Positions 1 through 64,000 of a stretch of 64,000 nucleotides of DNA are shown here, piece by piece. Numbering within the stretch: position 1 is the first letter of the stretch; each line of letters begins with the position of its first letter. The notes below the pieces were generated by a model that had not been told where the DNA came from, made no database searches, and worked only from the letters and a program-made list of their open reading frames with translations. The DNA comes from the human T2T-CHM13v2.0 reference genome, Homo sapiens. Location: the NCBI RefSeq assembly GCF_009914755.1, contig NC_060940.1, one strand, 5' to 3'. A program made the translations under genes and the position numbers.

Positions 1-139
1 TTAAAAAGGAACCCAATAGAAATTATGGAGTTAAAAACTGCAATAACTGAAATGAAAAATCCACCAGAGGAGTCAAATGTAGATTTTAAGCAGGCAGAAG
101 AAAGAACTAGCAAACTTGATGAGTGGTCAGTTGAGATGT
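1..139 (+). mobile_element. Old LINE-1 (L1M) ORF1 fragment, continues off the window start
   Basis: Translation MELKTAITEMKNPPEESNVDFKQAEERTSKLDE resembles the L1 ORF1p coiled-coil region. Confidence 0.75.
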
Positions 140-731
140 GTGAGAGGGCCAATCAAAGATCAGCAGTGCCACTTAGCTGGACCTCTCTTAGGTCAGCCAA
201 CTTCCAGCAAATCCCCATATTTTTGTGCTGTATAGATACTGTTGTGATTCTGAGATTTGATGGTTGTATGATATGCAGCATTTTTGTGGCCATAGTTGAG
301 CAATACAGACTGTAAGGACCATGAGGGCCACTGATACATTTATGCTGTTCCCTGCTATACATCCAATGTCTGAAACTTAATAGATATTTATATCTAAATA
401 TATGTTAAAATGATTTCCTTTTAATTGGAAAGTGCCCTGTTAGTTTAAGTTTAGTCTCCTCATTCATAGAATAAGCAAATTAAAGTGGTTTTTAAGAAGA
501 TTATTCTCAAGACTTAAATTGCCTAATTGTTTACAGGTTGTCTGTAAAAACTTCTCAGCCTTAGTTGCATTGTATAGGATGAAAAAGTTCCACATAAATA
601 ATAGAAATATTTATTGAATATTCCTAATGCCAGATATTGGAAGTGATTTAAGAACAATATTGACAAGTGGTTCTCCTATGCTTAAATAAAAAGAAAATGT
701 CCTATAAATGGGCTATATCTTGTTAATTTTC

Positions 732-777
732 TCAAGACATGATATTCCTAAATATCAAGACATGATATTCCTAAATA
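732..777. repeat. Perfect 23-bp tandem duplication
   Basis: tcaagacatgatattcctaaata occurs at 732-754 and 755-777. Confidence 0.95.
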
Positions 778-1862
778 TCATGTACTCTCTTAGTTCTCCA
801 CCACACACCTAAAGTGCACTTACTTCATGGAAAACAGCTTTGTTTCCATAGTTACATTTCAATAGTATTATTTCAGCCCCACTCCATATAGTTTTTCTCA
901 AAAAGGTTATAGCATCTTGATGGAAAGTCAAACTGCATTTAACATTTAACTATAAAAGTGTTTTTTATCGAATATAATTCTTTCATTTTCTGATCTGTAA
1001 TGTGAAATTTGAGGAAGAAGATTTCAAATGTAATCCCAAAATTAATGTACAAGAACAAAACTCTTTGAGATATTATCTTAAGTATTATATTTTGAAATCC
1101 AATTCAATATTCAGAAATGATTATTTTACCCATTAAGTTGTTGACAGACAACATTGCTGATAAACGTGTTTCTTCAGAGTCACTTCATAATTTAATATGT
1201 GACGTCATATCAAATCTGTCTCTGGCATGGCTTCCCCCTTTTACTGTCAAGTCCTCTTGCTGGCTGCCTCATGTCTTTGATTCTATGATGGTTGAGGGAA
1301 GATGTGCCCACTTTGAAGCATAGTATTCTTGACCATCTCATTTTCCTCCTAGCAAACCTCTGTCTCTTTTGTCTGTTTCCTCCCTCCTCAAATAGAAATA
1401 ATCCAAGTATTTTGTCAAGTATTATAGATCTTAATGTCTAAATATGTTTGACGTGTAAGATAACTTTTGTGTTTAGCACATTGACTGACATGTTTATGAC
1501 TGTTTTAATGAATGTTTACTATTTTTATTATTGTTATCACTTATTATGAAAATTGAAAGGCAGACTTTGGAGCACAGTCTCTCTAACCCAACCTGCTTCC
1601 TTGCTAGTTTCCTATGTTCCATACTGACATATTCTTCAGACATATTCATACATGTTCTCCACTCTAAGTGTAAAATGTTGTACAGTCTGATTTACTTGAA
1701 AATAAAATCTGACACTCCAATTTCAATTACTCTTTTAAAAATTTTGTTTTTCCACAATTTCCTGTTCAATAATATTCATTGTCTCAATATTCTGGGAATA
1801 TTTAGCTGATCATCTTCAGCAAGAAATGAGTCTGATGATAATTCTGTCTTGTTTCTTGGCAA

Positions 1863-3910
1863 ATTTTTTTCCATAAATTATTGGGGTATGGGTGGTATTG
1901 GCAGTTCTTGTACTTGGATGTCTAGGTCTCTAGCTAGGCCAGGGAAGTTTTTCTTCTTTATTCCCCCAAATATTTTTTCCAAGCTTTTAGAATTCTCTTC
2001 TTCCTCAGGAACATCCATTATTCTTAGGTTTAGTCATTTAACATAATCCCAGACTTCTTGGAGGCTTCATTCTTATTTTCTTATTCCTTTTTCTTTGTCT
2101 TTGTTGCATTGGGTTAATTTGCATACCTTGTCTTCAAGCTCTGAATTTATTTCTTCTATCTGTTCAATTCTATTGCTGCAACTTTCCAGAGCATTTGGCA
2201 TTTCCAAAAGTGTGTCCAAAGTTTCCTGAATTTTTGGTTGTTTTTTCTTTAAACTCTTTATTTCCTTGAATATGTCTCCCTTCACTTCTTGTATTGTTTT
2301 TTGGATTTCCTTGCATTGGGCTTCTCCTTTCTCTGGTGCCTCCCTAATTAGCTTAAAAACTAATCTCCTGAATTCTGTATCCATTGCTGGTGAACTAGCA
2401 TAATTTTTGAGTGGTGCTGAAGAGCCTTGTTTTGTCATATTACCACGGTTGGTTTTCTGGTTCTTTTTCATTTGAGTAGGCTCTGTCAGAGGGAAGCTCT
2501 AGGGCTGAAGGTTGTTGTTCAGATTTTTTTCTCCCACGGGGTATTCCCTTGATGTAGTACTCTCTCCCTCTTCCTAAGGATGTGGCTTCCTGTGAGCCGA
2601 ACTGCAGTGATTGTTGTCTCTCTTCTGGGTCTAGCCACCCAGGGAGTCTACCTGGCTCTGGGCTGGTACTGGGGGTTGTCTGCACAGAGTCCTGTGATGT
2701 GAACCGTCTATGGGTCTCTCAGCCTTGGATACCAGCACCTGTTCTGATAGAAGTGACGGGGCACTGTGCAATGGACTCAGTGAGGGTTCTTAGCTTTGGT
2801 GGTTTAATGCTCTATTTTTGTGCTGGTTGGCCTCCTGCTGGGAGGTGGCACTTTCCAGAAAGCATCAGCTATAGTAGTATGGAGAGGGACCAGCAGTGGG
2901 CGGGGCCCTAGAACTCCCAAGATTATATGCCCTTTGTCTTTTGCTACCAGGGTGGGAAGGGAAAGACCATCACGTTGGGGTTGGGCTAGGTGTGCCTGAG
3001 CTCAGGCTCTCCTTGGGCGGGTCTTGCTGCAGCTGCTGTGGGGGATGGGAGTGAGAATCCGAGGTCAATGGAGTTGTGTACCTACGAGGATTATGGCTGC
3101 CTCTGCTGAGTCACGCCGGTTTATCAGGGAAGTGGGGGAAAGCCAGCAGTCACAGGACTCACCCAGCTCCCATGCAAACAGAAGGGCTGGTCTCACTCCC
3201 ATCATGCCCCCGCCCCCAACAGCCTGGAGTCTGTTTCCAGGAGGCGGGTGAGACAGGCTTGAAAGCTTGCCCCAGGCTCCCTGCTTCCCAGTGGCGAAAG
3301 AAAGGGGCTTGTTTCTTCTCCAACCCGTGGAGTCTGCACATTGGATTTGTGCCCGCCCCCAAGTACTGCCCATGAGGCTTCTTGCCCCATTCAAAATGTT
3401 ACAAAGTTCAGCTGGCAATTTCCTTCTCCCTGTGGAGTTTTACCCCCTGCTCCTCTGGCCGCCCTCCTGATGGATTCCTGTGGTGCCAGGAAGGAATGGC
3501 CTGCTTGGGGACCCAGTGAGCTCCCAGGGCCTTTCTGCTGCTTCCTCTACTCGTGTAATTCCCTCAGCTCTCTAAATTGACTCAGCTCCAGGTAAAGTCG
3601 GAAACTTCTCCTGCAAACAGACCTTCAGCTTCTCCAGTGAGGGTGTATGTTCGGGAGAGAAGGGTCTCCCTTTCCCACTTCCGCAGTTGGGGCACTCACA
3701 GCCATGTTCTTGCCATTGCACGCTCACGTGGGTGTCTCCCAGGTCCTGCGGGAGCAGTCCGCTTCCTTCAGAGGGTCCGTGGGTCTATTCAGGATTGCTG
3801 GTTTGTTCTTGCAGTTGATCTGGAGCTAAAATTCACAATGCAAGCCTCCGCACACTGCTCTGTCTGGAGCTGCAATCTAGTCCTGCCTCCCATCCGCCAT
3901 GATGATCCAC
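1863..3910 (-). mobile_element. L1PB-type LINE-1: 5'UTR plus first part of ORF1 fused to the extreme 3' end
   Basis: L1PB-like 3' terminus (ccataaattattggggtatgggtggtattg) at about 1871-1900; ORF1 and 5'UTR to about 3905; TSD tgtttcttggcaa at 1850-1862 and 3915-3927. Confidence 0.85.
2073..2471 (-). pseudogene. L1 ORF1p N-terminal remnant
   Basis: MKKNQKTNRGNMTKQGS...EFRRLVFKLIREAPEK...NRIEQIEEINSELEDK is typical of L1PB ORF1p; ends at a premature stop. Confidence 0.85.
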
Positions 3911-4255
3911 AGTCTGTTTCTTGGCAATATTCTTAATTTAATTTGTTGAGGTTGTAATTCCTCCTCTTCAATTCTTTTATCTAGTGAGTCACCAAATTCT
4001 GCTTATTATTCCTTTGAAGTCCTACCTATTCATCATTCTACCAGCAGAATGGCTTCAGTATTTAGGGCTGGGTTTGCATAAACCCAGTATTTGTGCTGGG
4101 TTTGCAGCACAAAAAAGGGCTGCACTTTTCTACTTGATTGTTCTGATCTCAATCTTTCCCTAGTTAATCCTTCTGTTATTCATAATCTGATAAATCGTAA
4201 AATCTTATGTTTATGTCTCTCAAAGATCTATAAGAATGTCTATACCGGCTAGCTC

Positions 4256-4361
4256 TAGGGTGACCAACCATCACAGTTTGCCTGGAACTGAGGAGGTTCC
4301 TAGGAAGTGGACCTTTCAGTATTAAATGCTGGAAACTCCCAAGCCAAACCAGGGCAGTTGC
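4256..4361 (+). mobile_element. MER81-like hAT (Blackjack) DNA transposon
   Basis: Starts with the tagggtgaccaacc TIR; internal gggacttttcagt-like core; about 110 bp. Confidence 0.65.
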
Positions 4362-5227
4362 TTTCTTTACCTGTGCATCACCAGACATGCTCTCAGTGTA
4401 GGCTTTTCTGTGTTGTCAAATGAAATCTCATTTTTCTAGCTACACAAATATTGATGCCTTCATTTAGAGCTTTTATTCTGAAAAGTGTTCCATCATATCA
4501 ACTTTAGCAGAGAAAACTTGAGACTCAAAAAATAATAACAAAAAAAGAAAGTAGTTAAATGCAAAACAATTTAAAGTCACTTTTGCTATTTAAATTTGAT
4601 TCCAAAGGATGTGCTTTTAGTATTTCACTGTACTACTTCAGATAGGTCCCTTCCTCTAGCTATGTTCCAATTTAGAATAGGAGAAACAAATGCATAATTT
4701 TAATTATGTTAAAAATATGTTATCAACTATGCACAGAGCACAATTTGAGTTGAAAAGGAAAAAGACTCCAATTTTGCTGGGGAAATAAATAAGGGAAGGT
4801 TTCAATGATAATGAGACATTAAACAAGACCTTAAAAATTAGAGAGTAAGACATGGCTGGAATGCAGACAAGAATAAGCACAGAAACAAAGATGTAGAGAG
4901 AGATTGCAGATCACGTAAAAATCCAGACGAAAACATATAAGTTGAAGAGTGGGAGATGGGTTCGGAAAAGATGAGAAAATATGGGATATCTTGAAAGACA
5001 AGTAAGGAATCAGTGCTTTATCCTTTTATTTCAGTTAGAATACTTGAACCCAATCATCTACATTTCCAGCCCAACAAAGAGATGCCCTATGAGTACTTAA
5101 CACCATTTTTCCTGTGATTTCAGAAGACTCCACTGCAGTGATACCTAAAAAGAGTTGCAGACAAGTGGAGAGTAATGTGGAGCCTCATTAGATGGCTATG
5201 CCCATAAGCCAACTGAGAATACTGTGG

Positions 5228-5516
5228 GGCCAGACATGGTGGCTCACGCCTGTAATCCCAGCACTTTGGTAGGACAAGGCAGGCAGATTGCTTGAGCTCA
5301 GGAGTTCAAGACCAGCCTTGGCAACATAGCAAAATCCCATCTCTACAAAAACAAAAAATTAACGGAGTGTGGGGGTGCATTCCTGTAGTTCCAGCTACTT
5401 GGGAGGCTGAGGCAGGAGGATCACTTGAGCCTTGAAGGTCCAGCCATGTTCGTGCCTCTGCATGCCAACCTGGGTGATAATATAAGACCCTGTGTCAAAA
5501 AAATAAATGAATAAAG
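5228..5516 (+). mobile_element. AluJ
   Basis: Dimeric Alu with J-type features (ttgagctcaggag, gaggatcacttgagcc) and an A-rich tail. Confidence 0.9.
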
Positions 5517-5584
5517 GAGAAAATACCATGCATGGGACTTAAAAGCAGATTTTTGAGTCTCAATCATTTTCCTACCTTACATAA

Positions 5585-5892
5585 TTTTTTTTTCTTTTTT
5601 TGGGGTGGAGTCTCACTCTGTTGCCCAGGCTGGAGTGCAATGGTGCAATCTTGGCTCACTGCAACCTCCACCTCCTGGGTTCAAGTGATTCTTCTGCTTC
5701 AGACTCCTGAGTAGCTGGGATTACAGTTTCCTGCCACTATGCCCAGCTAATTTTTTTTTTTTTTGTATTTTTAGTAGAGACGAGGTTTCACCATGTTCAC
5801 CAGGCTAGTCTTGAACTCCTGAACTCAAGTGATCTGCCCACCTTAGCCACCCAAAGTGCTGGGATTACAGGGGTGAGACACAGCACCTGTCC
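5585..5892 (-). mobile_element. AluS
   Basis: Full reverse-strand Alu with T-rich tail; flanked by accttaca direct repeats. Confidence 0.9.
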
Positions 5893-5904
5893 ACCTTACA
5901 CAAA

Positions 5905-6560
5905 CTTTAAGCAAACATTTACTAAATAGCTATTGTGGGATAAGCATTAGGCTGGATGCAGAGAAACAAACTTAAATGTAAAACAATCCCTTTCTTCAAG
6001 AAGTACATACTCCAGAGGGGAGGGAAAAAACAGACAAATATATTGCATTTAGGTCTTAAAGTTTCTAAATTATGTCGACCATTGATGATAGATACTCAGT
6101 CCATCTTGGGGAATCCAGGGAAAGCTATTCTGAAAAAGCCAGGCCTGAAATGATTTATAAAGAGTTAAGATACTAATAAAGGAACAGTAACATAAGAGAT
6201 AAGGAGGGGACAGAACTTCTGGGCAAAGTGATCAGCAAGAGGATTGTGGAGCACTGACTTTTACATTTTTAAGGCAAGGAGATGAGACTAGAAAGCAGGA
6301 TGTGTAAGCAGGATCAAGATAATGGAGAAACATTGTAAGCCATGTTGAGGAACAGCCTGTCTCCTGCTGAAAGTCACAAAGCACTGTAATGGTATTACAA
6401 TTAAAAAAAAAAAAAACTCAAAAAATAAACCACAAAGAAAACAGAAGAATGACATGGTCAGCATTACTTTTTAGATAGTACCTGCTAGAAGTCCTATAGG
6501 CAATGTTCCCATAACTAGGTCGAAGCTAGAGGCAAGGAGACTAGCCAGCAGGCAATTTTT
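5905..6560. mobile_element. Degenerate L2 fragments
   Basis: L2-like 3' motif (aacatttactaaatagctattgtg...) followed by purine-rich L2-like sequence. Confidence 0.4.
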
Positions 6561-7999
6561 GTACACTGGAAAAAAAAAGGGGGGGGAAAGATGATGGGAT
6601 CCATGCTAATATTCCATTTTCAAGGTCTTGCCTATAATTCCACATGCAGATGTTATGATATTTGGTGGCTTAACCTCATAATCAATATATTACTTGAGTC
6701 CCCTTTCATTTTACCTTAAACAGTGTTACTCTTCTCAGTAACAGAACAGTTCAAAGGAAGAGTTAGCAGTGTTACATTTTAGGAAAGTGTACCTAGCAAC
6801 AGCACAAACCAATCTATGGGCTCCTATTTCAAATTTAGAGTAACTGTGATGCAACGTAAAATACAAGTAAGCTTCCAAATCATGATTCTCTGTGCTTCAG
6901 AGTACTTTACCTCTCCTTTGGAGTTGATTCCCCTTTCCCAAAAGAGTGATTATGCACAGACCACAAGTTTCTATATCATAGAATAGAATTTATTTGGGAA
7001 CAAAATGATGGGATGAAAAATAAATAATCTTTATGCAGCAAAATCCCTATAGACAACTAGAGGGCCTGCTTTGCTTTGAAAGAGCAGATTCCTTGTTCCT
7101 TGTAAGTCAGTGGAAAACACATATAAAGAGTAGAGGGTCTGTTTTCTTCAGATTTTAAAAATTAGAATACTTTTGTGAAAACAAACATATCTGAAAAATG
7201 AAATATTAAAGTGATAAATTAATTTTTAGTTTTTGATTTGACTTTCTTATTCTATACCCCATGTCTTATAAGAAGTGTTAGACTTTAAAAAGAATGTTAA
7301 CCCGTTGAAATCGGATTAAGGATTCCCAGCAGACAGTGTAGCGATTTCAGAAAAAAACTTTTAAAAACCTCTAGGTTAGACATGTTTTATAATGATTGAT
7401 ACTCTGCTGCTATATTAGAAAATATCAACTAATAACCATGCTAAGTATTAAGAAGCAAAGACTAGAGGATCTTTAAAAAAAGAAAGGAAAAGAAAAATAT
7501 AACGTTTATATTTAAAGGTTGGGACACAAGTTTTCCCACTGTGACACAAGAGGACATAAGAACTAAAATATGAAGCCAGCTCTTCTTAAAAGTTTGTTGC
7601 CTTCAATATACAAGAAACTTGTGTTCTAAATTCCAATAATTGTTTTCAGAGAGAAATGGAACATAAAAATTTCTACGTTAAGTCAAGAATTTCCTGATTA
7701 ATCAATATTTTCAGCAAGAACTAGTGATTAAATGCTGCCACAGCAAAAATGGATGTTGAGTTGGAGTCCAAGTGCTCATCCAGGTTCACTCTCTGACCAA
7801 GGGACTCTCCCTGAACTTCGGCGTCATAATTCACACATTTCAAATTTGAACACCAGGAAAATGAAAAATCACTACATGCATGTGTCTTCTGGAATGGACG
7901 TGAATAGTCAAAACCATACTGAAAGCTAGCAGCCACTGAATTGCTGGAGAAAAAGCTTAAGAACTAGGCAAAACACTATAAGGAAGATAGGTAATTTAA

Positions 8000-8324
<325 letters not shown>

Positions 8325-8921
8325 CGGGAAGATTCTATTATTTAATCAGTTAATAACAAAATAACAACTTTAACAATTAAGCTGTTTAAAAATGTCCAAG
8401 AGCAAAAAAAAAAAAAAAAAAAAAAAGCAACCCCTCAGAATTATTCAAAGGCTATCAAATGCCTTTCAAACAACCTGGAAACAGGGATAATAAACAGTTT
8501 TGAGACAGCTGGGAAAATCTAGGGACAGCTGATAGAAAAGGGTAGTGGTAGAGGAGAGAGAGAGTAATAGAACGGTAAGAGTATAGTTTCTACTTTCAAA
8601 TTACAAAAATATTTTTGTCCGTTTGAGATTCATGGACAATGACAACAAAGCCACCCCAAAACAACAAAAATGTAGTCTGTATATATAAGGCACATTAGAA
8701 ATAGATAACAGGACACAGAGCTATTCAGTATGGATATATTACCTGCCACTGCTATTTTAATTATGAACATAAATCACTCAAACTCATATTCACACTCATG
8801 GAGCTTGCAGTTGCATAGGAAGGAGAAGTCATGTGTATTAGTGTCTATCTAAACTTTGAGGTATTTCTCATATGAGGAAATGTCATCAGAGGATTGGAAA
8901 ACTGCTAAATTCCAGCCTTGA

Positions 8922-9273
<352 letters not shown>

Positions 9274-10562
9274 GGAAGTGGTTTTTACATGTCTACATTC
9301 TATGTATGCTTCAAACATTAGTTCAGAGTTTCAGAGTACAGGTGGCGGGAAAGGAAGGATAAAACATTCCAGAGGAGAAAAAACACAATAAAGAGAAATG
9401 CATTAATAGTGTGTGATTGTTATGCATATTGTTAATACAATGTGAGTCTTAAGTAACTCATAGGAATTTAGTTAAAATATTGAAATTTGCAAAGGATTTT
9501 CTTGTACTATAAATGGGAACAAAATCAAGGTTATTCTTAAAGTAATTTAGTCTCTCCATGAAAAGTATGCCACAGTGAGTTAGAAAAAATAAAAGAGTGT
9601 TGAAAGGGGAAAGTATGTTTAATAGACCTTGTAATAGAAGTTATCGGGCTTTAAATCAGGGAAGATACGCTGGACTAGTGAAGACTTCGACTACCAAGCG
9701 GGAAACCAAAGTCAAACTCGATTCCGCAGAAGGTGAGATTTATTGGTTAAAGTCACTAAATCACAGAGATTGGAGGGGAACAGCATAGTGTCATGGGCCC
9801 TGGAAGACAGGACTTATGCCACCAAATTGCTTCCTCCTTTTCCAGCTATGTTTTACTCGGGGCGAATTCATTCTCTATTTCGCCTCCTCTGCGTGGGTGA
9901 AAATGTGACTGTTGGCAGCACCTATCTTCACACCTTCTTCATCAACAGAAATAAACTGAATCCCAAATAAAAATACTATTAATAATAACAACAATAATAA
10001 ATAAAAGAGTACTGATTTACCCATCAACTGGGGCTATGGCTATGGGAGTAAATTATTGTGATTGGCTGAGCTGGGTCTAGATTTTTATTCAGAGTTATTT
10101 ATAACATGTATGAAAAGGACAGCATCCACTTTCACTCCTGACCCTCAAACCCTATTAATAACAAAAAGCAAGGAGAACTAGTTGAGAAAAGCAGGATGCT
10201 ATTCTAGGGAGATACAGTAGAAAGTATATGCTATTTGGTCTCTTTTATACAAATTCTGTTATTTTTGGTTTTTTTTTTTGTTTTTTTTTAAACATACTCC
10301 ATTCTTTCATCAACCCTTACTGCCACTCTCTTTTTAGCTTTTACATTTTATTTAACTTCATTTTTTCTGTTTACTTACTATTTTATCTCTGAATGTCTAC
10401 TAGAGGAACACAGTAATTGCTCTTAAAATAAAATTGTATTGGTAATGATGATTCTGTCGGACATTAAGCCATACTCTTTCAGATCCAAAGAACACTGGGT
10501 ACTTGTTAGGCTCTGCCCCTCAAAGTCACTGGGGAAAGGCAAAAAAGCTGAAAGAGGAGAAG

Positions 10563-12825
10563 TGAGATGGTTTGGCTGTGTCCCCACCCAAATCCCATCT
10601 TGAATTTTAGTTCCCATAATACCCCTGTGTGGCGGGAGGGACCCATTGAGAGGTAATTAAATCATGGGGGCAGTTTTCCCCATGTTATTCTCAGGATAGG
10701 AGTAAGTTCTCAGACAATGTGAGAACTATATGATGGTTTTATAAGGGGCTTCCTCCTTTGCGTGGCTCTCATTCTTCTCCTTCCTGCTGCCAGGTGAAGA
10801 AGAATGTGTTTGCTTCCCCTCCTGCCATGATCGTAAGTTTTCTGAGGCCTCCCCACCCATGAAGAACTGTGAATCAATTAAACCTCTTTCCTTTATAAAC
10901 TACCTAGTCTCAGGTATTTCTTCATAGCGGCATGAGAACAGACTAGTACAGTATATTGGTACCAGTAGAGTGGGGTGCTGCTATAAGGATACCCCAAAAC
11001 CTAGAAGCAACTTTCGTACTGGGTAATAGGCAGATGTTGGAACAGTTTGAAGAGCTCAGAAAAAGACAGGAAAATGTGGGAAAGTTTGGAACTTCCTAGA
11101 GACTTGTTGAACAGCTTTGAAAAAAAATGCTGATAGTGATATGCAAAATGAAGTCCAGACTGAGGCGGTCTCAAATGGAGATGAGCAACTTGTTGGGAAC
11201 TGGAGCAAAGGTGACTCTTGTTATGCTTTAGCAAAGAGACTGGTGGCATTTTGCTCCTGCCCTAGAGATCTGTGGAAATTTGAACTTAAGAGAAATGATT
11301 TAGGGTATGTGGCAGAAGAAATTTCTAAGCAGCAAAGCATTCAAGAGGAAACAGACCATAAAAGTTTGGAAAATTTGCAGCCTGATGATATGATAGAAAA
11401 GAAAAGAAAAACCCATTTTCTACGGAGAAATTCAAGCCCGCTGCAGAAATTTGCATAACCAATGAGGGGCTGAACGTTAATCACAAAGACAATGGGGAAA
11501 ATGTCTCTAGAACATGTCAGAGACCTCTGCCTGGAGGCCTAGGAGGAAAAAATGGTTTTGTGAGCCCCCCTGCTGTGTGCAGCCTCAGGACTTGTTGCCC
11601 TGAGTCCCATCTGGTGCAACTGTGGCTGAAAGGGGCCAAGGTACAGCTTAGGCTTCAGAGGGTGCAAGCTCCAAGCCTTGGCAGCTTCCACATTGTGTTG
11701 AGCCTGCATGTGCACAGAAGTCAAGAATTGAGGTTTGGGAACCTCTGCCCAGATTTCAGGGGATATATGGAAACTTCTGGATGTTCAGGAAGAAGTTAGC
11801 TGCAGGAGCAAAACTCTCATAGAGAACCTCTAGTAGGGCAGTGTGGAAGGGAAATATGGGGCTGAAGCCCCCACACAGAGTCCCCACTGGGGCACTGCCT
11901 AGTGGAGCTGTGAGAAGAGGGCCATGGTTCTCCAGACCTAAGAATGGTAGATCCACCAACAGCTTGCACCCCATGTGCCTCGAAAAGCTATAGGCACTCA
12001 ACACCAACCTGAGAAAGCAGTCTGGAGTTGGGCTTTACCCTGCAAAGCCACAAGAGCAGAGCTGCACAAAGCCGTGGGAGCCCACTTCTTGCATCAGCAT
12101 GTCCTGGATGTGAGACATAGAGTTAAAGGAGATTATGTAGGAGCTTTAAGATTTAATTACTGCCTCACTGGATTTTGGACTTGCACAAGGCCTGTAGCCC
12201 CTTTGTTTGGCCAATTTCTCTCATTTGATGCCTGTACCTGAATTGTATTTAGGAAGTAACTAATTTGCTTTTGCTTTTGATTTTACAGGCTCATAGGCAG
12301 AAGGGACTTGCCTTGTCTCAGATGAGACTTTGGACTTCAACTTTTGGGTTAATGGTGGTATGAGCTAAGACTTTGGGGGACTGTTGGAAAGGCATAATTG
12401 TGTTTTGAAATGTCAGGAAGTGAGCTTTAGGAGGGGCCAGGGGCAGAATAATATGGTTTGGCTGTGTCCCTACCCAAATCTCATCTTGACTTGTAGTTCC
12501 CATAATCCTCACAAGTCATAGGAGGGACCTGGTGGGAGACAATTGAATCATGGGGCAGTTTCCCACATGCTATTCTTATGATAATGAGTAAGTTCTAATG
12601 AGATCTGATGGTTTTATAAGGAGCTTCCCCCTTCACTTGGCTCTCATTCTTCTCCTTCCTGCCACCATGTGAAGAAAGACATGTTTGCTTTCCCTCCCAC
12701 CATGACTGTAAGTTTTGTGAGGCCTCTTCAGCCCTCCAGAACTGTGAGTCAATCAAACCTCTTTTCTTTATAAATTACCCAGTCTCGAGTATTTCTTCAT
12801 AGCAGCATGAGAACAGACTAATACA
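10563..12825 (+). mobile_element. Full-length THE1 (THE1C-like) MaLR: LTR 10563-10950, internal 10951-12448, LTR 12449-12825
   Basis: Two similar LTRs starting tgagatggtttggctgtgtcccc / taatatggtttggctgtgtccc and ending gactagtaca / gactaataca; typical THE1-int between them; 5-bp TSD agaag/aggag. Confidence 0.92.
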
Positions 12826-13719
12826 AGGAGGAAAAAAAGATTATGTTTCTTTCTTTTTTTCCTTTTTTTCTTTTTGCTTTATCTTCCTCTCAGTGTGAAC
12901 ACAGCAAGGTTTCAGTCTGTAGATTTTCCATCACCTGCAGAATCAACCCCATCACTTCCCTTTCACTCCCTTAAGAGACAGCAGAATTATCTGATTGGCA
13001 TCCACCTGGGTCCCAAACACATGGGCCTTTCTCTGAGCTCAGAAACATACCAGCACCTTCTGTCCAGTCCTGCCTCCTGGAGGCTTGAATCTCAGTTGTA
13101 CAGGGCTCCACTTTCAAGCTTCTATGTTTCAATAATTCTTCTCTGGGTTCTCCCAATCCCAGGGATGGTATCTGCTTCCTGAGTTTGTTCCCTCTTTAAT
13201 ATTTTAGTGTTATCTTCTTCCTTTTCAGTTTGTCAATACCTAGCTAACAATAGTTTATTTTATATAAAATCTTTTATGTTAAAATAAATGTATAGTCTCT
13301 GTTTCCTGACTGGTTTCTGCCGGATGCAATGATGATATTTTTTCAATGCAGTTTTGTTTGTAAGATTTCGCCTCAGGCACTCACACCTCAAATACTTTCA
13401 ATGAATATTTACTTGTCTATTGTACATGGGATATTTGTATGTTGGGCACAATACCAGAAATCTCATCTTCTTCTGATTCAGTAGAACATTCGCCAGATCA
13501 ATATTGTTAAAAGGAAAGTTCTATAGTAGAAAGAAAAAAACCTAGATTCACAGAACACATCTTTCCAGGAAATTATATGTTCTATTAATGACATTAAGAA
13601 CTGTTAGAAGTTTCTGAGTAATCATTGTCTGGAACACAAATAGAGAATCACATCTCTAGGAAAGCCACCTTATCTCATTTAGCTCAAAAACCTCAATTAG
13701 ATGTTGTGGAAATAGGTAT

Positions 13720-15021
13720 TTTATTAGTCAGGTTTCTCCAGAGAAACAGGACCAGTATAGTAATGTGTTTTTTAATGAAGGAGATACATTCTGAGAAGAG
13801 TCATTAGGTTATTTCATTGTATGAACATCATAGCATGCACTTACACAAACCTAGATGGTATAGCATCCTATATATACAAGCTATGTGGTATAGCTTTTTG
13901 TTCCTAGGCTATAAACCTCTACAACATATTACTGTACTGAATACTGTAGGCAATTGTAACACAATTGTAAATACCTGTGTGTCTAAACTAGTAAAGACAA
14001 AAGGTACAGTAAAAGTAAAGTAGCTACACTAAATTTATTTTTTAAATTATTTCTTCAATAATTGCCTTCTATTATTGAAAGTCAAAAACCTACAAATTAT
14101 TGTAATTTTTCACTTTATAAACTTTCAATTTTTAAAAACTTTTTGACTCTTTTGCAGTAACTCTCAACTTACAGTACAGATATGTTGTACAGCTGCACAA
14201 AAATATTTTATTTTTTATGTCTTTATTCTATAAGCCTTTTGTTATGTTGGGTTTTTAAAAAATATTGTTTTGTTTTACTTTCTAAACTTTTTTGTTAAAA
14301 GCTAAGACACAAACACACATATTAGGCCTACAAAGTGTTGGGATCATCAATATCATCTCCACATCTTGTCCCACTGGTAGGTCTTCAGAGGCAATAACAT
14401 GAATGGTGCTGTCATCTCCTATGAGAGCAATGCCTTCTTCTGGAGTACCTCGTGAAGGACCTGCCTAAGGCTGTTTTACAGTTAACCATTTTTTCATATG
14501 CAGAGGGAATATACTCTAAAAGAATAATAAGAAGTATAGTATAGTAAATACATAAACCAATAACATGGTTTTTATAGTTACTACCGGGTATTATGTACTA
14601 TATGTAATTTCATGTGCTATACTTTTATACAAGTAGCAGCACAGTAGGTTTTTTTTACACCAGCATCCAACAAACACGTGAGTAATGTGTTGCTATGATG
14701 TTATGATGGCTATGACATCAATAGGTGCTAGGAATTTTTCAGTTCTATTATAATCTTTTGGGACCACCATGGTATTTGCTGTCTGTCTGTCATTGACTGA
14801 AACATGTGCTGCATACGACTGTGTACACACACACACAGAGAGAGAGAGAGAGGCAGAGAGAGAAAGAGACAGATTTATTATGAATAATATGTTCTTACGA
14901 TTATGAAGGCCAAGCAGTCCCAAGATCTGTCATCTGCAAGCTGGAGACCCAGAAAGCCCAGTGGTGTAATTCAGTCCAAGACCAAAGGCCTGAGAACCAG
15001 AGAAACTAATCGTATAAATCC
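13720..15021. mobile_element. MLT2 (ERVL) LTR, split by Tigger3b and truncated at about 15020
   Basis: tattagtcaggtttctccagagaaacag start; resumes at about 14822 with (CA)n(GA)n and gtcccaagatctg...gctggagaccc...ggcctgagaaccag. Confidence 0.8.
13758..14821 (-). mobile_element. Tigger3b (Golem) DNA transposon
   Basis: Termini tagtaatgtg... and ...gcatacgactg at a TA site; internal cccactggtaggtcttcag, gaaggacctgcct and acacaaacctagatggtatagc motifs. Confidence 0.85.
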
Positions 15022-15458
15022 ACCAAAAAGACCTTAATTTAAATCTTTATGTCATTTTCTAGTCAGGTGGTCTGGGACAATTTCACAGGGTAGTTAAAAA
15101 ATGAGTTCTCTTGTTATTTCTCCTGATAATCTCGCTAGATGTTTTTAAAATGTTTAGCATGGGTCCAGCAAAGAGCAAGTGCTCTTGCCGTCTTGGCCTC
15201 CCAAAGTGCTGTGATTACAGGCGTGAGGCACTGTGTGCGGCCAGAAGCCTTTTCTAAAAACCTGTTGCTACTGTAGGGCTAACACTGATTGAGCACCTGC
15301 TCTTTGCTAGACCCATGCTAAACATTTTAAAAACAGCTAGCAAGATTATCAGGAGAAATAACAGGAGAACTCATTTTGTAACTATCCTGTGAAATTGTCC
15401 CAGACCACCTGACTAGTAAATTACACAGAGATTCGAATTAAGGTCTTTTTGGTGGATT
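15017..15458. repeat. Inverted repeat: 168-bp arms (15017-15184, 15291-15458) with a 106-bp spacer
   Basis: Manual alignment of the left arm to the reverse complement of the right arm is ungapped with 13 mismatches (about 92 percent); the arm sequence is MIR-like. Confidence 0.95.
15185..15242 (-). mobile_element. Alu 5' fragment (about 58 bp)
   Basis: ttggcctcccaaagtgctgtgattacaggcgtgaggcactgtgtgcggcc; rest of the Alu is missing. Confidence 0.9.
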
Positions 15459-16261
15459 GGAAAAACTATGGGCTTTGGGAGCTAACTGCCTCGTTCTTAC
15501 CTGATTAGATCAATAAACACACTCCAGAAATGTATTCAGGTATAACATATATGAAATAGAAGGCCAACATCACCTTTACTCTGAAAAATATATTTATCTT
15601 TACTACTAGGAGTAGAATTATGCAGCTGTTTTATGAAGGTTTAAACTTAAGGAGACAGAAGAATTTCATGACCATAGAGGTTGTTCAACAATTAGGATTT
15701 TTCTGTGAAATTTCCAGTAGAGTTAAAGAAAGATGCAATAAAAATCATAGAACAGGCAGAAAGCTCTATAAACTTACTTTTATATGGGATTGGGGAAGGA
15801 GAGGTATACAAAATTAATTCTAAGAGGAAACTTTTCAAAGGCCTAAATATTTCATTTAAAAGTCTAAATTCAAAGCTAAAACAATGATACTATGGGCCAC
15901 ATGTGATATATAGATAGACATGTACAGAGAGATATAGATAGATACAGATCTAGATAGAGATATTTATTTAATTTTTAATCAAGCCAGGTAATTCCCTTCT
16001 TCCCTAAACATAAAACATGTCTGCCTAAATTAATCACAATAATATTATCTATTTTTCAATTTTTAACACATTTTACCTTTTAAGATAATTCAATAATACA
16101 TTTTTTCCTTTTTCTATCAAATAAAATCTCTTAAAACCAGATGGTCGGTCTTAATTAATTCTTATCACAGAGACATCTTCATCATAAAGCATTTTTCACA
16201 GATGAACAGTATTATATAAGCTCCTTTGTTTACTGAATTACTAAAAGAATGATTTTTCATG

Positions 16262-16399
16262 AGGGAAGCAGTCACTGTAATTTTATTTTATTTCTTCAAC
16301 TTCTTTGGCACTTAAAAGCAATTATAACATAGGGAAGCAGTCACTGTAATTTTATTTTATTTCTTCAACTTCTTTGGCACTTAAAAGCAATTATAACAT
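16262..16399. repeat. Perfect 69-bp tandem duplication
   Basis: agggaagcagtcactg...aattataacat is identical at 16262-16330 and 16331-16399. Confidence 0.97.
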
Positions 16400-16608
16400 T
16401 TAGTCTATTGAGTATTCACTGAAGCAAGAGATATGTTTGTTTTAAATGCTTGTGTTTTCAAAAAATAAATAAATTTTTCAGGATTTTTATGTACTGCAGT
16501 GTTTAGTTTCCAAATAAATATTGCAAAGGCCACGTTTGTCAGTAGGCTGTCCATCTGCATGCATAAAACTTGCACTCACCATCAAAACATCCAGTAGATG
16601 GAGGTTTC

Positions 16609-16780
16609 TATTTTATTTCATTTTATTTTAGAGACAGGGTATTGCTTTGTTGCCCAGACTGAGGTGTAGTGGTGCTATCATAACTCACTGCAGCCTCGAA
16701 TTTCTGGGCTCAAGTGATCCTCTCACCTCAGCCTCCCAAGTAGGTGGGACTAACAGGTATGTGTCACCACACCCAGCTAA
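16609..16780 (-). mobile_element. Alu right monomer (FRAM/AluJ-like)
   Basis: gagacagggt...cactgcagcctcg...gggctcaagtgatcctc...cacacccagctaa. Confidence 0.8.
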
Positions 16781-16985
16781 CTTACCTTCATCCTTCTTTT
16801 TCTTATCCTGCTTCCCATCTTACACAGCTAAAATATCAAGTGAAATCACCAGGAAACAACATTTTCTTTCAGAGACAGATGAGCACTTAATGCCTCAATT
16901 AGATTTCATCTAGGAAAGATAATATAATTATGACCTATATACTTTGAAAAAATCTTTGAGAAAATGAGCAACAAATGGTGGCATG

Positions 16986-16986
<1 letters not shown>

Positions 16987-17042
<56 letters not shown>

Positions 17043-17045
17043 ACA
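16987..17045. repeat. Compound (CT)n(CA)n microsatellite
   Basis: Directly visible. Confidence 0.95.
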
Positions 17046-17437
17046 TAAATAAATCTACAATAAAATTAAATTTCTTGGAAGAAAAGTTTTCAATTACACA
17101 GTTCCTACAGTATGGACAAGGCTGAGTTTAGTGTTGTTACATATTAACTTCAATTTTCAGAGCAACTCTTCAAGGGAGGCTGAGCAATGTCACATGGTGA
17201 ATAAATGATGAAGACATGTTTGGAACACAGGTTGTCTGACTCTAGGAGCCAAAGTGATTTGCGTTCATCAGCCTCCTTTCCTCCCAACTAAAAAATATGT
17301 ATTCACAGAGTTTTTACTTTTTTTCTGAATTCACAAATGATTTTTGTATGGTTTCAAGTAAAACACATAGATTCATTTTTCCCTAAATATATAATTAGAC
17401 AAATACATTCAAATTTATCAAATAACCTTGAACTGGT

Positions 17438-17461
17438 ATGTGTGTGTGTGTGTGTGTGTGT
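17438..17461. repeat. (TG)n microsatellite
   Basis: Directly visible. Confidence 0.9.
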
Positions 17462-19043
17462 ATTTTCTTCAAGTCATATTCTATTTGTATAAAGGCACTG
17501 CTTCCCCCTTTATTGGCTGCATGATTAAACATGCTGATTCTTCCTCTTTTGCTTCAAATTATCATTGATATTAGTCTGGTCAAATATATTGAATTATCTT
17601 TCGAGTTTATTCTATTTTTGGAATATAGTCCACTGCCTGATGCCAAGATTAACCTCTGTAACAGCTCCCATTTTAAAATATAAAAATAGTATTATTTCCT
17701 AAATAAGAAGCATTGAAAATGGCAGGACAGTTTTCATTTTTCCTTTTCCTGCTCAAACTCTCCCTCACCTCCCCCTAATCCATAAACTATATCAGTGCAA
17801 GAAAGGGAGAAGTTGAGGAGGAAAGAGGGGGATGGTAGAAGCAATAACTTTTATAATTTTACAAAACTGATTTATTCATTCATCAAATATTTAATAAGTG
17901 ACTTTTATGTTCCAGGCACTGTGCTAGAATAAATGTTACTATGGTAAGGAAAAACAATACACTATTTTACATACTTATTTATAAATTGATTAAATTCCAT
18001 GTATTTCTTTTATACAACATGTTTTCAAGTATATGTATACACTGTGGAGTGGCTAAATCTAGCTAAAGGTATGCATTACCTCACATAGTTATTTTTGTGG
18101 TGAGAACACTTAACATTCACTTTCTTAGCATAGATAAATTATTATAGACCTTATAAAGGCACTTAAAAAGTTCTATATAAAGATGATGGAAGGCAAAGAA
18201 ATGCACGATGCTTAATAAGTGCTTTAGTAATTTTTTGAAAGCAAAACAATTTTTACTGTCAAATATATTTGTCAATTGTAAAGCATGCTTATGTTCTGAA
18301 TTAAGAATTTTTGAAATATTTTAAATCATTTATTCAAGGCAACCAATTAAGCCCATGAAGAGACACTTTTTATAAAAGAGATACATTGATAATGACTCTA
18401 TGAAAGGCATCTATAATGGCATTTTGATCACAATTTGAGAATTTAATCTCTATACATTGCAGAATAAGAAATCCATTTTCTAGTTATTTTTGCTCAAGCG
18501 GCATTGAATGCAGCCTAAGGGACAAAGAATGTGTGTGACCATCAAGCATGGCCCACTCTGAACTTGAATTTCTGCTCAACTCTCAGTCTCTTACATGCTG
18601 CAGTTCAGTGGTGAGTGAAGGACAGCTTGAGTGCTGAATGGCAGTCTTCATAAGTTGTAAATATACCATCAGATGTGAAAATGCCACCATTTTATTTCTG
18701 AACTTGTAACAATCAATGCAATATTATTTTTCTCCTAAAAACAAATCATTATTGGGATTCCTCACATCTTTCCTAATTGTAATCAGGAGTTATAATTGTC
18801 TCACACTTCTGAATCAAGTGAATCACTTCAAATTGCACAAGAATAGCTCTGCTGTGTGAAGTAATACAACAGTTTACTCTTGTGCCATTCAATCATAATA
18901 TGAAATAGAACATGCTATTCCTCTCTGAACATGTAACAACTAGTGCAGTCATCTGAAAAGGCAGGTAACTCCAGATCAATAAGGCTGGACTGTGGCCTCT
19001 ATGAAAAAAGTAATAGATAGAGAGACAAAGAGGGAGAAAGAGA

Positions 19044-19054
19044 GTGTGTGTGTA

Positions 19055-19085
<31 letters not shown>
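19044..19085. repeat. (GT)n microsatellite
   Basis: Directly visible, interrupted. Confidence 0.9.
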
Positions 19086-20549
19086 CAATCAGAAGAGAGA
19101 CTAATTAGCCTGGTTCATAGGAATTGATTTGGGGTGGAGAAGGGGCAGGAAAGTGATGGTGACAGTGCCCTTCGAAACAACATTCTTTGAAGGTTGTGAA
19201 TTGATTCAAGGACAAACCTGTCAGGTTCTAGTACTTTCAATCACTCAAAACAACAACAACTAAATATCATTGTCCTGGTGCATTTATGAAACAAGTCCAC
19301 TCCACGGCTTGCATAAGATTATGTCTCTACTATAGAATGCTGAGTTACACCAAGGTGACGCGAACTCATGGACCACCTTGTGGAACACTGCCCTGATTCA
19401 TTACAGTTGCCTCTTATTTTGAGTTTAAAATGCTACATTTTGAAAAACTGACATTGTAAAATTACATTTAAAACATTTATAATTCAAAAGCAAGAGTGTA
19501 GCTATCAAATATTAGCCACTCAGTGATTATTGGCTATCAGTAAGCTTTTTACACATGATCTTTTAACAAATAGCTAGTGAGCATCTACTATGATTGTTGG
19601 TAACTCATTAATATTACCAAAAACCAAAACTGCATGAGTTAGGCACTATTACTATAATTAATGCCTAACCTGTGAAGAAACCCAAAGTTTAGAAAATTTC
19701 TACCTATGTGACATTGGGCCAGAAGTGGTGAAGCTAAGATTTAGCACCAAGTTTTCTGATGCTGAAGACTAACTTCTTGTTACTATGTTATTTCACTATG
19801 ATTCAATAATATTTCAAATGTGAACTTGACTTGAAAATAAATCACAGGTCTGTTGACTGAATAAAGACTACCACTCTCAGGTAAACAAACTCCAAGCAAA
19901 CTTTTATACATGTGATGCACAATATTGCTTGTGCATTGTGGTAGATACAGTATAGGATGAAGAGACAGATTAAGTGATTGATGAACTTTGATTTTGCCAC
20001 AAAGTATCTGGGCACAATTTCATGGAGTCTCATTGGATGGGGTTCGGTTTCTTTATCATTCATGATAATAAGAATATTAAATAACAATAAGACCATGTTT
20101 ACTAACTGCAGGAACCTATTTACCCTAATGAGTATCATAAATCGATACAACTTCATAGTTTTCTTGCTCAGAAACTTTTGTGATTTTTCTCTGTGTGTGT
20201 ACATGTGTGTAAAATGTAATTTGTTGGATCATAGATAGCACAGTTAGTTTTTATTTTTCTTTATCAAAAAAGCCACAGATTGAGAAGCCATAAACTATTT
20301 TGACAAGTATTTTTATGAGATAAAATGTCATATCACATTACTCATTTCTGTAGTGAAAATAATTTGATAGGCAATTATAGTTTTCTTCTGTGTGCTCTTT
20401 TGGAAGATGAGACCATTGAGGTTACCTGTGGATCAATAGCACTCATTATGTTGTGAGCAGCCTTGTCATAATGCAATACCTAGGAAAGTGTCTTTTGGAG
20501 CTAAATTTAGCTTTGGGGAAATAGTATAAGAAAGCTGGGGGACTTCTAG

Positions 20550-22440
20550 CCGTGATAAGAGTCGCGAGTCGCTGAGACCAAACTTTCCTTCTTAACACAA
20601 CACACACACACAGAAAATGGGACAAACTGAACAAAACAACTACTTTTACAAAGTGGAAACAGTAGGAAGCACAGGAATGTGATATTTGAGAAAAGGCAAT
20701 ATAGGGTGAATTCTACAGCCATTCTAGCTTTCTTCCTGGAAGCACTTTATGGACCTTGCTGAGGGGAGGGAAGACATAATAAAAGCACATTGGCCTTTCT
20801 GAGTTGAAGTGACAGAGCTAGCAGCTCAGTAAGGTTCAGACAGCTAGAATATATAAAGCAGAGTAGAGAGAAGGAGACTACACCAAGAAAAAGGTTCAGA
20901 ATCTGCCCAAGGGGTCTTCTTGATTCTCTTACTGAGTAATAACTCAAGTTGGGTCAACCTCCACGAGGATAGCCAAAAAACAAACAAACAAAAAAAAACA
21001 GAGATCTATAAGCTGAATTTCACTTTCAACCACAGGTGGACTAACATTCGCATTTGCTCTAGACAGTGTGAAACAAGGAATTAATTCAGTAGAGATGCCA
21101 GAGGATTATGCCTCAATGGCAGGATGAAAGTTGCTCGAGAGAAAGTATACTCTAGATCTTCCTTAATAAAACTTCAAAAAAAAAAAAAAAACCCCTCTAA
21201 TGAACCAAACTCATCCAAAGATAACTGCATGCTGATGAAGTTTCATTATACTTTAAAAGAAAACAATAAAATCTAACATCTTACAATATAAAGTTACCAT
21301 GTCCAGCATTTTATTAAAATTTACCTTGGGCCAGGTGTGGTGGCTCATCCCTGTAATCCCAGCACTCTGGGAGGCCAAGGTGGATAGATCACGAGCTCAG
21401 GAGATCAAGACCATCCTGGCTAACACAGTGAAACCCCATCTCTAATAAAAACAGAAAAAATTAGCTGGGCGTGGTGGCACACGCCTATAGTCCCAGCTAC
21501 TCAGAAGGCTGAGGCAGGAGAATCACTTGAACCCAGGAGGCAGAGGTTTCAGTGAGCCGAGATTGAGCCATTGCACTCCAGCCTGGGCAACAGAATGAGA
21601 TTCTGTCTCAAAAGAAAAAAAAAAAGAAAAAGAAAAAAATTACCATATACCACATTCTGTCAAAATGTAAAAACTATGGTGATATGTGACCTATATCCAG
21701 AGAAATCCATTTTAAATATGCTCAAGAATTTAATGGAAAACATGAGCTTTAAAAAATTGAAAGAAAAAAGAATCGGAGGGAATTCCTAGGATGAAAACTA
21801 TAATGTCTGAAATTTAAAAGTCATTCAAAAGATTATCAGCAATTGAGACATTGCTAAAGAAAAAAAGCAGTGAGCATGATAACATAGATATAGAGCCTGC
21901 TTAAACTGAAGCACAGAGAAAAAACTATATTCGGCAATATCAAGCAAACTAAAATAAGTGTAATTAGGGTCCTAGAAAAAAAAAAGGAGAGAGGGTTTAT
22001 TGGAAGTTAATTATTTGTTAAAAATTATAAATCCACAGATCCAAGGAAATCCACAAGATTAACAGAAAAATCCGTCAAGATACATCACAATGAAGTTGCA
22101 GAAAACCAATGATAAAAACAACATCTTAAATTCAGATTGAGTTAAAAGTACACGATACATAAGAATAAAGAATGGCCTCAGATTTCTCAACAGAAAAAAA
22201 AAGCAGAAAAGATACAGAATGGCATTTTAATGTCCCCCAAAAAATAAAAAAGGAATTCTATAATCAGGACAAATGTCCTTCAAAAGTGAAGATTAAAAGA
22301 CTTTTTGAAACAAAAACAGAAAATTTGTTGTCAGCCCACTGACATTATAAGAAAGACTAAAGGAAGTTTTTTAAGAAGAAAATGAAAACAAATTAATAGT
22401 TGTATATACACAAATAATTAAACAATACCTGATATGGGGA
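20550..22440 (+). mobile_element. Old L1M 5' region and decayed ORF1 (host element for later insertions)
   Basis: ORF1-like motifs at 21700-22380 (taattagggtcctagaa, aatccacagatccaagg, cagatttctcaacagaa, ccttcaaaagtgaag). Confidence 0.65.
21329..21638 (+). mobile_element. AluS (Sc-like)
   Basis: gatcacgagctcaggagatcaagaccatcctggctaacac; A tail; aaaatt(t)acc flanks. Confidence 0.9.
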
Positions 22441-22494
22441 TTAGAACGCTAATTACATGAGGTTTCTTTCATTTAAAAAAAAAAAAATCCCTGG

Positions 22495-24505
22495 ATTTGG
22501 GGAAGGGCCAAGATGGCTGACTAGAAACTGCTTCGGTCTACAGCTCCCAGCAAGAGGAATGTGGAAGGCAGGTGATTTTCTGCATCCCCAACTGAGATAC
22601 CAAGTTCATCTTACTGGGACTGATAGGCGGTTGGAACAACCACGGAGAGTGAGCAGAAGCAGGGTGGGGCTTCACTTCACCCCGGAGCTGCACGGAGGCA
22701 GGGAAACCTCCCTCTCCCAGCAAATGGAAGGGGTGAGGGGTACATGCCAGGGGTACTATGCCTCTCCCACGAATTTTTGCAATCTGTGGATCAGGAGATT
22801 CCCTCGTGAGCCCACACCTCCAGGGCCCTGAGTCTCAAGCACAAAACTGGGCAAACCAACGACAGCCGCTTCTGTCAGTGGCTGTTTGGGCAGACATTGA
22901 GCTGCAGGAGTTTTTACCTAGTCCAGCGGCTCCTGGAACTTCAATGAGACAGGAGAACAGTGCACTCCCATGGAAAGGTGACTGAAGCCAGGGAGCAAGT
23001 GGCCTTGATCAGCGGGTCCCACTCCCATGGAGCCTGGCAAGGTAAGACCCCCTGGCTTGAGATCCCCACAGCCAGCACAGCAGTCTGGAGTCGGCCTGGG
23101 ACGACGGAGTTCCTGGGGGGCTTCCAGATAGAACTCTCATCTCCCTGGGACACAACTTAGCCTTTCCTGCCTCCTGGCTCTAAAGAGACCACCTTTCCTG
23201 CCTGCTGGCTCTAAAAAGACCGGCTGATCCCAACGAGGGGTATTCTCCCAGCACACTACACCAGATTCGCTAAGGGACAGACTGCTTCCTTAAATGGGTC
23301 CTTGATCTGTGCCTCCTGACTGGGTGAGACCTCCCAACGGGGGTCTCCAGACACCTCATACAGGAGAGTTCCAGCTGACATCAGGTTGGTGACCCTTTGG
23401 GATGAAGCTTCAAGAGGAAGGAGCAGGCAGCAATCTTTGCTGTTCTGCAGCCTCCACTGGTGATACCTAGGTGAACAGAGTTTGGAGTGGATCCCCAGCA
23501 AACTGCAGCAGACCTGCAGAAGAGGGACCTGACTGTTAGAAGAAAAATAAATTAACAGAAAGTAACAACAACAACAACATTAACAAAAAAGACCCAACAG
23601 AAACACCATCCAAAGTTCATCAGCCTCAAAGATTAAAGGTAGATACATCATGAAGATGAGGAAAAACCAACGCAAAAAATGCTGAAAATATCAAAAGCTA
23701 AAATGCCTATTCTCCTCCAAACAATCGCAACACTTCTCCAGCAAGGGCAGAGAATGGGGCTGAGGCTGAGATGGATGAACTGACAGAAGTAGGCTTCAGA
23801 AAGTGGGTAATAACGAATTCCATGGAGCTAAAGGATTATGTTATAACCCAATGCAAAGAAGTTAAGATCCATGATCAAAGATTATAGGAGCTGTTAACTA
23901 GAATAACCAGTTTAGAGAGGAACATAAACGACCTGACGGAGCTGAGAAACAGCACGAGAACTTCATGATACAAATACAAGTATCAATGGCTGAATCGACC
24001 AAGCGGAAGAGTGAGTATCAGAGCTTGAAGACAATCTTGCTAAAATAAGGCAGGCAGATAAGATTAGAGAAAAAAGAATGAAAAGGAATGAACAAAACCT
24101 CCAAGAAATATGGGACTATGTAAAAAGACTAAACCTACGACTGATTGGATTATCTGAAAGAGCTGTCCTTTGCAGGGACATGGATGAAACTAGGAGTCAT
24201 TAACCCTAGCAAATTAATGCAGGAACAGAAAACATAACACTGCAAATTCTTATTTATGAGTGGGAGCTGAACAATGAGAACGCATTGTCTCATGAACACA
24301 TGAGGACACAGGGCAAAAAACAGCACGTGTTGGGGCCTCTCGAGGGGTAGTTGGGGAGGGAGAACATCATAAAAAATAGCTAATGCACGCTGGGTTTAAT
24401 GCCTATGTGATGGTTTGACAGGTGCAGCACACCACCATGGCACATTTTTACCTATGCAACAAACCTGCAGTTCCTGTACCTGTAGCAAGAACTAAAAAGA
24501 AAAAT
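22495..24505 (+). mobile_element. L1PA (PA8-10-like): 5'UTR plus half of ORF1 fused to the ORF2 end and 3'UTR
   Basis: ggccaagatggctgactagaa 5' end; ORF1 start atgaggaaaaacc at about 23657; abrupt junction at about 24162 to tgtcctttgcagggacatggatg and the 3'UTR. Confidence 0.88.
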
Positions 24506-24509
24506 TTTT

Positions 24510-25396
24510 AAAAAGCAAATGCTAAGAAAGTAATAAGAATTGTCTAAACATTCAATTAAAAAGCAGAAACTAAGTAGTCAGAATGTAAAGAACAAACTAT
24601 ATGCTTTCTATAAAAACTCATTTAAATAGAATGATATAGACAGCTTAAATGTAAATGTTTTTAAAAAGTAAACCACACAAATGCTAATGCTTCAAATGCT
24701 TCAAAAGAAAGCTATAGGGGCCCTGTTAATATAAAAGTAGACACTAGAAAAAGGAATAAATAAAAGGTTACATTTTGTAATGATAAAGGGGTCAATTCTT
24801 CACAAGGACTTATAAAACTGAAATGTGTGTGCTCATAATAGAGATTCAAAATGTATAGAACATATATTGATAGAAAAAAAAGGACAAACATAACTACATT
24901 TATAATGATATATTTCATACACGTCTCTCAGAAAATCATAGAAAGTAGACAAGCAGTAGGGATATAGAAGATGCGAACACTGTGAATACATGTAAAATAA
25001 TTGAAATTTATAGGATACAGAAGAACTATGAACATCATTAAGTAGAAGTGTCATCTTTAGAAATGCCATATGACCAAAAAAAATTCACATATTTTTCAAA
25101 TGCTTCTGCAAGTGTATCAAGATAGAGTGCATTCTGGGTCATAAAATGAGTCCCAACAAAATTAAAAGCATGAAAATCATACAGAGCATATTCTTTTATC
25201 ACAACATAATTAAAATAGAAATCAATAACAGAAAGATATCTGAAACACTTTTATATATTTGAAAATTAAACAATGGATTTTTTTAATAACCCATGGGTCA
25301 AAGAAGAAATCAGAATGAAAATTAGAAAATATTTTGAAACTGAAAGAAAATGGAAATAGGGCATATCAAAAGTTGTGATCTACAGTAAAGCAGTGC
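24510..25396 (+). mobile_element. Old L1M ORF2 endonuclease-region fragment
   Basis: taatgataaaggggtcaattc, attctgggtcataaaa, aataacccatgggtcaaagaagaaatc; resumes after the THE1 element at 27793 (agtacttagag). Confidence 0.75.
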
Positions 25397-27792
25397 TGTA
25401 CTAGTCTATTGTCATATCGCTATAAAGCACTGCCTAAGACTGTAATTTTAAAAGGAAAGACATTTACTTGACTCATAGTTCTGCATGGCTGGGGAGGCCT
25501 CAAGAAGCTTACAATCATGGCAGAAGGTGAAGGGAAAGCAGGCACCTTCTTCACAAGGAGGCAGGAGAGAGAGAGAGAGAGTGAAAGTGAGAGAAAGAGA
25601 GAGTGAAAGAGAGAGAGAGACAGAGAAAGAGAGAGAGATGCAGGGGAAACTGCCACTTGTAAATCATCAGATATTGTGAGAACTCCCTCACTATCATGAG
25701 AACGGTATGGGGGAACCCCCCCACCACCATGATCCAATCACCTCCCACCAGGTCCCTTCATCTACACATGGGGATTACCATTTGAGATGAGATTTTTGTT
25801 GGGACACACCCAAATCATATCATTCCACCCCAACCCCTCCCAGATCTCATGTCGTTTTCACATTTCAAAACCAATCATGCCTTCCCAACAGTCCCCCAAA
25901 GTCTTAACTCATTTGAGCATTAACTGATAAGTCCAAGTCCAAAGTCTCATCTGAGATAAGGGAAGTCCCTTCTGCCTATGAGCCTATAAAATCAAAAGCA
26001 AGTTAGTTATTTCGAAGATCCAGTGGGGGTACAGGCATTGGGTAAATGTTCCCATTCCAAATGGGAGAAATTGGCACAAAGGGACCACAGGCTCCATGCA
26101 AATCTGAAACGTGGCCAGACAGTCATTACATTTTAAAGCTCTCAAATCTTCTTTGACTCCATGAATCACATCCATGGCATGCTGTTGCTAGGGGTGGGCT
26201 TCCATTACCTTGAGCAGCTTCACCCCTGTGGCTCTGCAGGGTATGGCCCTTGTGGCTGCTCTCACAGGCTGGAATTGAGTGCCTGTGGCTTTTCCATGCA
26301 CACAATGAAAACTGTCAGTGGATCTACTTTTCTGGGATCTGGAGGACCATGGCCCTCTTCCGATAGCTCCACTAGGCAGTGACACAAGGGGACTCTGCAT
26401 GGGAGTGCCAACTCCACATTTCCCTTCCACACTGCCCTAGCAGAGGTTCTCCATGAAGGCTCCACCCCTGCAGCAGACTTCTGCCTGGACGTTCAGGCAT
26501 TTCCATACATCCTCTGAAATCTAGGTGAAAGTTCCCAAAGCTTAACTCTTCTGCACACCTAAAGGCCCAACACCATGTGGAAGCCACCAAGATTTGGGAC
26601 TTGAACCCTCTGAAACCATGGCCAGAGTTGTACCTTGGCCCCTTTTAGCCAAGGCTAAAGCTGGAGTGGCTAGGACACAGGGCACCAAGTCTCAAGGCTG
26701 CACAAAGCATCAGGGTCCTGAGCTTGGCCCAGGAAACAATTTTTCCCTTCTGGACCTCCAGACCTGTGATGGAATGGGCTGCTATGAACATCCCTGAAAT
26801 GCCCTAAAGACATTTTTCCAATTTTCCTAGCTACTAACATTCGGCTCCATGTTACTTATGCACAATTCTGCAGCCAGCTTAAATTTCTCCCTAGAATATG
26901 GGTTTTTCTTTTCTACCACATGGTCAGGCTGCAAATTTTCCAAATTGTTATGCTCTGCTTCCCTTTTAAACATAAGCTCCAATTTCAAATCATCCCTTTG
27001 TGAATACATATGACTATATTCTTTTAGAAAAAGCCAGGTCACATCTGGAATACTTTGCTGCTTAAAAATTTCTTCTGCCAGCTACCCTAAATCATCTCTC
27101 TCAAGTTCAAAGTTCTGCAGATCTTTAGGGCAGGGGCAAAATGCCACCAGTATCTTTGCTAAGGTATAGCAAGAGTGAACTTTACTCCAGTTCCCAATAA
27201 GTTCCTGATCTCTATCTGAGACCACCTCAGCCTAGACTTTATTGTTCATATCACTATGAACGTTTTGATCAAAACCATTCAACAAGTCTCTTAGAGGTTC
27301 CAAACTTTCCCACATCTTCCTGTCATCTTCTGAGGCCTCCAAACTGTTCCAACTTCTGCCTGTTACCGAGTTCCAAAGTTGCTTCCATATTTTTAGGTAT
27401 CTTTATAGAAGTGCCCCACTTTGCTGGTACCAATTTACTGTGTTAGTCCATTTTCACACTACTGTGAAGAACTGCCTGACACTGGGTAATTTATAAAGGA
27501 AAGAGTTTAATTGACTCACAGTTCAGCATGGCTGAGGAGGCCTCAGGAAACTTACAATCATGGGGAAAGGCAAAGGAACCTTCTTCACAAGGCAGCAGAA
27601 GAGAAAGAACACACAGGGGAAACTGCCACTTGCAAACCATCAGATCTCATGAGAACTCCCTCACTATCACAACAACAGCATAAAGGAACTGCCCCCATGA
27701 TCCAGTCACCTCCCACCAGATCCCTCCTTCAACACATGGGGATTACAAATGGAGATGAGATTTGGGTGGGGACACAGAGCCAAATTATATCA
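25397..27792 (-). mobile_element. Full-length THE1 (THE1D-like) MaLR: LTR 25397-25822, internal 25823-27438, LTR 27439-27792
   Basis: Two LTRs with catggctg(g/a)ggaggcctca...cttacaatcatgg; THE1-int in reverse; TSD agtgc/agtac; (GA)n expansion in the left LTR. Confidence 0.92.
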
Positions 27793-27819
27793 AGTACTTA
27801 GAGAATAATTTGGAGGCTT

Positions 27820-30648
27820 CTTTTTTATTTATTTGTATTAATTTATGGGGTGTAAGTGCAGTTTTATTATATAGAGATATTGCATAGTGGTGAAGTCTGG
27901 GCCTTTAGTGTAATCATCACCTGTATAATATACATCATACCCATTCAGTAATTTTGAATCATCCACCCCTTCCTCCCCCTCACCTTTCTAAGCCTCCATT
28001 ATCTATCAATCTACTCTCTACATCCATGTATACATATTTATTAGCACCCACTAAGAAGTGAGAACATGCCATATTTGACTTTCTGTGCCTGGCTTGTTGC
28101 ACTTAAGATAATGACCTCCAGTTACATCCATGTTGCTGCAAAAGACATAACTTCAATAATTTTTATGACCAAATAATAAGCCATTGTGTATGTAGTCCAC
28201 ATTTTCTTTATCCAATCATACATTGAGAAATACTTGGGTTGATTCCATATCTTTGTTATTGTGAATAGTGCTGCATTAAACATCTACATGCAGGTATCTT
28301 TTTAATGTGTTGATTTCTTTTTTTTTCCCTCTGGGTAAATACCCAGTAGTGAGATTGCTAGATCAAATGGTAGTTCTATTTTTAGTTCTTTGAGAACTCT
28401 CCATACTCTTTTCCATAGAGTTTGTACTAATTTACATTCTCACCAACAGTGTATGCTAGTTTCCTTTTATCCACACCCTCACTGACATCTGTTATTTTTT
28501 ATCTATTGACATCCATTCTCACTGGGGTAAAATAATATGTCATTGCTTTTTTAATGTGCATTTCTCTCATGATTAGCGATGTTGAACACTTTTTCATATA
28601 TCTGTTGGCCATTTGAATGTCTTTTTTTGAAAAATGTCTAATGACCTTTGACCACTTTTTTAATGGGATTTTTCTTATTGTTGTTGAGTTTTTTTTGAGT
28701 CCCTTGTGCATTCTGGATACTAGTCCTCTGTCAGATGAGTAGTTTACAAACATTTGCCTCCATTCAACATATTGTCTCTTCATTCTGTTATTTCTTTTGT
28801 TGTGCAGAAGTTTTAAGTTTAACTAAGTCTCATTCGTTTTGGTTGCCTGTGTTTATAAGGTCTTAGTCATACATTTTTACTTAGACAAATGTTCAGAAGA
28901 AATTTCCATAGGTTTTCTTTTAGTGTTTTTATAGTTTTGGGTTTTATGTTTGTCTTTAATCCATCTTTATTTTTGTATATGGGGAGTGATAGGGATCCAG
29001 TTTTATTCTTCTATATATGACAATCCAATTTTCCCAGCAGCATTTATTAAAGTGACTGTTCTTTCCTCAATGTATGTTCTGGTCGGCTTTGTCAGAGGTC
29101 AGTTAGCTAGAAATATGATTTTATTTCTGATTTTTCTATTCTGTTCCATTGATCTGTATATCTATTTTTATACCAGTACAATGCTGTTTTGGTTCCTGTA
29201 ACTTTGTAGTACAATTTGAAGTCAGGTAGTATGATACCTCCAGTTTAGTTCTTTGTGCTTAGGATTGCTTTGGCTTTTTAGACAATTTTTTTGGTTCTAC
29301 ATAAATTTTAGAATTGTTTTTTCTATTTCTGTGAAAACTGATGTTGGTATTTTGATAGGGATTGCATTGAATCTGTAGTTTGCCTTGAGAAGTGAAGTTA
29401 TTTTAATTTTAATGATGTTAATTCTTCTGACCCATAAACATGAAATGTTTTTCCAATTGTTTATGTCCTTTTCAATTTCTGACATCCATGTAGAGATATG
29501 TTCCCTGTAGAGATATTTCACTTCCTTGTTTAAATTTATTCCTAGGTATTCTTTTTATTTGTTTGTAGCTATTGTAAATGAGATTGCCTTCTGATTTTTT
29601 TCTCAGATTGTTATTGGTTAATATAAATGCTACTAATTTTTGTACATTGATTTAGTAACCTGCAACTTTATTAAATTCATTTATTAAATTTAAGAGTTTT
29701 TTTGTTGAGTATCTAGGTTTATTTAGATATAAGATCATATCATAAGCAAACAGTGACAATTTGTCTCTTTTCCAATTTGGATGCCCTTTCTTTCTCTCAC
29801 CTGGTTGCTCTAAGACTTCCTGTACTATTTTGAATAGAAGTTGTGAAAGTGGTCTTGTTTCAGTACTTAGAGGAAATGCTTTCAACTTTTCCCCATTCAG
29901 TATAATGTTGGCTGTGGGTTTGTCATATGTGGCTTTCATTATTTTGAAATATGTTCCTTCTATATCTAGTTTGCTGAGGTTTATTATCATAAAGCAGTGC
30001 TGAATTTTATTGAATGCTTTTTCTACCTCTATTGAGGTAATCATATGGTTTTTGTTCTTGATTCTGTTCATGTGATGTATGGAATTTATTGATTTGTGTA
30101 TGCTGAACCATCCTTGCATCCCTGGTATAAAATCCACTTGATCATGGTATGCTCTTTTCTATGTCCTGTTGGATGTGATTTGCTAGTATTTTACTGAGGA
30201 TTTTTGTATCTATGTTGAGGACACTGGTGTGTCATTTTCTTTTTTCATTGTGTCCTTGTCTGGTTTTGGTATCTGGGTGATACTGGCCTCATAGAATAAA
30301 TGACAGAGAATTACCTCCTCTTCAATTTCCTGAAATAGTTTTAGGAGAATTGGTATTCATTCTTCTATGTATTTTTGGTAGAATTCAGCTGTGAATCCAT
30401 CTGATCTTGGGCATTTCTTGTTGGGAATAATTTTTAAAAAAATTTTAATTAATTAAAAAAAATTTTAAAAAAAATTTTTTAAATTTAAAAATTACTTATT
30501 CAATCTTGTCTCACTACTTTTGATTTTCTGTTCTGGATTTCAATTTCTTCCTGATTTAAGCTTGAAAGAGTGAATGTTTCTAGGAATTTATTCATTTCCT
30601 CTAGGTTTTCTAGTTTGTGAACACAGTTTTTCATAGTGGTCTCTGATC
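27820..30648 (-). mobile_element. 5'-truncated L1 (L1PB/L1MA age), ORF2 RT region and 3'UTR
   Basis: ORF 29652-30137 [16 protein letters not shown]...KAFPL...[11 protein letters not shown] is decayed L1 RT; 3' end at about 27820. Confidence 0.9.
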
Positions 30649-32932
30649 ACAAACCCATAGTTAACATTATACCAAATAGTAAATATTTGAAATCTTTTTC
30701 TCTAAGATCTGGAAAAAACACAGCTGTTCACTTTTACCACCCTTATTTAACATAGAATTGGAAGTCTTAACCAGAACAATCAGGCAAGGGAAAAGAATAA
30801 AAAGATCCAAATTTGAAAAAAGAAGTCAAATTGTTCCTCTTTGCTGATGGCATAATCTTTTATACAGAAAACCCTAAAGATTCTACCAAAAAACAGTTCA
30901 AACTAATAAAAAATTCAATAAATTTACAGAATACAAAAAACATACAAAATTTTGTGGAAACTGTAACATTCATTTATCGATGGATAAAAGACAGCTGGAG
31001 GCATCACACTATCTGCATGCATTTGGCAAGGGGTTAACAGAAAATAGAAGAAACTTAACTCAACAAAATGCTCTTTTTAAAAAAATGGACAATATATCTG
31101 AAAAGACATTTCTTAGAAGAAGACATACAAATGGCCAACAAGTATTTGAAAAAATGCTTAACATCACTAATCATAAAGGAAATGCAAATTGGTACCACTA
31201 ACAGTGACTCATAAAAGAATGTTACAATAGCTACAAAAAAAAGATATCTAGGAATAAACTTAAAGAAGATAAAGGATTCCTATACCAAAAATTATAATAC
31301 ATTGATGAAAGACATTGAGGGGCATACAAATAAAATGAAAGACATCCAGTGTTCTTGGATTGGAAAAACTAATATTGTTAAAATGGTCATATTATCCAAA
31401 GCCATCCAGAGATGTAATGCAATCCCTCTCAACACACCTAAAATTCACAGAAATTTTTTTAAAATCCTAAAAGTCACATGGAACCACAAAAGACCCCAAG
31501 TGGCCAAGGTAAGTCTGAGCAAAAAGAACAAAGCTAGAGGCATCACATGGTAATGACATAAAAACAGACACATAGAACAATGGAATAGAATAGAATGCAC
31601 AGAAATAAAATCATGTACCTATAGCCAACTGATTTTGCCAAAGGCACCAAAAACACACATTGGGAAAATGCAGTCTTTTCTATAAATGGTGCTTATAAAA
31701 TTAAATATACACATGTAGAAAATGTGGAAGAAACTAGGTTTCTACCTCTCAGCATATGCACATACCAACTGAAAGTGAATTAAATAGTTAAATGTAAACT
31801 CAAAATTATGAAACTACTAGAAAAAAAAGAAAATGTTTCATAAAATTGGGCTGGGCAAATTTTTTTAATATAAGATCTCAGAAGCACAGACATGAAAGCA
31901 AAAATAGACAAATGGGATCAAACTAAAATGCTATGACACCAGAGAAAACAATTAACAGAATGAAAAGACAGCCTACAAAATGGGAGAAAATATTTGCAAA
32001 TCATGCATCTGACAAGGGGTTAATAGCCAGAAAATAGAAGAAACTTAAATAACCAGATGGCAAAAACAAAATAATCCTATTTAAAAATGGGTAAAATATC
32101 TGAAAAGAAACTTCTCAGAAGACATAAAAATGGCCGATAAGAATATGAAAAAGTGCTTGACATTACTAATCATAAAGGAAATGCAAATCAATACCACAAT
32201 GAGATACCATCTCACTCCATTATAATTGCTATTATAAAGAAGATAAAAGAAAATAAATGTAGATGACGATATTGAAAAAGGGAACACTTCTATACTGTGT
32301 ACAACATACTGAGGTTGTAGATTAGTAGATTCATTATGAAAAACAGCGTGGAGGCTTCTCAAAACATCAGAAATAGAACTACCATATGATCCAGGAATCC
32401 TATTACTGGGTATACACTAAAAGGAAATAAAATATGTAAAAGAGATATCAGCACTCTCACGTTTATTGTAGCACTATGCACAATAACCAAGATATGGAAG
32501 CAACCTCACTGCACAACAAAGGATGAACAAAGAAAGAAAATATGATCTATATTCACAATGGAACACTATTCCACCATAAAATGAGTGAAATTTGTCATTT
32601 CTAGCAACATGTTTGAACGTGGAAAACATCATGTTACAAGAAATGAACCAGAAATAGGAATATACATACTGTATGATCTCACTCATATGTGGAAGCTAAA
32701 ATAAATGAAACAAACAAAAAAGCCAAAAACAGTTGATGTCATAGAAGCAGAGAGTAGAATAGTGTTTACCTGAAAAGAGAGGCTTTTTAATATTCTTACC
32801 ACAAAAGAAATGATAAATGCATGGGGTGATGGATATGCTAACTATCCTAATTTGATTATTATATAATATATATGTATTAAAACCTCAAATTCTACCCCAT
32901 ACATATGTACAATTACAATGTGTCAATGAAAA
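30649..32932 (+). mobile_element. L1M/L1MA ORF2 3' half and 3'UTR
   Basis: KEVKLFLFADGIIFY, IQCSWIGKTNIVKM; L1MA-type 3' end gtacaattacaatgtgtcaat. Confidence 0.85.
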
Positions 32933-33127
32933 AACTATATGTATATTGTATATATGAGACACATCTCATTTTCTTTTTTGATGGGTCTGTTTTTTTATAA
33001 ATAATATCAGGATATTAAATCTTGATATATTAAAATATGCTGATATATTAAAAGATTCTGATATATTAAAATCTTAAAATATCCTGATATAACAGGAGAT
33101 TTAAAAAAATAAAATAAAAAGACCCAT

Positions 33128-33588
33128 TGTCTTTGTCCATTTTGTGTTGCTGTAAGAAACTACCTGCTGAGATTGAGTGATTTATGAAGAAAAGAGGTTT
33201 ATTTAGCTCATGATTCTGCTGGCTGGAAAGAATGAGAAACATTCCACAGGCATCTGCTGGGCTTCTGGTGAGGGCCATGTGCTAGATAAAAACATGGCAG
33301 AGAGGGTCAAAAAGAAAGTATCCATGTGGGAGGAGAGACCAAACAGAAGGAAGAAACTCCCTTTATAATAACCTACTCTCACTGGAGTTAATTCATTTTC
33401 AGAGAACTAATCCCATCTCCCCAGAGTGAGAACCCAATACCATAGGAACAGCACCAAGACATTCGTGAGGGCTCAACACCTATGACTTAAACACCTTCCA
33501 CTAGGCCTTATTTCCCATCACTGCCAATTGAAGATCAAATTTCAACAACTTTCGGTGGGGACAAAACAATCATATACAAACCATAGCA
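33128..33588 (-). mobile_element. MST-family MaLR solo LTR
   Basis: tgtctttgtccattttgtgttgctgt...gaggtttatttagctca...aaaccatagca. Confidence 0.8.
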
Positions 33589-34183
33589 CACAAATTTTCC
33601 TTTTGATTTTGGTTTCTAGGAAGTACAAAATAAGTAATTAATGTAATAAATACTATATTTCTGGTCCCAAGACAATTATCCTCCTCTTATTTGGCCTAAT
33701 TCCCTTTTTTAATAGTGTAAGTCATGTCAAATCATTTTTAGATATAGATAGAGTATGATGTATTAATTACTCCCACACACAAATTAATTGTGCTGTTATA
33801 ATCCAACTCAATGAGTTCATATGACGGAGAAAAGGTTTAAAAAGTGAAGGTAGGATGGTTGACATGAGCTAAATTAAAATTTAGTATCAACTTTAACCAT
33901 CTGGAAAGCGTACATTTTTAGAGTCCATTATTTTAATTTATAACTTAATAGAACATGTATATTGCTGGCTGCATAAATTTCAGGTGTCCTACATATTAAA
34001 TGATTAAACAAACACATTCCCCGTTTCAACACTTCCATAAAATAAACTAAAGTCATGCTCTGCCTATGACAAATATTGATTTGCTTTGCTGTTTCAAAAT
34101 ACTTTTAAAAATTATGTCTGTGATGGACAGCTTGTTCCTTTCTTTGCTGCATGCATCCCAGAGTTAGTACTCAAATGATTGAG

Positions 34184-34976
34184 TTTTTTTTAATACAAAG
34201 AAAATTTTATTTGTACATTAAAGACTCTAAGAAATGATGACATAAGTTAACAGAGTTGATGTCAAGACACAAATAGGTTTGACGTTATAGATGATAAATC
34301 ACTTTGTTTTAATGAACCTTCCCTTGATTAGGTTAGAGAGCATCCCTGGTACGCTCCCAGTTGAATCTTAAGCATGATGCGTCCAGGTGATATAATCGTA
34401 ATTCCTTTCTGTTAGTTCTTGTGATCTCTCTTTTTTTTTCTTTTTCTTCTTTTTCTCTGGACTAGGAATTGTTGTGCTGGTACATGGTTCTTCCTCAGAA
34501 AGTGGTTCTTCCTTAATGTGTTTCTTTTTACCTTTTTTTCTTCTTCTTCTTCACAGGTGTTTCTTCTTCTGCCACTTTTTCTTCTTATTCCTCTTCTTCA
34601 GCTTTAACTTTAATCTTGGCTTTTTTTTTTTTGCATTCTTTTCAGTAATTTCATCCTCTTTATCTACCTGTTCTATTTTGCATTTTTTAGAACAGGTTGG
34701 AGGTGTGGAGTCACCAGAAGAATCATAAGTCTTCATTTCAATAAGCGTACATTGTTTTTTCATTTTAGTGGCTTTGGGGTAGTTTATGAAGACTAATAGT
34801 TTCCAAAAAGTAAAGGTATTAATATTTTTCAAGTAGGTTAGTCACATTCAAGAGAAGTGGTGAGCTAAATGAATTCTTTTGTGTTCATATTTTTCTGTTT
34901 TTACTAATGCCTTTCCTGTTCCACTTATTTTTCTTATCCCTCTATCTTCCAAAGTTCTCAACCTACCCTTTAATTT
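34184..34976 (-). pseudogene. NOP58: 5'-truncated processed pseudogene of NOP58 (C-terminal CDS, 3'UTR and polyA)
   Basis: Minus strand reads KLKGRLRTLEDRGIRKISGTGKALVKTEKYEHK (34976-34878), then EMKTYDSSGDSTPPTCSKKCKIEQVDKEDEITEK...KKKHIKEEPLSEEEPCTST..SPEK, matching the NOP58 C-terminus as I recall it; frameshift in the A-run at about 34621-34632; AATAAA at 34211-34206; A8 tail at 34191-34184. Confidence 0.93.
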
Positions 34977-36001
34977 AAAACATCATTCAAAAGAGTATAA
35001 GAAAATTATCTGTATTCCTTCTTCTGTGGCATGAAATGTTTAAAGGGACTTCCTGTTTCTAGCAAAGTGTATCTACTGGCTATGCACCCCTTTCATTTTG
35101 AATTCAGAAGCATATTTTTCTGACTTCTAGATTCTTCTAAATTATTGAAATTCATTATTCTTCATGATTTTCCTTTCAACTCACCAATAGGAGAAAGGAC
35201 AAGGAATGTTCTCCCAAAGGGCATTTTCCCTACTTGGCCCTAAAAATGATATTAATTAACAATCATGGTAAATAATATTGATAAAGTAAATAATGAAATT
35301 AATAAGAATTAATAATGATATTAATAACATCTCTCTTTTTTATTAAGTTTTTAAATAAAATTCTATATGTTTTATGTTTTAAAAAAATTCTGTATGTTTA
35401 TGTTTTAAAAAATTCTCTTTTTTTAATAAAAAAGAGATTTTTAAAAAATAAAAATCTAATTTGATTAGTGTTGGGAAAAGTGAGGGTAAAAGGGAAGGAA
35501 GGAAAGAGCAATCAAAATTGCATCCCTGACAAGATGACACTTCACATCACTTAAAAATCTACATTATTTTAATTTTAGTTATCTATGAAATAGATTGACA
35601 GATGATATTATTAGATTTCTGAACAAACATGTATATATGAGGATACTTATTACAGTATTATTTTAATAGTTTACAACTTTAAAAAAACAAAAATCCAATT
35701 GAAGGGTGATTGAATAGACTATAGTACACAAATTACTTTAATGGCTCCATGTTCTCCATATTTTCAAGCAATTTTAAATGTATGACGTTGCACACTTTTT
35801 TTCATATAAGATAAACAAGCATAAGTGCACATTTTAAAAATACACACATATTCACAGAAAAAAAATATGAATGTCACCTCCTGGAGGTGGAATTGGAGTT
35901 TCAATCTTTGATAAGAGGCTACTAAATGGAATCAAAAAGTGTAATAAAATCATAAATGTTGATGAACGGATATTTAAATCTTGAACTTATAAACACACAG
36001 G

Positions 36002-36522
36002 GTATTTATCAGAGTTCTCCAGAGAAACAGTAACCAAATAAAAACAGATTTATTACAGGAAATTTGCTCATGTGATTACAGAAACTGACAAGTCCCAATA
36101 TCTGCAGTCAGCAAGTTGGAGACACAGGAGAACCACTGGTGTTGTTCCAGTTCTAATCTGATGGCTTGAGAACCAGGGGAGCTGATGGTGTGGTTTTAGT
36201 TTGAAGACTAGCAGGCTCAAGACCCAGAAAGAGCCAATGTTTCAGTTCAAGTTCAAACACAGGAAAACACATATGTTTCAGCTCAAGGCAGTCATACAGG
36301 AGGAGGAAATGATTTCTTATTTAGGAAAAGTTCAGCCTTATGTTCTACCTAGGCCTTCAACTGATTGAATGATTCCCATCCACATTAGGAAGGGTGACTG
36401 GCTTTACTCAGCCTGTCAATTTAAATGTCAAAGTCATCCTGAAACCTCCAGAATAATGTTTGCCCAAATATCTTGGCACTCCATGGCCCAGGCACATTGA
36501 CACATATAATCCTCAATCACAC
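36002..36522. mobile_element. MLT2 (ERVL) solo LTR
   Basis: cagagttctccagagaaacag...gacaagtccc...ggcttgagaaccagggg...ttgacacata. Confidence 0.8.
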
Positions 36523-37935
36523 AGTTTGCTTTTGAAAAGTGAGTAGCTCCATATTAATTTTTAAGGATTATTGGCATAAAGTTATGGGTTGGTATACTGA
36601 ATCACAGGAAGCCAAAGGTTTTGTCAATACCTTTCTTAGAAATAAAAGACAGTGAGACATATTCTAAAAATGATAGAATTTCTAATTTTGTAATGAGCCT
36701 TGTCCCTCTCCTTTCGAGATTCTATTACTCATTCAATGCTCATAGAGTGTCTTTCATTTAAGGTTTGTGAGGCCGTGTTATCTCTTAGTCCCAATATTAT
36801 CAATCTTATCTCCAGCTTACCCCTTTTAAACTACCAGGACAAATTGTCAAAGATTTGGAAGTGGGCAAAGGTGATTACTGGGTGTTCATTTGGAAGAATG
36901 CTGGATATTATCTGATGATTTATGGGATTATCCGATTCTACAGGCATGTTTTTAATTCTCTGACTGACTAGGCTATATTACAACTATTTAGAGATAGAAG
37001 TTAACTTGAAGAAAACTCATAGTAATGTAAACACTTTCTCTTTAGAACAATGCAAATTATTACTATTCATAGTAATGGAATAAATTTTATCAGGAAGATG
37101 GCATAAATCTCTCTAAATTAAATTATCATTTGAATCAATTTCAATATATTTCTGATTCCCTTATTAATTAAAAAATGTGAAATTTTAACATAATTTTGTA
37201 TTATATAAAATTAAAATATTTGCATTATGCCTTTAACTTTTTTGTTAACTTCACTGTTCTTTTAATTACTTTCTCAAAAATCTGTTTTAGTCAGTGGATT
37301 ACAAGCTCAGTGAAGACAAGGACCACATTTGTCTTGTTTATTGCTGTATCCTGAGGGCTTACTATTAGGAATTTAGGAAGGGCTTGGAAAATGTCCACAT
37401 GGTTTCCTGAATTAGTAAATGCAAATGAATCAAAGATAACTTCTGAGCAATGAAATGAGTCCTGAGGGAGAAAATTTCAGTGGTATTAAGAAAGCATTGA
37501 ATGGCCTCATTAAATCAGAACATGCAAAGTGTTTACATGCAAAATTTATAATGAAAAGCCACTATTTAGAGAGTACCTTTAAGTATCACTGCTGGGGAAC
37601 TGCAGTGTTTTTGGAGAGGAGTCCTATAGTGTCAAAAAGGTATGGACTGTTACTATTTTAACTTGGGATAGAAACATCAGGGAACAGTGCAAAATAATCT
37701 ATTATATCCCTTGTACCTAGACATTAAAAACACACATATTTCTTATTCGTTTTTATATGATTAAATTTTTATTTTTAAAGATGATTTTGGTTTTCCTTAA
37801 TTAAAAATTATTATTCTGGTAAAAATATTTTGCAGGAATCAAGAAAGTCAAGCCAATAAAATATTTGAGATTTTTACACATCTAGATTTAGATCTACTAT
37901 AAGCTCATGCAATTTGCTTAGTACTATATAGGTGA

Positions 37936-38520
37936 CTCAAGGAAACCAAAATATACTACCTGAAAATATACTTCTTTAGCATATTTTGAGATGGCTATTC
38001 AGAGGGCTGCAGATACTGGAATAGCTCTGACAAGCTGTCCTTTATAGGGGAGATTTGCATCTGTAGAGGAAATCTGTATTAATGAAGTAAAAAATGAATG
38101 CAAAGAGGTTTACTCTGGGGCCCTTGTATCTACCTTATTCAGATCTAGGAAAGATCAACTCACAGAGCAAGGAGAATAAAAGTCTAACGCTTTTAAAGGT
38201 CTGACAGAGACACTTTCGTAGGCTACCATCTATTCTTTCAGAGGTCCACTACCTGTGAGCCTTTGCTCACCATGCCTTTCCTCCCCTCTCACTCCCATGA
38301 CCTTTCACCATGCTCCAAGCATGTATTTCTTTCTCTGCGAAAGAAAAACTTTAGTCATGTGGGTCTTCCTCAAGTCTCACATTTTGTGTTTTTGCTGTGC
38401 TTATGTATGTTAATAAATTTGTATGCCTCTTTTTTCTGTTAATCTATTTATTGTCAAATTACTTTACCAGGATGACTCAATTATTGAACCTTCAGAGGGA
38501 AAGTTTAAACTTCCTTCCAT
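37936..38520 (+). mobile_element. ERV1 solo LTR (MER34/MER39-like)
   Basis: aaggaaaccaaaatat...catattttgagatggct...gagatttgcatctgtagag...gttaataaatttgtatgcct. Confidence 0.65.
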
Positions 38521-38550
38521 GATCTTATAAAGGCTAACGGAAACTGATTT

Positions 38551-38641
38551 TATATATATATATACACGTGTATATATATATATACATATATATACACGTG
38601 TGTATATATATATACACGTGTATATATATATATATATATAA
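38551..38641. repeat. (TA)n microsatellite interrupted by CACGTG units
   Basis: Directly visible. Confidence 0.95.
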
Positions 38642-39469
38642 ATTTCCTAATAGATGCAGTACTCTTGCTAATATGCACATCTAAATTTTTGACACGTATG
38701 TTCTCAATGAACATTGAAATTTAAAAATCTAACATTTCTTTGCTCTATAACATTTGTAATAAAATTCATTATTCTGTGACTGTCTGTGGTATTTGCATGT
38801 TATAGAAACAGGGAGATGAGATGATAAAAGAAAAACAAAAACCTTGCTATAGAAGTAGTAAATCTCTTCTGTAAATACACAAAAACATGCACTAAAATTT
38901 TTTGAAAATTAATTTGTAATTCTAATTAGGCATTAGAAAACCCAACACCCACAGACCTTCCAACGTACATTAAGATGTTAAAATATCCAAAGATCTTTCT
39001 AGTATTATCTTTTTACTAAGAATTCCTGCTTTAGAGCTGCAAGCAGGATACCTACAGGGAGGCTGTTTTGCCTTGTGTCAGTATATTTAGTAACCATAGA
39101 ACATCAACTGCTTTTTTTAGCATAACTCCTGAGTACTTTTTTTTTTTAACAACCACAGAACATTTCTGATGCGTTAATTATAATTTCCAACTGACAAATC
39201 TCTCCTCCAATAAATGATATTGGGTAAATTTAATCACTGTGATTATCATCTAGATTTCTCTAATTAGTAATTAATATGTTTAAAATTTTAATAAGATGAA
39301 AATGGTCAGAGAGTGGAGATAACCCAATTTACCATCATTGTTTTCCTTATCCATTTATGAATTAATAACTAACCTGCAAAGGCCTACAAAAGAGGAAGCT
39401 TGCTAAAGCATACTTTTTCTATGGGAAATTATAAAGTATTATTTGTGTCACCATAGAATATACTTACTG

Positions 39470-39632
39470 GTGTATTAAGATCTGGTTTCATTTCCGATCC
39501 CCTACTTAAGTAACTAGCCCAACGTCATGTAATTTTTACTTGTCTGAACTTCAGTTTCCTTACCTGTCAGCATGGAGCTGGGGGATCAAATGAGATAATA
39601 CATGTAACACACATTGCACAGTACCTGACCTT
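39470..39632 (+). mobile_element. MIR
   Basis: tctgaacttcagtttccttacctgt...tgagataatacatgtaa...cacagtacctgac. Confidence 0.7.
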
Positions 39633-40221
39633 TAGCCAAAATTTAATGCGGTAGGATCAACTAAATTTGTTAACACTTTTGAAAATTGAAAGTAATTGCT
39701 ATGGCTTGTCTTTTTGACTGAGATAGTTATTTCATCCAAAACTAGTACACAAAATTTTAAAGAAGTTTTTAAAGAAATGAAATGGATATCCAGGAAGAGA
39801 GCCGGATGGAAAAACAAAGGAAATCAAAACATAAAATGAAAAATTGACAAAGACAATGACAAACTGGGTAAAAATCAGGCAATGAAGAAAGAAAAAAAAT
39901 GCTGAGCACTATTTTGTGTCGAATTGCTGCAGCTATCCATTTGTTATATCATATTTTCTCACTTATACTCAGATTAAATGAGCAGTTAAGAGAAATGGAT
40001 AGTTTTCATAATAACAGGACTGGTGGTCTAGAAAGTTGAGGCAAATTTGCTATTTATGGATTTTGTATCTTTAGGCAAGGCACTTGATCACTCCAGGTTA
40101 CTTTGTTCATCTGAGGGTCTTAAAGCAAATATATGCTAAACTTCCTTCAAGCTTGACAATTTCTATGTCTATGATTCTTTGAATTCTAATACCCCAGTTT
40201 AACCTACCAAGCTCAATTCTA

Positions 40222-40666
40222 TTTGAGTCCAAATTGAGGACTAGCTAAAACAGAAACAAAGTGGAAACACCTTTCCATAAAACACACCCACCAGTGTGCC
40301 ATGTCAGTTTACCATTGCCATGGCAATCTAGAAGTTACTGCCCCTTTCCATGGCAATGACCTGGCAACCCAGAAGTTACAATCCTTTTTCTAGAAATTTC
40401 TACAAAATCTGCTCTTTAAATTTGATATAATCAAAAGTGGGTATAAATATGACTGCAGAACTGTCTTTGAGCTGCCACTCTGGGCACATTGTCTATGGGC
40501 GTAGCCCTGCTCCTCCAAGATCAGTACTTTTGTTGCTGCTGTACACTGCCGCTTCAGTAAAAGTTGCTGTCTAACACCACTGGCTCATGCTTGAATTCCT
40601 TCTGGGGAGAAGCCAAGAATCGTCCCAGGGTAAGCCCCAGTTCTGGGGCCTGTCTGCCCTGCATCA
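40222..40666 (+). mobile_element. MER41-family ERV1 LTR (5' part missing)
   Basis: accagtgtgccatgtcagtttaccattgccatggcaa...gggtataaatatgactgcag...tgtctgccctgcatca. Confidence 0.8.
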
Positions 40667-41149
40667 AAATAGTCCAAACTTTTAATCTTTAAACCAGTCT
40701 TTCCTCCCCATTTTTGTAACTTTATCAGTATCCTCTTTACCCTGTTCTTAAAAGAAAAGACCCTTGGCTAGTTTGTGAAAAAGAGACAGTGCATGCTTAG
40801 AGAATACCTGCAAAGTAGAATAGCTGGCTAGTCATGAAATTCTTCCATTACCAATTAGTCAACTTGGATAAACAATGTTATAATTAGCTATACCCATAAT
40901 TATAAGTAAGATAAATATCATAGCTAATATTGGAGTAAGTCCATGAAATACTTATCTGTGTAGTGTAGTATCTGAACCACCCCTTCTCCTATTGTTCTAT
41001 AGAGTAAAATTTGATGTCTGATGTTTGTGAATTTCCAAATTCTTACGTGAAAAAAATAGCAATTGAACTACATTTTGTGGGTTAGTTTATATTTTTTAGG
41101 TAGGCTAAATCATGAAAATCACATAAGGCGGTTAGGGATTCCTAAAACT

Positions 41150-41320
41150 GTTCTTCCTAGGTGATAATATGCAGACAGATAACATGAAAAATTATCAAAA
41201 TAATGCAGATTCCCATTCAGTAAGTCTTGGGTTGGAATTGAGTACCCGAATTTTTAACAAGGTCTCACATAATGCCATTGCTGCTGGTCTGATGACTAGC
41301 TGTAGAATGGGCAAGGTGTA
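41150..41320. mobile_element. MER5A-like hAT fragment
   Basis: aatgcagattccc...attcagtaagtct...tttttaacaag...gctgctggtc. Confidence 0.55.
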
Positions 41321-42123
41321 GATTGAACAGTCCCAGCCCCTTCTGCCCTCTCCTTAAATGTAGTTTAAGAAGACGTAATTAAAGCTGCTCTGCCCTCTTG
41401 CTTGAATGACCCATAGGCTAGTTGTTTTGCATCTCAGTTTTCTTCTCTGAAAGAGAAAGCAGGAAGGAATTTTACTGGTTCTGGGAAACAAGTAACATAT
41501 CCAGTGGAAAGTATCCAAAGGAATAATATACTTTGAATAAAGTAGTGGGATCCTTTCAGGATGAAGTCATTTATCACAAGACTAAACATATGAGCTGTTT
41601 TGCTTCATTCACTCTGATCCTCAGACTAGAAATTTCAGTGGACTCCAAAATGTATAATTATAGTTGATATTTATCTCTAACATTCTGCTGATAATCCTTG
41701 TCTCAAGTTCTAGCTAGAGGTACCAATATAAATTCCATGAATTTCTATTCTAAACCAAGAACAGTTTTGTGGTTTAAATGGTAGCTTTTTCTTGCATTTT
41801 TTTAAATATGGAGTTTAAAATCACATGGCTTTTAATTTTAAAAAGTTCAAGTTTGGATTATTTTTGAGTGGCTATGTGTGAGGCACTCTGCCAAATGCTT
41901 TATTTATATTTTTATTTGATGTCCAATAGAATCCAGCCAGGTAGATGTTTTTAATCTTATTCTACAGAGAGGGAAACAAAAAATCTATTATTGTACTCAA
42001 AATCCAGGACTGTCTGGTACAAAAATAAATTGTTATTCTGAATTTTTCTACAGCCTAGTATAATTGGAATAATTGGAAATGCAATTCAGAGCAGCAACAT
42101 TAAAAATAAAATTAGAGCATTTC

Positions 42124-44945
<2,822 letters not shown>

Positions 44946-44949
44946 CAAG

Positions 44950-47900
44950 TTTTCTGATTCCAAAATAGCAGTATAAAGCAAGCTGGTTTCACTTTCCCCT
45001 CAACCCTACAAAACCATAACAAAACAAGACATATATACAGCACTACGATTATTACCAGCAATATCCCGGAACTTAAATAGTTAATTCTCAAGAACACAGA
45101 AAAATGGAAAACTCTGAGCAGAAGGTGAGAGAACTAGACATCCATATCTGTGTGGCCTTTGAGATTGAAGTGGGCAACCAATTTTCCTACCATCTTGAAT
45201 TCACCAGGCCAGAGGCTTGTCCCTGCCTCAATCTAAGGAAAACATAATGAGCACTGAAAGAAGTACCCTAAGGACAGCCAGAGACAAAGGGGAAAGTGAG
45301 ACTACCATCCTCAATGGTGGAAACTACTCTATAACTTGGGGGAAGGCAATGCCAAAATTAGAGTTGCTGTTCAGCAGCATCACACTGTACATGGCAGGTT
45401 CCACAGGTCCTCTGGGTAGAAACCTTTAGCAAGCCTTACCACTCTGCCTGGATATCCCCTTTGGGACCTCCTTTCATTTGGCATGGGAAGTGCTCTGATA
45501 GTTTACTAGAGTTGAAGCAAACCTGGGCTTAAGGCACCATCTAGCACCAAAAAGGAGGGGATAAATCTAACTGGTATATTAAGAATCTCTAAGCAAACAT
45601 ATGCAACAAAAAGTAAAACATGCCAAACAGAAAACACTGGAATAAATAATACCTCAATACAAAAACATAGATGCATATCCACAAGAAACAACAGCAAACA
45701 GGGAACCATGACCTCTCCAAATGGACGAAACCAAGAACCACTGACTGACAGTAAAGAGATGGAGACATGTGAGCTCTCTGACCAGGAATTCAAAATAGCA
45801 GCTTTAAGGAAACTCAGTGATCACCAAGATAACACAGAAAAGCAATTCTGAAATGTGTCAGAAAAAATTAACAAAAAGATTGAAATAATAATGAAAGTAA
45901 ATAGAAATCTTAGAAGTGAGAAATATATTTGATGAACTGAAAAATTTATCTGGCTCTCTAAATAGAATGGATAAAGCAGAGGAAAGAATAAGTGAACTTA
46001 AAGATAGGCAATTTAAAAATACACAGAGGAGAAAAAAGATAAAAAGACTGAGAAGTAATGAAGATTCCCTGGAAGATATAGAAAATCACCTCAAAAGATT
46101 AAATTAAATATTGGTTTTTAGCAGGAAGTTGAGAATGAGCAAGGGGTAGGAAGCCTATTCAAAGAATAACAGCAGAAAACTTTTCAAAACTTGAGAAAGA
46201 TAGGAATATCCAGATAAAAGAAGGTTAGAGAACACAAAATAGATTTGATCCAGTTAAGACTACCCAAAGGGTTATAATAATCAAACTCTCAAAGGTCAAA
46301 GACAAAGAAAGGATTATAAAAGCAACAAGATAAAAGAAGCAAATAACATATACAAGAGCTTCAATTTGTCTGGCAACAGACTTCTCAATGGAAACCATAT
46401 AGGCAAGGAATAAGTATGTCAGCATTTTCAAAGTCTTGGGGAAAAAACTCCCATCTAGTAACCCTGTATCCCACAAAGTTATCCTTTAAATATGAAGAAG
46501 ACATAAAGTCTTTCTCAGGCAAACAAAAGCTGAGAGAATTCACCACCATCAAACTCATCTTATGAGAAATGCTAAAGAGAGTTCTTCAATCTGAAAAAAA
46601 AAAAACATTAATGTGCACAAAGAAAACATTTGAAACTATAAAACCCACTGTTAAAATTAAGTATCAGACAAATATACTGTAGTCTAATACTGTAATTGTG
46701 GTGTGCAATCAACCCATAACTATAGTAAAAAGCCCAAGACAAATTTATTAAAAATAACAAATAACAATAGCTAGAGCAGCCTGTGAAGAGGAATAAGCAA
46801 TATAAAATATAAAACTATGTACACTGAGATTTTTAAAAATTCAAAATGTTGAGAGGAATAGAGTTAAAATGTAGGGCTTTCTTTAGTTCTTTAAAATTTA
46901 TTTCTGTTCTTTGTGATCTAAGATAGGTCATCATTTCTTTAAAATAGCTAGTGTGTCTATAAGATGTTTTTGTAAGCCTCATGATAAGCACAATGTAACA
47001 TTTACAATAGATTTACTAAAATTAAAATGCAATGATTTTAAATGTCACTTAACCACAAAGGAAGACAATAAGAAGGGAAGAAATAAAGAATTTACAAAAC
47101 CAGAAAACAAGTAACAATATGGCAGTAGTAACTCCTTATTAGCAACAATAACACTGAATGTAGCTGAATTCAATTTTCCAACTAAAAGAATGTATGAATG
47201 GATAAAGAAACAACTCTATGCTGCTTACAAGAAACCCACTTCACCTATAAAAACATACATAGACTGAAAGTGAAGAGATGAAAAAAGATACTCCATGCAA
47301 CTGGAAACCAAAAAGAAAAAAAAAGCAGAAGTAACCATACTTAGATAAAACAGATCTTAAATCAACAACAGTAAAAAAAAAAAAAAAAAAAGATTAAAGA
47401 GATCATTATATAATGATAAAAAATTAATTCAACAATAAAATATAACATTTCTAAATATATACACACCTAACACCAAAGCACCTATATTTATAAAACAAAT
47501 ACTACTGGACCTATGAAAAAAGATGGACAGAAATACAATAATAGTGGGGAAATTTAATCCTACACTCACAACAGTAGACACATCATCAAGACAAAAGAAA
47601 AGTCAATAAAGAAACACTGAACTTAAATCGGACTGTAGACCAAATGAAACTAACAGACATGTATAGAAAATTCTACCCAGCAACTACAGAATATACGTTC
47701 TTCTCATCAGTGCATAGAACCTTTTGCAAGATAAATTATATATTAGGCCACAGAACAAATCTCAATAAAATTTTAAAAATCAATGCTTTCTCATAAACTG
47801 GAAAACATAGAGGAAATGGAAAAATTCCTGGAAACATACAACCTCCCAATATTGATTCAGGAGGATACAGGTATCTGGAGCGGACCAATAATGAGTAGTG

Positions 47901-50545
47901 AGACTGAATGAGTAATTTTCAAACTCCCCACCCCGCCCCCGCCAAAAAAAAAACCCAAGACCAGAAGAATTTACTAGATATACAAAGAACTGGTACTAAT
48001 CTTCCTGACACTGTTTCAAAAAATTGAGGAGTGGGGAACCTTTCTAACTCATTCTTTGAAGCCAATATCACCCTGATACCAAGGCAGGTAAAGACACAAC
48101 AAAAAAAGAAAACTACAGACCAATATTTCTGATGAATATAGATGCAAAAATCCTCAGTGAAATACTGGCAAACCGAATCTAACAACATATCAAAAAGATA
48201 ATGCACCACAACCAAGTTGGTTTTATCCCAGAGATGCAAGGATGGTTCAACATACACAAATTAATAAATGATACTTACCTTATAAACAAAATTAAAAACA
48301 AAAACCATATAATTATCTCAATAGATGTAGACAAAGCCTTAGATAAAACTCAGTATAACTTCATGATAGAAACTACCAGAAACTAGGCATAGAAGAAGCA
48401 TACCTCAAAATAATAAAAGCCATATATGTGATGAACCCACAAGCAATACTATTCTGAATGTGGAAATATTGAAAGCATTCCCCTAAAAACCAGAACAAGA
48501 CAAGGATTCCTACTTTCACCACGACTATTCAACATAGCACTGAAAATTCTGGGCACAGTAATCAGGCAACAGAAAGAAATTAAAAAAAAACCACATTCGA
48601 ATTAGAAAGAGGAAATACAATTTTCTGTTTGCTGATGATATGATCTTATGTCTGGAAAACACTAAAAACACTAACAACTCCTCCAAAACTCTTCTAGATT
48701 TAAAGAATGAATTCAATACAGTTTCAGGATACAAAGTCAATGTATAAAAATCAGTATCATTTCTATACACCAATAAGGATCAAGCTGAGAACCAAATCAA
48801 GAACTAATTCTCATTTACAACAACAGTAGAAAAATGAAATACCTAGGAATACATTTAACCAAGTAGGTGAAAGGTACATCAGTATCCAATACAAAACACT
48901 GATGAAAGAAATTGTCAAGGACACAAATAAATGAAAAAAATCCCATGCTCATGAATTGGAAGAATCAATATCATTAAAAAATGACCATACTGCCCAAAGC
49001 AATCTACAGATCTATCAAAATATCCAAATTATTTTTCACAGAATTAGGAAAAAACTATTGTAAAATTCATATGTAACCAAAAAAGAGCCTGAATAGCCTA
49101 AACAGTCCTAAACATAAATAACAAAGCGGGGGGCATCATATTAACTTACTTCAAATTATACTGCAAGGATATAGTCACCAAAGCAGTGCGGTACTGGTAT
49201 AAATATAGACATATAAATCAAAGGAATAGAATAGAGATTTCAGAAATAAAGCTACATACATACAACCAAACTGATCCTCAACAAATATGACAGAAACATA
49301 TACTAGGGAAAGGATACTCTATACAATCAATACTGGTGGTAAAATTGAACAGCCATATTCAGAATAAAACTTGATCACCATCTTTCACCATACAAAAATT
49401 AAATCAAGATGGATTAAAGACAAATGTAAGATCTAAAACTCTAAAAATTCTACAAGAAAACCTTGGACAAACCTCTCAGCAAATGGCTTAGGCAAATAAT
49501 TCATGAATAAGACCTCAAAAGTAAATGCAACAAAAACAAAAGTAGGCAAATGGGACTTAAACTAAAAAACTTCTGCACAGCAAAAGAAATAATAAACAGA
49601 GTGAAAAGATTCTGTCAAATGGGAGAAAATACTTGCAAATTGTATATCCAGTGAATCTACAAGAAACTGAAACAACTCAACCAGAAAAAACAAACAAATA
49701 ACCTAATTAAAAAGTGGGCAAAGGAAATGAACAGAAAATTTTCAAAATTAGATAGACAAATGTCCAACAAATACATGAAAAAACGTTCAACATCACTAAT
49801 ATCAGAGAAATACACATTAAAACCACAGTGATATACCATATTACAGTAGTCAAGATGGTTACTATTAAAAAGTCAAAAAGTAACCCACACTGGTGTGGGT
49901 GGAGAAAAGAGAATGTTTATACACTGTTGAAGGGAATGTGAATTGTACAACTTCTATGGAAAACAGTATAGAGATTTCTCAAAGAGCTAAAAATAGAACG
50001 GCCATTTTATCTATCAATTGAACTACTGGGTATCTACCCAAGGGAAAAAATCATTTATCAAAAAGATACTTGTCCTGGTATGTTTATCACAGCACTATTC
50101 ACAGTAGCAAATATGGAATCAACCTACGTGTCTATAAATGGATGACTAGATACAAAATGTGGTGTTTATATATATCATGGAATAGTACTCAGGCATAAAA
50201 AATAAAATCATGTCTTTGGCAACAACATGGATGGAACTGCGGCCATTAATCTTAAGTGAAATAACTCAGCAACAGAAAGTCAAATACTGCAAGTTCTCAC
50301 TTATAAGGAGGAGCTAATTAATGTGTACACTATAGATATGGTCTATATAACAAAACTGCACTTGTTAGCTTGCATTTATTAGCTACAAAAAATGATGAGT
50401 GGATATTAAATCCTCATCACAAAAATACTATGTGAGTTAATAAATGTATTTGTTAATTTAACCATTCCACAATGTATAAAAGTTTGAAAACATTATGTTG
50501 TACATGAAAAATACATACAATTTTATATACCCATTTAAAAATAAT
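44950..50545 (+). mobile_element. Near full-length decayed L1 (L1MA/L1PB age) nested in the older L1
   Basis: 5'UTR, ORF1 (about 45650-46590), ORF2 from about 47120 including [19 protein letters not shown]; many stops and frameshifts; internal gap at about 47785. Confidence 0.85.
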
Positions 50546-50579
50546 TAACTTAATTTGGAACAAAAATAAATGAATGGCA

Positions 50580-52372
50580 AATCTAAATAAATGAAAAGAC
50601 ATACCACACATATGCGTGGATTGGAAGGCTCAACAGTAAAGATGTCAATTCTTACCAAGCTGATTTACAAATTTAAAGTAATTGCTTTTAAAATCCTGCA
50701 GGGTTTTTTGTAAACATAGGCAAGATTATTCTAAAATTGGCATGGAAAGACACAGGAATTAAAATAATTAATACAATTTTGAAAAAAAAAGTAGGAGGGA
50801 TCAGTCAATTCAACTTCATAACTTATACAGTTCCAGTAATCAAGATTGTGTGGTATTTGTGAAGGAATAGACGTATAGACCCATGGAATGAAACAGAGAA
50901 CTCAGAAACAGACCTATGCAAATATACTCAACTAATATTTTGCAATAGTGCAAAAGCAGTTTAATGGGGTAAAGTTAGTCTCATCAAAATTGATGTGGGA
51001 GCAACTGGACTACAAGGGGGTGGTAAATGAACCTCAACCTAATCTCACACCTTTACAAACTTATAAGTAAAACTGAATCTTTTAGAAAAAAATTAAGAGA
51101 AAATCTTTGAGATACACAGCTAAGCCCGTTCTCAGTCTGCACACCAAAAGCACAATACATGAAAGGAAAAATGGGTAAATTCGATTCCATAAAACTTCAG
51201 ACCTTTGCTCTGCAAAAGACCCTGTTAAACAGTTAAAAAAGGAAAGTGCAAAATGGAAGAATATATTGTAAACCACATATCCAACAACAGAGCAGAATCT
51301 AGAAAATACAGAGAGCTCTCAAAACTCAACAGTACAAAAATAATCTAATTAGAAAATAGGCAAAAAACTTGAAGAGACAGTTCACCTGAGAGTATGTACA
51401 GATAGCAAATAAGCACATAAAAATGTTCAAACGATGAGTCATTAAGGAAATGTATGTTAACAGTATAATGAGATATCTGTATATACTAATCAGAATGACT
51501 AAGATAAAAAACACTGATAACACCAAATGCTCTGCAGGATGAAGAGAAATTAGATTATTAATACACTGCTTGTGAGAGTATAAAATGGCATAGCCATTCT
51601 GAAAAAGTTTGGCAATTTCTTTTTTCATTATAAATTTTATTTTAGGTTTAGGAGTACATGTGCATGTTTGTTATATAGGTAAACTGCATGTCACAGGGGG
51701 TCAATATGTAGATTGTTTTGTCACTCAGTTAATAAGCATAGCCATTCTGAAAAATTTTGGCAGTTTCTTAAAACTAAGCATAAAATTAACTATAAACGTA
51801 GCAATCGAACTCTTGTGTATTTATTCTAGAGAGGTGAGAACTTATGTTTACATAAAGTCTACTTATAAATTTACAGTAGCTTTTTCATAACCCAAACTGA
51901 GAAGAACCTAGGTATTCTTCAATGCATAAATGAACCGTGGTGCATCTCTGCCATGAAACACTACTCAGCAGTAACATAGTATAAACTATAGATACAGGCA
52001 GTAACTTGGATGAATAGCCCAAGAATTATTCTGAGTGAAAAAAAAAGCTAATCCCCAAATGTTACTTAATATCAGATTCTTGAAATAACCAAAATTACAG
52101 AAATGGAAAAGAAATTTGTGGTTGTCAGTGATAAGGAGAGAGTAGGAGTGGGATCGAAGTGATTATTGCTATCAAAGGGTTAAGGATCCTCGTATGGATG
52201 GTAATGTTCTGTGTCTCAATTTCATCAATGTTAATATCCAGGTTGTGATATTATTCTACAGATTTCCAAGATATTACCATTGGGTGAAACTGAGTAAATG
52301 TACAGAAGATCTCTCTATTATTTGGTACAACTGCATGTGGATCTATTTATCCCTCAAAGTAAACATTTCTTA
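50580..52372 (+). mobile_element. L1MC-like ORF2 end and 3'UTR
   Basis: tggattggaaggctcaac...; L1MC1-like 3' end aatgttctgtgtct...ttccaagatattaccattggg...caactgcatgtg. Confidence 0.8.
51622..51741 (-). mobile_element. Very short 5'-truncated L1PA (PA15/16-like) 3' end
   Basis: ttttattttaggtttaggagtacatgtgcatgtttgttatataggtaaactgcatgtcac...; long flanking direct repeat. Confidence 0.85.
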
Positions 52373-55300
52373 AAAAAAAAAAAACAAAAAAAAAAACTAA
52401 GAAGCTTTGAAGTGAGTATGAACTTTAGTAAATTGTCATTTATCAATAGTGGCCAATTCATTTTGAAGTTGTTAACAAACAGGGGAGACCATGCATAGGA
52501 TGTAAGAGAACTCTCATGTTCTACTGACTTTTCTATAGATCTAAAACTTGTGAAGTAAATACTTTACTGAGTTTATAAATATACACATAAATAAAATGGG
52601 AAAATGTGGAGATACACTTATGTGTTGTGCCATTTAGAAAGTGGCATTGTTTTTATAATAAAAATAGTTTGTATAGTTTTCATGATTGTTTTTATGGTAA
52701 AAAATGTAAAAATATTTGAAATAAATCACATTATAACTATACATTGGAAAATATATGTATGTATGTTACATATGTGTACATATAATATAATAATATTTGC
52801 TAAATTTTTTTTAAAAGGCAAAGATATTGGTGATAACAAATCATATTGTGTCAATGGGTGAAATCTGGTATCACTCAATATTTTTATTGTACCAAGAGAA
52901 GTATATATAACCCTATATTTGTCTATGGCTATGCTTTTAAAATATTTCATACAATGTTCATAATAATCAGGCCGTTTAGCTCCTCTCAAAACTCAGGTGT
53001 AATTATCATATTCAATCTTGGGATCACTAAACACACAAAACACTTGACTCAAAGAAGACATACAACTACTGTTTGTTCAACCAAGATTTGTGTTGTCCAG
53101 GATATCACAATTATTGAGTGGAAGAGGGAAGGAAATCACAAATATATCCTTCTTCTAAAAGTGGAGTTCATTTCATCACAGTTTAATTTCTGGTATGGCT
53201 AAAAAGGAAAGCTTTCCTTTGTGTTTTATCTTTATTTTTCCCATCATCTTTGGCAGATGTCACATACATAGTAAGTGCTCATTAAGTATAAGTTGAAGAG
53301 AATGAAGTCATTTCTCCCTCTAAGACAACTCTCTTGCTTCTCATGGTCTCACCATTTCATAGTTGAGACAGTAAAACTTGGCAATTTTCATTCACAGTTT
53401 TGAATGATTTAGAATTCTGTTTTGCATTTCAGTTTTGTCTGAACCCATATGGTAAAGTCAAAACTCCCAACAAATCTGATAAATTCCATCTTGTGCTAGC
53501 CATTCCCTGTGGCTTGGTACAGCACTACAAGCTTTTGCACTACTTAATTTTTCCTTGTTCCATGACCATCTGTATCTGCATCTTTAGACTTGAATAGGTC
53601 TTGCAATTGTCTGAAACACAGTATAAAAGAGCTCTGATATGTTCATTTGTTAAGGATGAGTCTCTAAGAGGCTAAGAGAGTAAATAAACCAATCTGAGAA
53701 CACAGAGTTTGCAGTACTAGAGTAGCATCATACCTCAGCACAAGTATGCTCACCTGTAAAGGATAACTCTTGGAGTTAGAGAGCTCAGATTTAGAGTTAA
53801 TAAATGGTCACTTGTTGGTATGAATGCTTACCAAGTAATTAATATGTATCCAATACTAAGGACAAAATGTACTAGATACTTTTTAAATTCTCCAAGCAAA
53901 CCTTTGAACTAAACACTAACATTAGCCCCACTAAATTATCAGCTTCATTTTATTATCTATCAAAATGCTAGGCACTACAAATTTAGTTATTTTGCAGGGT
54001 ACAAATTGCATCTATGAAGATGCCGACAAAAACATTTAGGTAGTCTTCACAGTGGATTTTACGTTTGAGCTGTATCTTGGGGAATGAGTGGGGTTTGAGC
54101 AGGCAGAGCATGATGGAAAGGATATTCTGTTCTAAAGGATCATTCTGTACCAAAGATCCAAAAGAACTTGTAATTGAATGATATATTCAGATAACAATGT
54201 GGCAAAATGCATGGCTGAAAGTGGTATGAGATATCTGATAAGTAGGAAAGTAACTTTAGATCTAATTATGGATGGCCTTGAATGCTAGATGAAACGTTCT
54301 GGACTTCATTCACTAGGTTACAGTGAACTGAAATGTGGAATGCTGTGACCCTCTGGCAGCAGCGTGAATCATGCATTGAAGAGGAATCAGAGATAGGAAC
54401 ACTAGGTAGGTCTTCTCAGATTAATTGGTTGAGGGTGAACAAGAGCTTTGAGCTCATTAATATGCTTTGCTCTCTATTAGACTTTATGTCCTGTGGCTCA
54501 TTAGTTCCCTGTTGATATAGCCTCAGGCTGTGTTTCTTCCTGAGTGAGTTCGTGGGGTAAAGATTTTCCTCTCCCTCTTAAAAGTATATCAACATCCAGC
54601 CTTGCTGGGCTGTGCAGCATTTGCCGATTCCTTTGTGAGCACTTCTGACCCATAAGAGAGTTCAGTTTGAAATGTTAACTAAAAAGCTGGGAAAAAAATT
54701 AATTAGCTATCGTCAGCTCTGGCTTAGGTATTCACAACATCTATTTCTGAGACTTTCCACAACAGAAACATGGTTTGTTTGTTATGCCATTGGTCTTATT
54801 TCTCCAGAGGATGAAATTTAATAATTTGGGGGGTGACTTTTATTATTCAGCTTGCTCGTTTGATGAGAAGAGATGGAATAGGCCAAGGCAAAGGATAGAT
54901 AATATTTTTCTTTTTTCAATACATTGAAAATATTTACATAATTGTGTGTCTCTTGTTACATATAAACACCTAAGATAAAAACAAAATCTAAAATAAGAGA
55001 GAGAAATTAGAACAAATGGAAAATGAGACTTAGAATGAGATAATAAAAATGGGAATGACGCTAGTTACGGCAATTATTATCCTGAAAACCTGCACCCTTT
55101 TCAGCGATGGGCCATCAGTTGGGCTCTAAACTTTCTCGTAATTAACCCTGGGACTGTAAGCCTTTTCAAATGTCTATAGAGGGAAGAAAGGGAAAAGTAA
55201 ACAAAACACATGTGCCAAAAAAAAAAAAAAAACCTTGTATTCATCATTTCTGTTTGTTCAATTTCTCTAATATCTAATGGTACCAGGAGGATATTATAGG

Positions 55301-56725
55301 TTGTAATGAAAACAGTTCTTCAAAAATATCCTTGTAGTACAGATGTCATTTCAAAGAATTTTTCTCAATTTGCCCATTAGTATAAGGTTGAAACACATTT
55401 CAATAACATAAATGGAATGAAGTTGGGTGACAGAAGGAAGAATACAATATTGCTGTCTAAATATGGAGTTTTCTATTCATCCTATATAATCCAAGACTAG
55501 GTCTTAAAAAATGCATTCCAAATCTCCAATGATGTTGGTCTCCAGAGAATCTTCTCCAGTGCATAGTTAAGCCTACCATCAGATCTGTTAGAATGTTCCA
55601 TCTTGGATCAAGTTTCTTTTTGGAATATCATTAAGACAAACTGGATGCAAAACATACAGCTAAAGAAGCAAATACATTAATTTGTGATGTGATAATAAAT
55701 ATGTCAGTTTAATACTGAAAAACTTCACTAAAATTATTGACTTCGATTTTACAATAATTACAATTTTTGACTTGTTAATTATAGTTGCTTGACTTCTTGA
55801 GTAAATACCTAATTTATTTGTTTTTCTTTAAAGCTAAACACAAGGCATTTCTTAGAAAAGAAGACAAGGCAATGAAATAGATTCAGTCCCCGAGCAACCT
55901 GACTGGTTGATATTGAGAGCTAAGGAGGTGATGGGGAAGAAGGGGAGCACAGGATGCATTAAACACAAACTTCTGTTTCATAGCCCTGCAAGAAGCTATT
56001 TCAACTTAAGACACACTCAAATTGGATCCCATCCAGTGGTAGGTTTAAAATGCGTTTTATTTCTTGCTTTCTCTATTGAGCATTTTCAGCATCTTTGCTG
56101 CAGAACCTCCCAAAGTTATTTACTACAGGTGTGTTCGTAATTGTGATATATTATAAACATTTACATTGTATAATGGTCCTCAACATCTTGCATCCGTGAC
56201 CTGGTACCTGCATACCAAGCAGTCAGGCAAAGCAGGTAGAAATATAGGCTGCCAACTTCTGGTAAAAGGGCTTTGTTTTGTATTTTCTTTTCTCAGATGT
56301 GACATTCTCTTAGGACATTAATATTTGTGTAGCAATTTTTCTCTCAATTTTCTACATTGCTTCAGTTAAATGCATCTTTTTAACTTAAAATATTAACAAT
56401 GTTTAACAGAAACCTTTCTAAATGACATGCATGCTTCATTGTCTTCTTAAACTAAGTTAAGATAAATTTAGATTTATTTTCTAAATGACCCACAGTTTAT
56501 TGCATCAATAATTGGACCATGATGAAATGAGTCCCATTGGTATTAACGATGCATAAACAGATTTTGCTTGGTCACATATGTCCTCATCTTATGAGCTCTT
56601 GACTTTGTTATGTAATAATAATAATAATTCATCTTCTATATTGCAAGTCCAACTGTCAGTGATTATGCTTACTGGTATCTATATTCCTACATCTAGTATC
56701 ATTTCCCCAGGTCCACCCCCTTTAA

Positions 56726-57056
<331 letters not shown>

Positions 57057-57614
57057 TAATGTGCCTCCAAGACCCTATCAGGAGCTCTACACCCATTTTC
57101 CTTCACAGTTGCTTATGCGGTAGCTAATTGACTTAGGTGAGGAGAAAAATACACAAATTTCAAGAGGGATAAAAATGTGCTTTTCACGCAGAAACTACAC
57201 AAATACACACAACTAAAAGAGGCACAACAAAATATTTTTGGAAGGAAATCTGTAAGAACATCTGTCATACAGGTAAACAAATTAAAATGAATATGTCTAA
57301 ACAAGAGAATTCAAATCCCACACAGGAAATTCCCCAGATATAAGAAATTTACATCTAAGGGAAAATAATAGGAACTTTTAGATTTTATTTTATTTCTCAG
57401 TATAACACTTATCTTTAATGCTGTTCTGTTTATGGTACTGTTATTGAAATTCAATCACAGGGATAGAAGAGGACCATGGATGCAGCTGGCAAGAAAGATG
57501 AAGGAGCCAAACAGTAATCAGGAGAATACTATCCTGGGTGCTAAAGATGCTATTAAATGGCTTCAGAGATCAAGAAAAGAAGTTGGTGTGGAGATAAAGA
57601 AAACGAGCATTTGA

Positions 57615-58016
<402 letters not shown>

Positions 58017-59978
58017 TCAATATGGGTGGTCTGAGAAGATTAGCCAGTAGAAGAGAGGAGACAAGAATCAAGGCTAATGCACTCTTTCAGAGGCCGAGGA
58101 AGGAGAGGACTTCAGAAGGATGGGGGCGGTGGTCAGGAAGGCCCAATTATTTTTTGCAATTACTAAAATAGTAACATAATTTTGGCAATTCTTCTATGTG
58201 ACTATGTGGGGTGAACCCCAATGTGCTAGGAAAACATCAAATTTGTTGGAAATTCTGGTCTCTCTTGAAGTTAACAATCTTTCTTGACCATTCTTTGAGA
58301 ACAGTCCATAAAAACTAATTTGCTTTGCATCTGTATTCCCCAGTATTTAACCTAGATGTTTATCATTCATTCTTTCTGCACTTTTTCATCCTTTGTAATT
58401 GCAACTAGGGTTCTCTGTCTAAATTTCCACTTTGACTTCTCTCCACAGTATTTCTGTTTTACTCCTCACATTGACTGGGCTGTGTCACCAGCCTCATATA
58501 AGAACCTCACAGTTAAAAATGTCCTCTCTGCCTATCTACTCCTGTACCATCCTCATGGACAGGTTTCTACAGGGCACAGGTATAGACTGTGTATCAAAGA
58601 AGCCGGCTATACCAGGAATACATACAAGCAACTGTTAAAATCCAAATAATTATTTTGTTACTGAAGTGTTTAAGCATCAGAGCTTAAAATGAAGCATCTT
58701 TTGTAGTTTTAAGTTTTTATGTATAAATTAAGTTATTCTTCCATTTCACAGTTGGTAACACCTAGAAAACCTGATTGAAAAAAACACATTGGGAGAAAGA
58801 GGACACAGATATCATCTGGAAAGGAAAAGATTTGTGTTAACAAATATATAACGTGCTCACAATGGAAAGCTCCCACTTCTCACTTTCCCTCCTCCTTCCA
58901 GCTAACATGGGTTTGGGTTTGTTTTGTTGTTGTTTTATAAGCTGTCACAGTGGTAGATGCAGATTGAAGCTCCAGGCAATTGCAATTAAATCAGGAAAAA
59001 GATATGCATTCACCAAGGTTAACACAAGCTGCAGCTTAATCAGGATGAAACAAACAAACACATCCAAGGACCTCAAAATAAATACAGCCATTTCAATCAC
59101 CTTCTTTTAATATCCACCTCCCCCCGCCCCCGCAACCCCTGCAATAACTTAAAAAAACACGCGCAATGAAAAGCTAAATAAATAAGTTCCCAAGTCAATA
59201 TATATGTCATGAAAATTTTCAAGCTACCAATGTAACACATTATTTCAGTTTATTGGCTATTGATCTCAAAACAAGTCATTATAGGATTAAAGACAAATTT
59301 TGATACAATAGAGACTCCTCATATATAAGCCATAGACACATGTATAAACTTAATATTGATTGACTTTACAGATAAATATTCATAATGAGCTCATTGTTTT
59401 AATTTGTGTTTGAATACGTGTTTCCTTTTAAATTTGGTTTGAGGATATAAATTTTGGTAAATGGCTTATCAGCATTACATCTAAATAGATGTGCATACAA
59501 ATACACTGAGGATGGTGGTTCGAGTGTAGTAGGCCATATGAACTTCATATGATTGGTTTTTTGTGATGGCATTACATTTATCATCATCTCTTGTCATTAT
59601 TATTTTTTAAATGATCTATTTAATTTGGATACTTTCAGTCTCTATAGGTAACTCTCCATGTTGCTGCCAGACCTATTACGTTAAAAAAAAACTTCTATTT
59701 TTCTCAAAATGTTGTATGGCTCTCTGTTTCCTACAGATACAAATTCTAAACTCTTTAGCTTAATTTCTAAAGTTACCTATTTTTCCCTATGCCCTTGTTT
59801 TTTTCTGATTAAATTACTTTATAGGAATGTATTTATACAAAGCTTAGACCTAACAGTCCTGATTAACTCATCTTTAACCAAGCTTCTGAGCCTTTGTTGG
59901 TGCTGCTCCTACAGCTTGGGACAGTATTTTCACTGCCCCCAAAATTATCAGTCTCCTAGTATTTCTTAAAGACTGAAG

Positions 59979-60149
59979 CCCGGGTGTGTGATGTTCCCCT
60001 CCCTGTGTCCATGTGTTCTTATTGTTCACTCCCACTTATGAGTGAGAACATGCGGTGTTTGGTTTTCTGTTCCTGTGTTAATTTGCTGAGAATGATGGTT
60101 TCCAGCTTCATCTATGTCCCTGCAAAGGACATGAACTCATCCTTTTTTT
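59979..60149 (-). mobile_element. Internal L1PA (PA7-like) 3'UTR-region fragment without polyA
   Basis: gtgtgtgatgttcccctccctgtgtccatgtg...gcaaaggacatgaactcatcc; flanked by agactgaag direct repeats. Confidence 0.88.
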
Positions 60150-60449
60150 AGACTGAAGGCATCCTTCTGTGATGCCTTGTCTAACGCTCCCAGTTAGACT
60201 CACTCGTTCCTTTGCACTGCCAGCAGTACTTTGCTTATACTTTTTGAAATAGCGTGTGTTTTATTCTCCTGCCTTGATTTTAGTCATTAACACATGCATC
60301 TCTTGATAGAAATTTTTATCATCTTAAGGTAAGGGGCCACATCCAATTTAATTCTATATGTCACTCCCATATTATCTAGATTACTATTGGTACCTGGTAG
60401 GTTTAGACTTATTAATTTATATTTTAATCCACAAATCTAGCCATCTATT

Positions 60450-60800
60450 TATTCAATAATTTATCACCTCTTGCATAAATATTGAGCTCTTTATATGATA
60501 CTCAATGGTAACAAAGATACAGTGAATGAACCATAACAAAGACACAGTGAATGAACAGACAGTAGTACCTATCCTGGCTTCACTGACATTCTTGTCTGAA
60601 AGACAAGCTTTAACAAGTAGTTGCAAGGAAGTGTGCAATGAGTGTTTGGTCTAGTTTGAACACTAGGAAAAGAAGAATGCCACAGTCTAGGTACCATTAA
60701 AGTCCACCTTGAGAAAGTGCTCTTTAATTTGAAGTTTGAGTGATTAGAAAATGTTCACCAATTTAAGAAGGGGAAGAAGGCAGAACAGAGTGTTTCACTC
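60450..60800. mobile_element. L2 fragment
   Basis: attcaataatttat...gatacagtgaatgaac...cactgacattcttgt. Confidence 0.45.
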
Positions 60801-63439
60801 TAAAGAAGAAAAAGAATGTGAAAATCTGTAAAGATAAAAGAGATTTCTTTAGTTATTTTCTAAAAGAGAAAGTGAGAGAAGAGAATGAAGGAGAGTGACA
60901 GAAAGATACTAAAATAAGAGTTTTATGGAACAAGACCTCAAAAGGATGTAGAAAAGCCATATAAATTTATAATCTTGAGTAATAGCAAAATAAGTAAGAC
61001 AATTTTGAAAATATTATATTATATTCTGACTTCTCCAGAAGAGAACTTAAGGATGCTGTTAAACAATGGTCAAATTATAAGTGAATAGGGAAGGTAGGAA
61101 TTGATTCTAGCATCTACAGATAAGACCAAATATATTTGTTATCACCAAACAATGGTATGACTATGTACTTAATTGGCTATCTGTAGTCAACTCTGAAAAT
61201 CTATCCCATATCTAATTCCTCATTTCAACTATAAGACCCCAAACCTAGTTGGTATACAATAAATCATTGTTGAGTGATAGAAAATATATAAAACATTGCA
61301 TATCTTCCCAGATGTGTACAAATTGTTACATTGCCCACGTTATAGAAATATATGACAGCTTTCACTTACATTTCTCACATCTCTCAGATGCATATTTTTT
61401 GCTTTATTGGCTTTAAACTCATATTAATACCATAAAATCAGCCCTGGGGGCACTGTTAGGCTATAAGCATTTCTCTGATTCAAATGTTATATATCCATAC
61501 TCCTACATCATTACTTCCCAGTGTCTGTTATTTTCAGAATTTTCTGAAGGCAAGATTCTTGCCCTCCTTCTCTGTCATTTAGACTTAATTTATTCTCTTA
61601 AAAATTGCATTCAAGTCAGAACCAGTTATTACTAAATGGTACGGTTTGTTCCTTTTCTAATGTTTTTCCTTTGTTTTGTTTCTTTTCTACACTTCTTTTT
61701 AGAAGGAGCTCCAAAGATCTGCCACTTCATTTTCCTCTCTCACTCTTAAATCCTTTCTGCAGTAATGGCAACTAGTGGTCCTTTTGTTCTGTTTAAGCAA
61801 TTTATGGAACAGCTTGTCCCCAACATCCCAATAATTTTGTACATGATTAACTGTCAAAATAGTCTTTATTTTAATGAACTAAACTTAGCCTCTTTGTCAC
61901 CTTTGTAAAAAAAATTCTACATTATGCTTTCTAGAGACATTAAGAAAAAATTAAATAACATGACTCTCTTTCTTGCATGGTAGAATTCCACTATTTTAAG
62001 ACAATGTTTACAGCATACTTTTTTCTTTCTAAACACAATATGGTCCAGATGACAGGTATGTGTTCCTGATCTCTTGAGAGTTACATATCCCTATTTCAAC
62101 CCCTGTCCTCTGTTCCATGGAAGTTTAAATCAACCACCAATATTTCTGGAATTTAATGGGTTAACTGCATTCTCAAGGCTATCTATGTTTACGGTTTGTA
62201 TTTCTATATACAGTCATTCTTATCCCAACCTAATTAGTCAGGATAGGGAATTTCTCAATTTCTTGATTCCATTTAACACAAATGATTTGCAGAATATTGA
62301 AGATTCTGGGAATACAGTAGTGTAGAGGAATGGTTTATTTCTATTTTCCAATAATGTATACCCTTGAAACAGAACACTTAACATTCCCGTTCTTATACTG
62401 CCTTTTACTGTCTTATACTCTCTTTTTCACTGATTAACTTTATTCTATGCCATTCCCAGTCTCTTTGTCTTCTCATTGGCTTACCTTCTCACTACACTAC
62501 CTTCTCTGTCTTTTCCCTTCTCATTGAAATTGTGGATAGATTCTCTCTCCCCGCTCTCTCTGTAACTCTCTCCCTCTGCTTTACCCTTTCCTTTCTTCCT
62601 CTCTTTCTTCTCCTATCTCTTCAACCTCTTCACCATCTCTCTCTTACCTCACTGTTAGTTCTAGTTTATAAATTCAGAAAATGAGTCTCAGAGAAGTTAA
62701 GTGACTCGTGCAAGTTCACCTGGTTAGCAAGATTAAGATTCATACTCTGCTCTGTCAGCCATCTATTTTTGTTTAGTTTGACCTTCTTAAAATTAATGTT
62801 GTTAAATCTGACCTATGATGACGCCTTGTTAGACAGTAAAAGCTTATTGAATTACATATTTTATGCTTTTTGGAAATGTGACCAATGTGTAATGGATACT
62901 GTTAACAACAAATTGAATAAAAGGTACACCCTTAATACCAGAGTGAATTAGGGCAAGCTACAAACGATGTGATATATTACTGGAGTCATTGTTATTGAAT
63001 TAAAGCTTCCTAGTATTTGATATATGGATTAATAATCAAACATATATGTATTTTAATATGGTCCATCTCTGAATGATGAAACATGAAAAGAAAACATTGC
63101 ATCCATCATTGTTGCATTATTTTTAATTTTGAAAGTAGCTAATGTATTTATCTAGAAATAAAATCATATTAACCCATACAAGCTTATACATAGCATAAAG
63201 CATTATATAATACACATTAAATGCATAGATATTTTTACATGTGTCAAGATTGAAAGTGGAGTGTGGGGTGTAGTAATCCCAGAAATAAGGAAGCTATGAG
63301 TGGGGGAATCATAAAAATATGAAAAGAAACTCCTTCCAAATGATTGAATGATTCCTAAAGTGTGCATATGCAGAGTAAAATTTCAAACAAAAGCAATAGC
63401 TATAATTGAACAGTTTCAGCAATTGCCTTTTAAATTTAT

Positions 63440-63880
63440 GCTTTTAAATTTTATACTTTTAAATTTTGATGTAACTGGAAGCTTACAGGAAAACTGTAAA
63501 TGCTGTATCCAGATTCACCAAGTGCTTTTATTGCTCTGTGTATGAATATATATGTAAAATAAATGTTACACATATAAAACTAAGCTGCAGATCTAATTTT
63601 ACACACACATATTTTTTGAAGTAATTGAGAAGTTGTAAATATCATATCCTTTTTTCTCTAAATACTTCCTAGTGTAATTCCTAAGAATAAAGATAGTATC
63701 TTACATATGCACAGTACTGTGGTCAGAATTAGAAAAATTTACGTGGATACAATGCTATTATGTACTCTACAGTCCATATTTAAATTTTGTGTGTTATCCC
63801 AGTAATGTTTTGTATACTATTTTATTATCGGGCCAGGATCCAATGCGGGATTACATAGCGTATTTAGTGTTCACGTTTCT
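63440..63880 (-). mobile_element. Old L1 (L1MC/ME) 3' end
   Basis: ctaaatacttc...ttcctaagaataaag...caggatccaat...tttagtgttcacgtttct. Confidence 0.6.
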
Positions 63881-63882
63881 TT

Positions 63883-64000
63883 ACTCATAAATGGGATTAA
63901 TGCCCTTATAAAGAGATTTCAGAGAGCTGCCTTGCCTCTTTGACCCCTTTCACCATGTGAGAATGCAGCAATAGGGTGCCATCTATGGAGCAGAAATGAG
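63883..64000 (+). mobile_element. MLT1/MST MaLR LTR fragment, runs off the window
   Basis: aatgggattaatgcccttataaaagag...ccatgtgag...gccatctatg. Confidence 0.7.

What the first reader, a model, noticed from the sequence alone, without database searches (positions are those of the whole stretch)
34741..34875. NOP58 retrocopy carries an extra 135-bp stop-containing block at an apparent exon junction: possible fossil of a poison-exon (NMD) isoform
Seen: on the minus strand the NOP58-matching sequence runs ...gaa cac aaa ag| (to 34876), then 135 bp of non-coding sequence (aattcatttagctcacc...gtacgcttat), then resumes |t gaa atg aag act tat (from 34740). No NOP58 bases are lost or duplicated. The block has no TSD, no polyA and no repeat similarity I recognise. 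It lacks GT...AG ends, so it is not a retained intron. It reads R-I-H-L-A-H-H-F-S-stop in frame. The upstream side ends in AAG, the usual exon 3' end. Established: processed pseudogenes copy whichever isoform was reverse-transcribed, and snoRNA host genes and snoRNP protein genes such as NOP58 commonly make NMD-targeted isoforms. Inference: the block is a cassette exon from the NOP58 intron at this position. L1 would then have captured a PTC-containing transcript in the germline, which dates the poison exon to before the insertion. I recall an exon junction here but could not verify it.
Basis: partly seen in the sequence, partly recalled or inferred. Interest (0 to 1): 0.8.

Follow-up and report, generated by a model that had tools for sequence, protein, structure and literature searches.

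The report
NOP58 retrocopy preserves a poison exon
A dead, reverse-transcribed copy of the NOP58 gene on chromosome 16 has kept an extra 135-base exon that still sits, with intact splice signals, inside the working gene on chromosome 2 and cuts the protein short, so it is probably a fossil of an old self-limiting splice form of this ribosome-biogenesis gene.

Summary
The 135-bp block (window 34741-34875, minus strand) interrupts the NOP58 processed pseudogene exactly at an exon junction. No NOP58 base is lost or duplicated there. In the whole T2T genome the block has two matches: itself and chr2:202781025-202781159 (93%, E 1.6e-50). That chr2 place lies in the NOP58 intron between the exon ending CACAAAAG and the exon encoding NOP58 residues 424-467. 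In the parent the segment is flanked by AG upstream and GTAAGT downstream. Its divergence from the retrocopy (9 of 135) does not differ from that of the flanking exons (32 of 635; Fisher p = 0.41), so it entered with the retrocopy. The in-frame TGA is shared by both copies. It lies 107 nt before the next exon junction and 378 nt before the last, which meets the 50-nt NMD rule. So a spliced, polyadenylated cassette-exon transcript with a premature stop existed tens of millions of years ago. Not testable here: present-day inclusion, NMD sensitivity, annotation status and primate or mammalian conservation. Seven full-text searches found no paper on a NOP58 poison exon. It is a new member of known kinds, of modest interest.

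The parts
34184..34976 (-). NOP58 processed pseudogene (LOC100421258), 5'-truncated, including its A8 tail
   Evidence: Six collinear pieces match successive chr2 NOP58 exons with all introns removed. The copy ends at the parent's poly(A) site. The 5' flank is unique sequence.
34938..34976 (-). 3' part of the NOP58 exon that ends ...GACAGAGGG (retrocopy 5' end)
   Evidence: 34 of 38 compared bases identical to chr2:202778496-202778533. There is no similarity upstream of 34976.
34876..34937 (-). 62-nt NOP58 exon encoding residues 403-422, ending CACAAAAG
   Evidence: 60 of 62 identical to chr2:202778866-202778927. The parent donor is AAG|GTGAGT.
34741..34875 (-). 135-nt cassette exon absent from the reference mRNA
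   Evidence: 126 of 135 identical to chr2:202781025-202781159. That chr2 segment is intronic and flanked by ...aatcAG| and |GTAAGT.
34848..34850 (-). In-frame TGA, the premature stop, 9 codons into the cassette
   Evidence: The same TGA is present in the chr2 parent copy.
34602..34740 (-). NOP58 exon encoding residues 424-467 in the parent, with a 5-nt A-run expansion in the retrocopy
   Evidence: 127 of 134 identical. The parent translation matches 7mq8_SB residues 424-467 at 44 of 44.
34464..34601 (-). Penultimate NOP58 exon (K/E-rich tail)
   Evidence: 128 of 134 ungapped positions identical.
34192..34463 (-). Last NOP58 exon with 3' UTR, ending at the parent's poly(A) site
   Evidence: 254 of 267 ungapped positions identical.
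34184..34191 (-). Remnant poly(A) tail (A8), not templated in the parent gene
   Evidence: the parent continues TTAAGAC... after the same last bases.

Best explanation
The block is a cassette exon of NOP58. In an ancestral primate germ line, a NOP58 pre-mRNA was spliced so that a 135-nt segment of the third-from-last intron was included between the exon encoding residues 403-422 and the exon encoding residues 424-467. The parent gene has 2097 nt of intron upstream of that segment and 96 nt downstream. The fully spliced, polyadenylated mRNA was reverse-transcribed from its 3' end, most likely by LINE-1 with 5' truncation, and inserted on chr16. The cassette puts a TGA nine codons after residue 422. 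The resulting open frame is 422 + 9 codons and lacks the 107-residue K/E-rich tail. Three exon junctions lie downstream of the stop, so the isoform has the architecture of an NMD substrate, that is, a poison exon. Shown here: origin of the block, splice-site flanks, co-insertion with the retrocopy, and a stop shared by both copies. Inferred: NMD sensitivity, L1 as the agent, and the age (roughly 20-55 million years). Undetermined: whether inclusion is regulated or is a low-level by-product.
For:: the block has 2 of 2 genome matches, itself and chr2:202781025-202781159 (93%, E 1.6e-50); that place lies between the two NOP58 exons that flank the block in the retrocopy, and both junctions are base-exact; the parent flanks are AG| and |GTAAGT. 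The block's ends were fixed by the retrocopy alone, so the chance of AG plus GTAAGT at those ends is about 1.5e-5. The donor matches CAG|GTAAGT at 7 of 9 positions, as good as or better than the four neighbouring constitutive donors (5-7 of 9); substitutions are 9 of 135 in the cassette against 32 of 635 in the exons, Fisher p = 0.41, so the block is as old as the rest; in the parent the frame reads EHK-RIHLAHHIS-stop; the same TGA is in the retrocopy. The stop lies 107 nt before the next junction and 378 nt before the last. The rule that a stop followed by an exon junction more than 50 nt downstream counts as premature is stated in the abstract of PMC13187750, seen in the listing; the downstream exon is NOP58 residues 424-467; the copy ends at the parent's poly(A) site with an untemplated A8.
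Against: No RNA evidence could be consulted, so present-day use of the exon and its NMD sensitivity are untested. The acceptor is weak: 10 of 18 pyrimidines at -20..-3, the lowest of the five acceptors compared. The cassette shows no sign of extra constraint, at 6.7% divergence against 5.0% in the exons. One retrocopy-CG against parent-TG difference near its 3' end suggests change in the parent lineage. No convincing target-site duplication flanks the retrocopy. NMD substrates are scarce at steady state, so capture of one is a priori unlikely unless inclusion was high in the germ line. No other NOP58 retrocopy reaches this junction to act as a second witness. No local RNA structure stands out (z = -0.33), and there is no snoRNA in the intron. 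Seven full-text searches found no report.
Confidence: 0.85

Rival explanations
1. The cassette was genuinely spliced in, but only as a one-off product of cryptic splice sites that happened to be retrotransposed. On this reading it is splicing noise, with no regulated or maintained poison-exon function in NOP58.
For: The acceptor is weak (10 of 18 pyrimidines). Cassette divergence is not lower than that of the exons. There is no conserved-looking structure and no literature on the exon. Survival of the AG and GT dinucleotides over this time span is expected by chance alone (my estimate from about 5% divergence per site).
Against: The donor has a perfect GTAAGT core. The exon has an ordinary length of 135 nt. 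The transcript was otherwise correctly spliced at all four constitutive junctions and polyadenylated at the normal site. Being captured at all suggests non-trivial abundance in the germ line. The sister gene NOP56 is known to use splicing-coupled NMD (passage in PMC10324135).
Confidence: 0.35
2. The isoform was a coding variant rather than an NMD substrate. It would give a C-terminally truncated NOP58 of 431 residues that lacks the K/E-rich tail.
For: The open frame through residue 422 is kept and nine new residues are added. The missing part is only the low-complexity tail after residue 423 (alignment).
Against: Three exon junctions lie 107-378 nt downstream of the stop, which is the canonical NMD trigger. 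The nine added residues differ between the copies (I in the parent, F in the retrocopy), and no support for such a protein was found.
Confidence: 0.08
3. A DNA-level or reverse-transcriptase artefact put the block there. Candidates are a later insertion or gene conversion of chr2 intron DNA into the pseudogene, or template switching by the reverse transcriptase onto a NOP58 pre-mRNA and back.
For: Chimeric retrocopies made by template switching are known (recalled, not checked here). No target-site duplication was found to confirm a single clean L1 event.
Against: Both ends of the block coincide to the base with exon ends in the retrocopy, and with AG| and |GTAAGT in the parent. The chance of that is about 1.5e-5. 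Divergence equals that of the rest of the retrocopy. No intron sequence on either side of the cassette was carried along.
Confidence: 0.03
4. The block is a transposon or other repeat that inserted into the pseudogene.
For: None was found.
Against: The whole-genome search found only two copies, self and the NOP58 intron. The block has no flanking direct repeat and no A-tail. Rfam's Alu-like SRP matches in the parent intron lie 750-1600 nt away from the cassette and do not cover it.
Confidence: 0.01

Closest known systems
[quoted passage not shown]
   Same: A retrocopy records the exon composition of the particular mRNA isoform that was reverse-transcribed, so it can reveal and date alternative exons.
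   Different: I saw this paper only as a reference-list entry in PMC5470649. It is not held, so its content is recalled. I do not know whether NOP58 or isoforms with premature stops were among its cases. A search combining processed pseudogene or retrocopy with poison exon and NMD terms listed nothing on point by title or abstract start among the 20 of 62 papers shown.
NOP56 autoregulation through SNORD86 and an NMD-sensitive splice variant
   Same: NOP56 is a paralogous core box C/D snoRNP protein gene whose output is limited by alternative splicing that yields an NMD substrate (passage read in PMC10324135).
   Different: In NOP56 an intronic snoRNA senses snoRNP protein levels and shifts the splicing. 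In the NOP58 intron holding the cassette no snoRNA was detected. Rfam gave 0 matches at gathering score over 9.8 kb and only Alu-like and miRNA-like sub-threshold matches at E <= 1. The event here is a cassette exon.
Poison cassette exons of RNA-processing genes and conserved cryptic poison exons in human introns (PMC11632617)
   Same: It is an intronic cassette of ordinary size with a premature stop far upstream of the last junction, in a gene of RNA metabolism.
   Different: Conservation and NMD response, which define those sets, could not be tested. NOP58 does not occur in the main text of PMC11632617 (one search count) or in its one supplementary file held as text.

Membership tests
Processed pseudogene (LINE-1-mediated retrocopy) | Introns removed with base-exact exon junctions relative to a multi-exon parent at another locus | tested here: met
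   six collinear pieces of chr2 NOP58 are joined precisely on chr16.
Processed pseudogene (LINE-1-mediated retrocopy) | Untemplated poly(A) tail at the parent's polyadenylation site | tested here: met
   an A8 run lies at 34191-34184 directly after the last parental base, where the parent continues TTAAGAC.
Processed pseudogene (LINE-1-mediated retrocopy) | Target-site duplication flanking the insertion | tested here: inconclusive
   the best shared word between the flanks is an 8-mer that does not abut the ends. At about 5% divergence a short duplication may have decayed.
Cassette (alternative) exon | Segment bounded by a 3' splice site AG and a 5' splice site GT in the gene | tested here: met
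   ...aatcAG|AATTC... and ...GCTTAT|GTAAGT.
Cassette (alternative) exon | Found in a mature spliced transcript, joined to the neighbouring exons | tested here: met
   Met indirectly: the retrocopy is a DNA record of such a transcript.
Cassette (alternative) exon | Junction reads or an annotated transcript in present-day human RNA | not testable with these tools
   No transcript annotation of the chr2 locus and no RNA-seq data were available. The RefSeq pseudogene alignment skips the block (hub table), so the reference mRNA lacks it.
Poison exon / AS-NMD substrate | In-frame premature stop introduced by inclusion | tested here: met
   EHK-RIHLAHHIS-stop in the parent; the same TGA is in the retrocopy.
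Poison exon / AS-NMD substrate | Stop more than 50-55 nt upstream of the last exon-exon junction | tested here: met
   From the coordinates: 107 nt to the next junction and 378 nt to the last.
Poison exon / AS-NMD substrate | Isoform stabilised when NMD is inhibited | not testable with these tools
   No expression data. No paper was found.
Poison exon / AS-NMD substrate | Evolutionary conservation of the exon and its splice sites | not testable with these tools
   No other mammalian genome is held. The retrocopy gives only a minimum age for the exon.
Retained intron | Block begins with GT and ends with AG, and equals a whole intron | tested here: not met
   the block starts AATTC and ends GCTTAT. 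It is 135 nt of a 2328-nt exon-to-exon interval.
Recursive-splicing exon | A 5' splice site (AG|GT...) is rebuilt at the junction of the upstream exon with the cassette | tested here: not met
   the junction reads AAAAG|AATTCA.
snoRNA-coupled autoregulation (NOP56/SNORD86 type) | A box C/D snoRNA in the alternatively spliced intron | tested here: not met
   no snoRNA family matched at gathering score or at E <= 1. A bare GTGATGA...CTGA pair exists, but 6 matches to the C-box word against 2.6 expected is not significant (12 of 200 shuffles reached 6).

The most novel reading that the evidence does not exclude
The cassette is a maintained, regulated poison exon through which NOP58 or box C/D snoRNP levels limit NOP58 output. 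It would be the NOP58 counterpart of the NOP56/SNORD86 loop, but built on a cassette exon without a recognisable snoRNA. It would be old enough (at least about 20-55 My) and included often enough in the germ line to have been fossilised by retrotransposition. The long T-tract with a second candidate acceptor 128 nt upstream, and the C-box/D-box-like pair about 110-210 nt upstream of the cassette, would then be parts of the switch.
Probability: 0.15. Interest if true: 0.6.

Novelty: new member of a known kind. Interest (0 to 1): 0.35.

Why it matters
NOP58 is a core protein of all box C/D snoRNPs, and its dosage matters for ribosome biogenesis. A feedback loop through an NMD-sensitive splice form is documented for its paralogue NOP56, but I found none in print for NOP58. 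The retrocopy gives sequence-level proof that a fully processed NOP58 mRNA carrying this stop-containing exon existed tens of millions of years ago. The exon's splice sites and stop are still intact in the human gene. This names one exact exon (T2T chr2:202781025-202781159) whose inclusion, NMD response and dosage dependence can be checked directly in existing RNA-seq data. It also shows that 5'-truncated pseudogenes can date unproductive isoforms as well as coding ones. If GENCODE already annotates the exon, what remains new is mainly the minimum age.

Tried and rejected
- **Transposon insertion:** rejected, because the block has only two genome copies.
- **Retained intron and recursive-splicing exon:** rejected from the junction sequences.
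- **Twin-priming or inverted NOP58 sequence at the 5' end:** the 304 nt upstream of the retrocopy match only themselves.
- **Second witness among other NOP58 retrocopies:** none found. In one search the copies on chr22, chr14, chr2 (130.5-132.1 Mb), chr12, chr18, chr21 and chr15 all start at or after query position 440, which is in the penultimate exon. The chr3:48.10 Mb fragment starts 25 nt inside the exon downstream of the cassette.
- **snoRNA in the parent intron:** none.
- **Stable local RNA structure around the cassette:** none (z = -0.33; 36 of 100 shuffles fold as well).
- **Target-site duplication:** none convincing.
- **Polarising substitutions with older retrocopies:** this worked only for the last exon, giving 7 changes on the chr16 branch, 5 on the parent branch and 3 ambiguous. 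The penultimate-exon alignment was unreliable, with 20 apparent differences against 6 in the pairwise alignment, and I discarded it.
- **Literature:** nine searches were run.
  - Seven bore on NOP58 or on poison exons in retrocopies, and none found a report of this exon. sought the retrocopy-as-isoform-fossil literature.
  - Passages mentioning NOP58 that I read in PMC10324135, PMC12477815 and the snoFlake preprint concern other matters.
  - One preprint that holds both 'NOP58' and 'poison exon' (10.64898/2026.08.28.746988) could not be read.

Full report
**What is there.** On the minus strand of the window (coordinates re-derived) lies a 5'-truncated NOP58 processed pseudogene, 34976 down to 34192, followed by an A8 run at 34191-34184.
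- BLAST of this stretch against 9.8 kb of chr2 (L023 = chr2:202776001-202785800, fetched) resolves it into six collinear pieces.
- The pieces are 39 nt of one exon, a 62-nt exon, the 135-nt block, then three further exons. The last one ends at the parent's polyadenylation site.
- The parent continues TTAAGAC where the retrocopy has its A run.
- The exon after the block translates, in the parent, to 44 residues identical to residues 424-467 of human Nucleolar protein 58 (PDB 7mq8 chain SB, 529 residues). The parent is therefore NOP58 and the site is a real exon junction. Codon 423 is split across it.

**Where the block comes from.** A search of the whole T2T assembly with the 135 nt gave two matches: the block itself and chr2:202781025-202781159 on the plus strand (93% identity, E 1.6e-50).
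- That place lies inside NOP58, 2097 nt downstream of the exon ending CACAAAAG and 96 nt upstream of the exon starting TGAAGTGAAG.
- The parental segment is preceded by ...aatcAG and followed by GTAAGT.
- The block's ends were defined by the retrocopy alone, without reference to the parent's flanks. Finding AG and GTAAGT exactly there has a chance probability of about 1.5e-5.
- The segment was therefore removed from its flanking intron sequence by the spliceosome. It is a cassette exon. It is not a retained intron, a repeat or a DNA-level insertion.

**Same age as the rest.**

| Segment | Identical to parent |
|---|---|
| Partial 5' exon | 34 of 38 |
| 62-nt exon | 60 of 62 |
| Cassette | 126 of 135 |
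| Exon after cassette | 127 of 134 |
| Penultimate exon | 128 of 134 |
| Last exon | 254 of 267 |

- The exons pooled differ at 32 of 635 positions (5.0%) and the cassette at 9 of 135 (6.7%). Fisher p = 0.41.
- A later insertion of parental DNA would be less diverged, so the block entered with the retrocopy.
- Jukes-Cantor distance over all 770 positions is 0.055. With recalled neutral rates of 1.0-1.5e-9 per site per year this gives 37-55 My if all change is on the pseudogene branch, and 18-28 My if it is split evenly.
- For the last exon, other NOP58 retrocopies used as outgroups assign 7 changes to the chr16 branch, 5 to the parent and 3 ambiguous. The truth therefore lies between these figures.
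- I read this as tens of millions of years, and I predict the copy is shared by apes and probably by Old World monkeys. No other primate genome was available to test this.

**What the exon does to the message.**
- In the parent, inclusion reads EHK-RIHLAHHIS-TGA. The retrocopy has the same TGA at 34850-34848, so the stop was in the ancestral transcript.
- The cassette has stops in all three frames.
- The stop lies 107 nt before the cassette's downstream junction and 378 nt before the last junction (coordinates). This meets the rule that a stop followed by an exon junction more than 50 nt downstream is premature (abstract of PMC13187750, seen in the listing).
- The isoform thus has the architecture of an NMD substrate. 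If translated, it would give NOP58 residues 1-422 plus nine residues, without the K/E-rich tail.
- Splice signals are those of an alternative exon. The donor core is perfect (TAT|GTAAGT, 7 of 9 against the consensus, compared with 5-7 of 9 for the four neighbouring constitutive donors). The polypyrimidine tract is the weakest of the five acceptors compared (10 of 18, against 12-16 of 18).

**What could not be shown, and what speaks against a regulated role.**
- No transcript annotation or RNA-seq for the chr2 locus was available, so present-day inclusion and NMD sensitivity are inference.
- The cassette is not less diverged than the exons.
- One retrocopy-CG against parent-TG difference suggests drift in the parent lineage.
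- No stable structure surrounds the cassette (z = -0.33).
- No snoRNA lies in the last 9.8 kb of the gene (0 Rfam matches at gathering score). At E <= 1 only Alu-like SRP matches and sub-threshold miRNA matches appear, in the intron between L023 3386 and 4276.
- No target-site duplication was found, so L1 is the expected agent, not a demonstrated one.
- No other NOP58 retrocopy spans this junction. The copies listed begin at or after query position 440. The old chr3 fragment begins 25 nt inside the downstream exon.

**Comparison with what is known.**
- Processed pseudogenes as records of splice variants is an established idea. Shemesh et al. 2006 makes this case, but I saw it only in a reference list and it is not held, so its content is recalled.
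- Splicing-coupled NMD is documented for the paralogue NOP56, where the intronic SNORD86 senses snoRNP protein levels (passage in PMC10324135).
- For NOP58, seven full-text searches found no report of a poison exon or an NMD isoform.
- NOP58 is absent from the one held supplement of the catalogue of conserved cryptic poison exons (PMC11632617).
The supplements of two unproductive-splicing papers were not seen for the same reason.
- The exon may well be annotated in GENCODE. I could not check.

**Verdict.** The find is a clean, well-supported example of known phenomena in a gene where it has not, as far as my searches reach, been described. It is not a new kind of element.

Noticed in passing
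L023 4856-4897 (chr2:202780856-202780897): A run of about 30 pyrimidines, mostly T, is followed by ...cattgagcAG|TG. This looks like a stronger 3' splice site 128 nt upstream of the acceptor that the fossil transcript used. With the same donor it would give a 263-nt version of the cassette.
   Followed up: no
L023 4816-4822 and 4911-4914 (chr2 intron upstream of the cassette): GTGATGA and CTGA lie about 95 nt apart, with 3 complementary flanking bases. This is a box C/D-like arrangement, and the T-tract lies between the two boxes. Rfam finds no snoRNA here. The C-box word is not significantly enriched (6 found against 2.6 expected).
   Followed up: partly
L023 3391-3633 (+) and 3999-4276 (-): Two Alu-like elements (sub-threshold Metazoa_SRP matches) lie in opposite orientation in the same intron, about 750-1600 nt upstream of the cassette. 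An inverted Alu pair could influence splicing of this intron.
   Followed up: no
L024 2130-2464, minus strand (chr3:48097630-48097964): An older, degraded NOP58 retrocopy fragment (74-87% identity) begins 25 nt inside the exon downstream of the cassette and has an internal disruption. It does not reach the junction.
   Followed up: partly
L004-L011 and L014-L022 (chr22:16.29 Mb, chr14:13.3 and 13.7 Mb, chr2:130.5-132.05 Mb, chr21:11.98 Mb, chr18:14.68 Mb, chr15:18.8 and 19.8 Mb; L014, chr18:63.95 Mb, is distal): Many near-identical copies (87-90% to the query) of the 3' end of a NOP58 retrocopy share the same start points. All but the chr18:63.95 Mb one lie in pericentromeric or acrocentric regions. 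This looks like one or two old retrocopies spread by segmental duplication.
   Followed up: no
window 34184-34976: By the hub's gene table the retrocopy lies antisense inside an intron of LINC02141. It is dead as a gene, with a 5-nt A-run expansion at about 34620-34630 and several in-frame stops downstream of the cassette.
   Followed up: no
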